From contig DVGU01000003.1 of NCBI GenBank assembly GCA_018712565.1, forward strand, positions 1 to 56,471: a stretch of 56,471 nucleotides of DNA, read 5' to 3'. A program made the position numbers and the translations under genes. Origin of the DNA: Candidatus Faecimonas gallistercoris (GTDB taxonomy: Bacteria; Bacillota_I; Bacilli_A; RF39; UBA660). Positions 1 through 56,471 of this stretch are shown here, one piece after another. Numbering within the stretch: the stretch's first letter is position 1; the number at the start of each line of letters is the position of its first letter. The notes beneath the pieces were generated by a model that searched no databases, was not told the DNA's origin, and saw only the letters and a list, made by a program, of their open reading frames with translations.

Positions 1-217
1 TCAACACCAAATTTTAAAAAAATAGATAGTTTTGGTGTTTTAGTCATGAATTAAATTACAATTTTAGTTAAAATCAAAACTTTTTTAAAAAATTGCAAAA
101 ACTACTTGTAAAAACTTAGAAAGTCACATAAATATCATTAAAAATTATTTACATAATATTATAACAAGTATTATTTGCTAGTTTTTTTACTATCTATTTT
201 GAAAAATATAATATATT

Positions 218-243
218 AAAAAGAGCTCTGTTGGGCTCTTTTG
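218..243 (-). terminator. Rho-independent terminator candidate after the ABC permease
   Basis: aaAAGAGC-tctgttgg-GCTCTTtt hairpin directly after the stop at 245. On the minus strand it is followed by a T run (ctttttaatat). Confidence 0.4.
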
Positions 244-244
244 T

Positions 245-880
245 TTAAAATTCTTTCTTTTGGAATAGTTTTTTTGAAATAAAATATGATATTCCAAGTA
301 AGATTATGGAAATAATAGGAACTAGTATACTTCCGTAGGATTCTAGACTATTTATTTGATTGATTAAATTATTTACATCTACATATTTAGATAAAATAGC
401 TCCTATTACTCCGATTCCAATTACTACAATAAAAATAATAATCCTTCCGTTTAGTGCTCCATACTGAATCATAATAGGATAAAGAAGAGCTACTAATATA
501 GAAGTAGATAATATGGTGCCAAGAAGTGCGGTGGTTGTTTCTGTCATATTGATTGTACCATTCATTATATAGTTGAAACCTGTTGTTGTAATGATGGATA
601 CTAAAGATAATATTACTATGATTATGATTGTTGCGATATATTTAGCTATAATAGCATTCCTTCTGCCATTTGGTAGTGTTACGACATAGCTATTCCAGTT
701 GTTGAATTCATCATAACTGAATGTTGAAATAAACATCATTACCCCTATAATTGGTAAGATAAAAATTGCACTACTTCCCCCTTCTTGTGATATTAGCAAT
801 AATAATGCTACTAATACCGCTAATATGATTTTTAGATTTGATTTTATGACTAATAAATCTTTTTTTACTAAACCTATCAT
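245..880 (-). CDS. ABC-2 type transporter permease (multi-pass membrane protein)
   Basis: 211-aa ORF with about 6 hydrophobic segments. Its start overlaps the upstream ABC ATPase stop by 1 nt (TAATG). Confidence 0.6.
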   Translation of the reverse strand: MIGLVKKDLLVIKSNLKIILAVLVALLLLISQEGGSSAIFILPIIGVMMFISTFSYDEFNNWNSYVVTLPNGRRNAIIAKYIATIIIIVILSLVSIITTTGFNYIMNGTINMTETTTALLGTILSTSILVALLYPIMIQYGALNGRIIIFIVVIGIGVIGAILSKYVDVNNLINQINSLESYGSILVPIISIILLGISYFISKKLFQKKEF

Positions 881-1740
881 TATTTTTCCCCCTTTATCAT
901 GATTACCATTAAATCTTCTAAGGTTATTTTATCTAAGATAAAGTCTCTATACTTTTTCTTTATTTTTGCTTTGTTGGATACTAAGATATCATAGTTATAT
1001 TTATTCTTTTTATAACGAATGATATCTTCTTTTTCTATTTTATCGAAATCTTTAGTATCACATTTTAATATTGCATAGTTATCAATAATATTGTCTTTAT
1101 CGTCGTCTAGTATTTTCTTCCCTTTATCTATAAAGATGATTTTATCAGCTACGTGTTCTAAGTCCGTTGTAATATGAGTAGATAATAAAATAGTGTGATC
1201 TTCATCTTGAATAAACTTTAAAAATAAATCTAGTATTTCTGTTCTTACTACTGGATCTAGTCCACTCGTTGGTTCATCTAAGATTAATAACTTTGGTTTA
1301 TGAGATAAAGCCGTAATAATTTCTAATTTTTTTCTCATTCCTTTTGATAGAGATTTGATTGCCTTATTTCTTGGCAAGTCAAACTCTTTTAAATAGTTAT
1401 AAAATAAATCTTCATCCCAGGTTTTATATATAGCTTTCATCGAACTATTGATATCGTTTGCATTTAATATTTCTGGAAAAAACATATCATCTAATACAAC
1501 CCCGATATCTTCTTTTATTTTTTCTTCCTCTTGATTGATATCTTTACCAAAGATTTTGATATTACCTTGGTTGGGTTTTACTATTTTTAATATTGATTTT
1601 ATAAATGTTGTTTTTCCGGCTCCATTTTCACCAATCATACCTATAATCATACCAGACGGAATTTTTATATCCATTGGTCCTAGTTTAAAACCATCTTTAT
1701 ATTTTTTTACTAAGTTCTTTACTTCTATGATATTATTCAT
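880..1740 (-). CDS. ABC transporter ATP-binding protein
   Basis: Walker A GENGAGKTT, signature LSKGMRKKL, Walker B LLILDEPTSGLD, H-loop STH. Start chosen at MNNIIEVKNL, preceded by GGAGTGAAGAGG. It overlaps the GntR stop by 8 nt. Confidence 0.9.
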   Translation of the reverse strand: MNNIIEVKNLVKKYKDGFKLGPMDIKIPSGMIIGMIGENGAGKTTFIKSILKIVKPNQGNIKIFGKDINQEEEKIKEDIGVVLDDMFFPEILNANDINSSMKAIYKTWDEDLFYNYLKEFDLPRNKAIKSLSKGMRKKLEIITALSHKPKLLILDEPTSGLDPVVRTEILDLFLKFIQDEDHTILLSTHITTDLEHVADKIIFIDKGKKILDDDKDNIIDNYAILKCDTKDFDKIEKEDIIRYKKNKYNYDILVSNKAKIKKKYRDFILDKITLEDLMVIMIKGEK

Positions 1741-2116
1741 CCTCTTCACTCCTATATATATAATCAAATGTTTCTATTATTTCGTCTTTTGAAATATTGT
1801 ATTTTTTTGAAATATCTACAATTTTTAAAATGTAGTCTTCTATTTCTTTTTGTTTTTGTTCTTTTGATAGCTCCGTATTTTTGGGAGCGACAAAGCTACC
1901 TTTTCCTTGTTTGGTAATAATATATCCTTCATTTTCTAATTCATCATAGGCCTTTTTAACAGTCATTACACTGATTCTTAAATCCTGGGCTAATGATCGA
2001 ATGGATGGCAATGGTTCGTCTTCTGTTAATTCATCCGAGAGTATTTGATTAATGATTGTATTTTTTATTTGTTCAAAAATCGGTGTATAACTATTATTAC
2101 TAATTATTATTTTCAT
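1733..2116 (-). CDS. GntR family (YtrA-like) transcriptional regulator
   Basis: N-terminal wHTH pattern PIFEQIKNTIINQI..LPSIRSLAQDLRISVMTVKKAYDELENEGYIITKQGKGSFV. Short C-terminus typical of the YtrA subfamily. RBS GGGGTGAAAGG before ATG 2116. First gene of the ABC operon. Confidence 0.85.
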   Translation of the reverse strand: MKIIISNNSYTPIFEQIKNTIINQILSDELTEDEPLPSIRSLAQDLRISVMTVKKAYDELENEGYIITKQGKGSFVAPKNTELSKEQKQKEIEDYILKIVDISKKYNISKDEIIETFDYIYRSEEDE

Positions 2117-2142
2117 CCTTTCACCCCTAATCACCTGTGTTT

Positions 2143-2178
2143 GTATAACAGTATATAACAGTATGTAACAGTTGTCAA
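2143..2178 (-). promoter_or_regulatory. SigmaA-type promoter of the GntR-ABC operon, overlain by three phased 10-bp direct repeats (operator candidate)
   Basis: Minus strand has TTGACA (2173-2178), a 17-nt spacer, then TATACT (2150-2155). Plus strand 2143-2172 reads gtataaca/gtatataaca/gtatgtaaca, units spaced exactly 10 bp apart. Confidence 0.5.
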
Positions 2179-2186
2179 TATATAAT

Positions 2187-2216
2187 AAAAATCTATCTTA
2201 TTAAGATAGATTTTTT
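2187..2216. terminator. Bidirectional hairpin terminator candidate
   Basis: aaaAATCTATCTTA-TTAAGATAGATTtttt, a near-perfect palindrome flanked by A and T runs. It lies between the monooxygenase pseudogene stop and the GntR promoter. Confidence 0.45.
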
Positions 2217-2225
2217 AGTTTTTAT

Positions 2226-2519
2226 TTATTTGTTTTCAACGAATTGTTCTACTTTCATATGTAGATGGTATTTATCTCTAAGTTTTGCAATTTCTTGCAT
2301 CATTTTTGATTTGTGATGCCTATCTAGAGCTTCTTTGTTTTACCATCTATCGATTAATAGAACTGTTTCAGGATCATCCATTGGAAAGAAATATTCGTAT
2401 TTTAAATTTCCTTTTTCACCTCTTACTCTTTCTACAACTCCACTAGCTACCATTTCTTCAGCAAATTTTTTAGCACTTCTATTTTCTCCTGTATAATATA
2501 TATTAATTGTTAAACTCAT
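2226..2519 (-). pseudogene. ABM-family (YgiN-like) monooxygenase gene interrupted by one in-frame TAA
   Basis: Minus-strand translation is MSLTINIYYTGENRSAKKFAEEMVASGVVERVRGEKGNLKYEYFFPMDDPETVLLIDRW*NKEALDRHHKSKMMQEIAKLRDKYHLHMKVEQFVENK. The stop is codon 60 (2340-2342), where family members normally carry a sense codon (E, K or Q, one nucleotide from TAA). The reading frame is otherwise intact. Confidence 0.6.
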
Positions 2520-2754
2520 AATTTTTCATTTCTCCTTTTTCTTTATTTAGAATTTTTGCAAATTCTATTTCTTCTTTAGTATATTCTTCTATTTGCTTAG
2601 TTGGACAAACAATGCTTAACATACAAATTACACGTAAAGCATTTTCTTCTTTTATTTTCATAATTTGATTTTTATATTTTAAACTTCCACATACTGTTAT
2701 TATGTTCATACTTATTCCACTATAATTTTTGTTGTCCTCTTCCTCCTCAAACAT
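2503..2754 (-). pseudogene. Short ORF, probable truncated gene remnant
   Basis: 83-aa ORF whose frame stays open upstream to about 2870 without a start codon. No convincing RBS. It overlaps the start of the neighbouring pseudogene. No complete domain recognised. Confidence 0.2.
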
Positions 2755-2873
2755 TTCCTTATCCGTTCCTATAATCTTTACATTTAATTTTGATAATTTA
2801 TCTCTTACTTTGTTACTACTTGAATAATTAATGATTGTTGTTTTATTTCCGATAAGGTGTAGGTTTCTAACTT

Positions 2874-5474
2874 TTATTCATCTTGAAATTGTTTTACTAT
2901 CCATGGTTTTAGCAGTTCAATTATTATTAAAGATATAATGTTTACTATAAATACAAATAAGAATTGTGATATGGTAACAATTGTCAAACCAAAGATTTTT
3001 CCTATTGGACTAAAAAATACTAATATTTGTACTAAAACTAGGGCAAATATTCCGATATTTAATGGCTTATTACTAAATAGTCCACGTTTATGAATTTGTT
3101 CTTTTAGTGAACGACAATTGTAAGCAAATACAAATTCATTTAATACTACACTAAGTAAAGCTAAAGTTGAGGCAGCTTCATGTCCTAATGGTTGGAAAAA
3201 ATAGAATATAAAAATACTAATTATGGTTTCTAAGATAACAGATAAAATTAAAAATGCTAGGAAAAACTTGGTAAATATTTTTTTATCTAGACCATATGGC
3301 TTTTCTTTCATAATGTTTTTGGATGATCCTTCATAGGCTAAGGCAATCGATGGAACTGTATCTGCTACTAGGTCAATATATAAAACATGAATCGCTGATA
3401 TAATCGTGGTTCCTGTAAACATACCGAAAATAATAATCAATATTTCTGTAAAGTTACTAGATAAGTTATATAAAATATTCGCAATTACATTATTATAGAT
3501 TCTTCTTCCTTCTGATACTGCAGTAGTAATTGTTTCAAAGCTATCATTTAATAGGATAATATCTGATACATCTTTGGTAACATCAGTACCTGTTTTTCCC
3601 ATTCCTACACCAACGTTTGCTAGTTTGATTGCTGGGGCATCGTTTACTCCGTCTCCTGTCATTGCAACAACCTTATGTTGCTTTTGGAAGGCTTTTACAA
3701 TTTGTAATTTTACTTCTGGGCTTACTCTAGCATATACATTGTATTTATTAATGTTTTTATTCAATTCTTTTTCTGATAACTCAGAGGCATTTACGCATTC
3801 TTCTTCAGTTGTGCAAATTCCTGCTTCTTTAGCAATCGCCGTTGCTGTTTCTAAATTATCCCCTGTTAACATCACTACTCTAATTCCTGCTTCTTTACAT
3901 TTATCAATAGATTCTTTTATGTTTTTTCTAATTGGATCTTTAAATCCTGCTAGTCCCACTAAGATTAAATCACTTTCTTCTTTAAAGTAATCCTCTTCTT
4001 CTACTATTTTGTGCTCTATCTTTTTATAAGCAAAAGCTAGTACTTTTAATGATTCTTCTGACATTGAGGCTTCTTTATCCTCAAAATCTTTTATGTCTTC
4101 TTTCGTAAGCTTTACTATTTTACCGTTCTTTAAAATGGATTTACTTCTTTTTATAATGGATTCTAAACCACCTTTAATATATAGATAAGTTTCTTCATCT
4201 TTTTTATAAACAGCACTCATCATTTTACGGTTGGAATCAAATGGTAATTCTGTTATTTTTTTTACTGGCGTTGTTTTCAATTTGTTTTCTTTTAAATAAT
4301 TTTTAATTGCAACGTCCATAGCATCTCCCGAATATAAGCCATCTTCATTTAATGTTGCCGAATTAGAATTATCCATAATATCAATTAATGTTTGATTGTC
4401 TTTTAAATCTTCTAATGGTAGATTCTGACCGTTGGTATATATCTTGGTCATTTTCATTTTATTTTCTGTTAATGTACCTGTCTTATCTGTACAAATTACT
4501 TGTGTTGCTCCTAAGGTTTCTATGGCTGCCAAATTTCTTACAATAGATTTTTTCTTGGCCATTTGGGATACTCCAATAGATAATGTAGCTGTAATGGCAA
4601 TGGTTAGACTTTCTGGGACACTTGCTACAATCATAGAAATCATAAGCATGATTAAATTTAATATCGGATAATTATTGACTAGTCCATACACCAGAACAAA
4701 TACTACTAAAACACCTGCTACTCCAGTAATAAATTTGGTTACCTTTTTCACTTTCATTTGCAGTGGTGTAATTGGTTCTTCTTTGGTATCTAGAGCTCCT
4801 GCAATTTTTCCTAATTCTGTTTTCATTCCCGTATTTACTACAACAGCCTCTATTTTTCCGGCAGTTAATATTGTTCCAGCATAAACCATGTTATATGTTT
4901 CTGCTAATAGAGATTCTTTTTCAATCACATCTTCTATTTTATCTACATTTTGACTTTCTCCGGTTAGAATAGATTCATCTGTTTTTGCAAAATAGCTTTT
5001 TGTGATTCTAGCATCAGCGGGTATTTTATCGCCGGCTTCTAAAATAATATAGTCACCTGGAACTAAATATCTAGCATTTATTTCTTTGGTTACGCCATCT
5101 CTTTTTACTGTAATATAATTTGCAGTATATTTTTTTAATTTATTGGTAGCATCTTCTGCTTTGGATTCTTGCAAATATCCCATAATACAATTTACTAATG
5201 ATGTACCAAGAATTACGATTGGCTCTAGAAAATTCCCATCTGTTATTATGGCATATATTAAAGATAAAAATCCTACTACTAATAAAAGAATAATCATCAT
5301 ACCTTTAAATTGATTTAAAAATATTTCTAATTTTGTTCTTTTGTTTTTATCAATCAATTCATTTAATCCTTCTGTTTTACTTCTTTTTTTAGCTTCTATA
5401 TTACTAAGTCCATTGTCTGATGTATTTAATTCTTTATATATTTCTTCTACTGCCTTTTGATACTCCTTTTCCAT
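2874..5474 (-). CDS. Cation-translocating P-type ATPase (type II, Ca2+/Mg2+-like)
   Basis: Motifs TGES, phosphorylation site ICTDKTGTLTENKM, MLTGDN, hinge TGDGVNDAPAIK. About 10 hydrophobic segments. RBS AAGAGG. Confidence 0.9.
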   Translation of the reverse strand: MEKEYQKAVEEIYKELNTSDNGLSNIEAKKRSKTEGLNELIDKNKRTKLEIFLNQFKGMMIILLLVVGFLSLIYAIITDGNFLEPIVILGTSLVNCIMGYLQESKAEDATNKLKKYTANYITVKRDGVTKEINARYLVPGDYIILEAGDKIPADARITKSYFAKTDESILTGESQNVDKIEDVIEKESLLAETYNMVYAGTILTAGKIEAVVVNTGMKTELGKIAGALDTKEEPITPLQMKVKKVTKFITGVAGVLVVFVLVYGLVNNYPILNLIMLMISMIVASVPESLTIAITATLSIGVSQMAKKKSIVRNLAAIETLGATQVICTDKTGTLTENKMKMTKIYTNGQNLPLEDLKDNQTLIDIMDNSNSATLNEDGLYSGDAMDVAIKNYLKENKLKTTPVKKITELPFDSNRKMMSAVYKKDEETYLYIKGGLESIIKRSKSILKNGKIVKLTKEDIKDFEDKEASMSEESLKVLAFAYKKIEHKIVEEEDYFKEESDLILVGLAGFKDPIRKNIKESIDKCKEAGIRVVMLTGDNLETATAIAKEAGICTTEEECVNASELSEKELNKNINKYNVYARVSPEVKLQIVKAFQKQHKVVAMTGDGVNDAPAIKLANVGVGMGKTGTDVTKDVSDIILLNDSFETITTAVSEGRRIYNNVIANILYNLSSNFTEILIIIFGMFTGTTIISAIHVLYIDLVADTVPSIALAYEGSSKNIMKEKPYGLDKKIFTKFFLAFLILSVILETIISIFIFYFFQPLGHEAASTLALLSVVLNEFVFAYNCRSLKEQIHKRGLFSNKPLNIGIFALVLVQILVFFSPIGKIFGLTIVTISQFLFVFIVNIISLIIIELLKPWIVKQFQDE

Positions 5475-5488
5475 ACTCTAACCTCTTT

Positions 5489-5902
5489 CTATTTTACATA
5501 GTTATTATACGGCAGAAATTCTAGTTTTACAACATTATCTATTTTTATTCTTTCGTTAGAAAAAAGTATAATTTCTTTTTCTATAATATCTATTCTTTTT
5601 ATTGTTGTATTAATTTTTTTATAGCTACCTTCCATTTTTTTCTTATCTTTTACAAAATACGTAATTTTAACTTCTATTTCTTTATGATTATCTAACCATA
5701 GTAATTGATTGTTAATTACTTCCTTTTTATCATCTGCTAATTCTTTTTTTTGTTTTGTTATTTTTCCTGCTTCTTTTATTTTTTCATCATATCCTGTTAG
5801 TGCAGAAAATGGAGCAAATTGGAAAGAACGATTATTTAAAGACATAGATGGATGCTTTGATTTAGGTCTTGATAAATTCATGATATCTTCATACTTATTC
5901 AT
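5489..5902 (-). CDS. YolD-like protein (partner of Y-family polymerases)
   Basis: Start MNKYEDIMNLSRPKSKHPSMSLNNRSFQFAPFSALTGYDE matches the YolD-like pattern (R..QF.PF.AL.G). Its ATG lies inside the polymerase stop region (GGAGGtcatcATGAATAA). Confidence 0.6.
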   Translation of the reverse strand: MNKYEDIMNLSRPKSKHPSMSLNNRSFQFAPFSALTGYDEKIKEAGKITKQKKELADDKKEVINNQLLWLDNHKEIEVKITYFVKDKKKMEGSYKKINTTIKRIDIIEKEIILFSNERIKIDNVVKLEFLPYNNYVK

Positions 5903-7382
5903 GATGACCTCCAATTTGTTTGTTTCTTTCCATAGTAGTTGCACCAGTTTCTAAATTCATTCCTCGAAGAATAGCGTTTTTCCCATACTTTTCTTTAATA
6001 TTTAACACTGCTTGTTGTAACAGATTCTCCCTTCTTTCTTCTTGCTTTCTTGTTGTTTCTTCTATATGTAGTGTATCCGGATTTGTAAATATATCTAACT
6101 GTTCATACTTTAAAATCATCTTTTCTTTTTCTACTGACATTAATCCTACTGCACTAATATTAATTCTTTTCACTAGTAAATCTGAATTTATAATTTGTTC
6201 AAATAATTTAGTTGCCGCATCCATGATTTTTCTAGAAGAAGACGTTTTTTCTTTTAAATGAATACTGCCATGAGCATGTTTTGGTATTTTTCTGCCATAA
6301 AAATCCATCTTTACTTCTCCTTGATAATCTTCTGTAACATTTGAAATATCATATCCTACCGTTAATACTAATTGGTCCGTTATCAAATGTTTTTCTACCA
6401 AACTTAAAGCTAGTAACTCAGACATTTCTCGCACAATTAATTTTGCTTTTAGATAGGAATAGGGAGATGGCAGAACCTGTCCTGTGCTAATACTTTTTGC
6501 TAACGGCTTATAGGATTTAATAGACTCTATCGTACATGGTTCTATTCCCCAGGCATGATCAATTAATAACTCGGCATTCACACCAAATAATTTATATAAT
6601 AATTCTTCATTTTCTATAGAACACCTTGCAATATCTCCTAAAGTATATATATGATTCTGTTCTAGTCTACTAGCAATTCCTTTCCCTATTCTCCAAATAT
6701 CTGTAATTGGACGATAATCCCATAATGTTTTTTTATATGTTATTTCATCCAACTCGGCAATTCTTACTCCATATTCATCTGCTTTCGCGTGTTTTGCAAC
6801 TACATCCATTGCTACTTTTGCTAAAAAAAGATTAGTCCCAATTCCAGCTGTTGCTGTAATTCCTGTTTCTTTTACTACGTCTTTTAATATCTTGGTTACA
6901 AACTGTTTTGGTGTAGTATGATTATATTTTAAATATTTAGTAATATCTGCAAACACTTCATCAATGGAATAAACAACGATATCTTCTTTTGCCATATACC
7001 TTAAATAAATATTATATATCTTAGCCGAAAAGTTAATATAATGAGACATTCTAGGAGGAGCAATAATCAAATCTAATTCTTTTGTTTTATCACGCTTTAA
7101 TTCATCATCATTAATAGATTTTCCTAAAAATTTTCTACCATTGTTTTCTTCTTTTCGCCTTTTATTCACCTCTTTTACTAATTGTAATAATTCAAATAAT
7201 CTAGCTCTTCCTCCAATACCATATTGTTTTAAGGAAGGACTAATTGCTAGACAGATTGTTTTTTCTGTTCTAGTAGAATCTGCTACTGCTAAATTAGTTT
7301 TTAACGGATCTAATCCTCTTTCTACACATTCTACAGATGCATAAAAACTCTTTAAATCAATACAAATATAAACTTTTTCCAT
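5895..7382 (-). CDS. Y-family (DinB/UmuC/UvrX-like) translesion DNA polymerase
   Basis: N-terminus YICIDLKSFYASVECVERGLDP, plus YSIDEVFADIT and palm/finger/little-finger-like regions. An SOS box lies upstream. Confidence 0.85.
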   Translation of the reverse strand: MEKVYICIDLKSFYASVECVERGLDPLKTNLAVADSTRTEKTICLAISPSLKQYGIGGRARLFELLQLVKEVNKRRKEENNGRKFLGKSINDDELKRDKTKELDLIIAPPRMSHYINFSAKIYNIYLRYMAKEDIVVYSIDEVFADITKYLKYNHTTPKQFVTKILKDVVKETGITATAGIGTNLFLAKVAMDVVAKHAKADEYGVRIAELDEITYKKTLWDYRPITDIWRIGKGIASRLEQNHIYTLGDIARCSIENEELLYKLFGVNAELLIDHAWGIEPCTIESIKSYKPLAKSISTGQVLPSPYSYLKAKLIVREMSELLALSLVEKHLITDQLVLTVGYDISNVTEDYQGEVKMDFYGRKIPKHAHGSIHLKEKTSSSRKIMDAATKLFEQIINSDLLVKRINISAVGLMSVEKEKMILKYEQLDIFTNPDTLHIEETTRKQEERRENLLQQAVLNIKEKYGKNAILRGMNLETGATTMERNKQIGGHHE

Positions 7383-7398
7383 CTCATCACCATTTACA

Positions 7399-7427
7399 TT
7401 CTATCACGAACATTTGTTCTTGTGAAG
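7399..7427 (-). promoter_or_regulatory. SOS-regulated promoter with a LexA (Cheo) box in the spacer
   Basis: Minus strand has TTCACA (7422-7427), a 17-nt spacer, then TG-extended TAGAAT (7399-7404). The spacer contains CGAACATTTGTTCT (7408-7421), which is GAAC-N4-GTTC, the Firmicutes LexA consensus. Confidence 0.7.
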
Positions 7428-7524
7428 TGGAAAATTTTAGAAAAAAATAGATAAATCTTTTTGGGACTTATCTATAAATATATACTTTCATAACTTTCTT
7501 TGTGAACCATAATTTCTTGTCGTA

Positions 7525-7740
7525 TTATTTACTTTTATACTTATCTTTTTTTATCAAGGAACCAATTCCCATACCTACAGTCATTCCTATCGCAATACCA
7601 AACGTAATACAAACAGGAACATTATCTAAAAATATCCCTACTACCACTCCTATAGAAACACCAAAACACATTCCAAATGGAATACCTTCTACCATATAAT
7701 TATCTAACTTTTGATTTTTTTCCTTTTGCTTATTATCCAT
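7525..7740 (-). CDS. Small glycine-rich membrane protein
   Basis: 71 aa with two Gly-zipper-like hydrophobic segments and charged termini. RBS AGGAAAG before the ATG. Confidence 0.4.
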   Translation of the reverse strand: MDNKQKEKNQKLDNYMVEGIPFGMCFGVSIGVVVGIFLDNVPVCITFGIAIGMTVGMGIGSLIKKDKYKSK

Positions 7741-7954
7741 AACTTTCCTGCTTTCCTAATCTTTAGTATCATTATAATATAATTTACCAAAAATAAATAG
7801 TAAGATAGTATATTTTAATTTCATCTTATCATCTCTGATTCAGTATATAGAAGTAACAATTTTTACACTACCATTTTATCATGAAAGTTACAAACTTTCT
7901 TTTAACAATGATAAATCATCTTTTTATAAAATAGAAAAAGAGAGTATCTCACTC

Positions 7955-8521
7955 TTATTTTTTTAATTTTAATCCGTCTTTAAATGCTTCTCCTACTCGT
8001 TCAGTCACTTTATAATATCCATGTGTATATGGATCAAACGCAATAGCATTTACTTTTTCAATATCTACTTTATCATCAGTCATTGTCTTTTCATCGACAC
8101 TAACATTAACAATTTTTCCTATCACTCCACATCCATATTCGTCATCTTGATATTCTATAAATTCACATTCCATACAAATTGGAAATTCATTGATAATTGG
8201 AGCATCAACAAGATCAGATTTCGTAGCAGTTAATCCACTATTTTCAAATTTATTCGGTGTATTATTTCCTGATACTACTCCAAAATAATCTGCTTCTACT
8301 ACATGATCACTATCCGCAATACTTACAGTAAAAGCTTTTCTCTTCTTTATATTTTGTACTGTCTTATGGGTCTCAGTTAAATTCAGAATAACCTCATTTC
8401 TCTCTAACATAGTTCCCCAAGCTGCATTCATTACATCAATAGTACCATCTTCATTATAAGTAGCAATCATCAACACAGGCATTGGAAAGATTGCTTCTGT
8501 TGTTTTAATATTTTTTCTCAT
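7955..8521 (-). CDS. Flavin reductase-like (FMN-binding split-barrel) protein
   Basis: 188 aa with family-typical segments PVLMIATYNEDGTIDVMNAAWG, FTVSI and GKIVNVSVDE. Confidence 0.65.
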   Translation of the reverse strand: MRKNIKTTEAIFPMPVLMIATYNEDGTIDVMNAAWGTMLERNEVILNLTETHKTVQNIKKRKAFTVSIADSDHVVEADYFGVVSGNNTPNKFENSGLTATKSDLVDAPIINEFPICMECEFIEYQDDEYGCGVIGKIVNVSVDEKTMTDDKVDIEKVNAIAFDPYTHGYYKVTERVGEAFKDGLKLKK

Positions 8522-8551
8522 AAATATTCCTCCTTATTTTAGCATAATCTA

Positions 8552-8893
8552 TTATTTATTATCCGTAAATACTTTTGCTATAATTTTCCATCCATCTTCA
8601 AATTTCTTTAACATATGTAAATCTATGTAATCGGCACCAAAATAATTTTCCATAGTAATTCTGATAACTGCAATATCATTAACAACATCTAAAACATCTA
8701 CTCTACCAGTAGAGTCAGTTGATCCTGCATCATCAGCACCATCAAATAAAGTTTGAATAGGATCACCATTGATAGTAGCATTCTCATGAAAAGCAGGCTT
8801 CATGATAGAACTATCTCCTTTTCTACAACCTTCTAAATAAAGATTTCCAGCTTTAACTATTTCTTCATAATCTTTTAAATTAATCACTTTCAC
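8552..8893 (-). CDS. NTF2-like (SnoaL/lumazine-binding-like) family protein
   Basis: 113 aa. Pattern YLEGCRKGDSSIMKPAFHENATING...HMLKKFEDGWKIIAKVF is typical of small NTF2-fold proteins. Confidence 0.5.
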   Translation of the reverse strand: MKVINLKDYEEIVKAGNLYLEGCRKGDSSIMKPAFHENATINGDPIQTLFDGADDAGSTDSTGRVDVLDVVNDIAVIRITMENYFGADYIDLHMLKKFEDGWKIIAKVFTDNK

Positions 8894-8980
8894 ATTCTCA
8901 TCCTTTCTTTGTTATTTTACATTTTTATTATACTTTGTTACAATACATTTGAATAGTACTTACTTAAAGGAGAGTGCAAA

Positions 8981-9316
8981 ATGAAACCATGTATAGAAGA
9001 AAAAATGAATTTTGAAGAAACAGGATTTGCATATAGTATGTCCTTAATTTCTGGAAAATATAAATTACCAATTATGTATTCTTTAGCATTTTATGGCCCT
9101 TTTCGTTACAATGAATTAAAACGATTTTTAGATCCCATATCCTTTAAAACTTTGACAAACAATTTAAAAGAACTAGAAAAATCAGGTCTAATTATTAGAA
9201 AAGAATATTCTGAAATTCCTCCGAAAGTAGAATATTTTCTATCTAAAAAGGGAAAATCACTAATGCCCGTACTAGATCAATTATGTATCTGGGGAGAAAA
9301 AAACAAACAGGATTAA
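8981..9316 (+). CDS. HxlR family winged-helix transcriptional regulator
   Basis: ISGKYKLPIMYSL..GPFRYNELKRFLDPISFKTLTNNLKELEKSGLIIRKEYSEIPPKVEYFLSKKG is the canonical HxlR pattern. Divergent from the NTF2/flavin reductase genes. Confidence 0.85.
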   Translation: MKPCIEEKMNFEETGFAYSMSLISGKYKLPIMYSLAFYGPFRYNELKRFLDPISFKTLTNNLKELEKSGLIIRKEYSEIPPKVEYFLSKKGKSLMPVLDQLCIWGEKNKQD

Positions 9317-9338
9317 AATAAAAGTCCTGTTTATTTTT
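9305..9338. terminator. Hairpin terminator shared by the convergent hxlR-like and DUF3592 genes
   Basis: AAACAGGA-ttaaaataaaag-TCCTGTTT followed by a T-rich run. It spans the HxlR stop codon. Confidence 0.65.
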
Positions 9339-10410
9339 ATAATGATTCCTCCTTATAAGTAATCGCTTGATACACACTCATTACCATAAAATATACTCCA
9401 ACAAGCATTAATATGATTAATACAAAAGCTCCAAGTAAGAATCCTATTCCATACATTTGAAACATTTGAATAAAAGAGAATGTTCCTGTCATCATATACA
9501 AAATACCATAACACAAAGTAAATAAAAATACTCCCATACCAAAGGCAAAAAAACTAAATCTAGATGGCTTCTTATCCTTCTTATTTTTATTAAATGTCTC
9601 TATTAAAAACAATACAGGTATTACTGTAAACATAAAACCAACTAACAAAAGTATAACAAAACTCTCTCCTCCAGTAATTCTTGCTTCCTCTGGATTATCA
9701 GAATTATAGATAATTGTTCTTGTACTATCTTTTTTAGGTACCATTCCCGTTCCATAAGAAGTAGTAATTTGATATTCTTCTCCATCAACAATATAGTAAT
9801 ACGTAAGGGCGTAAGTTGTTCCATCTTCATCTTGTCTATAAATACTAGCATTCATAAAGTGACCCAATACTTCTTTATAATCTTTTGTTTCTTCTTTTAC
9901 CGCTAACCAGTGGAAAACACCAAGACATAATAAGACAACACCTAAAACTAATATCAAAGAAAATACAATTGGTCTTGCAAGACGTCCTAACTTTCTTTTT
10001 AATCTTGTTTTTATTAAAAATCGTTTATTTTCTTTTGCCATTTCTTCTTTAGACTCTCTCTTTTTAAAGAAACGATGTCTAATAGCAACAATAATTATTA
10101 CCGAGACAACAAATAATATTATCATAAGTGAATATATCTGATTCTTAATAGCAAGATACCAAAATGCTACAAAAAATCCTAAAACATAGACCAAGACACT
10201 AATGATATATACTCTATTACAATACTCTGACCATTTTACATTTCCTTTTAATGTAAAAATACTCTTAAATAATGTAGCAATAGCACATACAATAAATGGT
10301 GTTAATAGTAATCTTGCCATAAACTCCCCATAATAAAAGAAAATAATTAAAAATATAGTAACTGGTATTGCTACAAAAAGTTGATATATTGCTCCAAAGT
10401 TATTTTTCAT
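9337..10410 (-). CDS. Multi-pass membrane protein with a central DUF3592-like beta domain
   Basis: 357 aa. The segment GHFMNASIYRQDEDGTTYALTYYYIVDGEEYQITTSYGTG...IIYNSDNPEEA resembles DUF3592 and is flanked by many TM segments. Confidence 0.5.
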   Translation of the reverse strand: MKNNFGAIYQLFVAIPVTIFLIIFFYYGEFMARLLLTPFIVCAIATLFKSIFTLKGNVKWSEYCNRVYIISVLVYVLGFFVAFWYLAIKNQIYSLMIILFVVSVIIIVAIRHRFFKKRESKEEMAKENKRFLIKTRLKRKLGRLARPIVFSLILVLGVVLLCLGVFHWLAVKEETKDYKEVLGHFMNASIYRQDEDGTTYALTYYYIVDGEEYQITTSYGTGMVPKKDSTRTIIYNSDNPEEARITGGESFVILLLVGFMFTVIPVLFLIETFNKNKKDKKPSRFSFFAFGMGVFLFTLCYGILYMMTGTFSFIQMFQMYGIGFLLGAFVLIILMLVGVYFMVMSVYQAITYKEESL

Positions 10411-10427
10411 AATACTATCCTACCTTT

Positions 10428-10991
10428 TTAGAATTCATACTGACATAATTTTAAATACACCTGATTTGTTAACACACAATCATTTAATGCTCTATGTTCT
10501 CTTCGTTGCTTTAATCCAAAATAATCAATTAAATCATCTAATCTATGATGAGATAACTCTTTTAACACTCTTCTTGAAATTCTTAATGTATCAATATAAT
10601 CATTCGTTAAATAATCTCCTAATTGTTCCCTAATAGTATCATATAAAAAATTGATATCAAAGTTAACATTATGTCCTACGATAATATCATCTCCCAGAAA
10701 ATCTTTAAAGTCAAGTAATACATAAAGTAAATCTTTTCCCTCTTCTTCTACCAATTTAGTAGTAATACCAGTTAAATTCGTTGTAGGCCAGCCAATTTCA
10801 TGATTCACTTTAATAATTTCAGAAAAATTGTCTACTTCTTTTCTATTTCGTACTTTAATAGCACTAATCTCCAAAATCTCACCAAAAACTGCATCTAGTG
10901 AAGTAGTCTCAATATCTACTACAGTATAATTTTCTACCTTTTCTAGTAAACTCTTACCTTTAAATGCTCTTTTTTCTTTATTTACATACAT
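10428..10991 (-). CDS. DnaQ-like 3'-5' exonuclease (DEDDh family)
   Basis: ExoI VVDIETTS, ExoII VGHNVNFDINFL, ExoIII HRALNDC. Confidence 0.85.
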   Translation of the reverse strand: MYVNKEKRAFKGKSLLEKVENYTVVDIETTSLDAVFGEILEISAIKVRNRKEVDNFSEIIKVNHEIGWPTTNLTGITTKLVEEEGKDLLYVLLDFKDFLGDDIIVGHNVNFDINFLYDTIREQLGDYLTNDYIDTLRISRRVLKELSHHRLDDLIDYFGLKQRREHRALNDCVLTNQVYLKLCQYEF

Positions 10992-11019
10992 AATCTAATA
11001 TCCACCTAATTTCTTACTA

Positions 11020-12039
11020 CTACCTTAACTTTTCACTTAGTATCTTAGGTAATCTTCTTGGACTCCGAATGGACTTTACACCATATTCTTTCAACTTTTC
11101 TAATGGCCATTCCTCTTTATCATATTTTTTTAGTAATTTTAATTTCATATCATAAGATATGGAATGATCCTTAGTTTTAACATTGTCTGGAATATTAATC
11201 TCTACTACTTGACATTGAAACAGTATTGCTGAATAAGGTTTTGCCATATAAATATAGACCATATCTCCTATTTGAATACTACTTGGTTGCTTCCAATACG
11301 TTGTATCTGTTTTTTCAAAAGTGCTAATCATATCATAATAATAGGGATTTGCCGGAATAATCCAATCTCCAACTACATCAGATAAATCATAACTAATAGA
11401 AATTAACCTCATGACTTCATCATCCGTTAAAGTATCATCTAAAATAATAGATACCCAGTTCTTTTTACTTAAATGATAGGCTGGATAGATACCTTCTCTT
11501 TGTATATACGCTTCTACTTTATCATCTAGTTTTACATTTAACACTTCGACTAATCCAGTTTTTTCTTTTTGAAGTTTACTCTTATCCAAATTCATAATAA
11601 TAGCAAACCATTTATTGCTTTTTTTATTTCGAAAGACTCCATGGTCAGGAAACTTCTCCCATAAAAATTCTGGATGTACCTGATATTTTTCTTTTATTTT
11701 TATAGAAATGCGATTAGATTGATTAAACATAAAGTCTTCTTCTGTAAAACAATGAATAGCAATATCTTGTAAAATATTTTGATACTCTTCTTTTACAGTA
11801 TTGGCAAAATCTCCTACTACATCATCTATACGAAAGTTCGTATATTCTTCCTCCATATCTAAATCATATACTTTTCCAGTAACTATACTTACCTCATCCA
11901 CTTTTATCTCTGCTTTAAAACTATGATTCATAAACTCCTTAGAATAAATATAGTAAGATCCTTTCTTTTTAAAACCATAAGAGATTAGAGCATCTTTCTT
12001 TATGCTTCTTTTTCTAAATATTTCTTCTTCAATACTCAT
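11020..12039 (-). CDS. MmcQ/YjbR-family DNA-binding domain fused to a C-terminal PUA-like (EVE/ASCH-type) domain
   Basis: Central segment WEKFPDHGVFRNKKSNKWFAIIMN...YPAYHLSKKNWVSIILD is YjbR-like. C-terminal WIIPANPYYYDMISTF...WKQPSSIQIGDMVYIYMAKPYSAILFQCQVVEI is PUA-like. Start set at MSIEEE after GGAGG. Confidence 0.55.
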   Translation of the reverse strand: MSIEEEIFRKRSIKKDALISYGFKKKGSYYIYSKEFMNHSFKAEIKVDEVSIVTGKVYDLDMEEEYTNFRIDDVVGDFANTVKEEYQNILQDIAIHCFTEEDFMFNQSNRISIKIKEKYQVHPEFLWEKFPDHGVFRNKKSNKWFAIIMNLDKSKLQKEKTGLVEVLNVKLDDKVEAYIQREGIYPAYHLSKKNWVSIILDDTLTDDEVMRLISISYDLSDVVGDWIIPANPYYYDMISTFEKTDTTYWKQPSSIQIGDMVYIYMAKPYSAILFQCQVVEINIPDNVKTKDHSISYDMKLKLLKKYDKEEWPLEKLKEYGVKSIRSPRRLPKILSEKLR

Positions 12040-12076
12040 ACTCGACCTCCTATCTTTTTGATTATAGCATAGAAAT

Positions 12077-12647
12077 CTATATTTTCTTTTCTCCAAATAT
12101 TTCGGGAGTTCCTCCAACAAATTCTAACTTTCCATCATGATAAACTACCATTTGTGTATCCGTAATCGCATATAAAGGGGTATCCTATTAAAGTTTACAA
12201 AATTTAATTCTTCATGCATTTTGGATATCTCTCTTTCCAGAAATCTATACTCATTATTTTCCTTCTTAAAACAATAGAACTTGCGGATGTTCCCATGATT
12301 ACTTTTTTACTAGCTATTTGTTTTAGAATATCTATCGTATCCGTTTGTCTAAATAATTTTTCTAATATATGTTGACGACTTCCAACAATGTAAATTAAAT
12401 CTGCTCTTTGAAAATGTTTTTTTATTTCTTCTTTATCATAAGCCCTAAAATTTATAAAACCAATCGTTCCACCAATATATTTTTCTATGTTTGCTAACTC
12501 TCTGATTAACCATCTTTTATCTCATGTTCCGTCTAACCCTACATAAGCCTCATTAATCATCGCAATATTTATTTTTTCTACTAATTCTTCTATCTTTTTA
12601 GCAATTTCATCTGTTGTAAAACCTTGTGATGCTAAAGCTAGTTTCAT
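12077..12647 (-). pseudogene. Peptidase S51 / type-1 glutamine amidotransferase-like gene, inactivated
   Basis: Good RBS (GGGAGG) and ATG at 12647. MKLALASQGFTTDEIAKKIEELVEKINIAMINEAYVGLDGT then in-frame TGA (12522-12524). ...ADLIYIVGSRQHILEKL...VIMGTSASS then at least two frame changes. The tail ...AITDTQMVVYHDGKLEFVGGTPEIFGEKKI is in another frame. Confidence 0.55.
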
Positions 12648-12719
12648 TATTTTTCCTCCCTAATTTTTATATTATTAATTTTTTCATAAACAATCCATAC
12701 TTACAACAAAATCATAGTC

Positions 12720-12920
12720 TTATTTTTTCTTATCATATGTTGCAATACATATAAACAATAAAACTACACCTATCATTTCCATTCCTACAGAAAGACCTAA
12801 TAAGAGACCAGATAAAAGCTTTGAAAAATTAGTTGCACCTTCTGTAAAATACATTCTAGATAACGATAACACTTCGGCTACAATGATTAATACAGTAGCA
12901 GATATTAACTTCTTTGACAT
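12720..12920 (-). CDS. Small two-TM membrane protein
   Basis: 66-aa ORF with two hydrophobic helices. Tightly packed behind the preceding membrane gene. Confidence 0.35.
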   Translation of the reverse strand: MSKKLISATVLIIVAEVLSLSRMYFTEGATNFSKLLSGLLLGLSVGMEMIGVVLLFICIATYDKKK

Positions 12921-12927
12921 AAAACAC

Positions 12928-13434
12928 CTACTTCAATTTCTTTTGATTTCTAATAATAAATAAAATAATACTTCTTGAAAATCCCAATGTTAATACATTT
13001 AATATAGTTAAAACATCTACAAACTTTTCAGTTACTTTTTTCATAATATAATGAGATAAAACTACATTAAAAATAAAACTTAAAACTAATAATATAATAA
13101 TTAAGAAAAATATTATTGTATTAACACCATCTGGTAAATTAGTTACATAATAAGAAATGATAATCAGTAAAAAAACTAGTACATCTATCCCGCATAATAA
13201 CTTTCCTAAACCTTGTTTATTAGCAACTTTTCCTAAGATACATTTATTATAAAACGGAATCCAAGATGTAATTGGATAGTTATAATGATTTGCTTTCGAT
13301 ACTGCATATAGAAAAATACTTTCAAAAATATAATTAATAAGCATATACGTAAAAATAACCAAAGCAACAACTACAAATACTATAAACACAGACATTAAAA
13401 TACTTAATAATATAAAAACACTAATTCCACCCAT
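12928..13434 (-). CDS. Membrane protein of unknown function
   Basis: About 5 TM segments. Start chosen at MGGISVF after GGAAGGAGG. Overlaps the YbaK stop. Confidence 0.45.
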   Translation of the reverse strand: MGGISVFILLSILMSVFIVFVVVALVIFTYMLINYIFESIFLYAVSKANHYNYPITSWIPFYNKCILGKVANKQGLGKLLCGIDVLVFLLIIISYYVTNLPDGVNTIIFFLIIILLVLSFIFNVVLSHYIMKKVTEKFVDVLTILNVLTLGFSRSIILFIIRNQKKLK

Positions 13435-13903
13435 AGTATTCCTCCTTCCAAACATTAATCCATTCTTGATAACAAGATGTCTCTTCTAACTCTCTTATTG
13501 TCAATTTTACCGCACTATGACTATTGCCACAGGTAGGATAGATAACGTCATACTTTTGTAGTGACCGGTCTAAATATACTTCTACTCCTTCTAAAATACC
13601 AAATGGACAAACGCCTCCTACTTTGTGACCAATCATTTTTTCAACATCATCTACAGGAATCATTTTAGCCTTCTGATGAAAAAAAGCTTTATATTTACTA
13701 TTATCTATTTTTACATCTCCTGCTGCAACAATTAAAATTGGCTTTCCCTCTACTAAAAATGATAATGTTTTCGCAATCTCACCTGGACTACATCCTAAGG
13801 CTTTTGCTGCTTCTTCTACCGTTGCGGAAGAAGTGTCAAATTCTATAATCTTATCTTCTAATCCATACTTTTTCCAATGTTTTTTTGCTCTTTCTAATGA
13901 CAT
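13421..13903 (-). CDS. YbaK/EbsC-type aminoacyl-tRNA deacylase domain protein
   Basis: ATVEEAAKALGCSPGEIAKTLSF...ILIVAAGDVKIDNSKYK...GHKVGGVCPFG is the typical YbaK/ProRS-associated editing domain. Confidence 0.8.
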   Translation of the reverse strand: MSLERAKKHWKKYGLEDKIIEFDTSSATVEEAAKALGCSPGEIAKTLSFLVEGKPILIVAAGDVKIDNSKYKAFFHQKAKMIPVDDVEKMIGHKVGGVCPFGILEGVEVYLDRSLQKYDVIYPTCGNSHSAVKLTIRELEETSCYQEWINVWKEEYYGWN

Positions 13904-14020
13904 AAACTACTCCAATCTATTTACAAAAACTCTCTTCATAACGCAACTTTTTATTTACTTTTCGTAGTATGACTTTCTTTCATTATACTCGATTTTTATT
14001 AATAAGAAAACTAGATATTA

Positions 14021-14908
14021 CTATCTAGTTTGATTCTTTGTAAACATACATGGTTTTATTATTTCACCAGTCTTTAAATATTGGTAAGTTGGAAATTCAA
14101 ACAATACTGGTTTTAATTTTTGATAATCTATTTTTTTCTTTTCATTTAATACCTTATCAGAAACAAAAGTATGTACTGGTACTAAAATAAAGTTTTCAAA
14201 TCCAAAAGTTTCATAAATATCCTCTACCCTACATTCGATAGAAACAGGTGCTTCTGTAATAATAGGTGTACGTAACTCCCCTATTTCATAATCAAAAACT
14301 TCAGATTTATCTACCTTTTTTCCACTAACACAACCTACATAATCAGCTTTTTCTAACATTCTTTCATCAATTAAGTTAATGGATAGTGATTTATTTTCTA
14401 TTTTTTCTACTGTGATTTCACCAGTGAGCTTTCTTATTTGATTACTTCCTTCGACTACAGTTCCTAGTTCATATAGGCCACTGGCGGAAGAGAAGGAATC
14501 ATAAAACATAACGACATCTCCCCAGGGTGCATAATAAGCAAGTACACCTTCTCCTTTACTATCTGCTCTTTTTGTATTTTCTGTGCTTAGTTCATTTGGT
14601 GGATAGAAAATCTTTTCATTGGAACTAAAGTTTTCTACTTCTGTTGTTAGTGGAAGTTGATTATATAGTTCGGTGGCTGCGGTACTATCATTTAGTTCAT
14701 AGATAATTGTGTTCGTTTTATCACTTACCTTTATTTGCATCGTTTCCACCTCGCTTTCTCTATCACTATTTTCTTGATTCTCTATTATGGTTTCTCTTGA
14801 TTTATTTGTTTTTCTATTATTTTGATTGCTGTTTGTTACTGTGAAGTATAACAATATTCCTATTACTATTATGACTATGATTATGATTGGTACAATTATT
14901 TTTTTCAT
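14021..14908 (-). CDS. Membrane-anchored cyclophilin-like-fold domain fused to the C-terminal half of a flavin reductase domain
   Basis: N-terminal TM helix. The middle (IKVSDKTNTIIYELNDSTAATELYNQLPL...GVLAYYAPWGDVVMFYDSF...LYELGTVVEG) is the cyclophilin-like family. The tail (ADYVGCVSGKKVDKSEVFDYEIGELRTPIITEAPVSIECRVEDIY...) parallels residues about 75-188 of the flavin reductase at 7955-8521. Confidence 0.55.
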   Translation of the reverse strand: MKKIIVPIIIIVIIVIGILLYFTVTNSNQNNRKTNKSRETIIENQENSDRESEVETMQIKVSDKTNTIIYELNDSTAATELYNQLPLTTEVENFSSNEKIFYPPNELSTENTKRADSKGEGVLAYYAPWGDVVMFYDSFSSASGLYELGTVVEGSNQIRKLTGEITVEKIENKSLSINLIDERMLEKADYVGCVSGKKVDKSEVFDYEIGELRTPIITEAPVSIECRVEDIYETFGFENFILVPVHTFVSDKVLNEKKKIDYQKLKPVLFEFPTYQYLKTGEIIKPCMFTKNQTR

Positions 14909-14918
14909 ATGTTCTCCT

Positions 14919-15524
14919 TTATCCTAATAATTTTTTTATTCCTGTATAGGCTATATTATAAATGGAATAATATTTATATTCTATTCCCGCTTCCTTCATT
15001 GCTTCTTGTTGTTTTTCTGTTACTACTGCATAGGGATAAATACCAAACATGAATGGAAAAAAGGAGTAAATAAATTTTATAGTATCTTCTTCTGTCATCT
15101 CTTTAAAGAACTTATTTAGGCAAAGCTTTACGGCATGAATTGCATCGCCATATGCTTTTTTAAATTCTGTTAATCTCTCTATTCTACTATTTTCTTCTAA
15201 GTCATACATATTCATGGATAATAATTTTAATAGTCTTTTTCTATCTTCTATTGTATGAGCTAAAAGACTTGCAAACTTATCTTTTGTCAGAGTATCATTT
15301 TCTTCTCTTATTTTATCGATTGCATCTTTCCATTCTTCGTATTCTCTTTGAAATAAAGCTAGGAATATTTCTTCTTTTGTTTCAAAGTAATTATAGATGG
15401 ATGGTCTTGAAAATGTAGTCTGTTCACTAATTAATTTTATCGTAATATCTTTAAATTGATATTTGTCATATAAATCTTTACAAGCATGAATAATCTCATC
15501 TTTTCTTAAATCAGTATGTGACAT
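14919..15524 (-). CDS. TetR/AcrR family transcriptional regulator
   Basis: HTH FKDITIKLISEQTTFSRPSIYNYFETKEEIFLAL. Start MSHTDLRKDEI after AGGAG. Confidence 0.85.
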   Translation of the reverse strand: MSHTDLRKDEIIHACKDLYDKYQFKDITIKLISEQTTFSRPSIYNYFETKEEIFLALFQREYEEWKDAIDKIREENDTLTKDKFASLLAHTIEDRKRLLKLLSMNMYDLEENSRIERLTEFKKAYGDAIHAVKLCLNKFFKEMTEEDTIKFIYSFFPFMFGIYPYAVVTEKQQEAMKEAGIEYKYYSIYNIAYTGIKKLLG

Positions 15525-15538
15525 ATTATCTCCTTTCT

Positions 15539-15593
15539 CTGACACTGTGTCAGTTTTCAATTTTATTATATGTATTTTCTGACACAATGTCAA
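15539..15593 (-). promoter_or_regulatory. TetR promoter with two palindromic operator candidates
   Basis: Minus strand has TTGACA (15588-15593), a 17-nt spacer, then TATAAT (15565-15570). A perfect 7+1+7 palindrome CTGACACtGTGTCAG lies at 15539-15553. A half-degenerate copy CTGACACAATGTCA at 15579-15592 overlaps the -35. Confidence 0.6.
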
Positions 15594-15672
15594 TATATTT
15601 TTATTCATTTTTTTATTCTTTAAAAATACGTGTCAAATTTCATATAAAAAACCATATTTTCTCAATATGGTT

Positions 15673-17295
15673 TTATACTAATTCCGTATTTAAATAATAG
15701 TAATAATGTAGAAGTTCTCTTTTATATTCTACAACTTTTCCTTCTGGTAATACTAACATTCTGGTTACTCCTATTTGTTCTACAAATGCTGGATTATGAC
15801 TAACCATAATTAAAGTACCTGTATAATTTTTAAAATTTTCTCCAATGATTGCTTGTGTTTCTGGATCAAAGTGATTTGTTGGTTCATCTAAAATAATAAT
15901 GTTAGTTCTTTGAATTAATATCTTACATAAGGCAACTCTGGCTTTTTCTCCTGGAGATAGGACATTTACTTTTTTAAATACATCATCGTTTGAGAATAAA
16001 AAATTTCCTAGGAAAGTTCGTAGTTCTTGGTCATTATAGTTAGGATTATCAATATTTTCTAAAATTGTTTTATTCTCATCTAATATTTCTAACTCCTGGG
16101 CATAGTAAGCAATACTTGCATGATACCCGTACTCAATTTCTCCTTGAATAGGTTTTAACTGCTTCATGATTAATTTTAATAGAGTTGACTTTCCTACTCC
16201 ATTTTCTCCAACAATTAAAAACTTTTCTCCTCTTGCCATTTGAAAAGAAAGATTGCGATATAAATCTTTTTTATTTGGATAATGGAACGTTAGATGATTG
16301 ACTTCTAATGGTGTCTTACCACTTTTTTCTAATGGCTCTACCTTCATCGTAACTGTTTTATATTTTTCTTCTCTGCTTTCCAATTCCTCTAATTTTTTCT
16401 CTAGCATTTTCTTTCTAGATTGCCCCATTTTCTTTAATTTGTGGTTTGTTGCGGAAGCTTGTTCTGCTTTTTTTACAACTTCTTGTAGATGTTTTATTTC
16501 ACGCATCTGTTCTTTAATCCTTAACTCTTTTTGCATCATTTCGTCTGCATATAATCTTTTAAACTCTTTATAATTTCCTTTATAGATTTTGATTTTATGC
16601 GTTACTTTGTTAATGAACATGGTTTTCGTAATTACTTCATTTAAAAAGTCAATATCATGACTAATTACTAAGACCATCCCATGATAGGTTTTTAAATAGT
16701 TTGTGATATAGTCCTTGGTTTTCATATCTAGATGGTTTGTTGGCTCATCCAGTAACAAAATATCAGCATTTTGATATAAAAGTCTAGCGAATGCTACTTT
16801 GGATTTTTGTCCGCCCGATAACTCTCCTACTTTCATTTCTAGTAGTTCACTATCTATTTTCATATTTTCAATAATTGTTAATAATTCATCTTCGGCAGTA
16901 TATTGATGAAGACTATCTAGTTCACTTTGTATTTTTTCTGCTCGTCTTAATAATTTGGTTTGTTCTTTGTTTCCTACATTTGGTAATTTTTCATAAATGT
17001 TATTTAATTCTTTTTCCAGTTTTTCAATAGGTCTGGCACTATACAAATAGTCTAGGACTATCATTTCTTTATCTTCAAAACTAATTTCCTGAGGAAGATA
17101 AGCTATTTTTTTATTTTTGATGATTACTTTTCCACCATCTAGTCTTTCTTCTTTTAAAATAATTTTAAATAAGGTAGTCTTGCCAGCACCATTTACTCCC
17201 ACAACCCCGACTTTATCTTTTTCTTCAATACTAAATTCGGCATCATCATAAATTACTTCACTACCAAAAGCTAGGTACATGTTTTGTCCTTTCAT
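15673..17295 (-). CDS. ABC-F family ATPase (two ABC domains, no TM; translation factor or ribosome-protection type)
   Basis: Two Walker A motifs (GVNGAGKTT, GENGVGKST), two signatures (LSGGQK, LSPGEK), two Walker B motifs (LLLDEPTNHLD, IILDEPTNHFD). A charged helical inter-domain linker separates the halves. Confidence 0.9.
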   Translation of the reverse strand: MKGQNMYLAFGSEVIYDDAEFSIEEKDKVGVVGVNGAGKTTLFKIILKEERLDGGKVIIKNKKIAYLPQEISFEDKEMIVLDYLYSARPIEKLEKELNNIYEKLPNVGNKEQTKLLRRAEKIQSELDSLHQYTAEDELLTIIENMKIDSELLEMKVGELSGGQKSKVAFARLLYQNADILLLDEPTNHLDMKTKDYITNYLKTYHGMVLVISHDIDFLNEVITKTMFINKVTHKIKIYKGNYKEFKRLYADEMMQKELRIKEQMREIKHLQEVVKKAEQASATNHKLKKMGQSRKKMLEKKLEELESREEKYKTVTMKVEPLEKSGKTPLEVNHLTFHYPNKKDLYRNLSFQMARGEKFLIVGENGVGKSTLLKLIMKQLKPIQGEIEYGYHASIAYYAQELEILDENKTILENIDNPNYNDQELRTFLGNFLFSNDDVFKKVNVLSPGEKARVALCKILIQRTNIIILDEPTNHFDPETQAIIGENFKNYTGTLIMVSHNPAFVEQIGVTRMLVLPEGKVVEYKRELLHYYYYLNTELV

Positions 17296-17331
17296 GTTGT
17301 CACCAACTTTCTTTTCTACTTTATTTTATCT

Positions 17332-17394
17332 TTACACAATTCGTTTTTTACGTTTTCTTTGATACTTTCCTTTTGTTGGTTTTGTTCCTATCAT
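17332..17394 (-). promoter_or_regulatory. Candidate 20-codon leader ORF in the ABC-F 5' region
   Basis: AAGGTGA, then 12 nt, then ATG; encodes MIGTKPTKGKYQRKRKKRIV*. It ends 36 nt before the ABC-F start. The ACCAAC inside it is complementary to the GTTGGT overlapping the ABC-F RBS. Confidence 0.25.
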
Positions 17395-17474
17395 TTTAAT
17401 ATTTCATCACCTTGATAATCTTTTAAAAATTTCTTTATTCCTATGGTATGTTGAAAATATATTTTATTTCTTTT

Positions 17475-18566
17475 CTAGTTTTTTATTTTCTCTTTTATCT
17501 CTGCTTGTTCTTGTATAAATATCTCACTTGGTAAGTTATTTTTAAATTCTACACTACTTTCTGGTGTTCCATATAACTTTATTAAGGATTTCATATGTTC
17601 TTTTACTTCTTCTTTTTCTGTGCATATATATAGAGGATTTTGTAATACGAAATAGCAATAAGTTAATAGACTTCCTAGACTTGCAACTGAAGAATGATTT
17701 GTATCTGCTAGTGGAAGATATATTTCTTTTACACTATCTAAGATATTTTGATTCTTTAGATGCATAAATGTTAGTTCTCCACAATTACTTAGTATTAATT
17801 TATCTTCTAATTTTTCATATTCAAATTCTCTTGGTAGGATACTTATGTCTTTTGCTGTAGTATCTGCAATCTGAAAACCATTTTTTCTGGCTTCTTCTAT
17901 CGTACTTGGTTGATCGAAGTGCATACAATATACTTTATCTCGCATTTTTTCAGGTACTATTTCTTTTAATACATTAAAATCTAAGTGAACTACTGGTATA
18001 GATAAAGTTACATCTGCATAAATTTTTGAGAATGATGAGTTTATTAATTCTTCTATATATTTCGTATCGATAGAATCACTTGTATATAGTACTTTTCCCT
18101 CAGGTGTTTCAAACATTAAAGAATAGCATTTTCCCTCTAGTTCAGGTGAATGTTTAGTTTTTAAAAATTCCATACTTTGAAAAGTTTTAAACTTTCCTTT
18201 GATATCATCACTTGATAAAAAATTACATTTATCTTCTGAAATAGTGAAAATATCTAGTAGTGTTTCAACGTCTTCTTTTAAGGTATCTTCTTCTTTGCTT
18301 GGTACTACAATATTTAACTTCTTATTCAAATTATTATCACAGTAATCTACTAGTTGCCCTAGTCCGGCAATATGATCAGAATGAGTATGAGTAAATACTA
18401 CATAAATATCTTTAATATCAGAAAATGATTCTTGTTCTTGTAATTGTTCAAAAGCAGTTTCACCACAGTCAATTAAAAATAATTGATTATCTTCTATAAA
18501 ATAAGCACAATTATTATATAGACTTGTTTGAAAGGCTGAGCCTATTCCTAAAAATTTTAAATTCAT
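17475..18566 (-). CDS. MBL-fold metallo-hydrolase with a degenerate internal repeat
   Basis: N-terminal LFLIDCGE...VVFTHTHSDHIAGLG (HxHxDH). The C-terminal about 90 aa repeat the N-terminal segment with the metal motif lost (LILSNCGE...LPLADTNHSSVASLG). Confidence 0.75.
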   Translation of the reverse strand: MNLKFLGIGSAFQTSLYNNCAYFIEDNQLFLIDCGETAFEQLQEQESFSDIKDIYVVFTHTHSDHIAGLGQLVDYCDNNLNKKLNIVVPSKEEDTLKEDVETLLDIFTISEDKCNFLSSDDIKGKFKTFQSMEFLKTKHSPELEGKCYSLMFETPEGKVLYTSDSIDTKYIEELINSSFSKIYADVTLSIPVVHLDFNVLKEIVPEKMRDKVYCMHFDQPSTIEEARKNGFQIADTTAKDISILPREFEYEKLEDKLILSNCGELTFMHLKNQNILDSVKEIYLPLADTNHSSVASLGSLLTYCYFVLQNPLYICTEKEEVKEHMKSLIKLYGTPESSVEFKNNLPSEIFIQEQAEIKEKIKN

Positions 18567-18620
18567 ATTATCCCTCTTTTCTCTTGCTTATTATATACTA
18601 TTTTTTTCTGTTTTTAAAGC

Positions 18621-19409
18621 TTACTCCTCTACTAAATTTCCATCTATATATTCTGATTTATTATTTTTATTAAAATAGATTTCAAATGAGGCATCTTCTT
18701 TATATTCTTCTAATAATCTTTGTTCTAAGCTTTCTCTTGTTCCTAGTAGGTTTTTTTGTTCTTCTTCTGTTAATTTTTTTAATTTATAATCATCGATTCT
18801 AATATACAAATAGAAGTCATATAAATTTGTTTCTAAAAAATCTTTAGCATTTACTTTACTTGCAGTAAACCAATCTTGTTTATATAATTCCTTATAAAAA
18901 TTAGGTTCTGGATTTCCTCCGTGGTACATTAATGCGATATCAAAACATTCTGCTTCTTTTTCAGAATATAGGTCATTTATTATTTCTTCTTGGACTTTTT
19001 CTTCAACGATTTCTTCGGCAATATTCATTAATTCTAAAATAAAGGCCTCTTTGGCAGAGTATCTTTTAGAACTTAATAGCCAATATTTATCATGATTTAT
19101 TTTATAGGTGTGATTCGATATTTCCCAGATTTCTTCTTGATTATTACGATTTACTGAGATTTGCCAATTTTTAAAATGCCCTGGAACTTGTTCTTTAGTA
19201 TCTGTTAGAGGATCTTTTCGGCTTTCTTTAAATATTCTACTCTCTTTTGTTTCCTTAGATACGTATTCCCAGTTTTCCTCTCCAAAAAATCTATTTAATT
19301 CTTTTGAGAAACGAAGTGGCCAGTTATTCAGATAAATTACTATGGCGATAATTATTCCTATTACAATAATTGCAGTAGCAAGTATCACTATCTTTTTTCC
19401 TTTATTCAT
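18621..19409 (-). CDS. N-terminally anchored hypothetical protein
   Basis: 262 aa with a single N-terminal TM helix and no recognised domain. Overlaps the upstream GNAT stop by 8 nt. Confidence 0.45.
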   Translation of the reverse strand: MNKGKKIVILATAIIVIGIIIAIVIYLNNWPLRFSKELNRFFGEENWEYVSKETKESRIFKESRKDPLTDTKEQVPGHFKNWQISVNRNNQEEIWEISNHTYKINHDKYWLLSSKRYSAKEAFILELMNIAEEIVEEKVQEEIINDLYSEKEAECFDIALMYHGGNPEPNFYKELYKQDWFTASKVNAKDFLETNLYDFYLYIRIDDYKLKKLTEEEQKNLLGTRESLEQRLLEEYKEDASFEIYFNKNNKSEYIDGNLVEE

Positions 19410-19995
19410 TGTTACACCTTTTTTGATAATTTTCTCTACTCATATTATATAAATATATTTCTACCGGGTTATCTACAAATGTATATTTTATCTTTTTGGT
19501 ATTGTTCCGGTCTTTAATAAATCCAAGTTTTTCCATTAGTTTCCATGAGGCTTTATTATCTATTGCAGCTCCTGTCTTGATTTCTTCAATTTCCACTTCA
19601 TGAAACATATAATCTAAGATAACAGTTGTTGCTTCATAGGCAAGTCCTTGTCTTTGATATTTAGGGTTGATAAACCAGCCAATTCCTCTAATGGATTTAT
19701 CTGTAATTTTTTCGTCTTCGTCACGAGCTTCATGCACACTAATTTGACCTATACATTCATTATTACTTTTTAAAATAATACTCCATTGAAACTTGTCCTT
19801 ATTGTTTGCTTCTTGTAGTTTTTTATATTGCCAAGGCTTTTCTTTTTCCCAGTCAAAAGATAATTTGCATGTTAAATAATATTTATTTACTTCTGGTATA
19901 CATAATATTTCCCAGATTGCTTTTAAATCTTCTTCCCTGGTTGCTCGTAAAATTAGTCTTTTTGTTTCTATTGTTTTGCTGCCTATAAAATTCAT
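19402..19995 (-). CDS. GNAT family N-acetyltransferase (RimJ/RimL-like)
   Basis: RLILRATREEDL...IGWFINPKYQRQGLAYEATTVILDYMF...NKASWKLMEKLGF is the typical acetyl-CoA binding core. Confidence 0.8.
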   Translation of the reverse strand: MNFIGSKTIETKRLILRATREEDLKAIWEILCIPEVNKYYLTCKLSFDWEKEKPWQYKKLQEANNKDKFQWSIILKSNNECIGQISVHEARDEDEKITDKSIRGIGWFINPKYQRQGLAYEATTVILDYMFHEVEIEEIKTGAAIDNKASWKLMEKLGFIKDRNNTKKIKYTFVDNPVEIYLYNMSRENYQKRCNNE

Positions 19996-19999
19996 TAAA

Positions 20000-20485
20000 T
20001 CACATTCTTTCTTTTATATATTCTATCATCGGTTTTAGTTGTTTAGGATTTACAAAATTTCCACCCTTTTCAAATAAACGAGACATTTCTTTATCTTTAG
20101 GATTTTCCATTGTGATTGCTTTTCCTACTAGTTTTAATAGTTTCTGATAAAATTTATTTAATTTTTCATAGTTAATTCCGCCACGTAAATAGAATAGTTC
20201 TTGTGTTATATGATTATACTCTTTTAGTTGTTTTGTATATTCATTGTTCTTTGGATAGGCTCCTACTGCTCCAATACAGCAAATTTTATATTTTTTATTT
20301 ATCTTTTTATATCCTACTAAAGATGTGGCACGTATCCAAGATAGGTAGATTACCTCTTCTTGTTTTTTTAATTTTTGGTTTGCTTCCTCGGTAGAATAAC
20401 AAGGTAGTTTTAATTTTTTCCTTAGACTTTCGGCATACTCTTTCGTATGACCTGTTTTAGATTGATAGATAATAGCTTTTATCAT
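20000..20485 (-). CDS. Flavodoxin-like domain protein
   Basis: MIKAIIYQSKTGHTKEYAE is a flavodoxin-type FMN loop. Start chosen after AAAGGAAAA. The gene ends with TGA. Confidence 0.55.
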   Translation of the reverse strand: MIKAIIYQSKTGHTKEYAESLRKKLKLPCYSTEEANQKLKKQEEVIYLSWIRATSLVGYKKINKKYKICCIGAVGAYPKNNEYTKQLKEYNHITQELFYLRGGINYEKLNKFYQKLLKLVGKAITMENPKDKEMSRLFEKGGNFVNPKQLKPMIEYIKERM

Positions 20486-20498
20486 AGTATTTTCCTTT

Positions 20499-21041
20499 CT
20501 AATTCTTTTTATATAAATCACACTCCGGATTATGGGAGTTAATAATACCAATCGCTTGTAAGTATGAATAAATAATCGTTGATCCTACAAAGCGCATTCC
20601 TCTTTTATATAGATCCTTAGATATTTTGTCTGATAATTCTGAAGTTGTTTTATCATATTCATAAATAATTTTATTATTAGTATAGTGCCATAAATAATTA
20701 GAAAAAGTTTGATATTCTTTTTTTATATCCATAAATATTTTAGCATTGGTAATTGTTGATGTTATTTTTCTTTTGTTTCTTATGATATCTTTATTATTTA
20801 ATAATTCTTCTATTTTTTCTTCGTTATAGTTACTTATTTTTTGGTAATCAAAATTATCAAATGCTTTTTTAAACGCTTCTCTTTTATTCAAAATACATTC
20901 CCAGGAAAGGCCTGCTTGAAAAGATTCTAGTAATAACATTTCAAATAGTTTATTATCGTCATAAACAGGCACTCCCCATTCTTCATCATGATATTTTACA
21001 TACAGTAGGTTCTTTTCGTTTACCCAGGGACATCTTTTCAT
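20499..21041 (-). CDS. tag: DNA-3-methyladenine glycosylase I
   Basis: RCPWVNEKNLLYVKYHDEEWGVP..LLESFQAGLSW...GMRFVGSTIIYSYLQAIG is the canonical Tag pattern. Confidence 0.9.
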   Translation of the reverse strand: MKRCPWVNEKNLLYVKYHDEEWGVPVYDDNKLFEMLLLESFQAGLSWECILNKREAFKKAFDNFDYQKISNYNEEKIEELLNNKDIIRNKRKITSTITNAKIFMDIKKEYQTFSNYLWHYTNNKIIYEYDKTTSELSDKISKDLYKRGMRFVGSTIIYSYLQAIGIINSHNPECDLYKKN

Positions 21042-21152
21042 TGTTCTACCTCCTTATAAAATAAGTTTTCATACCCATACATTTTTCTTTATTTTTATAG
21101 ATTTTTCTAAATTATCTTCGCTTTTTCTTTAACTTTTATTAATTTTATCATA

Positions 21153-21413
21153 TTACTCTCCTTTAAATTTATCCATAACACTTTCTATTTCTTGTAGTTC
21201 AAAGCGATATTTTTGTTTTACCTTTGGATATTTTTTATGATTTACTTCTTCTAAAAAATCTGTTAATGGACGTACCCAGCAAGTTCCATCTTCATATAAT
21301 TTTCTATATACTACCATGTCTTCTAATGTCTCACTGTCTTTTACAATTTCTTCTACTAAATAATAATTTCCTTTAAAATGTTTATAGATTCCATGTATTT
21401 TAATTTTTCTCAT
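21153..21413 (-). CDS. DUF1653 domain protein
   Basis: YKHFKGNYYLVEEI...VVYRKLYEDGTCWVRPLTDF matches the DUF1653 pattern. Confidence 0.6.
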   Translation of the reverse strand: MRKIKIHGIYKHFKGNYYLVEEIVKDSETLEDMVVYRKLYEDGTCWVRPLTDFLEEVNHKKYPKVKQKYRFELQEIESVMDKFKGE

Positions 21414-21448
21414 ATTCTACCTCTTTTCTTTCTATATTATAGCATATC

Positions 21449-22608
<1,160 letters not shown>

Positions 22609-22679
22609 TTACGTCTTCTACATTATAACTTGAACAAAAGAAAAAGACAAGTTCATTATGATACTATGCCTTTTTTTTA

Positions 22680-23243
22680 CTAACGTTTTTTATATTGTGT
22701 ACCTAGTTCCTTAACTTTTATTTTAGCTTGTTTTATCGCCTCTTGATGTTCTGGAGCAAATGGTGTTTCAAAATCTTGGTTATCACTGCTAATTCTTTCT
22801 TTATATGTGTCCAATAGATGAGCATAGCTTTCTAAATATTCTTCAGAAGCTTGATGTTGTTTTATTAATGTTTTTATATTTTCTTGCGTTTGATTATTAG
22901 AAGTAATCCGTATTCCTTTTAATATTTCCTTACTATTAGACTTTACATCCTTTCTATAATTTCCAATTGTTTCACTAACATGGGTGAAACCTGCAAATTT
23001 TTGTCCCCCTATTTTTCCTACAAGAGTATCAAATTTAAAGCCGATTTCTCTCCTTTTTGGTAGTGCTTCTTTAGCAACTTTTTTATTGTTTGTTGTTTCA
23101 TCATGAATAAATTTTAAAACAATTTCCGTTTCTTCTTTACTAAGTTCTTCTCCTCTTTCCACTTTTTTGATTATCCATTCTGGACTTATACTACCTAATA
23201 TATCATATATAACTTTTTTTAATTCTTCATAATCATCTTCCAT
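22680..23243 (-). CDS. Hypothetical protein
   Basis: 187-aa ORF, charged and helical, with no recognised motif. Confidence 0.4.
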   Translation of the reverse strand: MEDDYEELKKVIYDILGSISPEWIIKKVERGEELSKEETEIVLKFIHDETTNNKKVAKEALPKRREIGFKFDTLVGKIGGQKFAGFTHVSETIGNYRKDVKSNSKEILKGIRITSNNQTQENIKTLIKQHQASEEYLESYAHLLDTYKERISSDNQDFETPFAPEHQEAIKQAKIKVKELGTQYKKR

Positions 23244-23437
23244 AAATTTTCTCTCCCCTCTGATTTAAATAATTTAATTATATCATAGTGTATTGAATTT
23301 ACACTTTAAAATATTATTTATTTAAGAAGTAAATACTAATTATTAATAAAATATATTTAGCCTGAAGATTTATAATTTTTTTACTTTGACATTTTATTTC
23401 TCATCCGTCATAAAGAAAGGATTCTAACTAGTAAGTA

Positions 23438-24211
23438 TTATGCAATAGTAACACTTTTTAAACCATAATTGTTGTCTTCATCTTTTTCAAACGTAAAAGT
23501 TGTTATTGGAATTTGATCTTTTATTGATTGATATTCTTCTTCTGTTACTTGGTGTTCTTGATCATATGGTCCTAGAATATAATCATCATAATCTTTATGA
23601 ATACTTGTATAATATCTTTCACTTGGAGCAAGAGTATCTCCCGTTCCGTTAGCATATAGAATATGGGTTTTTATTTTATATTTTTTGTTAGAAGTTACTT
23701 TCCCATCTACTAAATATACACTTGGTTGATAACATGGTTTTCCTCCATGACCATGAATATCTTGATAGATATAGATTTTTTGTGTGCTATCATATTCATA
23801 TAATGGACCATCTCCTACAAAACAGTTGATATTTTCATGAATATAGGGATGATTTTTTCCAAAATATTTTTCTAATACTTTTTCTAAATCATTTTCTGAG
23901 AATTGTATATCTTTATTTTCTAAGTTCTGATAAGCAAAATATAGAGCTTCTTGATTTTCTAATGGCTTATTTTCTGTGATTGGATAAGAGTCTGCTAAAT
24001 AAGTAGTATAGGCTGTTATTTGATTCAATAAAATTTTTTCTTCTTGTTTATTTATTTTTCTTATTGTTGTTTCTTCTTGTTTGATCTCCTCTTTTATTTC
24101 TTCTTTTCTTATTCCTTTATCATAAATAATATACCCTAACAATGTAATTATTACTAATATCAAAATTATTATTAATACTTTACTAGTATTTTTCTTATCT
24201 TTCATCATCAC
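23438..24211 (-). CDS. N-terminally anchored extracytoplasmic hypothetical protein
   Basis: 257 aa. One TM helix, then a charged linker, then a globular domain. Same overall build as ORF 27931-28722. Confidence 0.45.
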   Translation of the reverse strand: MMMKDKKNTSKVLIIILILVIITLLGYIIYDKGIRKEEIKEEIKQEETTIRKINKQEEKILLNQITAYTTYLADSYPITENKPLENQEALYFAYQNLENKDIQFSENDLEKVLEKYFGKNHPYIHENINCFVGDGPLYEYDSTQKIYIYQDIHGHGGKPCYQPSVYLVDGKVTSNKKYKIKTHILYANGTGDTLAPSERYYTSIHKDYDDYILGPYDQEHQVTEEEYQSIKDQIPITTFTFEKDEDNNYGLKSVTIA

Positions 24212-24258
24212 ACCTATTTCTTTTTTAGAATACTTTTATTTTATTTTGTTATTCTGGG

Positions 24259-24699
24259 TTATTTTCCTTTTCCTTGTTGATAACTCATTTCATAAATAGC
24301 GTTTTGTAGTTCTACAAACCTCATTTGAGCTTCCTTTTGAAATACTTTTAATTGGTTTCCCATTTCTTCTAATTCTTTTTTCTTTAGGAAATCTCGATAT
24401 TTATTTTTGATTTCTTGACGGAATTTTTCTATTCTGTTTAAGGCTTCTCTTAGGCTTTCTCCTGTATCATCATCACTGGTTAATAACTCCATTAATATAG
24501 AAACTAATTTTTGATATTCTTTCGATACTTTCTTGGCTACTATTGGGTGGGAAAGTTTACTATTTAGTACAATAATATTTTTTACTTTTGTTTTGCTGAT
24601 AGTAAATGTTTTTCTAGGGCTTCCCATGGGAAAACCTACTATTTTTTCACTGAATTGAACTTCTTTTATATTCTTTTGTTCATTGCTAACATGATACAT
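24259..24699 (-). CDS. Hypothetical protein downstream of trmD
   Basis: 146-aa ORF 8 nt after trmD, in the position where rplS is usually found. It is not L19-like. The C-terminus is coiled-coil. Confidence 0.45.
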   Translation of the reverse strand: MYHVSNEQKNIKEVQFSEKIVGFPMGSPRKTFTISKTKVKNIIVLNSKLSHPIVAKKVSKEYQKLVSILMELLTSDDDTGESLREALNRIEKFRQEIKNKYRDFLKKKELEEMGNQLKVFQKEAQMRFVELQNAIYEMSYQQGKGK

Positions 24700-24707
24700 C
24701 TTTCCAC

Positions 24708-25373
24708 CTACTTTTCTAATAAATCTGGTCTTCTTGCCTTTGTTTTTTTGATACTTTCTAGTTTTCGATATTCTTCTATTTTTTTATGATTACCCGATAA
24801 TAACACTGCTGGTACTTCCATACCTTTAAATACTCTAGGTTTAGTATAGGTTGGATAATCTAAAAGATTATTATTAAAGGATTCTAATTGATGGGATTGT
24901 TCCTCAATTACTCCTGGTAATAGTCTTACAATAGAATCAGTAATTACCATACTGGCTAATTCTCCTCCTGTTAATATATAATCTCCAATACTTATTTCTA
25001 AGTCACAAATGGAACGAATTCTATCATCAAAACCTTCATAATGACCACATATTAAAATTAAGTGTTTTTCTTTTGCCAGTTCGTATGCTTGTTGCTGTTT
25101 ATATACATTTCCATCTGGTGTTAGCAAAATAACTTTACTTTCTTTTGTTTTTAATTTTTCTACACAATCAAAAATAGGTTGACATGTTAAAACCATTCCC
25201 CTACCTCCACCATAAGGAGTATCATCTACTTTATGGTGAGGATCTGTTGAAAAATCTCTAAAGTTATGAATGTTAATTTCTACTTTTTTCTCGATGATTG
25301 CTCTTTTTATAATTGATTGAGAAAATATAGTTTCAAACATTTCTGGAAATAGTGTTAAAATATCAATTTTCAT
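24708..25373 (-). CDS. trmD: tRNA (guanine37-N1)-methyltransferase
   Basis: [58 protein letters not shown]. Confidence 0.95.
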
Positions 25374-25381
25374 CTTATCAC

Positions 25382-25861
25382 CTACATCTCTAACATGGCA
25401 TCTATGATAATTTCTTTTTTATTGGTATCTATTTTTACTAATGGAGAATTTAAGGGAACTAGAACTTCTTTTTCTAATTTTACTCTCATAATCTTGTTGG
25501 TTGGACTTGCAAAGAATATTTCTTTTATTATTCCTCTTTTCCCTTCTGTTGTCAAGAGTTGATAGTTCATTAATTCTTCATCTAACACTTGATTTTTTTC
25601 TAAGGACAATTCTTCCTTTGTCATATACACATTCTTTTTTAGTAAAAATAGCACTTCATTAATATTATGATAATCATCTAATGTTACCATATCAAATTGT
25701 TTGTGTACTCTATATGTTTTTATTTCATATTCTTTACCTTCTATTATTAAATGGTTTCCAATTTTAAATGCATTTTTTTTGTATGGAAAGTTACTTTTTA
25801 TTCTTAATTCACCTTTAATTCCATGTGTCGCTACAATTTTTCCTATGTATACTTTTTTCAT
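25382..25861 (-). CDS. rimM: 16S rRNA processing protein RimM
   Basis: [18 protein letters not shown] at the N-terminus, a C-terminal PRC-barrel-like region, and a position directly upstream of trmD. Confidence 0.85.
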
Positions 25862-25862
25862 A

Positions 25863-26597
25863 TTATTTATTTAATTCATATAGTAGAATACTTGTTGCAA
25901 CTGCAACATTTAAACTTTCTACTCTTTCATTCATTTTAATATATAATTTTTTATCACATTTTTCAAAGGTGGTGGAACGAATACCATTTCCTTCATTCCC
26001 AACAATTAATGCATATTTTTGTTTATCCTTTTTATTTAAATCACATACATCTATGCCATAATCGACAGAACTTCCGTATATTGGAATCTCTTTACTTTTT
26101 ATCACATCTAAAATAGGGTTAATTTTTCTACTTATTACATTTAAATGAAATAACATTCCCTGAGTTGCACGAATTACTTTAGGATTATATAAATCTACTG
26201 TATTTTCTGATAGGATAACAGTATCAATATCAAAGGCTTTTGCACTTCTTAAAATTGTTCCTAAATTTCCTGGATCTTGTACTTCATCTAATATTAACAA
26301 TTTATTTCCAATTAAGTCTCTTTCAGGTAGTTTTTTACATAAAGCCATAATATTACTTGGTGTATCTACATCTGATATCTTAGTAATTATTTCTCTTGTT
26401 ACGTAAACATATGGGCATGGTAGCGGAATGGCTTGCGTTTCTTCCATAATTAATTCCACAATGATTCCACTTTTAAATGCCTCTAATACAAGGTGCATTC
26501 CTTCTACAATGAATTCATTATACTCTTCTCGATATTTTTTTTTCTTTAATTTTCTATACTTTTTTATTTTTTCATTGTCTAAGCTTGTAATTACCAC
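25863..26597 (-). CDS. SpoU/TrmH-family RNA 2'-O-methyltransferase
   Basis: ILDEVQDPGNLGTILRSA, ALIVGNEGNGI, SLNVAVATSILLYE (SPOUT knot motifs). Confidence 0.85.
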   Translation of the reverse strand: MVITSLDNEKIKKYRKLKKKKYREEYNEFIVEGMHLVLEAFKSGIIVELIMEETQAIPLPCPYVYVTREIITKISDVDTPSNIMALCKKLPERDLIGNKLLILDEVQDPGNLGTILRSAKAFDIDTVILSENTVDLYNPKVIRATQGMLFHLNVISRKINPILDVIKSKEIPIYGSSVDYGIDVCDLNKKDKQKYALIVGNEGNGIRSTTFEKCDKKLYIKMNERVESLNVAVATSILLYELNK

Positions 26598-27235
26598 TAA
26601 AAATCCCTCATTTCTTTTCTATACTTTTTATATTCAGGCATATTTTCTTCTACTAAGCTCCAAAATTTAGATGAATGATTAGCATAGATTAAGTGTGATA
26701 ATTCATGGACAATTACATAATCTAGATATTTTACATCTCTTTTTATTAATTCTAGATTTAAGGTAACTGTTTTTGTTTTTACATTACACACACCCCATCT
26801 TGTCGTCATTTTTCTGATTCTTAACTCTGGGTATGGAATTTTTCTGGAAAATCTATGATATATTGCATCTAAGTGATTTTTAAAAATCCCCTGGGCTTGT
26901 TTTTTATACCATTTATCAATATCAATTTTTTTATTTATGAATACTTTTTCTTCTCCTAGGGAGATATCACAATATTCTACATATACAATATCATATTTTT
27001 TCCCTAGATAAAAGAAGCCGGTGTTATTTTTGTTTTTTATTTGTTGTTGGTCGATCATTTTTTTTAATCTATTTTTATTTTCTTCTATTAGTTTTTTTAT
27101 GGCACCTTCTGTTGTAAAATTATTGGTAGTTACTTGAATTGTCATATCTTTTTTTATACGTATATATGTATTTTTATTTGTTTTTTTTCTTGTTATTTCT
27201 ACTGGATACATTTTATTATCAATCTGTAATTTCAT
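26597..27235 (-). CDS. YgjP-like M48-family metal-dependent hydrolase (DUF45)
   Basis: RKMTTRWGVC...LNLELIK...LDYVIVHELSHL (HExxH). Start chosen at MKLQID after GGTGA. Confidence 0.8.
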   Translation of the reverse strand: MKLQIDNKMYPVEITRKKTNKNTYIRIKKDMTIQVTTNNFTTEGAIKKLIEENKNRLKKMIDQQQIKNKNNTGFFYLGKKYDIVYVEYCDISLGEEKVFINKKIDIDKWYKKQAQGIFKNHLDAIYHRFSRKIPYPELRIRKMTTRWGVCNVKTKTVTLNLELIKRDVKYLDYVIVHELSHLIYANHSSKFWSLVEENMPEYKKYRKEMRDF

Positions 27236-27254
27236 ATTATCACCATAATTCATC

Positions 27255-27785
27255 TTGGACTTTGCATAACTCTAAACGCTAGATAGGTCTGTTTTGTCAT
27301 TACTGAATCAAAAGTAGTTACACCTTCTTTTCCTACATTCATTTTAACATATATTTCTATTATACTTCAAACATGATGTTATAACTAGCGTTAAAATCTC
27401 TATCATAGTATGTTTTACAATTTGGACAAATCCAATTTCTAACACTTAAATCTTTTACTTTCTCATTCTTATAGTACCTAGACTTACATTTGTTCAGTGT
27501 TTGGATAATTTCTTTTCTTCTATTATATCCTTTAAATCTAAGTCTTCTGTTACTTTAATATACACTTCTTTTAATTTTGGTAGAATAATTATATTTCTTT
27601 TTAAATCCAATTTTATGTTTTCATAAAATTTATCTTTATAGTTTTTTGAATTAATTCTATCGGTTTATTCTTTGGATAAAGTCTAAATTTATACGCTTTA
27701 TACATAAACCACCTCTCCTGATGAGAGTACTATATAATACACTTGTTCTTGTGTTAACTGTTTTTTATCAAGTTTTCAAATTTGC
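27255..27785 (-). mobile_element. Degenerate IS200/IS605-family element: tnpB pseudogene with left and right end regions
   Basis: RBS plus MYKAYKFRLYPKNKPIELIQK (TnpB N-terminus) at 27705. Many stops and frameshifts follow. The C-terminal zinc-finger/RuvC-III remnant is KNEKVKDLSVRNWICPNCKTYYDRDFNASYNIMFEV* (stop 27360-27362). The left-end motif aatttgaaaacttgataaaaaacagtt is shared with the 41441-41845 element. Confidence 0.7.
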
Positions 27786-27930
27786 ATTTTAGTAAAGTAA
27801 ATTTCTAAGAAAAATATTTTTTAAAATTAAAAATTCATAAAACTATGAATTTTTTTGAAATAGGATTATTCTCACTGCTTTACTGTTTTTAATAAGAAAT
27901 AAAACAGAAGAAAAGAAAGTTTTCTTTCTT

Positions 27931-28722
27931 TTACTCCTGAGTTCTTTTTACTCCAGTATAATAATAAAATCCATCTGTTGCGATATCAAATGTATAAGTA
28001 TATTGTTCTAATTGATCTTTGTTTTCTTTGATATATTGTTTTAAGTTGTCGTCTGTTAATTCTGAATCGGCTTTTGTTTCTAGTTTTTTTGTTAAATTAC
28101 TATCTTTATATAGGTTTCCTTCAACATTATCATAGAATAATACAGCTGTTAGGACTGTTAATTTTTTATCTGTTTTCGTAATATCAAGAATTTCTTCTTG
28201 CATATTTACTGGTGTTGTTGGTACTCCACAACCGTCTTTTGATGTTACATAACGTTTGTTAGTACTATCATAGGTTACTGGCATACATCCTAATGTAAAA
28301 CTATCAATTGCTTTATATGTACCTGGGCCAAATAACCTTTCATAGGCATCCTTTACATCCTCTTCTGGAATTTCTCCATAATATCCATCTTCTGTTGGGG
28401 TACTATACGTTGTTAATTGTATTGTTGGGGTATTTGTTGCAATTGCAAATTTATATTCTTCTGTCATTTCAGATACTAGACTACCTCCAGATACAAATAT
28501 TAATTCATCTATTGTTTGAGATGGATTATGTACTTGTTTAATTAATGCTTTTACATTGGCATTATCTGTATCTAGGTTAGTTACAGTTGTGTTTTTTGTA
28601 TTATTTTCTTTTGTTGTATCTGAACTATTTATAACACCACTATTTATCAATATAAATATAACTAAACCTATGATAATAATTACTAAAACTACTGGTAAAA
28701 CTTTTTTGCTTTTTCCTTGCAT
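27931..28722 (-). CDS. N-terminally anchored extracytoplasmic hypothetical protein
   Basis: 263 aa with one TM helix, a T/N-rich linker and a globular domain containing two Cys. Confidence 0.45.
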   Translation of the reverse strand: MQGKSKKVLPVVLVIIIIGLVIFILINSGVINSSDTTKENNTKNTTVTNLDTDNANVKALIKQVHNPSQTIDELIFVSGGSLVSEMTEEYKFAIATNTPTIQLTTYSTPTEDGYYGEIPEEDVKDAYERLFGPGTYKAIDSFTLGCMPVTYDSTNKRYVTSKDGCGVPTTPVNMQEEILDITKTDKKLTVLTAVLFYDNVEGNLYKDSNLTKKLETKADSELTDDNLKQYIKENKDQLEQYTYTFDIATDGFYYYTGVKRTQE

Positions 28723-29035
28723 ATCTTTTCCTCCTTTATTCTTATTATCACAATAAACTGGTAGTTAAGCAAGTATTTTTTACCCACTTTACAGAATAAA
28801 ACATGAAATAAATTATGAAAAGTGAAGATGCTCTTTTATTAAAAAGACGTATTCTGCTTTTTCTCTTTGTATTAAGAATCAACAATAAAATCTTAATAAA
28901 AAGCAGTAAAATTTACTCCGTAAGAGATTGTTTTTTGTCTTTGTTTAATCCCACCTGTGGCCTATAGGCTGCATAAGTATATTTCTCAAGTTCTGGATAT
29001 CTATCTGTTTGTCTCATTTTTACTTTTCTTAGTTA

Positions 29036-29409
29036 TTATAATAGAAATGGATTTACTCCTCTTGCTAACTCATATACAATTCCATCAGATACTACATTGC
29101 TCGTTGTATTTCTTGCTGCAATTAGTGGAAATGTTATTTCTCCTCTTCCCATCATAAATTCATAGATTCTTTGTAAATCTTCTTTTTTATTTAATGTTTC
29201 ATATAATTTATGCATTACCATAGCATATGCTTCAGTGAAATCTACTAATTGATTATCTTCCATAATTTGTCTACATAGATTAGAATCTACTACTTTTTCA
29301 AATATATTCCCGTTAGCAAATGGGATATCTATTTGTTCTTCATAAAACTTTTTATCCTTTTTTCAATATAAAGAACTTGTTCTCCTTTATCATATCCTAA
29401 AATCTTCAT
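29036..29409 (-). pseudogene. About 124-codon gene of unknown function split by a -1 frameshift in an A6 run
   Basis: AGGAG RBS plus MKILGYDKGEQVLYIE, then the A6 run (T6 on the plus strand, 29358-29363). Adding one A gives continuous ...IEKKDKKFYEEQIDIPFANGNIFEKVVDSNLCRQIMEDNQLVDF..., joining ORF 29036-29263. Confidence 0.5.
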
Positions 29410-29477
29410 AAAATTCTCCTTACTTGTGCTTAATATATCTATATATAATAATATTGTCAATTATTTTTACAATTGAT

Positions 29478-29506
29478 GTATATTTTTTCTATTTTGTAAC
29501 ATTCTA
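29478..29506 (+). promoter_or_regulatory. Forespore (sigmaG/sigmaF)-type promoter candidate for sspI
   Basis: GTATA (29478-29482), a 17-nt spacer, then CATTCTA (29500-29506), 18 nt before the ATG. This resembles the G(C/T)ATA-N17-18-CAT(A/T)(A/C)TA forespore consensus. Confidence 0.4.
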
Positions 29507-29524
29507 TCTATAAGGAGGCAAAAT

Positions 29525-29758
29525 ATGAACTTAAGTATTCGAGAACATATTATTAATAATTTTCAGGGAGATAATTATGATACTTTAAGGAGGGCAATTG
29601 ATGAATCTGTTGCTTCTCAAGATGAAGTAACATTACCGGGATTAGGAGTTTTTTTAGAAATTATTTGGGAGAATGCAGATCAAGAATTAAAAAATCAACT
29701 CGTTGATATTATTAAAACTAGAGTTGAAAAAGGATTGCAAAAAGAAAAGGGAAATTAG
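29525..29758 (+). CDS. sspI: Small acid-soluble spore protein I
   Basis: MNLSIREHIINNFQGDNYDTLRRAIDESVASQDEVTLPGLGVFLEIIWENADQELKNQL parallels Bacillus SspI (..LR.A.I.N..G......I.DAI.S.EE..LPGLGVLFE.IW...). Confidence 0.75.
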   Translation: MNLSIREHIINNFQGDNYDTLRRAIDESVASQDEVTLPGLGVFLEIIWENADQELKNQLVDIIKTRVEKGLQKEKGN

Positions 29759-29771
29759 TTTTCCCTTTTTT
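29744..29771. terminator. Bidirectional terminator between the convergent sspI and HPt-REC genes
   Basis: aaaaGGGAAA-ttagt-TTTCCCtttttt. Confidence 0.6.
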
Positions 29772-30600
29772 AGTTCATTTCTTTAAAATATATAGTTTTT
29801 TCTACTACTCTTTTGATATCTGTATCATTAAATGGTTTTTTTATCATATCTACAATTTGATAAGTGAAGGCTTTATCAATAGTTTCCTTGGATGAATCTC
29901 CTGAAATAATAGATACTGGCATTTCAGTAAATAGTTTATTTTCTTTCATGTATTCTAATACAGCAAAACCATCTACTTCTGGCATATTTAAGTCTAATAA
30001 GATTGCTTTTATATTGTTATTTCCTATGTTAGATTTAATAATTTCTATTGCTTCTTTTCCGTCTTTTGCAACTCCTACTTTATAGGTATCACTAAAAATT
30101 CTACTAACAAAGTTTCTAACAATATTAGAATCATCTGCCACTAAGATGGTTGGTTCCATATATATTTCACGATTAGCAATAATCGTTGGCTTTTTTTCTT
30201 GCTCCGAAGTTTCTGTTCCATCTTCTGCTTCTTCTTGGCCTAAATACTGTTTTACTACGTGAATTAATCTATTTGTTTCTGCTACTAATTCATCATATGT
30301 ATTATAAATATAATAAACATCTCCAGCTTTACTTTTCATTTCTTGATTGTAAGCTAATTCAGCTAATTTAGTAAATCCAAAATATTTGGCATCACTTTTT
30401 AAGGAATGAACATAAATTGCATAGTTGTTCATATCCTTTCCATTCTTATATTCTTCTAACTTAGGTAACTTAGATGATGCACCTAAAATGAATTCTCCTA
30501 TTGTATCATTGTAAGTTTGCATATCACCAAATAATTCTAAACTTTTTTCAACATCTACACCATTTTGTTTTAAAAATTCTACGTTCATCATATTCCTCAT
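29770..30600 (-). CDS. HPt domain - receiver domain fusion protein
   Basis: N-terminal HPt with IYVHSLKSDAKYFGFTKLAELAYNQE (phospho-His motif H.LK). C-terminal REC with ILVADDS, LLDLNMPEVDG, SIISGD, IKKPF. The start is ambiguous (30600, 30591 or 30588). Confidence 0.8.
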   Translation of the reverse strand: MRNMMNVEFLKQNGVDVEKSLELFGDMQTYNDTIGEFILGASSKLPKLEEYKNGKDMNNYAIYVHSLKSDAKYFGFTKLAELAYNQEMKSKAGDVYYIYNTYDELVAETNRLIHVVKQYLGQEEAEDGTETSEQEKKPTIIANREIYMEPTILVADDSNIVRNFVSRIFSDTYKVGVAKDGKEAIEIIKSNIGNNNIKAILLDLNMPEVDGFAVLEYMKENKLFTEMPVSIISGDSSKETIDKAFTYQIVDMIKKPFNDTDIKRVVEKTIYFKEMN

Positions 30601-30675
30601 CCTTTTACATCCTATTCTAATTTGATTATATCGCAATTTATATTCTTCTGCAATATTTTCTTGGTCTACATTTTT

Positions 30676-31374
30676 TTATTTACATTTTCTTTTATTGTAA
30701 AAAACAGGATGTGGATTATCATAATCTTTCATATCCGTTAACTGTAAGGTTCCTAAATCTGCATTACGAGTTGCTTTTCTTGCTTCATATAACATAGCTT
30801 GTTGCCAATCTTCTCCAGATAGATATTCTGTTTCTCCTAACCCGTAACCATCACCTAAAGCAATAACCATATCTAAAGAATTCTTTTTAGCAATGGAAAT
30901 AGCTATTTCTGTACCTTGTTGAGGCATAAATCCAACTATCATATCAACATTTTGTAATACTTGATTTTCTTTTAATCTTTCTTGTTTTAATATTAACCTT
31001 GGATTATTTGAATGAGTTGATATTAAATCATCATCATAAACAGTAATAGTGCCTTTGTTTTGATGAAGAGCAATCTTTTTTCCTAAATTTGGAAGTTTTC
31101 CACCACTTATTTCTATAATGTTTTTGTTTTCAATATCAAAGTTTTTTTCAATAATATCTAAAAAGCCATTATATATATTTTTTTCTGGGATAAGTAAGTC
31201 TAATTCATCATAAATCTGTCTTAATATAGGTGGTACTAAGGATGTTTTTCTTCCCCAGGTATAGTTTTTTAAAATAAATTGTTGTTGGTATTTTGTATAG
31301 GCTTCGGGATGTGCTTTTATAAAAGTACTGATTTTATGAATAATCTCTTCGTCTGTTATATCTTTTTTTAACAC
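30676..31374 (-). CDS. Hypothetical protein
   Basis: 232-aa ORF with a possible Rossmann-like stretch (IIEISGGKLPNLGKKIAL..TITVYDDDL). No firm assignment. Confidence 0.4.
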   Translation of the reverse strand: MLKKDITDEEIIHKISTFIKAHPEAYTKYQQQFILKNYTWGRKTSLVPPILRQIYDELDLLIPEKNIYNGFLDIIEKNFDIENKNIIEISGGKLPNLGKKIALHQNKGTITVYDDDLISTHSNNPRLILKQERLKENQVLQNVDMIVGFMPQQGTEIAISIAKKNSLDMVIALGDGYGLGETEYLSGEDWQQAMLYEARKATRNADLGTLQLTDMKDYDNPHPVFYNKRKCK

Positions 31375-31454
31375 CGTATCTTTCCCTCCTTTGTAATGAT
31401 TTATTATACTATATTTTTTACTTAATTAAAAGAGAGAATTTATTTATTGAATTT

Positions 31455-33026
31455 TTATTTTTTTATTAGTTTATATTGTTTAGGGTCCTCAAGTGATTTC
31501 TCATCTAATATTACTTCACTATAGGTACCATAACTAGAATATACATCATCAAAAGCATGCCATGTACTATCATCTATCACAGAGTTTAGTCCTCTTGCAC
31601 CAGTTTTATTCTTTTCTGCATCTAGGGCTGCTTTATTGATATAGCCATCAGTAAATGTTAATTTTGTACCTAACCGTTCAAATAATTCTTGTTGAATTTT
31701 TATTGCTGATTCATCAGACTCTAACATTATTCTTTTTAAACTATCACAATCAAGACTATTCATTCTGATTATTAATGTACGTCCCATGAATTCATCTGTC
31801 ATCATTGCATTGTTTACAAAATCCTCAGGAGTTGCTTTCCTTGTTTTTTCTTTTGTTGGAATTTCTGGTCTAATTCCGATACTCTTTTTATTTAGGCTTT
31901 TATACACATCTGTATATGCTCCTCCTAAAACTTTAATCATATTAGTTGTATCTAATTTTACTAGTGGATTCCCATTAATATCACTTTTTATAATATATTC
32001 CGTTCCAGTTATTAGTGGCAATAATGTATTTAAAACTCCTTGTCCACTTACATCACTTTTACCAGGAGAACCTTTTTTATCGATTTCATCGAAATAAATA
32101 ATGGCACTTTCAGCTTTCTCTTTATTTTCACCACACTTAACATATAAATCCCATAATATATCTTCAAGACTTCTGCCTTTATATCCAGGAATTGTTAACT
32201 GGGTTGAATCCACAATCAATAATGGCTTATTTAAATATTTAGCCAGTAACTTTAATAATTTAGTTTTTCCTACACCAGTGTCTCCTGTTAATAAAATTGC
32301 ATCTTCCTTCTTTTCCGGGGTCATTTCCTTACGAACAATTTCAACAATAAGACGTCTTACTGGCTCATCTTGAGCAATTAATGTTTTTGTTACTTTATCA
32401 AAAACATCATTTATATCTATCGAATTTTTTGATGTTTCTTTTTTAGTGTTGTCTACTTGTTGTTCAATTCTATTTAACACCTCTTCTATGGCTGAATAAG
32501 TATCTTCCACCCGACTTTTTATAGATTCTAATTCACTTTTAGAATATTTCCCTTTTGAAATATTTGACAACAATGTGTTAATATCAATCAGTTTGTCCGT
32601 GGTTTCATCTTTCTCCTGTGCTTGAGCAACATTCATATTTTCCGATCTCAATGCATTTTCAACTTGGTTATCTATCTCATCCATATTTATTACGTTGCAA
32701 GAAATTTGCCCATTTTCTAACTGACTCACATAATAAATTGTTCCTTTACAAAGATATTCGTAATAAGCAATTGCTTCTCTTGTAGGTAAATCTTCTTCAA
32801 GTATTTCATTTAACTCGCTTAATAAAGCCTCACTACAATAACTTACCGGTACTGCTGATGTTATTGAATTTTCACTTAACATTGGATCGTAAGAATTCTC
32901 ATTACGATCTATAAACTTTCCTGTTGTTTCATCTATTTCTCCAATTTCTGCATGACTTACATTAAAGATAAATTTATTATCTCCCATATAATGGCGATTC
33001 ATAATCATTGCAATATATTTACTCAT
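31455..33026 (-). CDS. ClpX-like AAA+ ATPase paralog with a novel N-terminal region (no zinc-binding domain)
   Basis: Walker A LTGDTGVGKTKL, pore-1 loop PGYKG (ClpX has GYVG), Walker B IIYFDEIDKKG, VSGQGVLNTLLPLITG, sensor-2 KTGARGL. The N-terminal about 230 aa lack the C4 zinc ribbon. Start MSKYIAM after GGAGGGAAGG. Confidence 0.75.
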   Translation of the reverse strand: MSKYIAMIMNRHYMGDNKFIFNVSHAEIGEIDETTGKFIDRNENSYDPMLSENSITSAVPVSYCSEALLSELNEILEEDLPTREAIAYYEYLCKGTIYYVSQLENGQISCNVINMDEIDNQVENALRSENMNVAQAQEKDETTDKLIDINTLLSNISKGKYSKSELESIKSRVEDTYSAIEEVLNRIEQQVDNTKKETSKNSIDINDVFDKVTKTLIAQDEPVRRLIVEIVRKEMTPEKKEDAILLTGDTGVGKTKLLKLLAKYLNKPLLIVDSTQLTIPGYKGRSLEDILWDLYVKCGENKEKAESAIIYFDEIDKKGSPGKSDVSGQGVLNTLLPLITGTEYIIKSDINGNPLVKLDTTNMIKVLGGAYTDVYKSLNKKSIGIRPEIPTKEKTRKATPEDFVNNAMMTDEFMGRTLIIRMNSLDCDSLKRIMLESDESAIKIQQELFERLGTKLTFTDGYINKAALDAEKNKTGARGLNSVIDDSTWHAFDDVYSSYGTYSEVILDEKSLEDPKQYKLIKK

Positions 33027-33142
33027 TAAACCTTCCCTCCTACTTATGATAATAATACAATTAATTTTATTAATCAAGTTAATAACTACTATTTTTCTTT
33101 CTATTTACTGAATATTAATACAATTTTTAATTCATTTTCAGT

Positions 33143-33172
33143 AAAAAAAAACATGCTTATTTAGGCATGTTT
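33143..33172 (-). terminator. Rho-independent terminator of the 202-aa ORF
   Basis: Minus strand AACATGC-ctaaataa-GCATGTT followed by a run of T (T8 or T9 depending on where the stem ends). It includes the stop codon. Confidence 0.7.
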
Positions 33173-33769
33173 TTGATTATTTTTCATTTCACTATATTTA
33201 TAATTTTTTTCAATTACATTAAACAATGCTTCTATTTGTGGTACAAATTCTGTATTTCCCTCTGATTTATAGATATCAAGCATCGCTTTCATACTATTAA
33301 ATTCGCTATCATTATCATATTCATACTCTGGCTCTGTACGATGAACTTGCCAAATATAAAATGGAACACTCATACTTTTACATAGTAATTCTTTCTTTAG
33401 CTCTTTTGTTTGTTCATCTTCTGGAACATCATAAGTCATATCTTGTTGACTGCGTTTAATTGCTGTATATAAATCATTTGCTTCTTTACTTTGGAAGAAT
33501 GGATGATTTTTTGTATCACGTAATCCATCCATTTCTTCTATTCCACTGTAGCAATCATATATTTCAGGGTTTTGGTGTTGAATATATTCTAAATCTTTAG
33601 AGTCGTATTTTTTGGCATATTCACTTAATACTTCTGCAAACTCTACATTACAAGTAACAATTTCATATGCATTAGGATCCGTTACTTGAGGATTATTCTT
33701 AATCCAATTATTAATTCCAACTATTTTGTTTGCCAAATTGCTTGTTTTATCTTCTATTCTCATAATCAA
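33161..33769 (-). CDS. Hypothetical protein downstream of obg
   Basis: 202-aa acidic ORF with no recognised motif. Confidence 0.45.
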   Translation of the reverse strand: MIMRIEDKTSNLANKIVGINNWIKNNPQVTDPNAYEIVTCNVEFAEVLSEYAKKYDSKDLEYIQHQNPEIYDCYSGIEEMDGLRDTKNHPFFQSKEANDLYTAIKRSQQDMTYDVPEDEQTKELKKELLCKSMSVPFYIWQVHRTEPEYEYDNDSEFNSMKAMLDIYKSEGNTEFVPQIEALFNVIEKNYKYSEMKNNQKHA

Positions 33770-33815
33770 TCTCCTTCATGCTCCTTATTATACTCATTTT
33801 TTTAAAATAATCAAC

Positions 33816-35096
33816 CTACTTTCTATAGTCAAAATAAAAATCTAATATTCTTACTTGGTCTCCTTCTTCTGCTCCTAATTCTTCTAGTTTTTGATCAATT
33901 CCCATTCTACTTAACTTTTTAGCGAACTTATAGGCAGCTTCATCTGATGAAAATTTTGTCATTTTAAAGATTCTTTCTACTTCTTTTCCTTGGATTGCCC
34001 AACATCCATCATCATCTCTCGTAATAGTAAATGGCTCTTCTTTTTTGAATTTATATAATACATGACTTTCTATTTGACTATCTTCATATAGTGGATTATT
34101 TGGTACTTCATCAATTAAGTCTGCTAGGCGATTTATTACTTTTTGAAGTCCTGTATTTGTTGCAGCACTTACTTCAAAGATTTCAACCTCTTTTCCTACT
34201 TTTTCTTTAAATTTTATTAATTGTTCTTTAGCTGACGGAATATCCATTTTATTAGCAACGATAATTTGAGGTTTTTTTATTAATTTTTCATTAAATTCTT
34301 TTAATTCTTTATTAATTAAAATATAGTCTTCATAAGGGTTTCTTAATTCACTAGCACTCATATCGATTACATGAGCTATTACTTTTGTTCTTTCAATATG
34401 TTTTAAAAATTTATCACCTAAGCCTTCTCCTTGAGATGCTCCTTCAATTAGTCCTGGTAAATCGGCCATAACAAAACTTCTACCATCACTTGCTTTTACT
34501 ACTCCTAAATTAGGATTTAATGTAGTAAAATGGTAGGCTGCTATCTTAGGTTTGGACTTTGAGACCATTGAGATAATCGTACTTTTTCCAACACTTGGAA
34601 GTCCTACCAGACCAACATCTGCTAACATCTTTACTTCTACTTTTAAGTTTTTCTTTTCTCCTTCTTCTCCATTTTCAGAGTAATCCGGAGCAGTATTGGT
34701 CTGTGTTTTAAAAGCTGTATTACCTCGACCTCCTCTACCTCCCTTGGCAATAATTTCTTCTTGGTCTTTTTTTGAAAGGTCGGCAATAATTAGTCCGGTA
34801 TCTAAATCTGTTACTACTGTTCCCTGGGGAACTTTAATTACAATAGGAGATGCTCCTTTTCCATGCTGATTTTTACCACGGCCATTTTCTCCTTTTTTTC
34901 CTTTAATTAGTTTTTGGTATCTTAAGTCTAGAAGAGTATGAAGTCCTTCATCTACTTTAAAGATAATATCGGATCCATGCCCTCCATTTCCTCCATATGG
35001 TCCTCCCATTGGAACAAACTTTTCTCTTCGAAAGGCAGTACATCCGTCGCCTCCGTTTCCTGCTTCTACTCTGATTTCAACCTCGTCTACAAACAT
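33816..35096 (-). CDS. obg: GTPase Obg
   Basis: MFVDEVEIRVEAGNGGDGCTAFRREKF, glycine-rich Obg fold, G1 GLPSVGKST, G3 DLPGLIEGA, G4 NKMD, C-terminal OCT/TGS-like domain. Confidence 0.95.
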   Translation of the reverse strand: MFVDEVEIRVEAGNGGDGCTAFRREKFVPMGGPYGGNGGHGSDIIFKVDEGLHTLLDLRYQKLIKGKKGENGRGKNQHGKGASPIVIKVPQGTVVTDLDTGLIIADLSKKDQEEIIAKGGRGGRGNTAFKTQTNTAPDYSENGEEGEKKNLKVEVKMLADVGLVGLPSVGKSTIISMVSKSKPKIAAYHFTTLNPNLGVVKASDGRSFVMADLPGLIEGASQGEGLGDKFLKHIERTKVIAHVIDMSASELRNPYEDYILINKELKEFNEKLIKKPQIIVANKMDIPSAKEQLIKFKEKVGKEVEIFEVSAATNTGLQKVINRLADLIDEVPNNPLYEDSQIESHVLYKFKKEEPFTITRDDDGCWAIQGKEVERIFKMTKFSSDEAAYKFAKKLSRMGIDQKLEELGAEEGDQVRILDFYFDYRK

Positions 35097-35130
35097 ATAC
35101 TCTCCTCCTTTTTCGACTGTATTATATCAT

Positions 35131-35230
35131 GAACAAAAGAATTAAGTAAAATTAATTTCTTTAGTGATGTACCTAGACTCTTGTACTTTCTGGACTAAGT
35201 AACTTTACTTAGGGACTTTTTAATAAAAGA
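35131..35230 (-). repeat. Solo IS200/IS605 right-end (omega-RNA 3' scaffold-like) fragment upstream of obg
   Basis: It starts with gaacaaaagaattaagtaaa, identical to the termini at 41441 and 56097. It keeps the subterminal hairpin (aattaa-ttttac-ttaatt on the minus strand) and the gactaagtaac(t/c)ttactt block of the 56097 copy. No tnpB coding remnant is visible. Confidence 0.55.
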
Positions 35231-35429
35231 TAAACTTACTATAGTTTGGTTTATTTTTTTATATCTTTATGGTTAAATCCATTTCTACTATTTTTCTAGG
35301 TTGTATTTATAATTTTTTCATTGATATATTCTAGATTTCTATTTTCTAATACGTACTTTTTACTTAGGGAATTTTCCAATTCCTTATTAAAATTAAAAAA
35401 GAGAAAGAAAAGAAGAATTCCCTTCCCTT

Positions 35430-36638
35430 TTATGCTGCTTTCGTAAATGTCTGTGCTTGTTGTTGCTGGTTGGTTTGTTGTTTTGTTTGTTTTTGTTGCG
35501 CTGCTTCCTCTGCAAGTGTAGCTGCGGTTATATTTTCATTTCTTGGTGGCAAGATAATTGCCTGTGTTTGTTGCTTAGATTCTTCTCCTGGTAAAATAAT
35601 ATGTGACTCTTTAGGTGGTTCTTCTTGACCCGGTATAATGATGTGAGAGTTTGTTTTTGGTTCCTGTAATGGTATGATGAGTGAGGATAGTTCCGATGGT
35701 GCTTGCTCTTTTTCTATTGGTGCTTGTTCTTTTTCTATTGGTGTTTGCTCTTTTTCTATTGGTGTTTGCTCTTTCTCTATTGGTGTTTGTTGATTTTGCG
35801 TTGTTGGTTGCTGCTTTTGTATTGGCGTTTGTTGGTTTTGTTTTGGTGCTTGTTGTTTTTGGGTTGTTGTTTGTTGACTTGCTTTCTTTTTAGCATTACT
35901 CATACGTTTTCTAAGATTATTTATATCTTTTTTCGTCATAGCAACAACATTAGCTCCTAATATATGATTTTGTACACCCTTGGTCTGAAGTTTTTTTAAT
36001 TTTTCCTGAGCTTTTTCTAATTTATTTGCGTAGTATTCTCCTTTTATATCATAAATTGTATCCTTTATGCTATCGATTATTTTGTTTTCTGGATCCAAAT
36101 TTTGTCTTTTTTGATTTATTTGGTCTATTTTGTTTTGAGCATATGATACTTTTCCAGCTTTTTTAGAATATCTACCAAGTTTAAATTTCTCTACTATGTA
36201 TTTAGGCATAAGAAGTGCTTTTTGAATATCACTTATTAGATTTATTCTACATTGCTGATTTTGAAGTTTTTTTATTGCTCGTCTACTTCTTCTATTCATA
36301 ATTGCTGAACCTAATCTAGAAGAAACATTACTTTTTAACTCTTCTAATTCAGCTACTTTTTCCGCTTGCGTTTCTTTCTTTTTTAATATATTTTCAATTT
36401 TAGAATCTAGGGTTCCAACTAATACACCAGGTTCTATCGTTTGATTTTCTTTTATTCGCATCTGAAGTTCTGCTTGAATATGTTTTTGTTCTATCTTTAG
36501 TTTTTCAAGTCTTTTTTCTGACTGGGTTATCACTTTCATTAAGCCATTACTCTGAGATTGTAATAAAGCCATTTCCTCTGTAATATGTTTAAGAGAATTT
36601 TCTAATATTTCTCTATAATTATTCTCTGAATTATTCAT
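35430..36638 (-). CDS. Coiled-coil protein with a Q/P/T-rich repetitive C-terminal half
   Basis: 402 aa. The N-terminal 250 aa are heptad-like and charged. Then QQTPIQKQQPTTQNQQ and (PIEKEQ[TA])x5, followed by repeated IIIP/IILP..E motifs. Confidence 0.5.
   Translation of the reverse strand: MNNSENNYREILENSLKHITEEMALLQSQSNGLMKVITQSEKRLEKLKIEQKHIQAELQMRIKENQTIEPGVLVGTLDSKIENILKKKETQAEKVAELEELKSNVSSRLGSAIMNRRSRRAIKKLQNQQCRINLISDIQKALLMPKYIVEKFKLGRYSKKAGKVSYAQNKIDQINQKRQNLDPENKIIDSIKDTIYDIKGEYYANKLEKAQEKLKKLQTKGVQNHILGANVVAMTKKDINNLRKRMSNAKKKASQQTTTQKQQAPKQNQQTPIQKQQPTTQNQQTPIEKEQTPIEKEQTPIEKEQAPIEKEQAPSELSSLIIPLQEPKTNSHIIIPGQEEPPKESHIILPGEESKQQTQAIILPPRNENITAATLAEEAAQQKQTKQQTNQQQQAQTFTKAA
35697..35780. 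repeat. Four near-perfect 21-bp tandem repeats inside the 402-aa gene
   Basis: Units at 35697, 35718, 35739 and 35760 read tggtg(c/t)ttg(c/t)tcttt(t/c)tctat. A fifth, degenerate unit follows. They encode PIEKEQ(T/A). Confidence 0.85.
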
Positions 36639-36915
36639 CTTTCATCTCATCCCCGTATGTTATTTCTTCTTCAATAGCTTTTTCTACCATATCCCATTCT
36701 TTTTCATCTGTGATACTTAACAATTCAAAGGTATTGTCATCTTTTTCATTTAATATAGATATATATACTTTTTCATTATCTTCATCTACTTTTTCTCCTA
36801 GTGTATACATAATATAGTCTTTACCTTCATATCCTACTACATTAAAAATATCTAATACTTCTACTTCTATTTGCTTATTATCTGAAGTTGTTAGTGTTAT
36901 TTTGTTATCTTCCAT
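36631..36915 (-). CDS. DUF1292 family protein
   Basis: ITLTTSDNKQIEVEVLDIFNVVGYEGKDYIMYTL...VYISIL..DDNTFELLSITDEKEWDMVEKAIEE fits the DUF1292 pattern. Confidence 0.6.
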   Translation of the reverse strand: MEDNKITLTTSDNKQIEVEVLDIFNVVGYEGKDYIMYTLGEKVDEDNEKVYISILNEKDDNTFELLSITDEKEWDMVEKAIEEEITYGDEMKDE

Positions 36916-36961
36916 ATTATCACCTCTATCTTTTTTTATTGTATCATAAAAGTGATAAAAA

Positions 36962-37441
36962 TTAGAGTTTTTTTGTTGCAGTTTTTGCTGATTTACAGTA
37001 CGTTTCCATCAAGGCTTTATTTAACCATAGAGCATTTTCTTTCATTGAGGAATTTCTAGTTGTTTCAAATTCTCCTACTTGGTTAAATCTAGGATAAACA
37101 TTTCCATCTTCAGGTGTTTCATACCAGGCAATATTTGTTCCAGCTAGACTATTTTGTATCTCTAACATACATATTATGTAATTAGCATAAAAATTTCCTT
37201 TTTCATAGGGTTGTAAATGCTCATCTAGTTTATCGAATAATACTCCTAAATCCATTACTACACTTTCTATTTCATCATTTTCAATTAATTTTTGATAGCT
37301 ATACTCTAGAAGTGCTCTATTTAATGAAGCCATTACCTCACTTTTATTCTTATATATTTTTAATGGGAAAGCATGGGACCAAATAAATCCATCTACAGCC
37401 ATCATTTTTTCAACTTTACTATTAATATCATTTGAATTCAT
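36962..37441 (-). CDS. Hypothetical protein
   Basis: 159-aa ORF downstream of rpmA with no recognised motif. Confidence 0.4.
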   Translation of the reverse strand: MNSNDINSKVEKMMAVDGFIWSHAFPLKIYKNKSEVMASLNRALLEYSYQKLIENDEIESVVMDLGVLFDKLDEHLQPYEKGNFYANYIICMLEIQNSLAGTNIAWYETPEDGNVYPRFNQVGEFETTRNSSMKENALWLNKALMETYCKSAKTATKKL

Positions 37442-37488
37442 ATTTCTTTCTCCTTACTAAAAAAAGAACCATAACAGTTCTTTGTTTT

Positions 37489-37779
37489 TTATTCTCCTAC
37501 TGGATAAACTGAAGCTTGCTTCTTGTCTCTTCCTAAGCGTTCAAATTTAACAATTCCATCAACTGTTGCGTATAGACTATCATCATTTCCACGACGAACA
37601 TTAGTTCCTGGGAATATCTTAGTACCACGTTGACGATATATAATAGAACCTGCTGTTACAAATTCTCCATCAGCAGCTTTTGCTCCAAGTCTACGTCCTG
37701 CAGAATCACGACCATTAGATGTTGATCCTTGCCCTTTATGATGGGCAAATAATTGGATATCTAATTTCAAAAATTCCAT
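37489..37779 (-). CDS. rpmA: 50S ribosomal protein L27 with N-terminal propeptide
   Basis: [12 protein letters not shown]|[20 protein letters not shown]...; the Firmicutes-type extension ends in the (L/F)FA motif cleaved by Prp. Confidence 0.95.
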
Positions 37780-37790
37780 AATTCTCCTCC

Positions 37791-38093
37791 TTACTTTACT
37801 TCAATATTTGCTGGATAATTTTTTCCAAGCTCTTTTAAAAGACTAACCATATTACCAATTAGTATCTGGGTTGTAGCATCTTCATTCTTAATATTTATTG
37901 TCATTCCCTTTTTACTAATCATATAACTTAGACTACCTTTATCTAATGCTAAAACACCATTTACTGTAGTTGTAACAATACTACTTGCTGCACTACATAC
38001 AATATCTTTTCCATACTCATCATATAAAGCATGTCCCAGTATTGTTATTTTTTTGTATTTAGCATGTGCTTTTTCTACTTTTACTTGAATCAT
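37791..38093 (-). CDS. Ribosomal-processing cysteine protease Prp
   Basis: 100 aa between rplU and rpm[21 protein letters not shown] carries the catalytic His/Cys pattern of the YsxB/Prp family. Confidence 0.85.
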
Positions 38094-38095
38094 TT

Positions 38096-38398
38096 TTAAC
38101 CGTTGATTTTAGTAATTTGAATTTTTGTATAAGGTTGTCTATGTCCTTGTTTCTTACGGTTAGATCTGTCTTTTGATTTGTATTTGAAGACAGTTATTTT
38201 TCTTTGTTTACCGTTTTTGATAACTTTACCTTCTACAGTAACATTAGTAAGATAAGGACTTCCTATTTTACTATCAAGCATTAATACTTGGTCGAATTTA
38301 ACAACATCACCAGGATTTGCGTTTAATTTTTCTACAAAAATTTCACATCCTTCTGTTACGTAATATTGTTTTCCTCCAACTTTAATTACAGCATTCAT
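38096..38398 (-). CDS. rplU: 50S ribosomal protein L21
   Basis: MNAVIKVGGKQYYVTEG...VEGKVIKNGKQRKITVFKYKSKDRSNRKKQGHRQPYTKIQI. Start after GGAGG. Confidence 0.95.
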   Translation of the reverse strand: MNAVIKVGGKQYYVTEGCEIFVEKLNANPGDVVKFDQVLMLDSKIGSPYLTNVTVEGKVIKNGKQRKITVFKYKSKDRSNRKKQGHRQPYTKIQITKING

Positions 38399-38530
38399 TC
38401 GTATACCTCCTTTTTTTAACTTAAGACTCGCTCTTAAGGTACAAGATTTGCTTGTTTTTACCTTTTCAATGCGGTTTGAGCGTGAGGCGTCAAACATTTA
38501 AAGTATAGCATATCTGTCTATGGATGTCAA
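38399..38530 (-). promoter_or_regulatory. rplU promoter plus structured 5' leader (L21-leader-like)
   Basis: Minus strand has TTGACA (38525-38530), a 17-nt spacer, then TATACT (38502-38507). The about 100-nt leader has three hairpins: GTTTGA-cgcctcacgc-TCAAAC, GGTAaaaaCAAGcaaatCTTGTACC, and CTTAAG-agcgagt-CTTAAG. Confidence 0.55.
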
Positions 38531-38567
38531 ATTAGTGCGTGAGTCTATTCCTTTTTAGTAGAGTTTT

Positions 38568-40418
38568 TTATTTTGTTAGTTTCTTAATGGTTTCTATCTT
38601 ACTTGGTAATATAGGACGAGTTGGAAATAGCATTTGAGATATGGTTGGAGTTATCCCTTGGGATAGTAAAGACTCTTTTCTTTTTTTTACTTTATTTTTA
38701 GAAAAATAAATATCTTGATAAATATAAGTTCTTGGTGTTTCTTTTATATCTTCTTTAGAGATATGTAGTTGTTGTAGGGTTGAATCTTCTAATTTCTTTT
38801 CTATTATATAACTTTCTATTTTATTTGTTGGTACTATAAATTTGTCTGTATTTAATACAGCTCGTAATTGGTCATTTGTTACTGGAATATTTAATTGTTC
38901 TAATATTTTTAGTCTGTTTAATCTGCTTTTTTCATAACTTAACAATCCTAAATCAGACTCTAGTGCTTTTTCTAGACCTAATTCTAAGACTAGATTTATT
39001 TTTTCTTCTAAGTCAGCTGTTTCTAAAAAGGTATAATCTGTTGCGTTTTCTAATAATTCTTGCAACTGGTAGCTTTTTAAAGTTTGTAAGTTTATGCTTA
39101 GGGTTTTTGGTGTTATTAATAATGGATATTGATCTTTTGAAAAAATTTTGTAATCTGTATTTTTAGTTTCAAGATTATTTATATTTATTTTTATATTTTG
39201 AACTAGATTTTTGTCTTGTTCTAATATTTCTGGATGCATTACGATAGTTTTTTTCGATAAAATTTCTTCGGCTATTAAATCATTTATTTGATTGATATAT
39301 TCTTTTGAGGTATTTAGAATGATTTTTTTGATTGTTTGAGGGTTGGTGATTGTCATATTATTTATATTTTCTAATAAGTACTTTAAGTCGTTATAGGTAT
39401 AGTGTTGAGCTATCTTTTTGGAATCTAGATATTTTGAAAGATAATATTTTTCTAATAATCTTTGATATTTTAGAATAGAATTTTGAGATAATGATTGATA
39501 TTCTTGATTTAGACGATTGTAATATACTTTGTTGTGTTCATAAATATATTTTAATATTTTGATACGTAACTCTTGCTTAGGTATTGCACTTATAAATTTT
39601 TCATAATCTGTGATTTCTTCTTGATTACTCGTTTGTTTAATTGTATTAATTAACCGGTTATATCTATCAATAATATGTTTTTCGGCAGTCTGGGTGTTTT
39701 TTTCTTTTTGTTTTATTATTTTATAATATTTAATAATTTTCCGGCAGTGAGATTCTAATTTTTTAATTGCAAAATCTTTTTTTAGGGTATCTATAATAAT
39801 TTTATTTTTGTCAAAAGCTGTTAATGGTATTTTGTTATTTGCTATCATTAAGTCTATTTCTAATTGTTTTTTTCTTTCACTTATCATTTTTAGTCCATAG
39901 GCAAAAATTAAAGTATCATTCCATACTTCATTATTCTTGGCAAATTCATGAACAAATTCCATTAATTTTCCATCTTGTTGTTTTACCATGGTTTCTACAC
40001 CATTCATCATTGTTTCATCGAAATCATTTTTTTCAACAAGTCTATATAAAAAGTAATTTCTCTTGGTAATATTTTTTTCTTCTAAGAATCTACGAATTAT
40101 AGGATATACTTTAGGACTTGCTAGATAGTACATCGTTTTTCTAGTATGGTTAATATTTTCGAAAGATGTTTCATCAAAAAAAGTTCGTAAATAACTAGCG
40201 ATTTTTTGTAATTCTTCGAATGAATAAGTTTTAATTTGACTTCTTACATAGGCAATTATAAAATCTTTTATTTTTATGTTTGTATAAGTTATAGGATTGG
40301 AGAAGTCTTTATTTTTTAAAAATTGTTCATAAAACTGTAGTTCAGGACTGGTTTGTTTGTACTTTTTTGTGACTTTTTCTTTTTCTTTTCTTATTTCTTC
40401 AATAATTTCTTCTTGCAC
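38568..40418 (-). CDS. Module copy 1, protein B1: 616-aa predicted helical protein of unknown function (paralog of 41871-43706)
   Basis: Aligns end to end with B2. Shared blocks are ITDYEKF/ITSYHF...L(R)(I/M)..LKYIY.HN..YY..L...Y..LS.NS, LELG...LGLL.YE..R..RL.ILEQLNIPV, and KEDIKETPRTYIYQ(D/G)IYFSKNK. It uses a GTG start at the position homologous to the B2 ATG and overlaps the A1 stop by 28 nt. Confidence 0.6.
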   Translation of the reverse strand: MQEEIIEEIRKEKEKVTKKYKQTSPELQFYEQFLKNKDFSNPITYTNIKIKDFIIAYVRSQIKTYSFEELQKIASYLRTFFDETSFENINHTRKTMYYLASPKVYPIIRRFLEEKNITKRNYFLYRLVEKNDFDETMMNGVETMVKQQDGKLMEFVHEFAKNNEVWNDTLIFAYGLKMISERKKQLEIDLMIANNKIPLTAFDKNKIIIDTLKKDFAIKKLESHCRKIIKYYKIIKQKEKNTQTAEKHIIDRYNRLINTIKQTSNQEEITDYEKFISAIPKQELRIKILKYIYEHNKVYYNRLNQEYQSLSQNSILKYQRLLEKYYLSKYLDSKKIAQHYTYNDLKYLLENINNMTITNPQTIKKIILNTSKEYINQINDLIAEEILSKKTIVMHPEILEQDKNLVQNIKININNLETKNTDYKIFSKDQYPLLITPKTLSINLQTLKSYQLQELLENATDYTFLETADLEEKINLVLELGLEKALESDLGLLSYEKSRLNRLKILEQLNIPVTNDQLRAVLNTDKFIVPTNKIESYIIEKKLEDSTLQQLHISKEDIKETPRTYIYQDIYFSKNKVKKRKESLLSQGITPTISQMLFPTRPILPSKIETIKKLTK

Positions 40419-41380
40419 TCTTGATCACTGCCCTTTCTTTTTTCTCCTCGCAATAAGCTCCATACTTCTTGTCCTTTTTTCTCATTATATTGTCTAAATT
40501 CTTTGTTTTCTAAATTTGCTAATAGTATTGGTCTTAGACTTTTATAATCACTACTTTTTCTTTCTAATTGTTCTTGAGAACCTTTGTTATTCGTTACTTT
40601 TTTTGTAAATGCGGAAATTATGACATATGTATTTGGAGTAATACCATCATAGAGTATTCTTATTCCAAGACTAATATCTCGTACCTCACTAAGTCCTCCT
40701 GTTTTGTGATTACCTGCTCTAAAGCGTTTTACATTTTTAAATGTTCCCTCTTGTATGGAGGTTAGTAAAGCTAAAAAGCCTTCATAATACTCTCTGGGTA
40801 TTGATTTTAAATCTTCTAGTATTCTTATTTTTTCGGTTGATTTTGGTAGAAAAATTAACTTATTTTTTGACGGATGATCTATTTGGTGCTTATCTTTTTT
40901 TTCTAGTTTTTGATTAATTACATTTATTTTTAATTCTTCTTGAAGTAATTCTTGTTTAAAAAAAGTTAAATCTTCATTATCTAAATTATCTAATTCTGTT
41001 TCTATAAAATCTTTTATTTCATAGATATTTTTTTGAAATTCTAATTTTAGACGAAATAAAATTTTTTTATAATTATGTTTCTTTGAAGATGGTAGTAGTT
41101 GATTTATTTTTGACTCTGTAACATTTCTTTCTAGGGCATTTAGGGGTGATAGATAATAATCTATTTCATCTTCAAATATACTTTCTGTTTCTTCTTCTAG
41201 TGATGAATGGGGCGTTTCTTTTTTTATTTCTCGTGGTTGTTCGGATGTTATTTTTTTTATTTTTTTTAATTCTTCTATGCTGTATTTCATAGATATAGAT
41301 ATGCGATGATTATTTTTTAATATTACTAGTATTTCCTCCTCTGTTAAATCTTCTTTATTTAAGGATTGATAAGTTAACAT
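40391..41380 (-). CDS. Module copy 1, protein A1: 329 aa, acidic N-terminal half plus HigB/Gp49 (RelE/ParE-superfamily)-like C-terminal domain
   Basis: C-terminal LIFLPKSTEKIRILEDLKSIPREYYEGFLALLTSIQEGTFKNVKRFRAGNHKTGGLSEVRDISLGIRILYDGITPNTYVIISAFTKKVTNNKG follows the Gp49/HigB pattern (..L..lp......f......l.......k.l.g.l.ElR....g.R.ly......vvil.aF.KK....). Paralog of 43691-44680. Confidence 0.55.
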   Translation of the reverse strand: MLTYQSLNKEDLTEEEILVILKNNHRISISMKYSIEELKKIKKITSEQPREIKKETPHSSLEEETESIFEDEIDYYLSPLNALERNVTESKINQLLPSSKKHNYKKILFRLKLEFQKNIYEIKDFIETELDNLDNEDLTFFKQELLQEELKINVINQKLEKKDKHQIDHPSKNKLIFLPKSTEKIRILEDLKSIPREYYEGFLALLTSIQEGTFKNVKRFRAGNHKTGGLSEVRDISLGIRILYDGITPNTYVIISAFTKKVTNNKGSQEQLERKSSDYKSLRPILLANLENKEFRQYNEKKGQEVWSLLRGEKRKGSDQECKKKLLKK

Positions 41381-41405
41381 TGGGATCCCCCCTTTAGGTG
41401 TTGTT

Positions 41406-41434
41406 ATTGTATCACAACTTTATGTATTTTACAA
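41406..41434 (-). promoter_or_regulatory. SigmaA-type promoter for module copy 1, directly downstream of the IS right end
   Basis: Minus strand has TTGTAA (41429-41434), a 17-nt spacer, then TG-extended TACAAT (41406-41411). It lies 25 nt upstream of the A1 RBS region. Confidence 0.45.
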
Positions 41435-41440
41435 TTTATA

Positions 41441-41845
41441 GAACAAAAGAATTAAGTAAACTTAAGTCACCTTGATCGTCACCTTTCAAGTTTCCTGCTT
41501 CATAGACTAGGTATCCCTACTTCGTGATTGCTTAACATCCGATAGTCGCTACCGTAGTTTTCTTTTGTCTTTTACTTTTTCTATTTTAATTCTATCATAT
41601 ATTTCTTTTAAAAAGGGGTGTTCTACTTGTAAGTTTTTTAAATCTTTTATCATATCAAAACAAGATAAAGAACTTTTTTCTCTTCATAAAGAGTTTTATT
41701 TTTATTCAAATAATGATTATAAACAAATCTAGTACAACCAAATGTTTTGTGAATTACCTCTACTTGATTAGTTGTAGGATACAAACGAAACCGATAAGAT
41801 CTATTGTTCGTATGTCAACTGTTTTTTATCAAGTTTTCAAATTCC
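41441..41845 (-). mobile_element. Miniature, internally deleted IS200/IS605-family element (tnpB 5' remnant + 3' end + RE/omega-RNA scaffold)
   Basis: Left-end motif aatttgaaaacttgataaaaaacagtt (41817-41843). TnpB N-terminal remnant without a start codon: YRFRLYPTTNQVEVIHKTFGCTRFVYNHYLNK. A deletion follows. The last codons are ..KKYMIELK*. The about 140-nt tail is near-identical to 56097-56237 and ends gaacaaaagaattaagtaaa. Confidence 0.7.
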
Positions 41846-41870
41846 TTATAAATAAAAAGACATATCTTAG

Positions 41871-43706
41871 TTATTTTTTCTTTTGATATGTCTTCATTAA
41901 TATTTGTTGTTGACTATAGGTAAACTTTCTATCTAATAAGAACGTCTTGGTTAGTGATGGTACAACTTGTTCTTGTTCTAAAGTCATAAAATTATTTTTT
42001 ATTTTATTTTTAGAAAAGTAGATTCCTTGATAGATATAAGTTCTTGGTGTTTCTTTTATATCTTCTTTTTCTATTGTAACCTGTTTTGGAGTAATACTTG
42101 ATACTGATATGTAATCTTCTAGTTTTTCATCTGGTACAAAAAAGCTATTTGTATGTAATAGTCCTTCTAATTCATTATCTTCTACTGGAATATTTAATTG
42201 CTCTAATATCTGTAGTCTCATCCATCTTTTTTGTTCATAATTTAATAGACCTAAATTATGAACTAGACTATCTTCTCTTCCTAATTCTAATATGTTATCT
42301 ATTTTATTTTCTAATTCTTCTTCTGTTAAGAAATCATAATTAGTTGTTGTTGTAATAGAAGGTAATAAATTATATTTTTTTAATATTGCTAGATTTTCTT
42401 TTAAACTATCTTCTGGTAGTAAAACTACTTCATTTTTTCTTCGATATAAATTTCTATTACCAGTGATTTCTTCTATAGTTTTTATATTTTGTTTTATTCT
42501 ATCTACATAGTTTTTAGTTTTATCCCAGCAATCTATATTATTTTTTATAGTATCTATTGTTATATATCCTTGATCGATTAGTTTTAGTATTTCATCAACA
42601 GTATTTACAGTAGTCATTTTTATAATTGTTGATAGTATTTCTGGACTTGTTATACTAATATTTTTTAAAGTTTTTAAAGTATTTTCTAAGTCTTGATAGG
42701 TATAATTATTCATGATTTCCTTTATATCTATATTTATTAGATTATATCTTTGTGTTAGCTCTTGAAAATTTAGAAGAGAATTTTTAGATAGTGTTTCATA
42801 TTTTTGTTCTAATTGTTGATAGTATTTTTGATTATGACTATAGATATATTTTAATACATCCATCCGTAAGGCATCATCTCTAATCTTGGAAGCAAGGAAA
42901 TGATAACTTGTAATTTCTTCTTCTGGATGAGATAGTTTTTCTATTATATAGTTATAGTTTTTAATATCTTTTTTGGTTGTTTGTTTTCTATCTTTTTCTG
43001 ACTTTTTTAATCTTTCATAATATTTATATATATTTTGGCAAGTAGATTGTATTTCTTCTGAATCATATTCTTCATTGAATCGAGATTGAATTGATGTTTT
43101 AGAAGAAAATAAAGAGGTTTTATTTTTTGGTTGATATCCTAAGGATAGTAGATATGCTTTTTGTTCACATATTTTTTTAATAAATCCTATCATTAATAAA
43201 GAGTATCCCCAGGTATCAGAATCCTTTTCATATAGTAGAAGAAAATCTTGGAGTTTTTTATTATCTTTTAGTAGACTTAATCCTGTTTTTAGCATCTCAT
43301 CATCACTTGTATATAAAATTAGTTGGCTTAAAGCGTTTTTTCTATCGTCTTCTTCTAATGTTAAAATTGCTTTTATTCCGTAATATATTTCTGGATTATC
43401 AGGATTAGTTACTTCATCTATTGTTTCTAGTAATGATTGTGTTTCTGTTGAGGTAAGTGGTTGTAGTACTGGGTATATTGAATCTATGATTTCAGTTAGT
43501 TCCTCAAATGTATAAGATGTATTATAACTTTTTACATAGGCTAGTAAAAAGTTTTTTAAGTTTATTTGGTCGTAGTTTTCAAAATCGGTTAGGTCAAGAT
43601 TATCTAACAATTCTTTAAAGAAGGTAATTTCTTCTGATTGGTTAACAAGAGAGGTTTCTAGTTTTTTTATTTGTTGATTTATTTTTTTGATTATTTCGTT
43701 TTGCAT
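41871..43706 (-). CDS. Module copy 2, protein B2: 611-aa predicted helical protein of unknown function (paralog of 38568-40418)
   Basis: ATG preceded by AGGAGG. Overlaps the A2 stop by 16 nt. Colinear with B1 along its whole length. Confidence 0.6.
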   Translation of the reverse strand: MQNEIIKKINQQIKKLETSLVNQSEEITFFKELLDNLDLTDFENYDQINLKNFLLAYVKSYNTSYTFEELTEIIDSIYPVLQPLTSTETQSLLETIDEVTNPDNPEIYYGIKAILTLEEDDRKNALSQLILYTSDDEMLKTGLSLLKDNKKLQDFLLLYEKDSDTWGYSLLMIGFIKKICEQKAYLLSLGYQPKNKTSLFSSKTSIQSRFNEEYDSEEIQSTCQNIYKYYERLKKSEKDRKQTTKKDIKNYNYIIEKLSHPEEEITSYHFLASKIRDDALRMDVLKYIYSHNQKYYQQLEQKYETLSKNSLLNFQELTQRYNLINIDIKEIMNNYTYQDLENTLKTLKNISITSPEILSTIIKMTTVNTVDEILKLIDQGYITIDTIKNNIDCWDKTKNYVDRIKQNIKTIEEITGNRNLYRRKNEVVLLPEDSLKENLAILKKYNLLPSITTTTNYDFLTEEELENKIDNILELGREDSLVHNLGLLNYEQKRWMRLQILEQLNIPVEDNELEGLLHTNSFFVPDEKLEDYISVSSITPKQVTIEKEDIKETPRTYIYQGIYFSKNKIKNNFMTLEQEQVVPSLTKTFLLDRKFTYSQQQILMKTYQKKK

Positions 43707-44680
43707 TTGATGCCTCCTGTCGATGTTGTTTTATGATTTTTTAATGTATTATATAGTTCTGTTTCGTATTCTTGTTGTTGTCCCATAAACTCAGCATTGT
43801 CTAAATTTTCTTTAATCGCTGGTAACATATTCTTATAATTTAATGTTTTATTCGTTAATTGATTTTGATACCCTTTATTATGGGATGTTTTTTTCATAAA
43901 GGCTGTAATTATGGCATAAGTATCTAGACCTATTCTATCAAAGATTACTCTTGCTCCTGTTGATATATCTCTTACTTCACTGATACCACTCATTTTTTTA
44001 TCTACACGACTAAATCTTTTTACATTTTTAAAAGTATTATTTTTAATTGATTCAATCAGTTCTAAAAAACTAGGATAATGTTCTTTTGAAATATTTTGGA
44101 GTTCTTCTAATATGCGAATATTTCCTCCAGAAGTTGGAACAAAAACTAATTTATTTTTTATTTCTTCTTCCTTGGTGTTATCATTTGTTAATACTTGATC
44201 TATAGCATTGATTTTTCTTCGTTCTATTAATTTTTCTTGTTTTAAATACTCTGCTTCACTCTCTTTTAAGGAAGGGAGTTCTAGTAAGAGGTCGTGGATG
44301 CTTTCTAATGATTTTATAGCTTCTAGTTTTAAACGAAATAATAGATTTTGATAATTACTATTTTTTTTGGATGGTAAAAGACGTATAATTTCTTCATCTT
44401 CCATTTCGATAGTAACACTTCCTAAGCTATTTAGATAGAAATCCACTTCATCTTCAAAAGAATATTCTTCTGTTTCTTCTTCACTATCGTTTGTTAGGTG
44501 TATTTCTTCTGATTGGGTCTTTATATATTTTTCTTGTTTTGTTTTCTTGGCTATTTCTTCTAATTGTTTTGTTTTTAATTTTATGTTTATGGCATGTTGT
44601 TTATTTTTATCTAACACATCCATTAATTCTTGTTCTGTTATGTTATCTAAATCGATAAATTCAAATGATGTCTTTAACAT
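43691..44680 (-). CDS. Module copy 2, protein A2: 329 aa, acidic N-terminal half plus HigB/Gp49-like C-terminal domain
   Basis: LVFVPTSGGNIRILEELQNISKEHYPSFLELIESIKNNTFKNVKRFSRVDKKMSGISEVRDISTGARVIFDRIGLDTYAIITAFMKKTSHNKG. Shares FEDE(I/V)D(Y/F)YL and LLPS.K..NY..(I/L)LFRLKLE with A1. AGGAGG RBS 24 nt after the helicase stop. Confidence 0.55.
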   Translation of the reverse strand: MLKTSFEFIDLDNITEQELMDVLDKNKQHAINIKLKTKQLEEIAKKTKQEKYIKTQSEEIHLTNDSEEETEEYSFEDEVDFYLNSLGSVTIEMEDEEIIRLLPSKKNSNYQNLLFRLKLEAIKSLESIHDLLLELPSLKESEAEYLKQEKLIERRKINAIDQVLTNDNTKEEEIKNKLVFVPTSGGNIRILEELQNISKEHYPSFLELIESIKNNTFKNVKRFSRVDKKMSGISEVRDISTGARVIFDRIGLDTYAIITAFMKKTSHNKGYQNQLTNKTLNYKNMLPAIKENLDNAEFMGQQQEYETELYNTLKNHKTTSTGGIKCKTK

Positions 44681-44704
44681 ATAAAGCCTCCTTTTTCTAT
44701 TTTA

Positions 44705-46705
44705 TTATCTTAGTGTTTTCGTTTTTTGTGAGTTATTATGATTTAATTTTTCCTTGGTAAAGACTGTTACATCTTCTATAGAATTAGTTACGTTAGAGAA
44801 TGGAAGAGAGTCGATAACTGATTCTTTATAGTCTGTTATTCTAGAGTCTAATATTGATACTATTCCTTTATCGGACTCACTTCTAATTAGTCTTCCTGCT
44901 CCTTGTTTTAACTTTAATAACATTTCTGGTAAATAAACTTCCTTAAATCCATTTTTATAATTTGATGCTTTTTCTTCGATGATTGGCTCTACAATTGGAA
45001 ATGGTAGTTTTGTGATAATTACTTGTTCTAATGATTCTCCTTTAATATCAATTCCTTCCCAGAAAGAACCTGTTGCTAATAACACAGAGGTAGTATCTTC
45101 TTTAAATTCTTCTTTCAATATCTCAGCATTTTTACCATCTTCTTGTACTAAGATATTAAAATCATGATTTGATTTTTGCAATCTTTTATATACTTCTCTC
45201 ATATCTTGCTTTGATGTAAATAAAACTAGGCTTCTACCTCCGGTTGCCTCTACTAATTCATCTACTTTTGTAGCTAGAGAATCTAGGTATAATTGATGAT
45301 CTTTACTTTTAGGATTAACTACATCTGTTGCACAATAAAGAAGTGCATTTTCATCGTAATTATATGGAGAAGGCTGACTAAATTCTTGAAAGAGAGGTTG
45401 TCCTATTATTTGATCTAGACCTAACCCTTTTATAAAGTAACTATAATCGTCTTTTTTTGTAGTAAGGGTTGCTGAGGTAAAAACTTTTCCGTAGTTAGAA
45501 TTACTTAATAATTGGCGAGCAATTTCAGCTGTGTTTTTCGGTACATAATTTAGTTCAATATGTTCTTTCGTGTTTGATAAAAATTGTGCCCAGTAAATAT
45601 TTTTGCTATCCTCTGATATTAAATCTGAAAATATAACTCTCATTTCTTTTAAATTACTTATTTGTCTTAATAAGCTTCTACTTGTACTTGGATAGCTTCT
45701 AGCATTTACTTCTAAATCATATAACTGTTCTATTAACTCTTCTACTGTCTCTTTTATTTTTGGAGTACAAGTAAAACCACTGGCTTCTTTATCTAAAATA
45801 TCTACCTCTTCCTGAGCAGACTTTCTATATTCTCTTTTCGCCTTGGTACTTATCATACGAAACACATGATTAATTGAGTCTATTAACGGTAAGTTATCCT
45901 CTATAGGAATGTCCATTTGATTATAAATATTATAAATTAGTGATTCCAAAGCTGGTTTTGAGATTGTTTTTTTATAAGCATTCGTTATTTTTTCTAACAG
46001 TGTATGTGCTTCATCTACAATTAATATTGATGGATCGTTTACTAATTTATCTTCACTATCTCTTTGTAATATATTTACTAATAAATCATGATTACAAATA
46101 ATATTTTTACTTTCTTTCCATTGCTTTCTAGTCGATATAAATTTACAATCATTTTGGTGTAGACAATTAGTACAGTTGGCCATATCTACATTAATTTTTT
46201 TCCATATTTTTGAAGGAAGCTCCTCATAGTCTTTTTTATCCATTTTTCCTTGTTTGGCTTTTTGTCTTAAATATTGATATTTCCTCTTACTATCTTTAAA
46301 TTTTAAAAAGTTGTCTAATCTTTTTTGACATAAATAATTGTTTTTTCCTTTTGCAACTGTAACATTAATATCAATTCCTAATAATTCTGATACTTTGTTT
46401 ACTTCTTGTTCTAGTTGTTCTTCTAGAGCGATTGAAGATGTAGAAATTAAAAATCCATTAAATTTTTCTTTATTTTTACTAGCAGATATTAATGGAATTA
46501 AATAAGCCCAGGATTTTCCTATTCCTACACCTGCTTCTATTACTAATATTTCTTTATTTTCAATAATATCAAAGATATCATAACTCATTATATCTTGTCC
46601 AGGACGGTCTTTTATCTTTTTTTGTCCTTTTAACTTTTCAAAAAAATTATCGATATTGTCATATAGTTCTTGATTGAACTCTTCTTTTTGCCTCCATATA
46701 CTCAT
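44705..46705 (-). CDS. DinG/XPD (Rad3)-family Fe-S DNA helicase, no exonuclease domain
   Basis: Motif I EAGVGIGKSWAYLIP, DEAH box ILIVDEAHTL, four Cys between motifs Ia and II (NYLCQKR; ANCTNCLHQNDCKF), ATGSFWEGIDIKG, motif VI QGAGRLIRSESDKG. Start MSIWRQ after AAAGGGGAAG. Confidence 0.85.
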   Translation of the reverse strand: MSIWRQKEEFNQELYDNIDNFFEKLKGQKKIKDRPGQDIMSYDIFDIIENKEILVIEAGVGIGKSWAYLIPLISASKNKEKFNGFLISTSSIALEEQLEQEVNKVSELLGIDINVTVAKGKNNYLCQKRLDNFLKFKDSKRKYQYLRQKAKQGKMDKKDYEELPSKIWKKINVDMANCTNCLHQNDCKFISTRKQWKESKNIICNHDLLVNILQRDSEDKLVNDPSILIVDEAHTLLEKITNAYKKTISKPALESLIYNIYNQMDIPIEDNLPLIDSINHVFRMISTKAKREYRKSAQEEVDILDKEASGFTCTPKIKETVEELIEQLYDLEVNARSYPSTSRSLLRQISNLKEMRVIFSDLISEDSKNIYWAQFLSNTKEHIELNYVPKNTAEIARQLLSNSNYGKVFTSATLTTKKDDYSYFIKGLGLDQIIGQPLFQEFSQPSPYNYDENALLYCATDVVNPKSKDHQLYLDSLATKVDELVEATGGRSLVLFTSKQDMREVYKRLQKSNHDFNILVQEDGKNAEILKEEFKEDTTSVLLATGSFWEGIDIKGESLEQVIITKLPFPIVEPIIEEKASNYKNGFKEVYLPEMLLKLKQGAGRLIRSESDKGIVSILDSRITDYKESVIDSLPFSNVTNSIEDVTVFTKEKLNHNNSQKTKTLR

Positions 46706-46733
46706 ACTTACTTCCCCTTTCCATTGTTGGCAT

Positions 46734-46762
46734 ATTATATCATATTTTTTAGTTTTTTGCAA
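46734..46762 (-). promoter_or_regulatory. SigmaA-type promoter of the helicase-module operon
   Basis: Minus strand has TTGCAA (46757-46762), a 17-nt spacer, then TG-extended TATAAT (46734-46739). Confidence 0.55.
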
Positions 46763-46821
46763 ATTTTGACTACTTTTTTACTTGTTTATGGTACACTGAT
46801 AGTAAAGGAGACAAGATAGAT

Positions 46822-47520
46822 ATGAGATATAAAAGAGTATTGCTAAAATTAAGTGGAGAAGCATTAGCAACTGCTAATGGTTCTGGTATTGATTTTGAAA
46901 AAACGTTACTGTTTGCGAAAAACATCAAAGAATGTGCAGATATGGGGGTTGAAATTGCTATTGTTGTTGGTGGGGGAAATTTTTGGAGAGGTAAACTAAA
47001 TACTTATATGGACCGTGCTACTAGTGATTATATTGGTATGCTTGCTACTACTATGAATGCACTTGCTTTAGGAGATGCTTTTAAGCAAATAGGTCAAGAT
47101 GTACGAGTACAAACAGGAATTGAAATGAGACAAGTTGCTGAATTTTATATTAAAGATAGAGCTATCCGTCATTTAGAAAAAGGAAGAATTACTGTCTTTG
47201 GATGTGGTACCGGTAGTCCTTTCTTCTCAACAGATACTGCGGCAGCATTAAGAGCTGCTGAGATAAAAGCGGATGCTTTGATTAAGGCAACTAATGTGGA
47301 TGGTATTTATGATAAAGATCCTAAAAAATATAAAGATGCTAAGTTTATTTCTTCTATTGGATACTTGGATGTTTTAAATCAAAAGCTTCAAGTTATGGAT
47401 TCAACAGCTATTAGTTTATGCATGGAAGAGAAAATACCTATTTTGGTATTTAATATTCATGAAAATGGTTCTTTACGAAAACTTTTACTTGGCGAAAAGC
47501 TAGGATCTATAGTATCATAA
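46822..47520 (+). CDS. pyrH: UMP kinase
   Basis: YKRVLLKLSGEAL, VVGGGNFWRG, MLATTMNALAL, GTGSPFFSTDTAAALRAAEI, ATNVDGIYDKDP. Confidence 0.95.
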   Translation: MRYKRVLLKLSGEALATANGSGIDFEKTLLFAKNIKECADMGVEIAIVVGGGNFWRGKLNTYMDRATSDYIGMLATTMNALALGDAFKQIGQDVRVQTGIEMRQVAEFYIKDRAIRHLEKGRITVFGCGTGSPFFSTDTAAALRAAEIKADALIKATNVDGIYDKDPKKYKDAKFISSIGYLDVLNQKLQVMDSTAISLCMEEKIPILVFNIHENGSLRKLLLGEKLGSIVS

Positions 47521-47539
47521 CTATTTAAGAGGTGATAAA

Positions 47540-48208
47540 ATGGGAAAAAAACTTGATGTTGGTGATTATTATTTGGGAATCATTACTGCGACTTCAGAAT
47601 ATTTCAACAATCCTAAAAGACATCGTTATTTGGGTACTGTAGATTTTGATCCTTTTTTGGAAAAAGCACCTATGGAGGCTATTTTATTTGGTATTCCTAC
47701 TCTTTTGAAAAAAATAGAAAAAAATGGAGAAATTTATTATACTGACGAGGAGTATTCTAGATATAAAAATGAACTCGTTTATGAATTACATGAGACGAAT
47801 GCTTTAGGTATTATTCTAGCACATATCAAACCTTTTACCGAGTGTTATCATGAGGAGCCTGTTTGGTATACAGAAGAAGAAGCATACAATGAAGCTTCTA
47901 AAAACGATTTCTTTTTTTTGGAACACTCTTACTATATTTGTTCTAATAAAACTGGTGAAGAATCTATTATTATCTTGAATGAGTTTCCTAGAGAGGTAGT
48001 ATGGGATGAATATTTGATGCAATTACTAGGAGAAGAACAATTTGCTGATATTGCATCTGGATATGAAATGATGGCTACAGAATTATATAATAATGATGTT
48101 GATGATATTATTAGTCTTCCTGAATATATTCAATATGCCTGGATGGTTAGACAGTTTCTAGGTTTTTCCCCTAGTGATGAGAAAGAGAAAAGTTTAAAAA
48201 AGAAGTAG
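47540..48208 (+). CDS. Hypothetical protein following pyrH
   Basis: 222-aa acidic ORF 19 nt after pyrH, with an AGAGGTGA RBS and no recognised motif. Confidence 0.45.
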   Translation: MGKKLDVGDYYLGIITATSEYFNNPKRHRYLGTVDFDPFLEKAPMEAILFGIPTLLKKIEKNGEIYYTDEEYSRYKNELVYELHETNALGIILAHIKPFTECYHEEPVWYTEEEAYNEASKNDFFFLEHSYYICSNKTGEESIIILNEFPREVVWDEYLMQLLGEEQFADIASGYEMMATELYNNDVDDIISLPEYIQYAWMVRQFLGFSPSDEKEKSLKKK

Positions 48209-48228
48209 TTTTTATAGTACATAAAATT

Positions 48229-48252
48229 AAGAACAGTCATTTTACTGTTCTT
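48229..48252. terminator. Bidirectional terminator between the convergent pyrH unit and addA
   Basis: AAGAACAGT-catttt-ACTGTTCTT with T-rich flanks on both strands. It contains the addA stop. Confidence 0.65.
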
Positions 48253-51200
48253 TTATTTTACGATATTTTTCATCTATAATCGAGTATAGAAAACATTCTA
48301 CTTTTTTGTTTGTCTTTTTCTTTAAAAATTCCCTATATCCATTTAGTTGTTTATCATAATTATCATCATCGATATTTTTTAATTTATAGTCAATAATAAT
48401 CATTTTATCTTCTTTTTCTATTACTAAATCTATGATTCCATGGGTAGCTTCTTTTGAATCTAGAAATTCATATTCTGGATAAAACTTACCGGTTATATTT
48501 TCTAAAATCATAGAAGAATTTAAAAAGTTGTTGATTTTTTGTTTTATTCTGTTATCATAATTATCTAATTTTGGATTTTTAAAATCTAATTGTTCTAATA
48601 CTTGATGTATTTTAGTACCAAATTCCATCTTTTCTTTTTCTTCCTTGGTAGATAGATGAAGAATATCTTTTGAGTATTTTTTATATTCTACTTTTGTCTT
48701 GGCTATTTTTAACTCTTGTACTTTTAAATTATCTGTTGCTAGAGTTAGCTCTTCTTTATTGGTAGCATTTTTTGTTAATAAATAATCTTTCGATGGTGTT
48801 ATTTCTATTTTTCTTTCATATGGTAAAACAGAGGTATAGATACTTTTTATGATTGATAGAAAGGAATTATATTTACTACGTATTGTACTACTTACTAGTC
48901 CCCTATTTTCTACTTCTTCTTCTATTTCTTCTGTTACCATAATCATTTTTTCCTTAGCTCTTGTTAAAGCTACATAAAACAATCTTATTTTTTCTGATAT
49001 TTCTTCTTGTTTAGTTTTTTCTTTTACTAACGTTTTTAATATTGTATCTTTATAAAAATCTGTTACTACTGGTAGAATGATTCCATAAGTATTATCAAAT
49101 AAAATCTTTTCTTTTAAATCTCGCATATTAAATTTCGAGTTAAATCCTGCAAAATAGCAGATAGGAAATTCTAGACCTTTTGACTTATGAATTGTCATGA
49201 TCTTGCAACTGTTACTACTATCTTCATTGATGTTAAATTTTAGATCTTGACCACTTTCAAATATTGAATCAAGATGATTTATTACATCTTCTATGGTATA
49301 ACCATTTTCTTCTAAATTGCTTATTAGATTATAAATATATTCTAGACGAACTTGAAAGGAAGTTATTTTTCCTATTTTTATTAGTTTTTTTTCATACTCT
49401 ACTTTCTTTATTACTTGCAGAAAAAATTCACTAGCAGAGGTGTCGTTTATACTTTGACTTAACTCTTCACATAGTTGGTATAGTTTTGTTTCTTTTATTT
49501 TATCTTTTGTTAAAGCTTCATAAATTTCTAGGTCACTTACTTCAAATAAATAACTTCTTGCTGTTGCTACAAAACTATATTTTAGACTATCATAGTCATC
49601 TTTTTTATGAATTCTAATAATTAAGTTTAATAAGTTTTTAAGTACTAATACATCGTTATCTTTACTTAGAGATTCTTCTTTTAGAATAGAAAGGGGAATT
49701 TGTAGATATTCAAATATTTTTTTGTATAGTTCAAAGTTTTTACTTTTATCTAATAAGATAACAAAGTCTTTATATTCTATTGGTCGTAATATTTCTGTAT
49801 CTTTATCAAATACTTTATATTTACTATTTATTTTTTCTTTAATATCTTGGCCAATGATGAAAGCTTCTTGTTCATCCCTAGTAATTGGTGTTGTTTTATC
49901 TAGTGTATATGTTAATAATTCCATATGATAATTTTGAGTAGTTTTTCCTTGTTGTTCATACATCATATTTCCAAATACCATTTGGTGAGAATCTTTATAG
50001 TCTGCACCTCCTATTTCATCATCCATAAATTGATTAAATAGTAAGTTAATATCTTCTAACACTTCTTTTCTAGAACGGAAATTTTTTACTAAGTCTATTT
50101 TTATTCCTTGGTCTGTATCACGATAGGTATCATATTTTTGCTTGAATAAATATGGGTTGGCATTACGAAATCTATAAATAGATTGTTTAATGTCTCCTAC
50201 CATATAAACATTATTCTTAGAAATTAAAGAGATAAATGTCTCTTGAGTATCTGAAGTGTCTTGATATTCATCTACCATAATCTCATGAAAGCTATTGGTT
50301 ACTTCTTCTTGAATATCTTTATTTTCTTTTACAATACGAATAGCTAGTCTAGATATATCCGTAAAGTTATATATTTCTTTTTCTTCTTTATATTTTGTTA
50401 ATCTTTTATCTAACTCTTTTAAAATATCTATTATCTCTTCTTGATTAGGAACTGTTTCTTGTAATTCTTTTTCTATTTGTTCTATGGATTCATAAGTCAT
50501 TTCTGTTTTTATTTCATCTAATAAGGTTGTTAATGCTTTTTTGATTATTTTTCCTTCTTCAGGACTATTTTTAGGTAATGCTGGGAATCTTCCTAAGGAA
50601 TCTAAGGCTTTTTTTTGTTCATCATAATTTTCTTGATTTAAAAAATTATATAAGTATTGTTCTACCTTGGTCATATATTTACCATCAAAATAAGAATTCA
50701 TTTGATATAGTAAATCTTTTAGTTGACTTCTTTTTTTATTTATACTAACAAGATAGTCATTTATTACTTTATCCCAGGATTTAGTGTAATTGGTTAAATA
50801 CTTATTTAGAAATTCACTTTTATCATATTTTAATTCTATTTTTTTATAAATATCTAATAGTCCTTTTTTTAACTCTTTATCATCTTTATAACAAAAATCA
50901 TGAATTAACTTTGTAAAGCGTTTATCTTGTAATAGGTATTTTTCGTCTAATATCTTTTCTAGTATATTTTCTTTTTCTATATCAATTACTACATCATCTG
51001 TTATTTGTATTTTGTTTGTACAGTTGATTGTTGTATGATATTTTTTTACGATGGATAAAGCAAAGGAATCAAAAGTAGTAATATATGCTCCATCAATTCG
51101 ATTCATTTCTTCTTCTAATCCTTTTGTTTTTCTAATTGCTTTTCTGATACGTTCTTTCATTTCTGCTGCTGCGGCATTGGTAAAAGTTAGTACTAATAAT

Positions 51201-51346
51201 TCATTAATGTGGACTCCACTTTTTAACTTTCTAATTACTCGCTCTGTAAGTACAGCTGTTTTTCCAGAGCCAGCTCCTGCCGATACAATAATATTTTTTC
51301 CTTCGCAATTAATTGCTTGCTGTTGTTCCTTGGTCCAAGATGGCAT
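48242..51346 (-). CDS. addA: ATP-dependent helicase/nuclease subunit A (AddA/RexA)
   Basis: WTKEQQQAI, Walker A SAGAGSGKTAVLTERV, MVDEYQDTS, TIHKSKGLEFP, YVALTRAKE, C-terminal RecB-type nuclease GIIDLV...IIIDYKL. Confidence 0.9.
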   Translation of the reverse strand: MPSWTKEQQQAINCEGKNIIVSAGAGSGKTAVLTERVIRKLKSGVHINELLVLTFTNAAAAEMKERIRKAIRKTKGLEEEMNRIDGAYITTFDSFALSIVKKYHTTINCTNKIQITDDVVIDIEKENILEKILDEKYLLQDKRFTKLIHDFCYKDDKELKKGLLDIYKKIELKYDKSEFLNKYLTNYTKSWDKVINDYLVSINKKRSQLKDLLYQMNSYFDGKYMTKVEQYLYNFLNQENYDEQKKALDSLGRFPALPKNSPEEGKIIKKALTTLLDEIKTEMTYESIEQIEKELQETVPNQEEIIDILKELDKRLTKYKEEKEIYNFTDISRLAIRIVKENKDIQEEVTNSFHEIMVDEYQDTSDTQETFISLISKNNVYMVGDIKQSIYRFRNANPYLFKQKYDTYRDTDQGIKIDLVKNFRSRKEVLEDINLLFNQFMDDEIGGADYKDSHQMVFGNMMYEQQGKTTQNYHMELLTYTLDKTTPITRDEQEAFIIGQDIKEKINSKYKVFDKDTEILRPIEYKDFVILLDKSKNFELYKKIFEYLQIPLSILKEESLSKDNDVLVLKNLLNLIIRIHKKDDYDSLKYSFVATARSYLFEVSDLEIYEALTKDKIKETKLYQLCEELSQSINDTSASEFFLQVIKKVEYEKKLIKIGKITSFQVRLEYIYNLISNLEENGYTIEDVINHLDSIFESGQDLKFNINEDSSNSCKIMTIHKSKGLEFPICYFAGFNSKFNMRDLKEKILFDNTYGIILPVVTDFYKDTILKTLVKEKTKQEEISEKIRLFYVALTRAKEKMIMVTEEIEEEVENRGLVSSTIRSKYNSFLSIIKSIYTSVLPYERKIEITPSKDYLLTKNATNKEELTLATDNLKVQELKIAKTKVEYKKYSKDILHLSTKEEKEKMEFGTKIHQVLEQLDFKNPKLDNYDNRIKQKINNFLNSSMILENITGKFYPEYEFLDSKEATHGIIDLVIEKEDKMIIIDYKLKNIDDDNYDKQLNGYREFLKKKTNKKVECFLYSIIDEKYRKIKEQ

Positions 51347-53661
51347 TAGTCCACCTCACTTTCTAAAAATGATAAGTCTACTACTTTATCCAAATAGACA
51401 ATATCTTTTTGAGAGTAATAACAAATATCTTTAAAATTACAGTATTCGCAAGATTGATTTTTTCCATCATAAATTTTAGGATTTATCTTAAAATCTGCTT
51501 TTAATATCTCTTCCATATCTTTTTGAATTATTTTTTTAGTATAGGATAATATATTATATAATTGTTCGTCATTTAATGTTTTAGCATAATGATAAAATCC
51601 TTTTTCTGTATATTTCATACTTTTTATTAGTTCACTATTTTCATAGGTAGGATCAAATCGTTCTAATACATTTATATTTTCTGTTGAATACCCTTGCAAT
51701 TTTAATCTTTCTTTTTTTATTTCTTCTATTGGTCTTGGTTTGAACGATGGGTAGTTAAATAAAATATTTTGATAATATATTCCTGTAAAGATTGGATTTT
51801 CAAATACTTTTGAATAATTAATTAAATATAGATAAACTGGTAATTGTAACGATAATCCATACTTCATTTTTTCTAATCTAGTATCCACAGTTCCTGATTT
51901 GTAATCTACAATAGCAAAATAGGTATCTTCTATTTTTTTATAATACATGATTTTATCTATTGTTCCTGTAAATATTACTTCTATATCTTTTTTTATAGGA
52001 ATTTCTATTTTTTGTTCTAATAATTCTTCATTATACCCTAATATTAAATTTTGTTTTTTCATTTGGTCTAGTAAATCTAATAATTCTTTTTTTAATCTTA
52101 CTAATAATACTTTTTCTTTTAAAGATAGTTCTTTTGTTTCTAGATATTTTTGATATTCTTGTTCAAAGTTAAAGTTTTTATTTTTGTATAGTTGTAGAAT
52201 CCTATGATATAAAGAGCCTATAAAAGCTGCGAAGGTATCTTTATATGCATTTAGTTTTAAGACATAGTTTAGATAGTATTTAAATTTACATTCATTATAT
52301 GTGTTAATACTTGTATATGATAGTTTTAAGGGGTATGGTAGATTTTCTAAATAAGTATCGTGATTAATCCCTTTGAAACTATTATCATAACTTTGGTAGG
52401 GAATTTGATAATGTGTATATAATTCTTTTAGCATGGGAGTTATTTCTTGATAAAGATTATAGGTATCTAGTTTTGCACCTAAGCGTAACTCATTATATAG
52501 ATTACTAGCTGTATAATCATCAATTTCTTTTTCTATTACTTCTATGTTATACTCTTCAATGATACTAGATGGATACATACTTTGGAATGGTGTTTGTAAT
52601 TTGTAGGATAAATATAAATTGTCAATTGATGAGAAAATATTTAAGATTGTTTTTTTGGCAATACTGTTTTTTTGATCTGTTGTATATAAGTCAACTTCTT
52701 TTTTATCTTTATCAGAGATATAATCAATATCTTTTTCTAATTTTGGTAGTTGGTCTTGATTTAGTCCTAATACAAAGACATGTTCTTCTTTTGTAAAGGT
52801 CTCTTTTTCTAAAGATTTTACGTTAACAGCATCTATATATTCGTCGCTAGATATAGACTCTTCTTTTATCTTAGATAATAACAGTTCCTGATATTGTTTG
52901 CTTTCGTCTTTTATATCAATTAATGAATTTAAAATAGATACTAATTTCTTAGTTATTTTATTGTCTTTTGTTAAGTCTAGTGTTTCATCTTGTAAATATC
53001 TTTTTACTATCTCTGTACCATAAATGGGATATTTCATAGGTAGATTCATAGGAATATTATAATAAGAAAAGATTCTGTCAATTGTATATAAATAATCTTT
53101 TGAAACATTAGTCAGATATATTTTATTTATATCTATCCCTTTCTTTAGTAATTTTAGTATTTTTAAAGCTACTCCATTTACTTCTTCTTCCATTGTTTTA
53201 TATTCTGTTACTTGAAGTTTTTTTAATTTTTCTTGGTTACTATTTTCTACTCCTAGGGCCTTTTTTTCAAATAAATCTAGTTTAGGATAGTTTAATACTA
53301 CTATTTTTTTTGTTTTTAAATACTCTTTAAATGTATGGTTATATTCTAGTAGATTTTCTTTTTGAAGTTCTTGTTTTAAATTTTTTAGAAACATTAGTTT
53401 TTTGTTTTTATATTTTTTTTCATCATCAATTATATAAAGGTAATTTAAATATACTTTACATACATCTACTTTATAATGATATTTTTTCATTAAATAAAGA
53501 ATTGCTTTGTCATTATAGGAGAAAAAATAATTAGATAAAAACTCCTCTTTTGTCATGAACTTTAAATTATATAATTTATTTTCTTGTTCTATCTGATTTA
53601 ATATTTTTATTTTTTGTTCATTTGGACATACAATTAACATATTATTTTCTAGTTTTTCCAT
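51346..53661 (-). CDS. addB: Helicase/nuclease subunit B (AddB/RexB), short form without Walker A
   Basis: Position directly upstream of addA (1-nt overlap). C-terminal nuclease/Fe-S domain: YNECKFKYYLNYVL, GSLYHRIL, GTIDKI...AIVDYKSG, and CEYCNFKDIC. No GxxGxGK(S/T) motif anywhere in the ORF. Start MEKLEN after AGGTG. Confidence 0.75.
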   Translation of the reverse strand: MEKLENNMLIVCPNEQKIKILNQIEQENKLYNLKFMTKEEFLSNYFFSYNDKAILYLMKKYHYKVDVCKVYLNYLYIIDDEKKYKNKKLMFLKNLKQELQKENLLEYNHTFKEYLKTKKIVVLNYPKLDLFEKKALGVENSNQEKLKKLQVTEYKTMEEEVNGVALKILKLLKKGIDINKIYLTNVSKDYLYTIDRIFSYYNIPMNLPMKYPIYGTEIVKRYLQDETLDLTKDNKITKKLVSILNSLIDIKDESKQYQELLLSKIKEESISSDEYIDAVNVKSLEKETFTKEEHVFVLGLNQDQLPKLEKDIDYISDKDKKEVDLYTTDQKNSIAKKTILNIFSSIDNLYLSYKLQTPFQSMYPSSIIEEYNIEVIEKEIDDYTASNLYNELRLGAKLDTYNLYQEITPMLKELYTHYQIPYQSYDNSFKGINHDTYLENLPYPLKLSYTSINTYNECKFKYYLNYVLKLNAYKDTFAAFIGSLYHRILQLYKNKNFNFEQEYQKYLETKELSLKEKVLLVRLKKELLDLLDQMKKQNLILGYNEELLEQKIEIPIKKDIEVIFTGTIDKIMYYKKIEDTYFAIVDYKSGTVDTRLEKMKYGLSLQLPVYLYLINYSKVFENPIFTGIYYQNILFNYPSFKPRPIEEIKKERLKLQGYSTENINVLERFDPTYENSELIKSMKYTEKGFYHYAKTLNDEQLYNILSYTKKIIQKDMEEILKADFKINPKIYDGKNQSCEYCNFKDICYYSQKDIVYLDKVVDLSFLESEVD

Positions 53662-54883
53662 TCTTTGCACCTACTTTATCTTCTTTTTTATTATCTAAAA
53701 TATATCCTAAGGTTATACTGGCTAAAATGGCTTCAAAAATTTGTAAGGAATAGGCATATCTTGGCATTACTTCTATAAATAAATATACTCCACAGTAAAT
53801 ACATAGAATTAATGTAATTAGGATTTGGGGATGGGTATATATTTTTTTAAATAGTGTAATAGAACTTAGTAATGTCATAATGAAGAAAAAGTAGATAAAG
53901 AATTGGTTGATTGCTTCATAGTATTTTATTTGTTCTTCATTTTTTAAGTGACCTAGTGACCATGATAAATCAGAGTTTAGCCAAGTAATTTTTATTTTCT
54001 TTAAAAATAATACTGGATAGTTTTGGTAGTCTTTTTTTATTCTCTTTTTTAAAACCTTGTCTGTTTTCTCTTTATTATACGCATATCTTCTAGCATCTTC
54101 TTCACTATATCTACCATTTGTTTTCACGTTTAATCCTTCTAAGAATTTCCAGGATGGATTTTTATTTTCTAATCCACTAGGACTAATATTCGTTGCTTTT
54201 AAAAGGTAGGAAGTCCCAAGGGTTACAGCTATATAGGAAGTGATTATTAGAAGAAAGCTTATGATTACTTTCTTTTTATTTTCTTTTTTTACAATTAAGA
54301 ATATAGAATATAGGAAAAATGCTATTATAATTACAATTGTTTCACTTCTAAAAATATTACTTAACCCTAATAAAACTCCTATTATTATTGGAATATGCTT
54401 GGTTGATTTTTTTTGTTTTATCCATAAATATATTGCTATTAATATTAATAACATTGGTAATAGTTGATTCGTTAGAACTGTGTTTAATAAAAGTGGAAAA
54501 AGAAATACTGAATAGATAAGAGTTATGATTGTTGCTGCCTTGGTATTGGATAATTCTTTACCTATTAAATATATTATTACGACTGTTAAGGAAGTTATGA
54601 TAGAATTTACGACTTTTAAAAATGTAGTACTATTGATGATACTTAGTAATATAGCTTGATATATAACATGTCCCATTTGATATCCCCAGGTTATAAAATA
54701 TGGCATACTTTTGTAGGCAGTGGTGTTTTTAATAAGTTCTTGAGATGCATCAAGCATTGTTTTAAAATCTGATATTACTGGTGTATCTACTAATAGTATT
54801 ACTCCTATTCGCATTATAAAAGATAAAAGAAATAATATAATAATTATTTTATGATTAGAAATCCATTTTTTTATTTTAGTCAT
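53642..54883 (-). CDS. GT-C fold (family 39/ArnT-PMT-like) integral membrane glycosyltransferase
   Basis: 413 aa with about 11 TM segments. First-loop acidic motif VDTPVISDF and a large loop after TM7-8. The overall layout is typical of GT39/GT83. Its stop overlaps the addB start by 20 nt. Confidence 0.5.
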   Translation of the reverse strand: MTKIKKWISNHKIIIILFLLSFIMRIGVILLVDTPVISDFKTMLDASQELIKNTTAYKSMPYFITWGYQMGHVIYQAILLSIINSTTFLKVVNSIITSLTVVIIYLIGKELSNTKAATIITLIYSVFLFPLLLNTVLTNQLLPMLLILIAIYLWIKQKKSTKHIPIIIGVLLGLSNIFRSETIVIIIAFFLYSIFLIVKKENKKKVIISFLLIITSYIAVTLGTSYLLKATNISPSGLENKNPSWKFLEGLNVKTNGRYSEEDARRYAYNKEKTDKVLKKRIKKDYQNYPVLFLKKIKITWLNSDLSWSLGHLKNEEQIKYYEAINQFFIYFFFIMTLLSSITLFKKIYTHPQILITLILCIYCGVYLFIEVMPRYAYSLQIFEAILASITLGYILDNKKEDKVGAKNGKTRK

Positions 54884-55049
54884 ATTATCACCACATCTAT
54901 TATAGCAAGTTTTTTCATCACATAAAAGGTTTCAGATAAAAGTAACAAAATTTAACTGTTTATCATTTTTATTACTTGAAACTTAGAATGTATTTATGCA
55001 AATTCTAACAGTTCAGGTATTATATAAATTTTTTTGATGGTAATTAAAA

Positions 55050-55086
55050 AATGTAAGAATTAAGTTATTAACATTAATCTTACATT
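55050..55086. terminator. Hairpin terminator after the 273-aa ORF
   Basis: AATGTAAGA-a-TTAA...TTAA-TCTTACATT, a 9+4 bp stem including the stop codon, with T-rich flanks. Confidence 0.5.
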
Positions 55087-55901
55087 TTCTTTTCCTTATT
55101 ATTTTCTTTAAAGTATTGTATCATTTGATTAAATCTATTTTTAAAATCATCATTAGACTGTTGCCATGTTTTTGTTTCTTGAATCTTTGTCATTTCTGGG
55201 TATTGTTCATCTGATGATTCATACCATGGAATTAGTTCATTTTCTTCATCGAATAATTCTGGGTGATAGTGAACTAAAAACTTTTGACGATCGAAAAAGA
55301 TTGTTCTATCAATACTTTCTTTCCATTCTGTAACAATTCTATTATAGTCATCACTTGAAAAATTTAGAGTAAGAAATTTTTCTGTAGCATTTTCTACATA
55401 AGTATTTAACTGTTGATATCTTTCCTTTTTCTTCTCACTTATTTCTTCATTTTCTGTAATTTCTTCTTTTAAATCACGAACTTCTCTATTTATAATAGAA
55501 AATATATTTCTTATCTCTTGATAATCTTTTGTATTTATTTTTTCTAGATATTCATCATATGAATAAAAGTAATCAGAAATAAGCGTGTTTTGTAAGTTAA
55601 TAATCGCTTTATTTTGAGATGCATTAGAATAAAGCTCAAATATAAGTTCTTCTAGTTGCTTATTATTATAAAGTCCATATTCATCCATCATACTGTATAA
55701 CATTTCAGCTGTTGTAATTGTATTGATATAGTCAGCATAAATATCAGAATTTTCAAGTATTTGTTTTTCTACTTTATATTTTATTTCCTCCATAGGAAAT
55801 ACTAGACTTTTTTTATTATCTTTTAAAATACTTATTTCAGGAATATTTAACATCCATTCTTCTGGAACTACTCCCATAGAATCAATATGTATTGTTTTCA
55901 A
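55080..55901 (-). CDS. Hypothetical protein
   Basis: 273-aa acidic ORF with an AGGAGG RBS and no recognised motif. Confidence 0.45.
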   Translation of the reverse strand: MKTIHIDSMGVVPEEWMLNIPEISILKDNKKSLVFPMEEIKYKVEKQILENSDIYADYINTITTAEMLYSMMDEYGLYNNKQLEELIFELYSNASQNKAIINLQNTLISDYFYSYDEYLEKINTKDYQEIRNIFSIINREVRDLKEEITENEEISEKKKERYQQLNTYVENATEKFLTLNFSSDDYNRIVTEWKESIDRTIFFDRQKFLVHYHPELFDEENELIPWYESSDEQYPEMTKIQETKTWQQSNDDFKNRFNQMIQYFKENNKEKKM

Positions 55902-56096
55902 ATTATTTCCTCCTAATTTAGAATAAAAATTATTTTATCTTTTATTAATTTTTATATCTAGAACATATTCACTTGATAAGACTTTATTCTTTTTATATAC
56001 CTTTTAGATTATATTCTAATTTTACTTATTTATTCTTTTTTCCTATTTATAGGATTATATACTTGTGAACCTGCCCTGATATATTCAAATTTTAAA

Positions 56097-56237
56097 GAAC
56101 AAAAGAATTAAGTAAACTTAATTCGCCTTGATCGTCACCTTTCAAGTTTCCTGCTTCTCAGACTAAGTAACCTTACTTCTCCACAGGCTTAACATCCGAT
56201 AGTCGCTACCGTAGTTTTCTTTTGTTTCTTTCTTTTT
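56097..56237 (-). ncRNA. IS200/IS605 right end / candidate TnpB omega-RNA (reRNA) scaffold
   Basis: Non-coding tail directly after the tnpB stop. It contains stem-loops and a subterminal hairpin GAATTAAGT-tt-ACTTAATTC 11 nt from the terminus. It is near-identical to 41441-41580, and its last 20 nt also occur at 35131. Confidence 0.4.
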
Positions 56238-56471
56238 CTACTTTAACTCCATCATATACTTCTTTAATCCTTCAAACATAATATTATAACTAGCATTATA
56301 ATCTCTATCATGATAACTTCCACATTCTGGACAAGTCCATTCTCTAACACTTAAGTCTTTTACTTTCTCATTCTTATAGCCACACCTGCTACACTCCTGA
56401 CTACTTGGATAATAACTATCTATTTTGATATATTTCTTTCCATATATCTTAGCTTTATATTCTAAGACTCT
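56238..56471 (-). CDS. tnpB: IS200/IS605-family TnpB (IS605 OrfB) C-terminal part, truncated by the window edge
   Basis: Open frame to the edge: RVLEYKAKIYGKKYIKIDSYYPSSQECSRCGYKNEKVKDLSVREWTCPECGSYHDRDYNASYNIMFEGLKKYMMELK*. It has a CxxC...CxxC zinc finger followed by the RuvC-III HDRD.NA..NI motif. Confidence 0.8.
   Translation of the reverse strand, partial: RVLEYKAKIYGKKYIKIDSYYPSSQECSRCGYKNEKVKDLSVREWTCPECGSYHDRDYNASYNIMFEGLKKYMMELK

Follow-up and report, generated by a model that had tools for sequence, protein, structure and literature searches.

The window, a stretch of 56,471 nt from the uncultured gut bacterium Candidatus Faecimonas gallistercoris, contains five intact and co-oriented genes, a helicase gene followed by two gene pairs, A2-B2 and A1-B1 (Table 1). 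The pairs are located just upstream of rplU (38096-38398), which is at the head of rplU-prp-rpmA. A2 starts 24 nt past the helicase stop, the B2 start overlaps the A2 end by 16 nt, and the B1 start, a GTG, overlaps the A1 end by 28 nt. A first-pass annotation of the window had described this layout, and all its coordinates check out. The moderate end-to-end identity that it had estimated between the copies was also confirmed, with A1 and A2 being 39% identical over 329 aa (E 8e-68) and B1 and B2 34% identical over 604 aa (E 3e-96). The full arrangement is retained in all strains of the species.

Table 1. Features of the helicase and A-B locus, in coordinates of the window
Feature	Position	Strand	Description
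Promoter-like site for rplU-prp-rpmA	38502..38530	(-)	Strong match, between B1 stop and rplU
B1	38568..40418	(-)	616 aa, predicted all-alpha partner, GTG start
B1 repeat region	38799..39401	(-)	Residues ~340-540
A1	40391..41380	(-)	Whole gene; 329-aa protein
A1 RelE/HigB (Gp49-type) domain, predicted	40511..40861	(-)	Residues ~174-290, long helix alpha-3 included
A1 N-terminal helical domain, predicted	40886..41380	(-)	Residues 1-165
Promoter-like site for A1-B1	41406..41434	(-)	TTGTAA, 17 nt, TACAAT, upstream TG; consensus match only
Spacer separating the two pairs	41381..41870	(-)	490 nt; contains decayed IS605-family element
B2	41871..43706	(-)	611 aa, predicted all-alpha partner; B-family member
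A2	43691..44680	(-)	329 aa, two predicted domains: N-terminal helical and Gp49/HigB-type RelE-fold
YoaA/DinG-family Fe-S helicase	44705..46705	(-)	666 aa from ATG 46705; ORF reaches TTG 46762
Promoter-like site before helicase	46734..46762	(-)	TTGCAA, 17 nt, TG-n-TATAAT; consensus match only

Contrary to the earlier description, the pairs are not in strict tandem but are separated by a spacer with a decayed transposable element and a separate promoter-like site for A1. The element is represented by an N-terminal fragment of TnpB (41659-41796; HTH_OrfB_IS605, E 3.8e-18). The spacer also holds a 175-nt repeat (41435-41608) that recurs at 56091-56265 with 88% identity, and shorter pieces of this repeat match 27743-27782 and 35131-35155. 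The site before the helicase, previously described as a strong promoter, is present with its TG, but promoter-like matches in this AT-rich region are overall not above chance (60 observed versus 53 expected). The best match of the region is that of rplU (TTGACA, 17 nt, TATACT, upstream TG), with 11 of 12 positions matched. Since rplU has a promoter-like site of its own, co-regulation with A-B is not required.

The helicase likely starts at the ATG at 46705. Its product has the features of DinG/YoaA/XPD Fe-S helicases, including the SF2 motifs (Walker A, GVGIGKS, and DEAH), Helicase_C_2 (Pfam, 3.6e-40) along with DEAD and DEAD_2, and the four cysteines of an Fe-S cluster (C145, C197, C200, and C206), all of which are kept in the ortholog of one related species (locus L017). 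NCBIfam YoaA is matched over model positions 16-629 of 630 (5.4e-113) with 379 bits, which is under the 680-bit equivalog cut-off. By its sequence, the protein is a full-length YoaA/DinG-type repair helicase, and its best full-length match is YoaA.

Protein A is predicted to contain two domains. The AF2 model of A1 (pLDDT 82, pTM 0.69) gives confident N- and C-domains in a single arrangement. The N-domain consists of helices 14-46, 59-81, 104-128, and 135-160 (pLDDT ~90). Residues ~174-290 are predicted to adopt the RelE/BECR fold, that is, an antiparallel sheet (174-177, 231-235, 240-248, and 251-259) with flanking helices (186-193 and 196-211) and a long C-terminal alpha-3 (265-289), and are followed by an extra helix and a basic tail. 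All top 12 Foldseek matches of A1 are HigB, HigB1, RelE, HigB2 or Cami1, with TMt up to 0.64, and include HigB 6af4/6af3 at the top (E 7.8e-4, prob 1.0), HigB1 7nbu, RelE 4fxh, and HigB2 5jaa. The fold thus bears out the likeness to HigB/Gp49 in the first-pass annotation, but places it at residues ~174-290 and not in the last 110 aa.

Sequence profiles also point to this family. Pfam Gp49 (PF05973) matches A1 at residues 189-271 (E 0.0036) with 17.8 bits, below the Pfam cut-off of 23.9, and has no match in A2. Nine of 16 relatives of A match weakly at E<=0.1 (best 1.4e-5), and one relative has a precomputed PF05973 match. The HMMER match of A to HigB sequences in PDB (E 0.25) is not significant alone; in the alignment with 6af3_A, residues E232, R234, R241, F258, and K260 of A1 correspond to the catalytic set of Streptococcus pneumoniae HigB (E66, R68, R73, F90, and K92), which in Mycobacterium tuberculosis HigB is E66, R68, R77, F93, and K95 (PMC9098466). 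This set is invariant or nearly so across the A family, the R234 position being R or K, and A2 carries the catalytic motifs SEVRD, ARVIF, and AFMKK. The assignment of the C-terminal domain of A as a Gp49/HigB-type domain of the RelE superfamily with intact catalytic residues, and hence a predicted RNase, is supported. The N-domain is variable (mean family identity of 19-26% versus 48% for the RelE domain), but has the conserved motifs FEDE.DYY and LPS.K..NY..IL.RLKLE. Neither A1 nor A2 matched a defence model of PADLOC-DB 2.0.

Protein B was described earlier as large and helical with no recognisable HTH, and this description stands; no named family or defence system was matched. The AF2 model of B1 (pLDDT 80.5) is all helical save for a C-terminal beta-hairpin at residues 564-573. 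B1 has no Pfam, NCBIfam, PADLOC or PHROG family, no HTH and no Pfam (including mTERF) or NCBIfam family was found among 32 B members, and in PADLOC-DB 2.0 B2 had no match and B1 only a match at chance level (E 0.023). An exhaustive HMMER search places B in a family of 513 clusters at 50% identity. Residues ~340-540 of B1, the best-conserved part of B, are modelled as about six repeats of ~32 aa with long, short, and short helices. Foldseek found no significant fold match for B in PDB and no known antitoxin fold; the best match by probability was MTERF4 (E 0.6, prob 0.91, TMt 0.43), along with MTERF1 (E 1-2), and hhalign gave a self-match at an offset of ~94 aa with E 0.06-0.08. The region may tentatively be described as mTERF-like repeats. 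Identity among B proteins is 13-18% in the variable residues 1-280 versus 23-33% in the conserved residues 281-540.

The neighbourhood of A and B was surveyed in 55 non-redundant related loci from MAGs of uncultured gut Bacilli. At all 51 scorable junctions B comes directly after A, with an overlap or a gap of at most 2 nt, in agreement with the earlier view of a conserved, translationally coupled pair. The loci carry one or two copies of A-B. At 33 of the 55 loci the pair is directly upstream of a ribosomal-protein operon, which is that of rplU at 27 loci and that of rpsJ at 6, while elsewhere A-B adjoins leuS, tyrS, greA or a synthetase gene of the asnS type. Synteny of A-B is maintained across the whole clade, through deep divergence. 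No matches to A-B were obtained in the phage, plasmid or IMG/VR viral collections searched, and no CRISPR-related families are reported at any A-B locus.

Divergence is much faster in A-B than in its flanks, and several co-varying types of the pair occur. Relatives with AddA ~80% and RplU 97% identical share merely 40-45% identity in A and 26-39% in B. A neighbouring lineage-specific protein of 159 aa diverges about as fast as A-B. The two copies in the window belong to different old types that are present singly or otherwise combined in related species, contrary to the suggestion that a local duplication had diversified specificity in this genome. Loci L007 and L016 have ~99% nucleotide identity except in a sharply bounded 1.6-kb block with 62-84% identity, which is exactly the N-domain of A and the first ~355 codons of B. 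Judged from the two sequences, the difference between these loci is a swapped cassette comprising the A N-domain and the N-terminal half of B. Joint variation and joint exchange of the A N-domain and the N-half of B argue for a direct interface between the two. In three species (L007, L014, and L016) the A N-domain and B are intact and the RelE domain has been lost. These pairs are conserved with 64-79% identity, and therefore the A N-domain and B would have some function without the RNase. Loss of the RelE domain first is the order of decay expected if this domain is toxic.

With a probability of about 0.5, we consider A-B to be a module of toxin-antitoxin or abortive-infection-like type that is fixed in the chromosome. 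The unit of this module is the gene pair without the helicase. From homology, the C-terminal domain of A would bind in the A site of the ribosome and act as a ribosome-dependent endonuclease on mRNA, and the N-terminal helical domain would be a pair-specific adaptor. The overlapping reading frames would allow B to be made in a fixed ratio to A. Most likely, the hypervariable N-half of B binds the A N-domain and keeps the RNase inactive, and, more speculatively, the conserved C-terminal solenoid of B (mTERF-like and possibly nucleic-acid-binding) and the hairpin may serve a shared role in sensing or regulation. When B is lost, titrated or triggered, A would be released and cut translating mRNAs, resulting in growth arrest. 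This is the logic of toxin-antitoxin and abortive-infection systems, in a module that would be fixed in the chromosome of the clade and not carried on mobile elements. The gene layout, the predicted fold, the conserved residues, the constant pairing, the co-variation, the cassette exchange, the RNase-less copies, and the missing link to the helicase are observed here, and from them and from homology we infer the RNase activity, the binding of A to B, the neutralisation, and the trigger. The model fits the distribution of variable (A N-domain and B 1-280) and conserved (RelE domain and B 281-540) regions. A toxin-antitoxin or defence-type role was also proposed in the first-pass annotation, and its plausibility is strengthened by the rapid co-divergence, the RNase-less copies, and the cassette exchange. 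Several observations count against it. The fixed chromosomal position and lack of mobile copies are unlike typical mobile toxin-antitoxin or defence loci, and B, in which no HTH or known antitoxin fold was found, is six times as large as the HigA antitoxins described so far. In addition, pairs that lack the RelE domain stay conserved, the 159-aa neighbour diverges comparably fast, and the sequence support for Gp49 is below the cut-off in A1 and absent in A2.

A lineage-specific chromosomal role beside rplU, also raised earlier, stays a live rival that we hold to be rather unlikely. A-B would then be a domesticated housekeeping complex of the translation apparatus and not a conflict system, with the RelE-fold module docking on the ribosome and being targeted or regulated by the mTERF-like RNA-binding solenoid, and serving in the regulated processing of mRNA or rRNA, in quality control of ribosomes or in a shut-down linked to growth rate or sporulation. 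The position of most loci upstream of ribosomal-protein operons or beside the synthetase genes and greA, the clade-wide synteny, the lack of mobile-element copies, and the retention of the arrangement in every strain of the species would all be consistent with such a complex. The RNase-less copies are intact, suggesting a function of their own, and MTERF4 binds rRNA in a ribosome-assembly intermediate. However, the similarity to mTERF is statistically weak, the promoter-like site of rplU makes co-regulation unnecessary, and a copy number of one to two, very divergent types among close relatives, and cassette exchange within species are unexpected for translation factors. B genes are also split or frameshifted in some copies (L011, L015, and L033). 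An even more tentative proposal, which we regard as doubtful, places A-B between the two readings as an unrecognised ribosome-directed surveillance module confined to this clade of uncultured low-GC gut Bacilli, neither a classical mobile toxin-antitoxin system nor plain housekeeping. A HigB-type mRNA endonuclease would be tethered through a fast-diversifying helical interface to an mTERF-like, nucleic-acid-binding solenoid, and cassette swaps would create immunity-like specificity types. Because the module is at the head of ribosomal-protein operons, its dosage would follow ribosome synthesis.

It is improbable that A is itself a fused toxin-antitoxin, with the N-domain masking RelE in cis and B acting as a sensor or trigger, or as a transcription regulator, that controls release. 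Comparable proteins would be the fused defence toxins of CapRel type or Cami1, a RelE RNase that is fused to a sensor, is activated by cA4, and is among the Foldseek matches of A. The AF2 model, with its two confident domains in one arrangement, and the size and hypervariable N-half of B suit this arrangement, and multidomain or fused toxins of the RelE superfamily are documented in the available part of one survey (PMC11980606), but the A N-domain co-varies and swaps together with the N-half of B and persists with B without the toxin domain. By far the least credible is the claim that the helicase, A, and B form one defence or toxin-antitoxin unit. The short gap between helicase and A in the window and at L017 (14 nt), with no terminator in either, indicates that the helicase is likely co-transcribed with A-B in both species. 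DinG-family helicases occur in defence systems, and PADLOC models of type IV Csf4 match the helicase. This three-part system is unsupported because the helicase adjoins A-B in only one other species, that of L017, and is absent at the other 54 of the 55 loci. Locus L001 shares its A-B type with L017 (identity of 69% in A and 55% in B), yet is without the helicase, and the contig of one further helicase homolog (34% identical) has no A or B and ends ~0.8 kb downstream. The match to a repair helicase also speaks against a defence unit. The helicase is a bystander neighbour and not a conserved part of the A-B module, and a false lead is thereby removed.

RelE/HigB RNases are normally toxins of ~100 aa that are restrained by small HTH antitoxins and carried on mobile DNA. 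Here, a predicted catalytic domain of this type is part of a two-domain protein tied to a partner of 610 aa, which belongs to an unannotated family of hundreds of clusters. The two genes are inherited vertically beside ribosomal-protein operons, yet diversify like an immunity locus, and together they have the look of a new toxin-antitoxin-like module. Should A prove active and under the control of B, the pair would represent a new architecture of toxin-antitoxin or abortive-infection systems, in which the antitoxin or sensor is giant and possibly binds nucleic acid, and an example of a toxin-antitoxin-like module fixed in the reduced genomes of uncultured gut bacteria.

Among known systems, the YoaA/DinG/XPD Fe-S helicases resemble the neighbouring gene only, with all motifs, the four-cysteine cluster, and the full-length YoaA alignment present at a score below the equivalog level. 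The helical-repeat, nucleic-acid-binding mTERF proteins (MTERF1 and MTERF4) resemble B at residues ~340-540 in the predicted ~32-aa repeats of two helices and a short helix, whereas B has in addition an unrelated N-terminal half of ~330 aa and a C-terminal hairpin and no Pfam mTERF match. Cami1 (8PHB/8PHJ), a type III CRISPR-associated and cA4-activated ribosome-dependent RNase, is similar to A in joining an RNase of RelE fold to a regulatory domain; Cami1 has a CARF sensor and occurs in a CRISPR setting, whereas no CARF domain is present in A. The multidomain defence toxins of RelE/ParE type (BECR fold) in the survey by Gerdes (2025) share with A a RelE RNase domain in a larger protein and a small operon with a suspected role in defence. 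In the part of that survey available, a helical N-domain joined to Gp49 with a helical partner of ~600 aa is not described; in PtuZ of ptuXYZ the N-domain is PIN-like and the partners are DUF262 and ATPase proteins, and ToxM is a membrane protein (PMC11980606). In comparison with higBA, A has an extra N-terminal helical domain of ~170 aa and a C-terminal helix and basic tail, and B is a 610-aa all-alpha protein in place of the ~100-aa HTH HigA, so that the small HTH (XRE/HigA) antitoxin of type II higBA has no counterpart. No SecB-like chaperone is present at A-B, and the pair is chromosomally syntenic in place of the sporadic mobile-element distribution of higBA. The Gp49-type HigB of S. pneumoniae (6AF3/6AF4) and of the M. 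tuberculosis TAC system (7NBU) nevertheless share with A the RelE fold, the long C-terminal helix, and the conserved E-x-R, R, and F-x-K residues, and in both higBA and A-B the toxin or putative toxin gene comes first and is coupled to an overlapping partner gene.

The C-terminal part of the two 329-aa A proteins has a predicted RelE/HigB-like fold, as the first-pass annotation had proposed from sequence motifs. An AF2 model of A built from the family alignment (pLDDT 82, pTM 0.69) contains an N-domain of four helices (residues 14-160), a beta-alpha-alpha-beta-beta-beta unit with a long helix (residues 174-289), and one more helix followed by a disordered basic tail. The top 12 matches of this model in a Foldseek search of the PDB all belong to the RelE superfamily. 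The best match is S. pneumoniae HigB (E 7.8e-4, prob 1.0, TMt up to 0.64), and the others include M. tuberculosis HigB1, E. coli RelE, HigB2, and Cami1. Pfam Gp49 is matched individually by 9 of 16 A-family members (best E 1.4e-5), is sub-threshold on A1 (E 0.0036), and has no match on A2. Searches of PDB sequences gave coiled-coil noise only with the full A profile, non-significant matches to AgrA LytTR, CEP104, and HigB with the C-domain profile, and nothing with a single A sequence. PADLOC, PHROGs, and NCBIfam hold no family for A, and a word-indexed search returned at least 15 clusters of homologs. Residues E232, R234 (R or K), R241, F258, and K260 are invariant across the A family, and those of A1 align exactly with E66, R68, R73, F90, and K92 of S. 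pneumoniae HigB. The S. pneumoniae residues have been equated with the catalytic E66, R68, R77, F93, and K95 of M. tuberculosis HigB, in which the K95A substitution abolished toxicity (PMC9098466). The fold together with the conserved catalytic residues suggests that A bears a Gp49-type HigB domain, which looks catalytically competent, and we infer RNase activity for A.

Protein B belongs to a sizeable unannotated family. Neither the window copies nor 32 diverse relatives matched any family in Pfam, NCBIfam, PADLOC, or PHROG. A word-indexed search returned at least 14-15 clusters of homologs, and exhaustive HMMER gave a far larger family of 513 clusters at 50% identity with E<=1e-3 (417 with E<=1e-10); among the best 150 of the 513, most are about 570-660 aa long. 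The AF2 model of B (pLDDT 80.5, pTM 0.47) is all-alpha but for a small C-terminal hairpin, and residues ~340-540 form about six ~32-aa repeats, in which a long helix precedes two short ones. Foldseek found nothing significant in the PDB or BFVD; MTERF4 (prob 0.91) and MTERF1, members of a helical-repeat nucleic-acid-binding family (mTERF), recurred near the top of the list at a non-significant E of 0.6-2. Alignment of B against itself with hhalign gave marginal offsets of ~94 aa. Because the Foldseek matches are weak and the self-match marginal, an mTERF-like solenoid in the C-terminal half of B is a lead from the model, not a result. A literature search for bacterial mTERF proteins linked to toxin-antitoxin (TA) systems gave nothing relevant. 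PDCD10 also matched the B profile in the PDB (E 0.002) through a K/E-rich, high-bias segment and was judged compositional. Locus position had suggested that B might be a diverged analogue of RecN, SpoIVF, or RNase G, but this idea was rejected, as B lacks ATPase, protease, and S1 motifs and matches no family.

Related A-B loci (given handles such as L001) were collected from a GTDB species scan (48 loci) and from metagenome contigs (11 more), and 55 non-redundant loci were used. Every GTDB-scan locus derives from a MAG of an uncultured gut organism; the taxon label is Bacilli, Mycoplasmatota, Tenericutes, or Mollicutes for most and another or none for a few. One example host is 'Candidatus Faecimonas intestinavium', of Bacilli incertae sedis. 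Wherever sequence continues past A, a B-family gene comes next, except in a handful of distant or decayed loci (L052-L055). At each of the 51 A-to-B junctions that could be scored, the two genes overlap or lie no more than 2 nt apart; two very divergent B genes were recognised by HMM only. The pair lies directly upstream of rplU-prp-rpmA in 27 of the 55 loci and of rpsJ (S10 operon) in 6; elsewhere its setting is xseB to spoIVB or leuS-A-B-ABC-greA, or an asnS-type synthetase gene comes after A-B. The setting shifts among the most distant relatives. The A of L056 and L057 is preceded by a gene for an AAA-ATPase_like plus PDDEXK_9 protein and followed by a very divergent 534-aa B and then by the asnS-type gene. 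L053 and L055 have no recognisable B between A and the asnS-type gene; the A of L055 is just 201 aa, and the L053 contig begins at A. No A-B pair was found in phage, plasmid, or IMG/VR collections.

The pairs diverge far more than their surroundings. In relatives whose RplU, PyrH, and AddA are 97%, 84%, and ~80% identical to those of the window, identity falls to 40-45% for A and 26-39% for B, and this group comprises at least six co-varying A-B types, with one or two types per genome at the same site. The orthologous pair of L001 and L017 also diverges faster than its flanks (A 69%, B 55%, AddA 86%). In L007, L014, and L016 the first, promoter-proximal pair consists of a short A with the N-domain only (173-191 aa, with no space for a RelE domain) and a full-length B; the copies of the three species are intact and share 64-79% identity. 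L007 and L016 share ~99% nucleotide identity across the locus except for one sharply bounded 1.6-kb block at 62-84%, a pattern that indicates recombinational cassette replacement within a species. Mean family identity is 19-26% for the A N-domain, 48% for the A RelE domain, 13-18% for B residues 1-280, and 23-33% for B residues 281-540. Block exchange, RelE-less copies, and regional identities suggest that the A N-domain meets the N-terminal half of B in a pair-specific interface, which would diversify and be exchanged as a cassette, with the RNase domain and the C-terminal solenoid of B as the putative conserved working parts. Split or frameshifted B genes occur in L011, L015, and L033, where MAG assembly errors are possible.

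In the window, the genes of this region occupy the minus strand of a chromosome of ~27% GC, apart from the divergent, plus-strand pyrH; their order is pyrH, helicase, A2, B2, a 490-nt spacer, A1, B1, rplU, prp, and rpmA, followed by genes for a 159-aa protein, DUF1292, a 402-aa protein, and obg. The ORFs, lengths, and overlaps first reported were all correct on re-check, and the end-to-end alignments estimated by eye now measure 39% identity for A1 and A2 and 34% for B1 and B2. The pairs had been described as tandem; the co-oriented pairs are indeed intact but not strictly tandem, and the content of the spacer (IS605 remnant, repeat, and A1 promoter-like site) had been overlooked. A decayed IS605-family element occupies the spacer. 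The 175-nt repeat within it has weaker copies in L048 and L028 and no Rfam match, and may represent a MITE-like family or an omega-RNA/right-end remnant family. The helicase ORF opens at a TTG, and its start is placed at an ATG (666 aa) because the alignment with the L017 ortholog, the RBS, and the gene calls of other strains agree; the proposed promoter at the TTG is therefore plausible. The strongest promoter-like site of the region lies within the 169 nt upstream of the L21 start; taken overall, promoter-like matches are at chance level in this AT-rich DNA. No terminator-like sites were found in the region, and palindromes upstream of A at five loci showed no consistent operator-like pattern, the matches being AT-rich chance. 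Across the whole window, Rfam gave no family at gathering score (no L21 leader and no omega-RNA), and there are no tRNA genes in the 56 kb (1-56471) despite several ribosomal-protein and translation genes.

Every sampled strain of the window species retains the full arrangement, and substitutions among six strains are too few for a dN/dS reading. The rplU ORF as listed is over-extended. The tail of the 402-aa protein is rich in Q and P and carries repeated QTPIEKE units, and the protein measures 402 or 409 aa in conspecific strains; the 159-aa protein, called just 105 aa in several strains, diverges fast between species. Both are without a Pfam family and sit where spo0B is located in Bacillus subtilis. 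Strain-level variation occurs near the locus in the conspecific L065, where a DDE_Tnp_1 transposase is inserted downstream of obg and is followed by a DUF87/FtsK-like gene that is uncalled in the matching stretch of other strain loci.

Coordinates of features in the window and in related loci
Feature	Locus	Position	Strand	Remark
TTG opening the helicase ORF	window	46762
Proposed helicase promoter	window	46762-46734
Helicase start (ATG)	window	46705
Spacer with IS605-family element	window	41381-41870		between B2 and A1
TnpB N-terminal fragment	window	41659-41796		first ~46 codons; HTH_OrfB_IS605, E 3.8e-18
175-nt repeat	window	41435-41608		88% identical to 56091-56265
Shorter pieces of repeat	window	27743-27782; 35131-35155
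A1 promoter-like site	window	41434-41406	minus	separate, 3' of spacer repeat
rplU promoter-like site	window	38530-38502	minus	strongest of region
rplU ORF as listed	window	38096-38497		133 aa
L21 start	window	38398		MNAVIKV; 100 aa
159-aa protein	window	36962-37441		downstream of rpmA
402-aa protein	window	35430-36638
RelE-less pair	L007	6534-8929
RelE-less pair	L014	7439-9885
RelE-less pair	L016	7418-9879
Diverged block	L007 vs L016	6540-8121 (L007)		short A + first ~355 codons of its B
Transposase insertion	L065	5070-6203

The three-part system of helicase, A, and B proposed in the first-pass annotation is not supported. Its helicase is full-length and of the YoaA/DinG-like Fe-S repair type, and is possibly co-transcribed with A-B in the window. 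A DinG-family helicase adjoins A-B only in the window species and in L017, and L001 shares the A-B type of L017 yet has no helicase, which argues that the helicase is a neighbour and no component of the module. A metagenome scan for helicase relatives returned one locus (34% identical) that is uninformative for linkage. A system that depends on the helicase is very improbable.

A domesticated, translation-linked housekeeping role draws on the stable synteny beside ribosomal-protein operons in two different operon contexts, the lack of A-B on mobile elements, the survival of copies that have no RNase domain, and the large size of B; it is considered rather unlikely, though it deserves consideration. 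Doubtful to a greater degree is an arrangement in which A would be a toxin masked in cis and B its sensor. A conflict system would fit the co-varying specificity types, the copies that lost the toxin domain but kept the partner, the cassette exchange, and the variable copy number. The preferred reading, with a probability of about 0.5, is that A-B is a TA or abortive-infection-like module, in which A would be a multidomain HigB-type toxin and B its novel giant partner. The A-B architecture was not found described in the literature, nor in the available part of a survey of multidomain RelE/ParE toxins (PMC11980606). In gene order the pair resembles higBA modules, in which the toxin gene likewise comes first.
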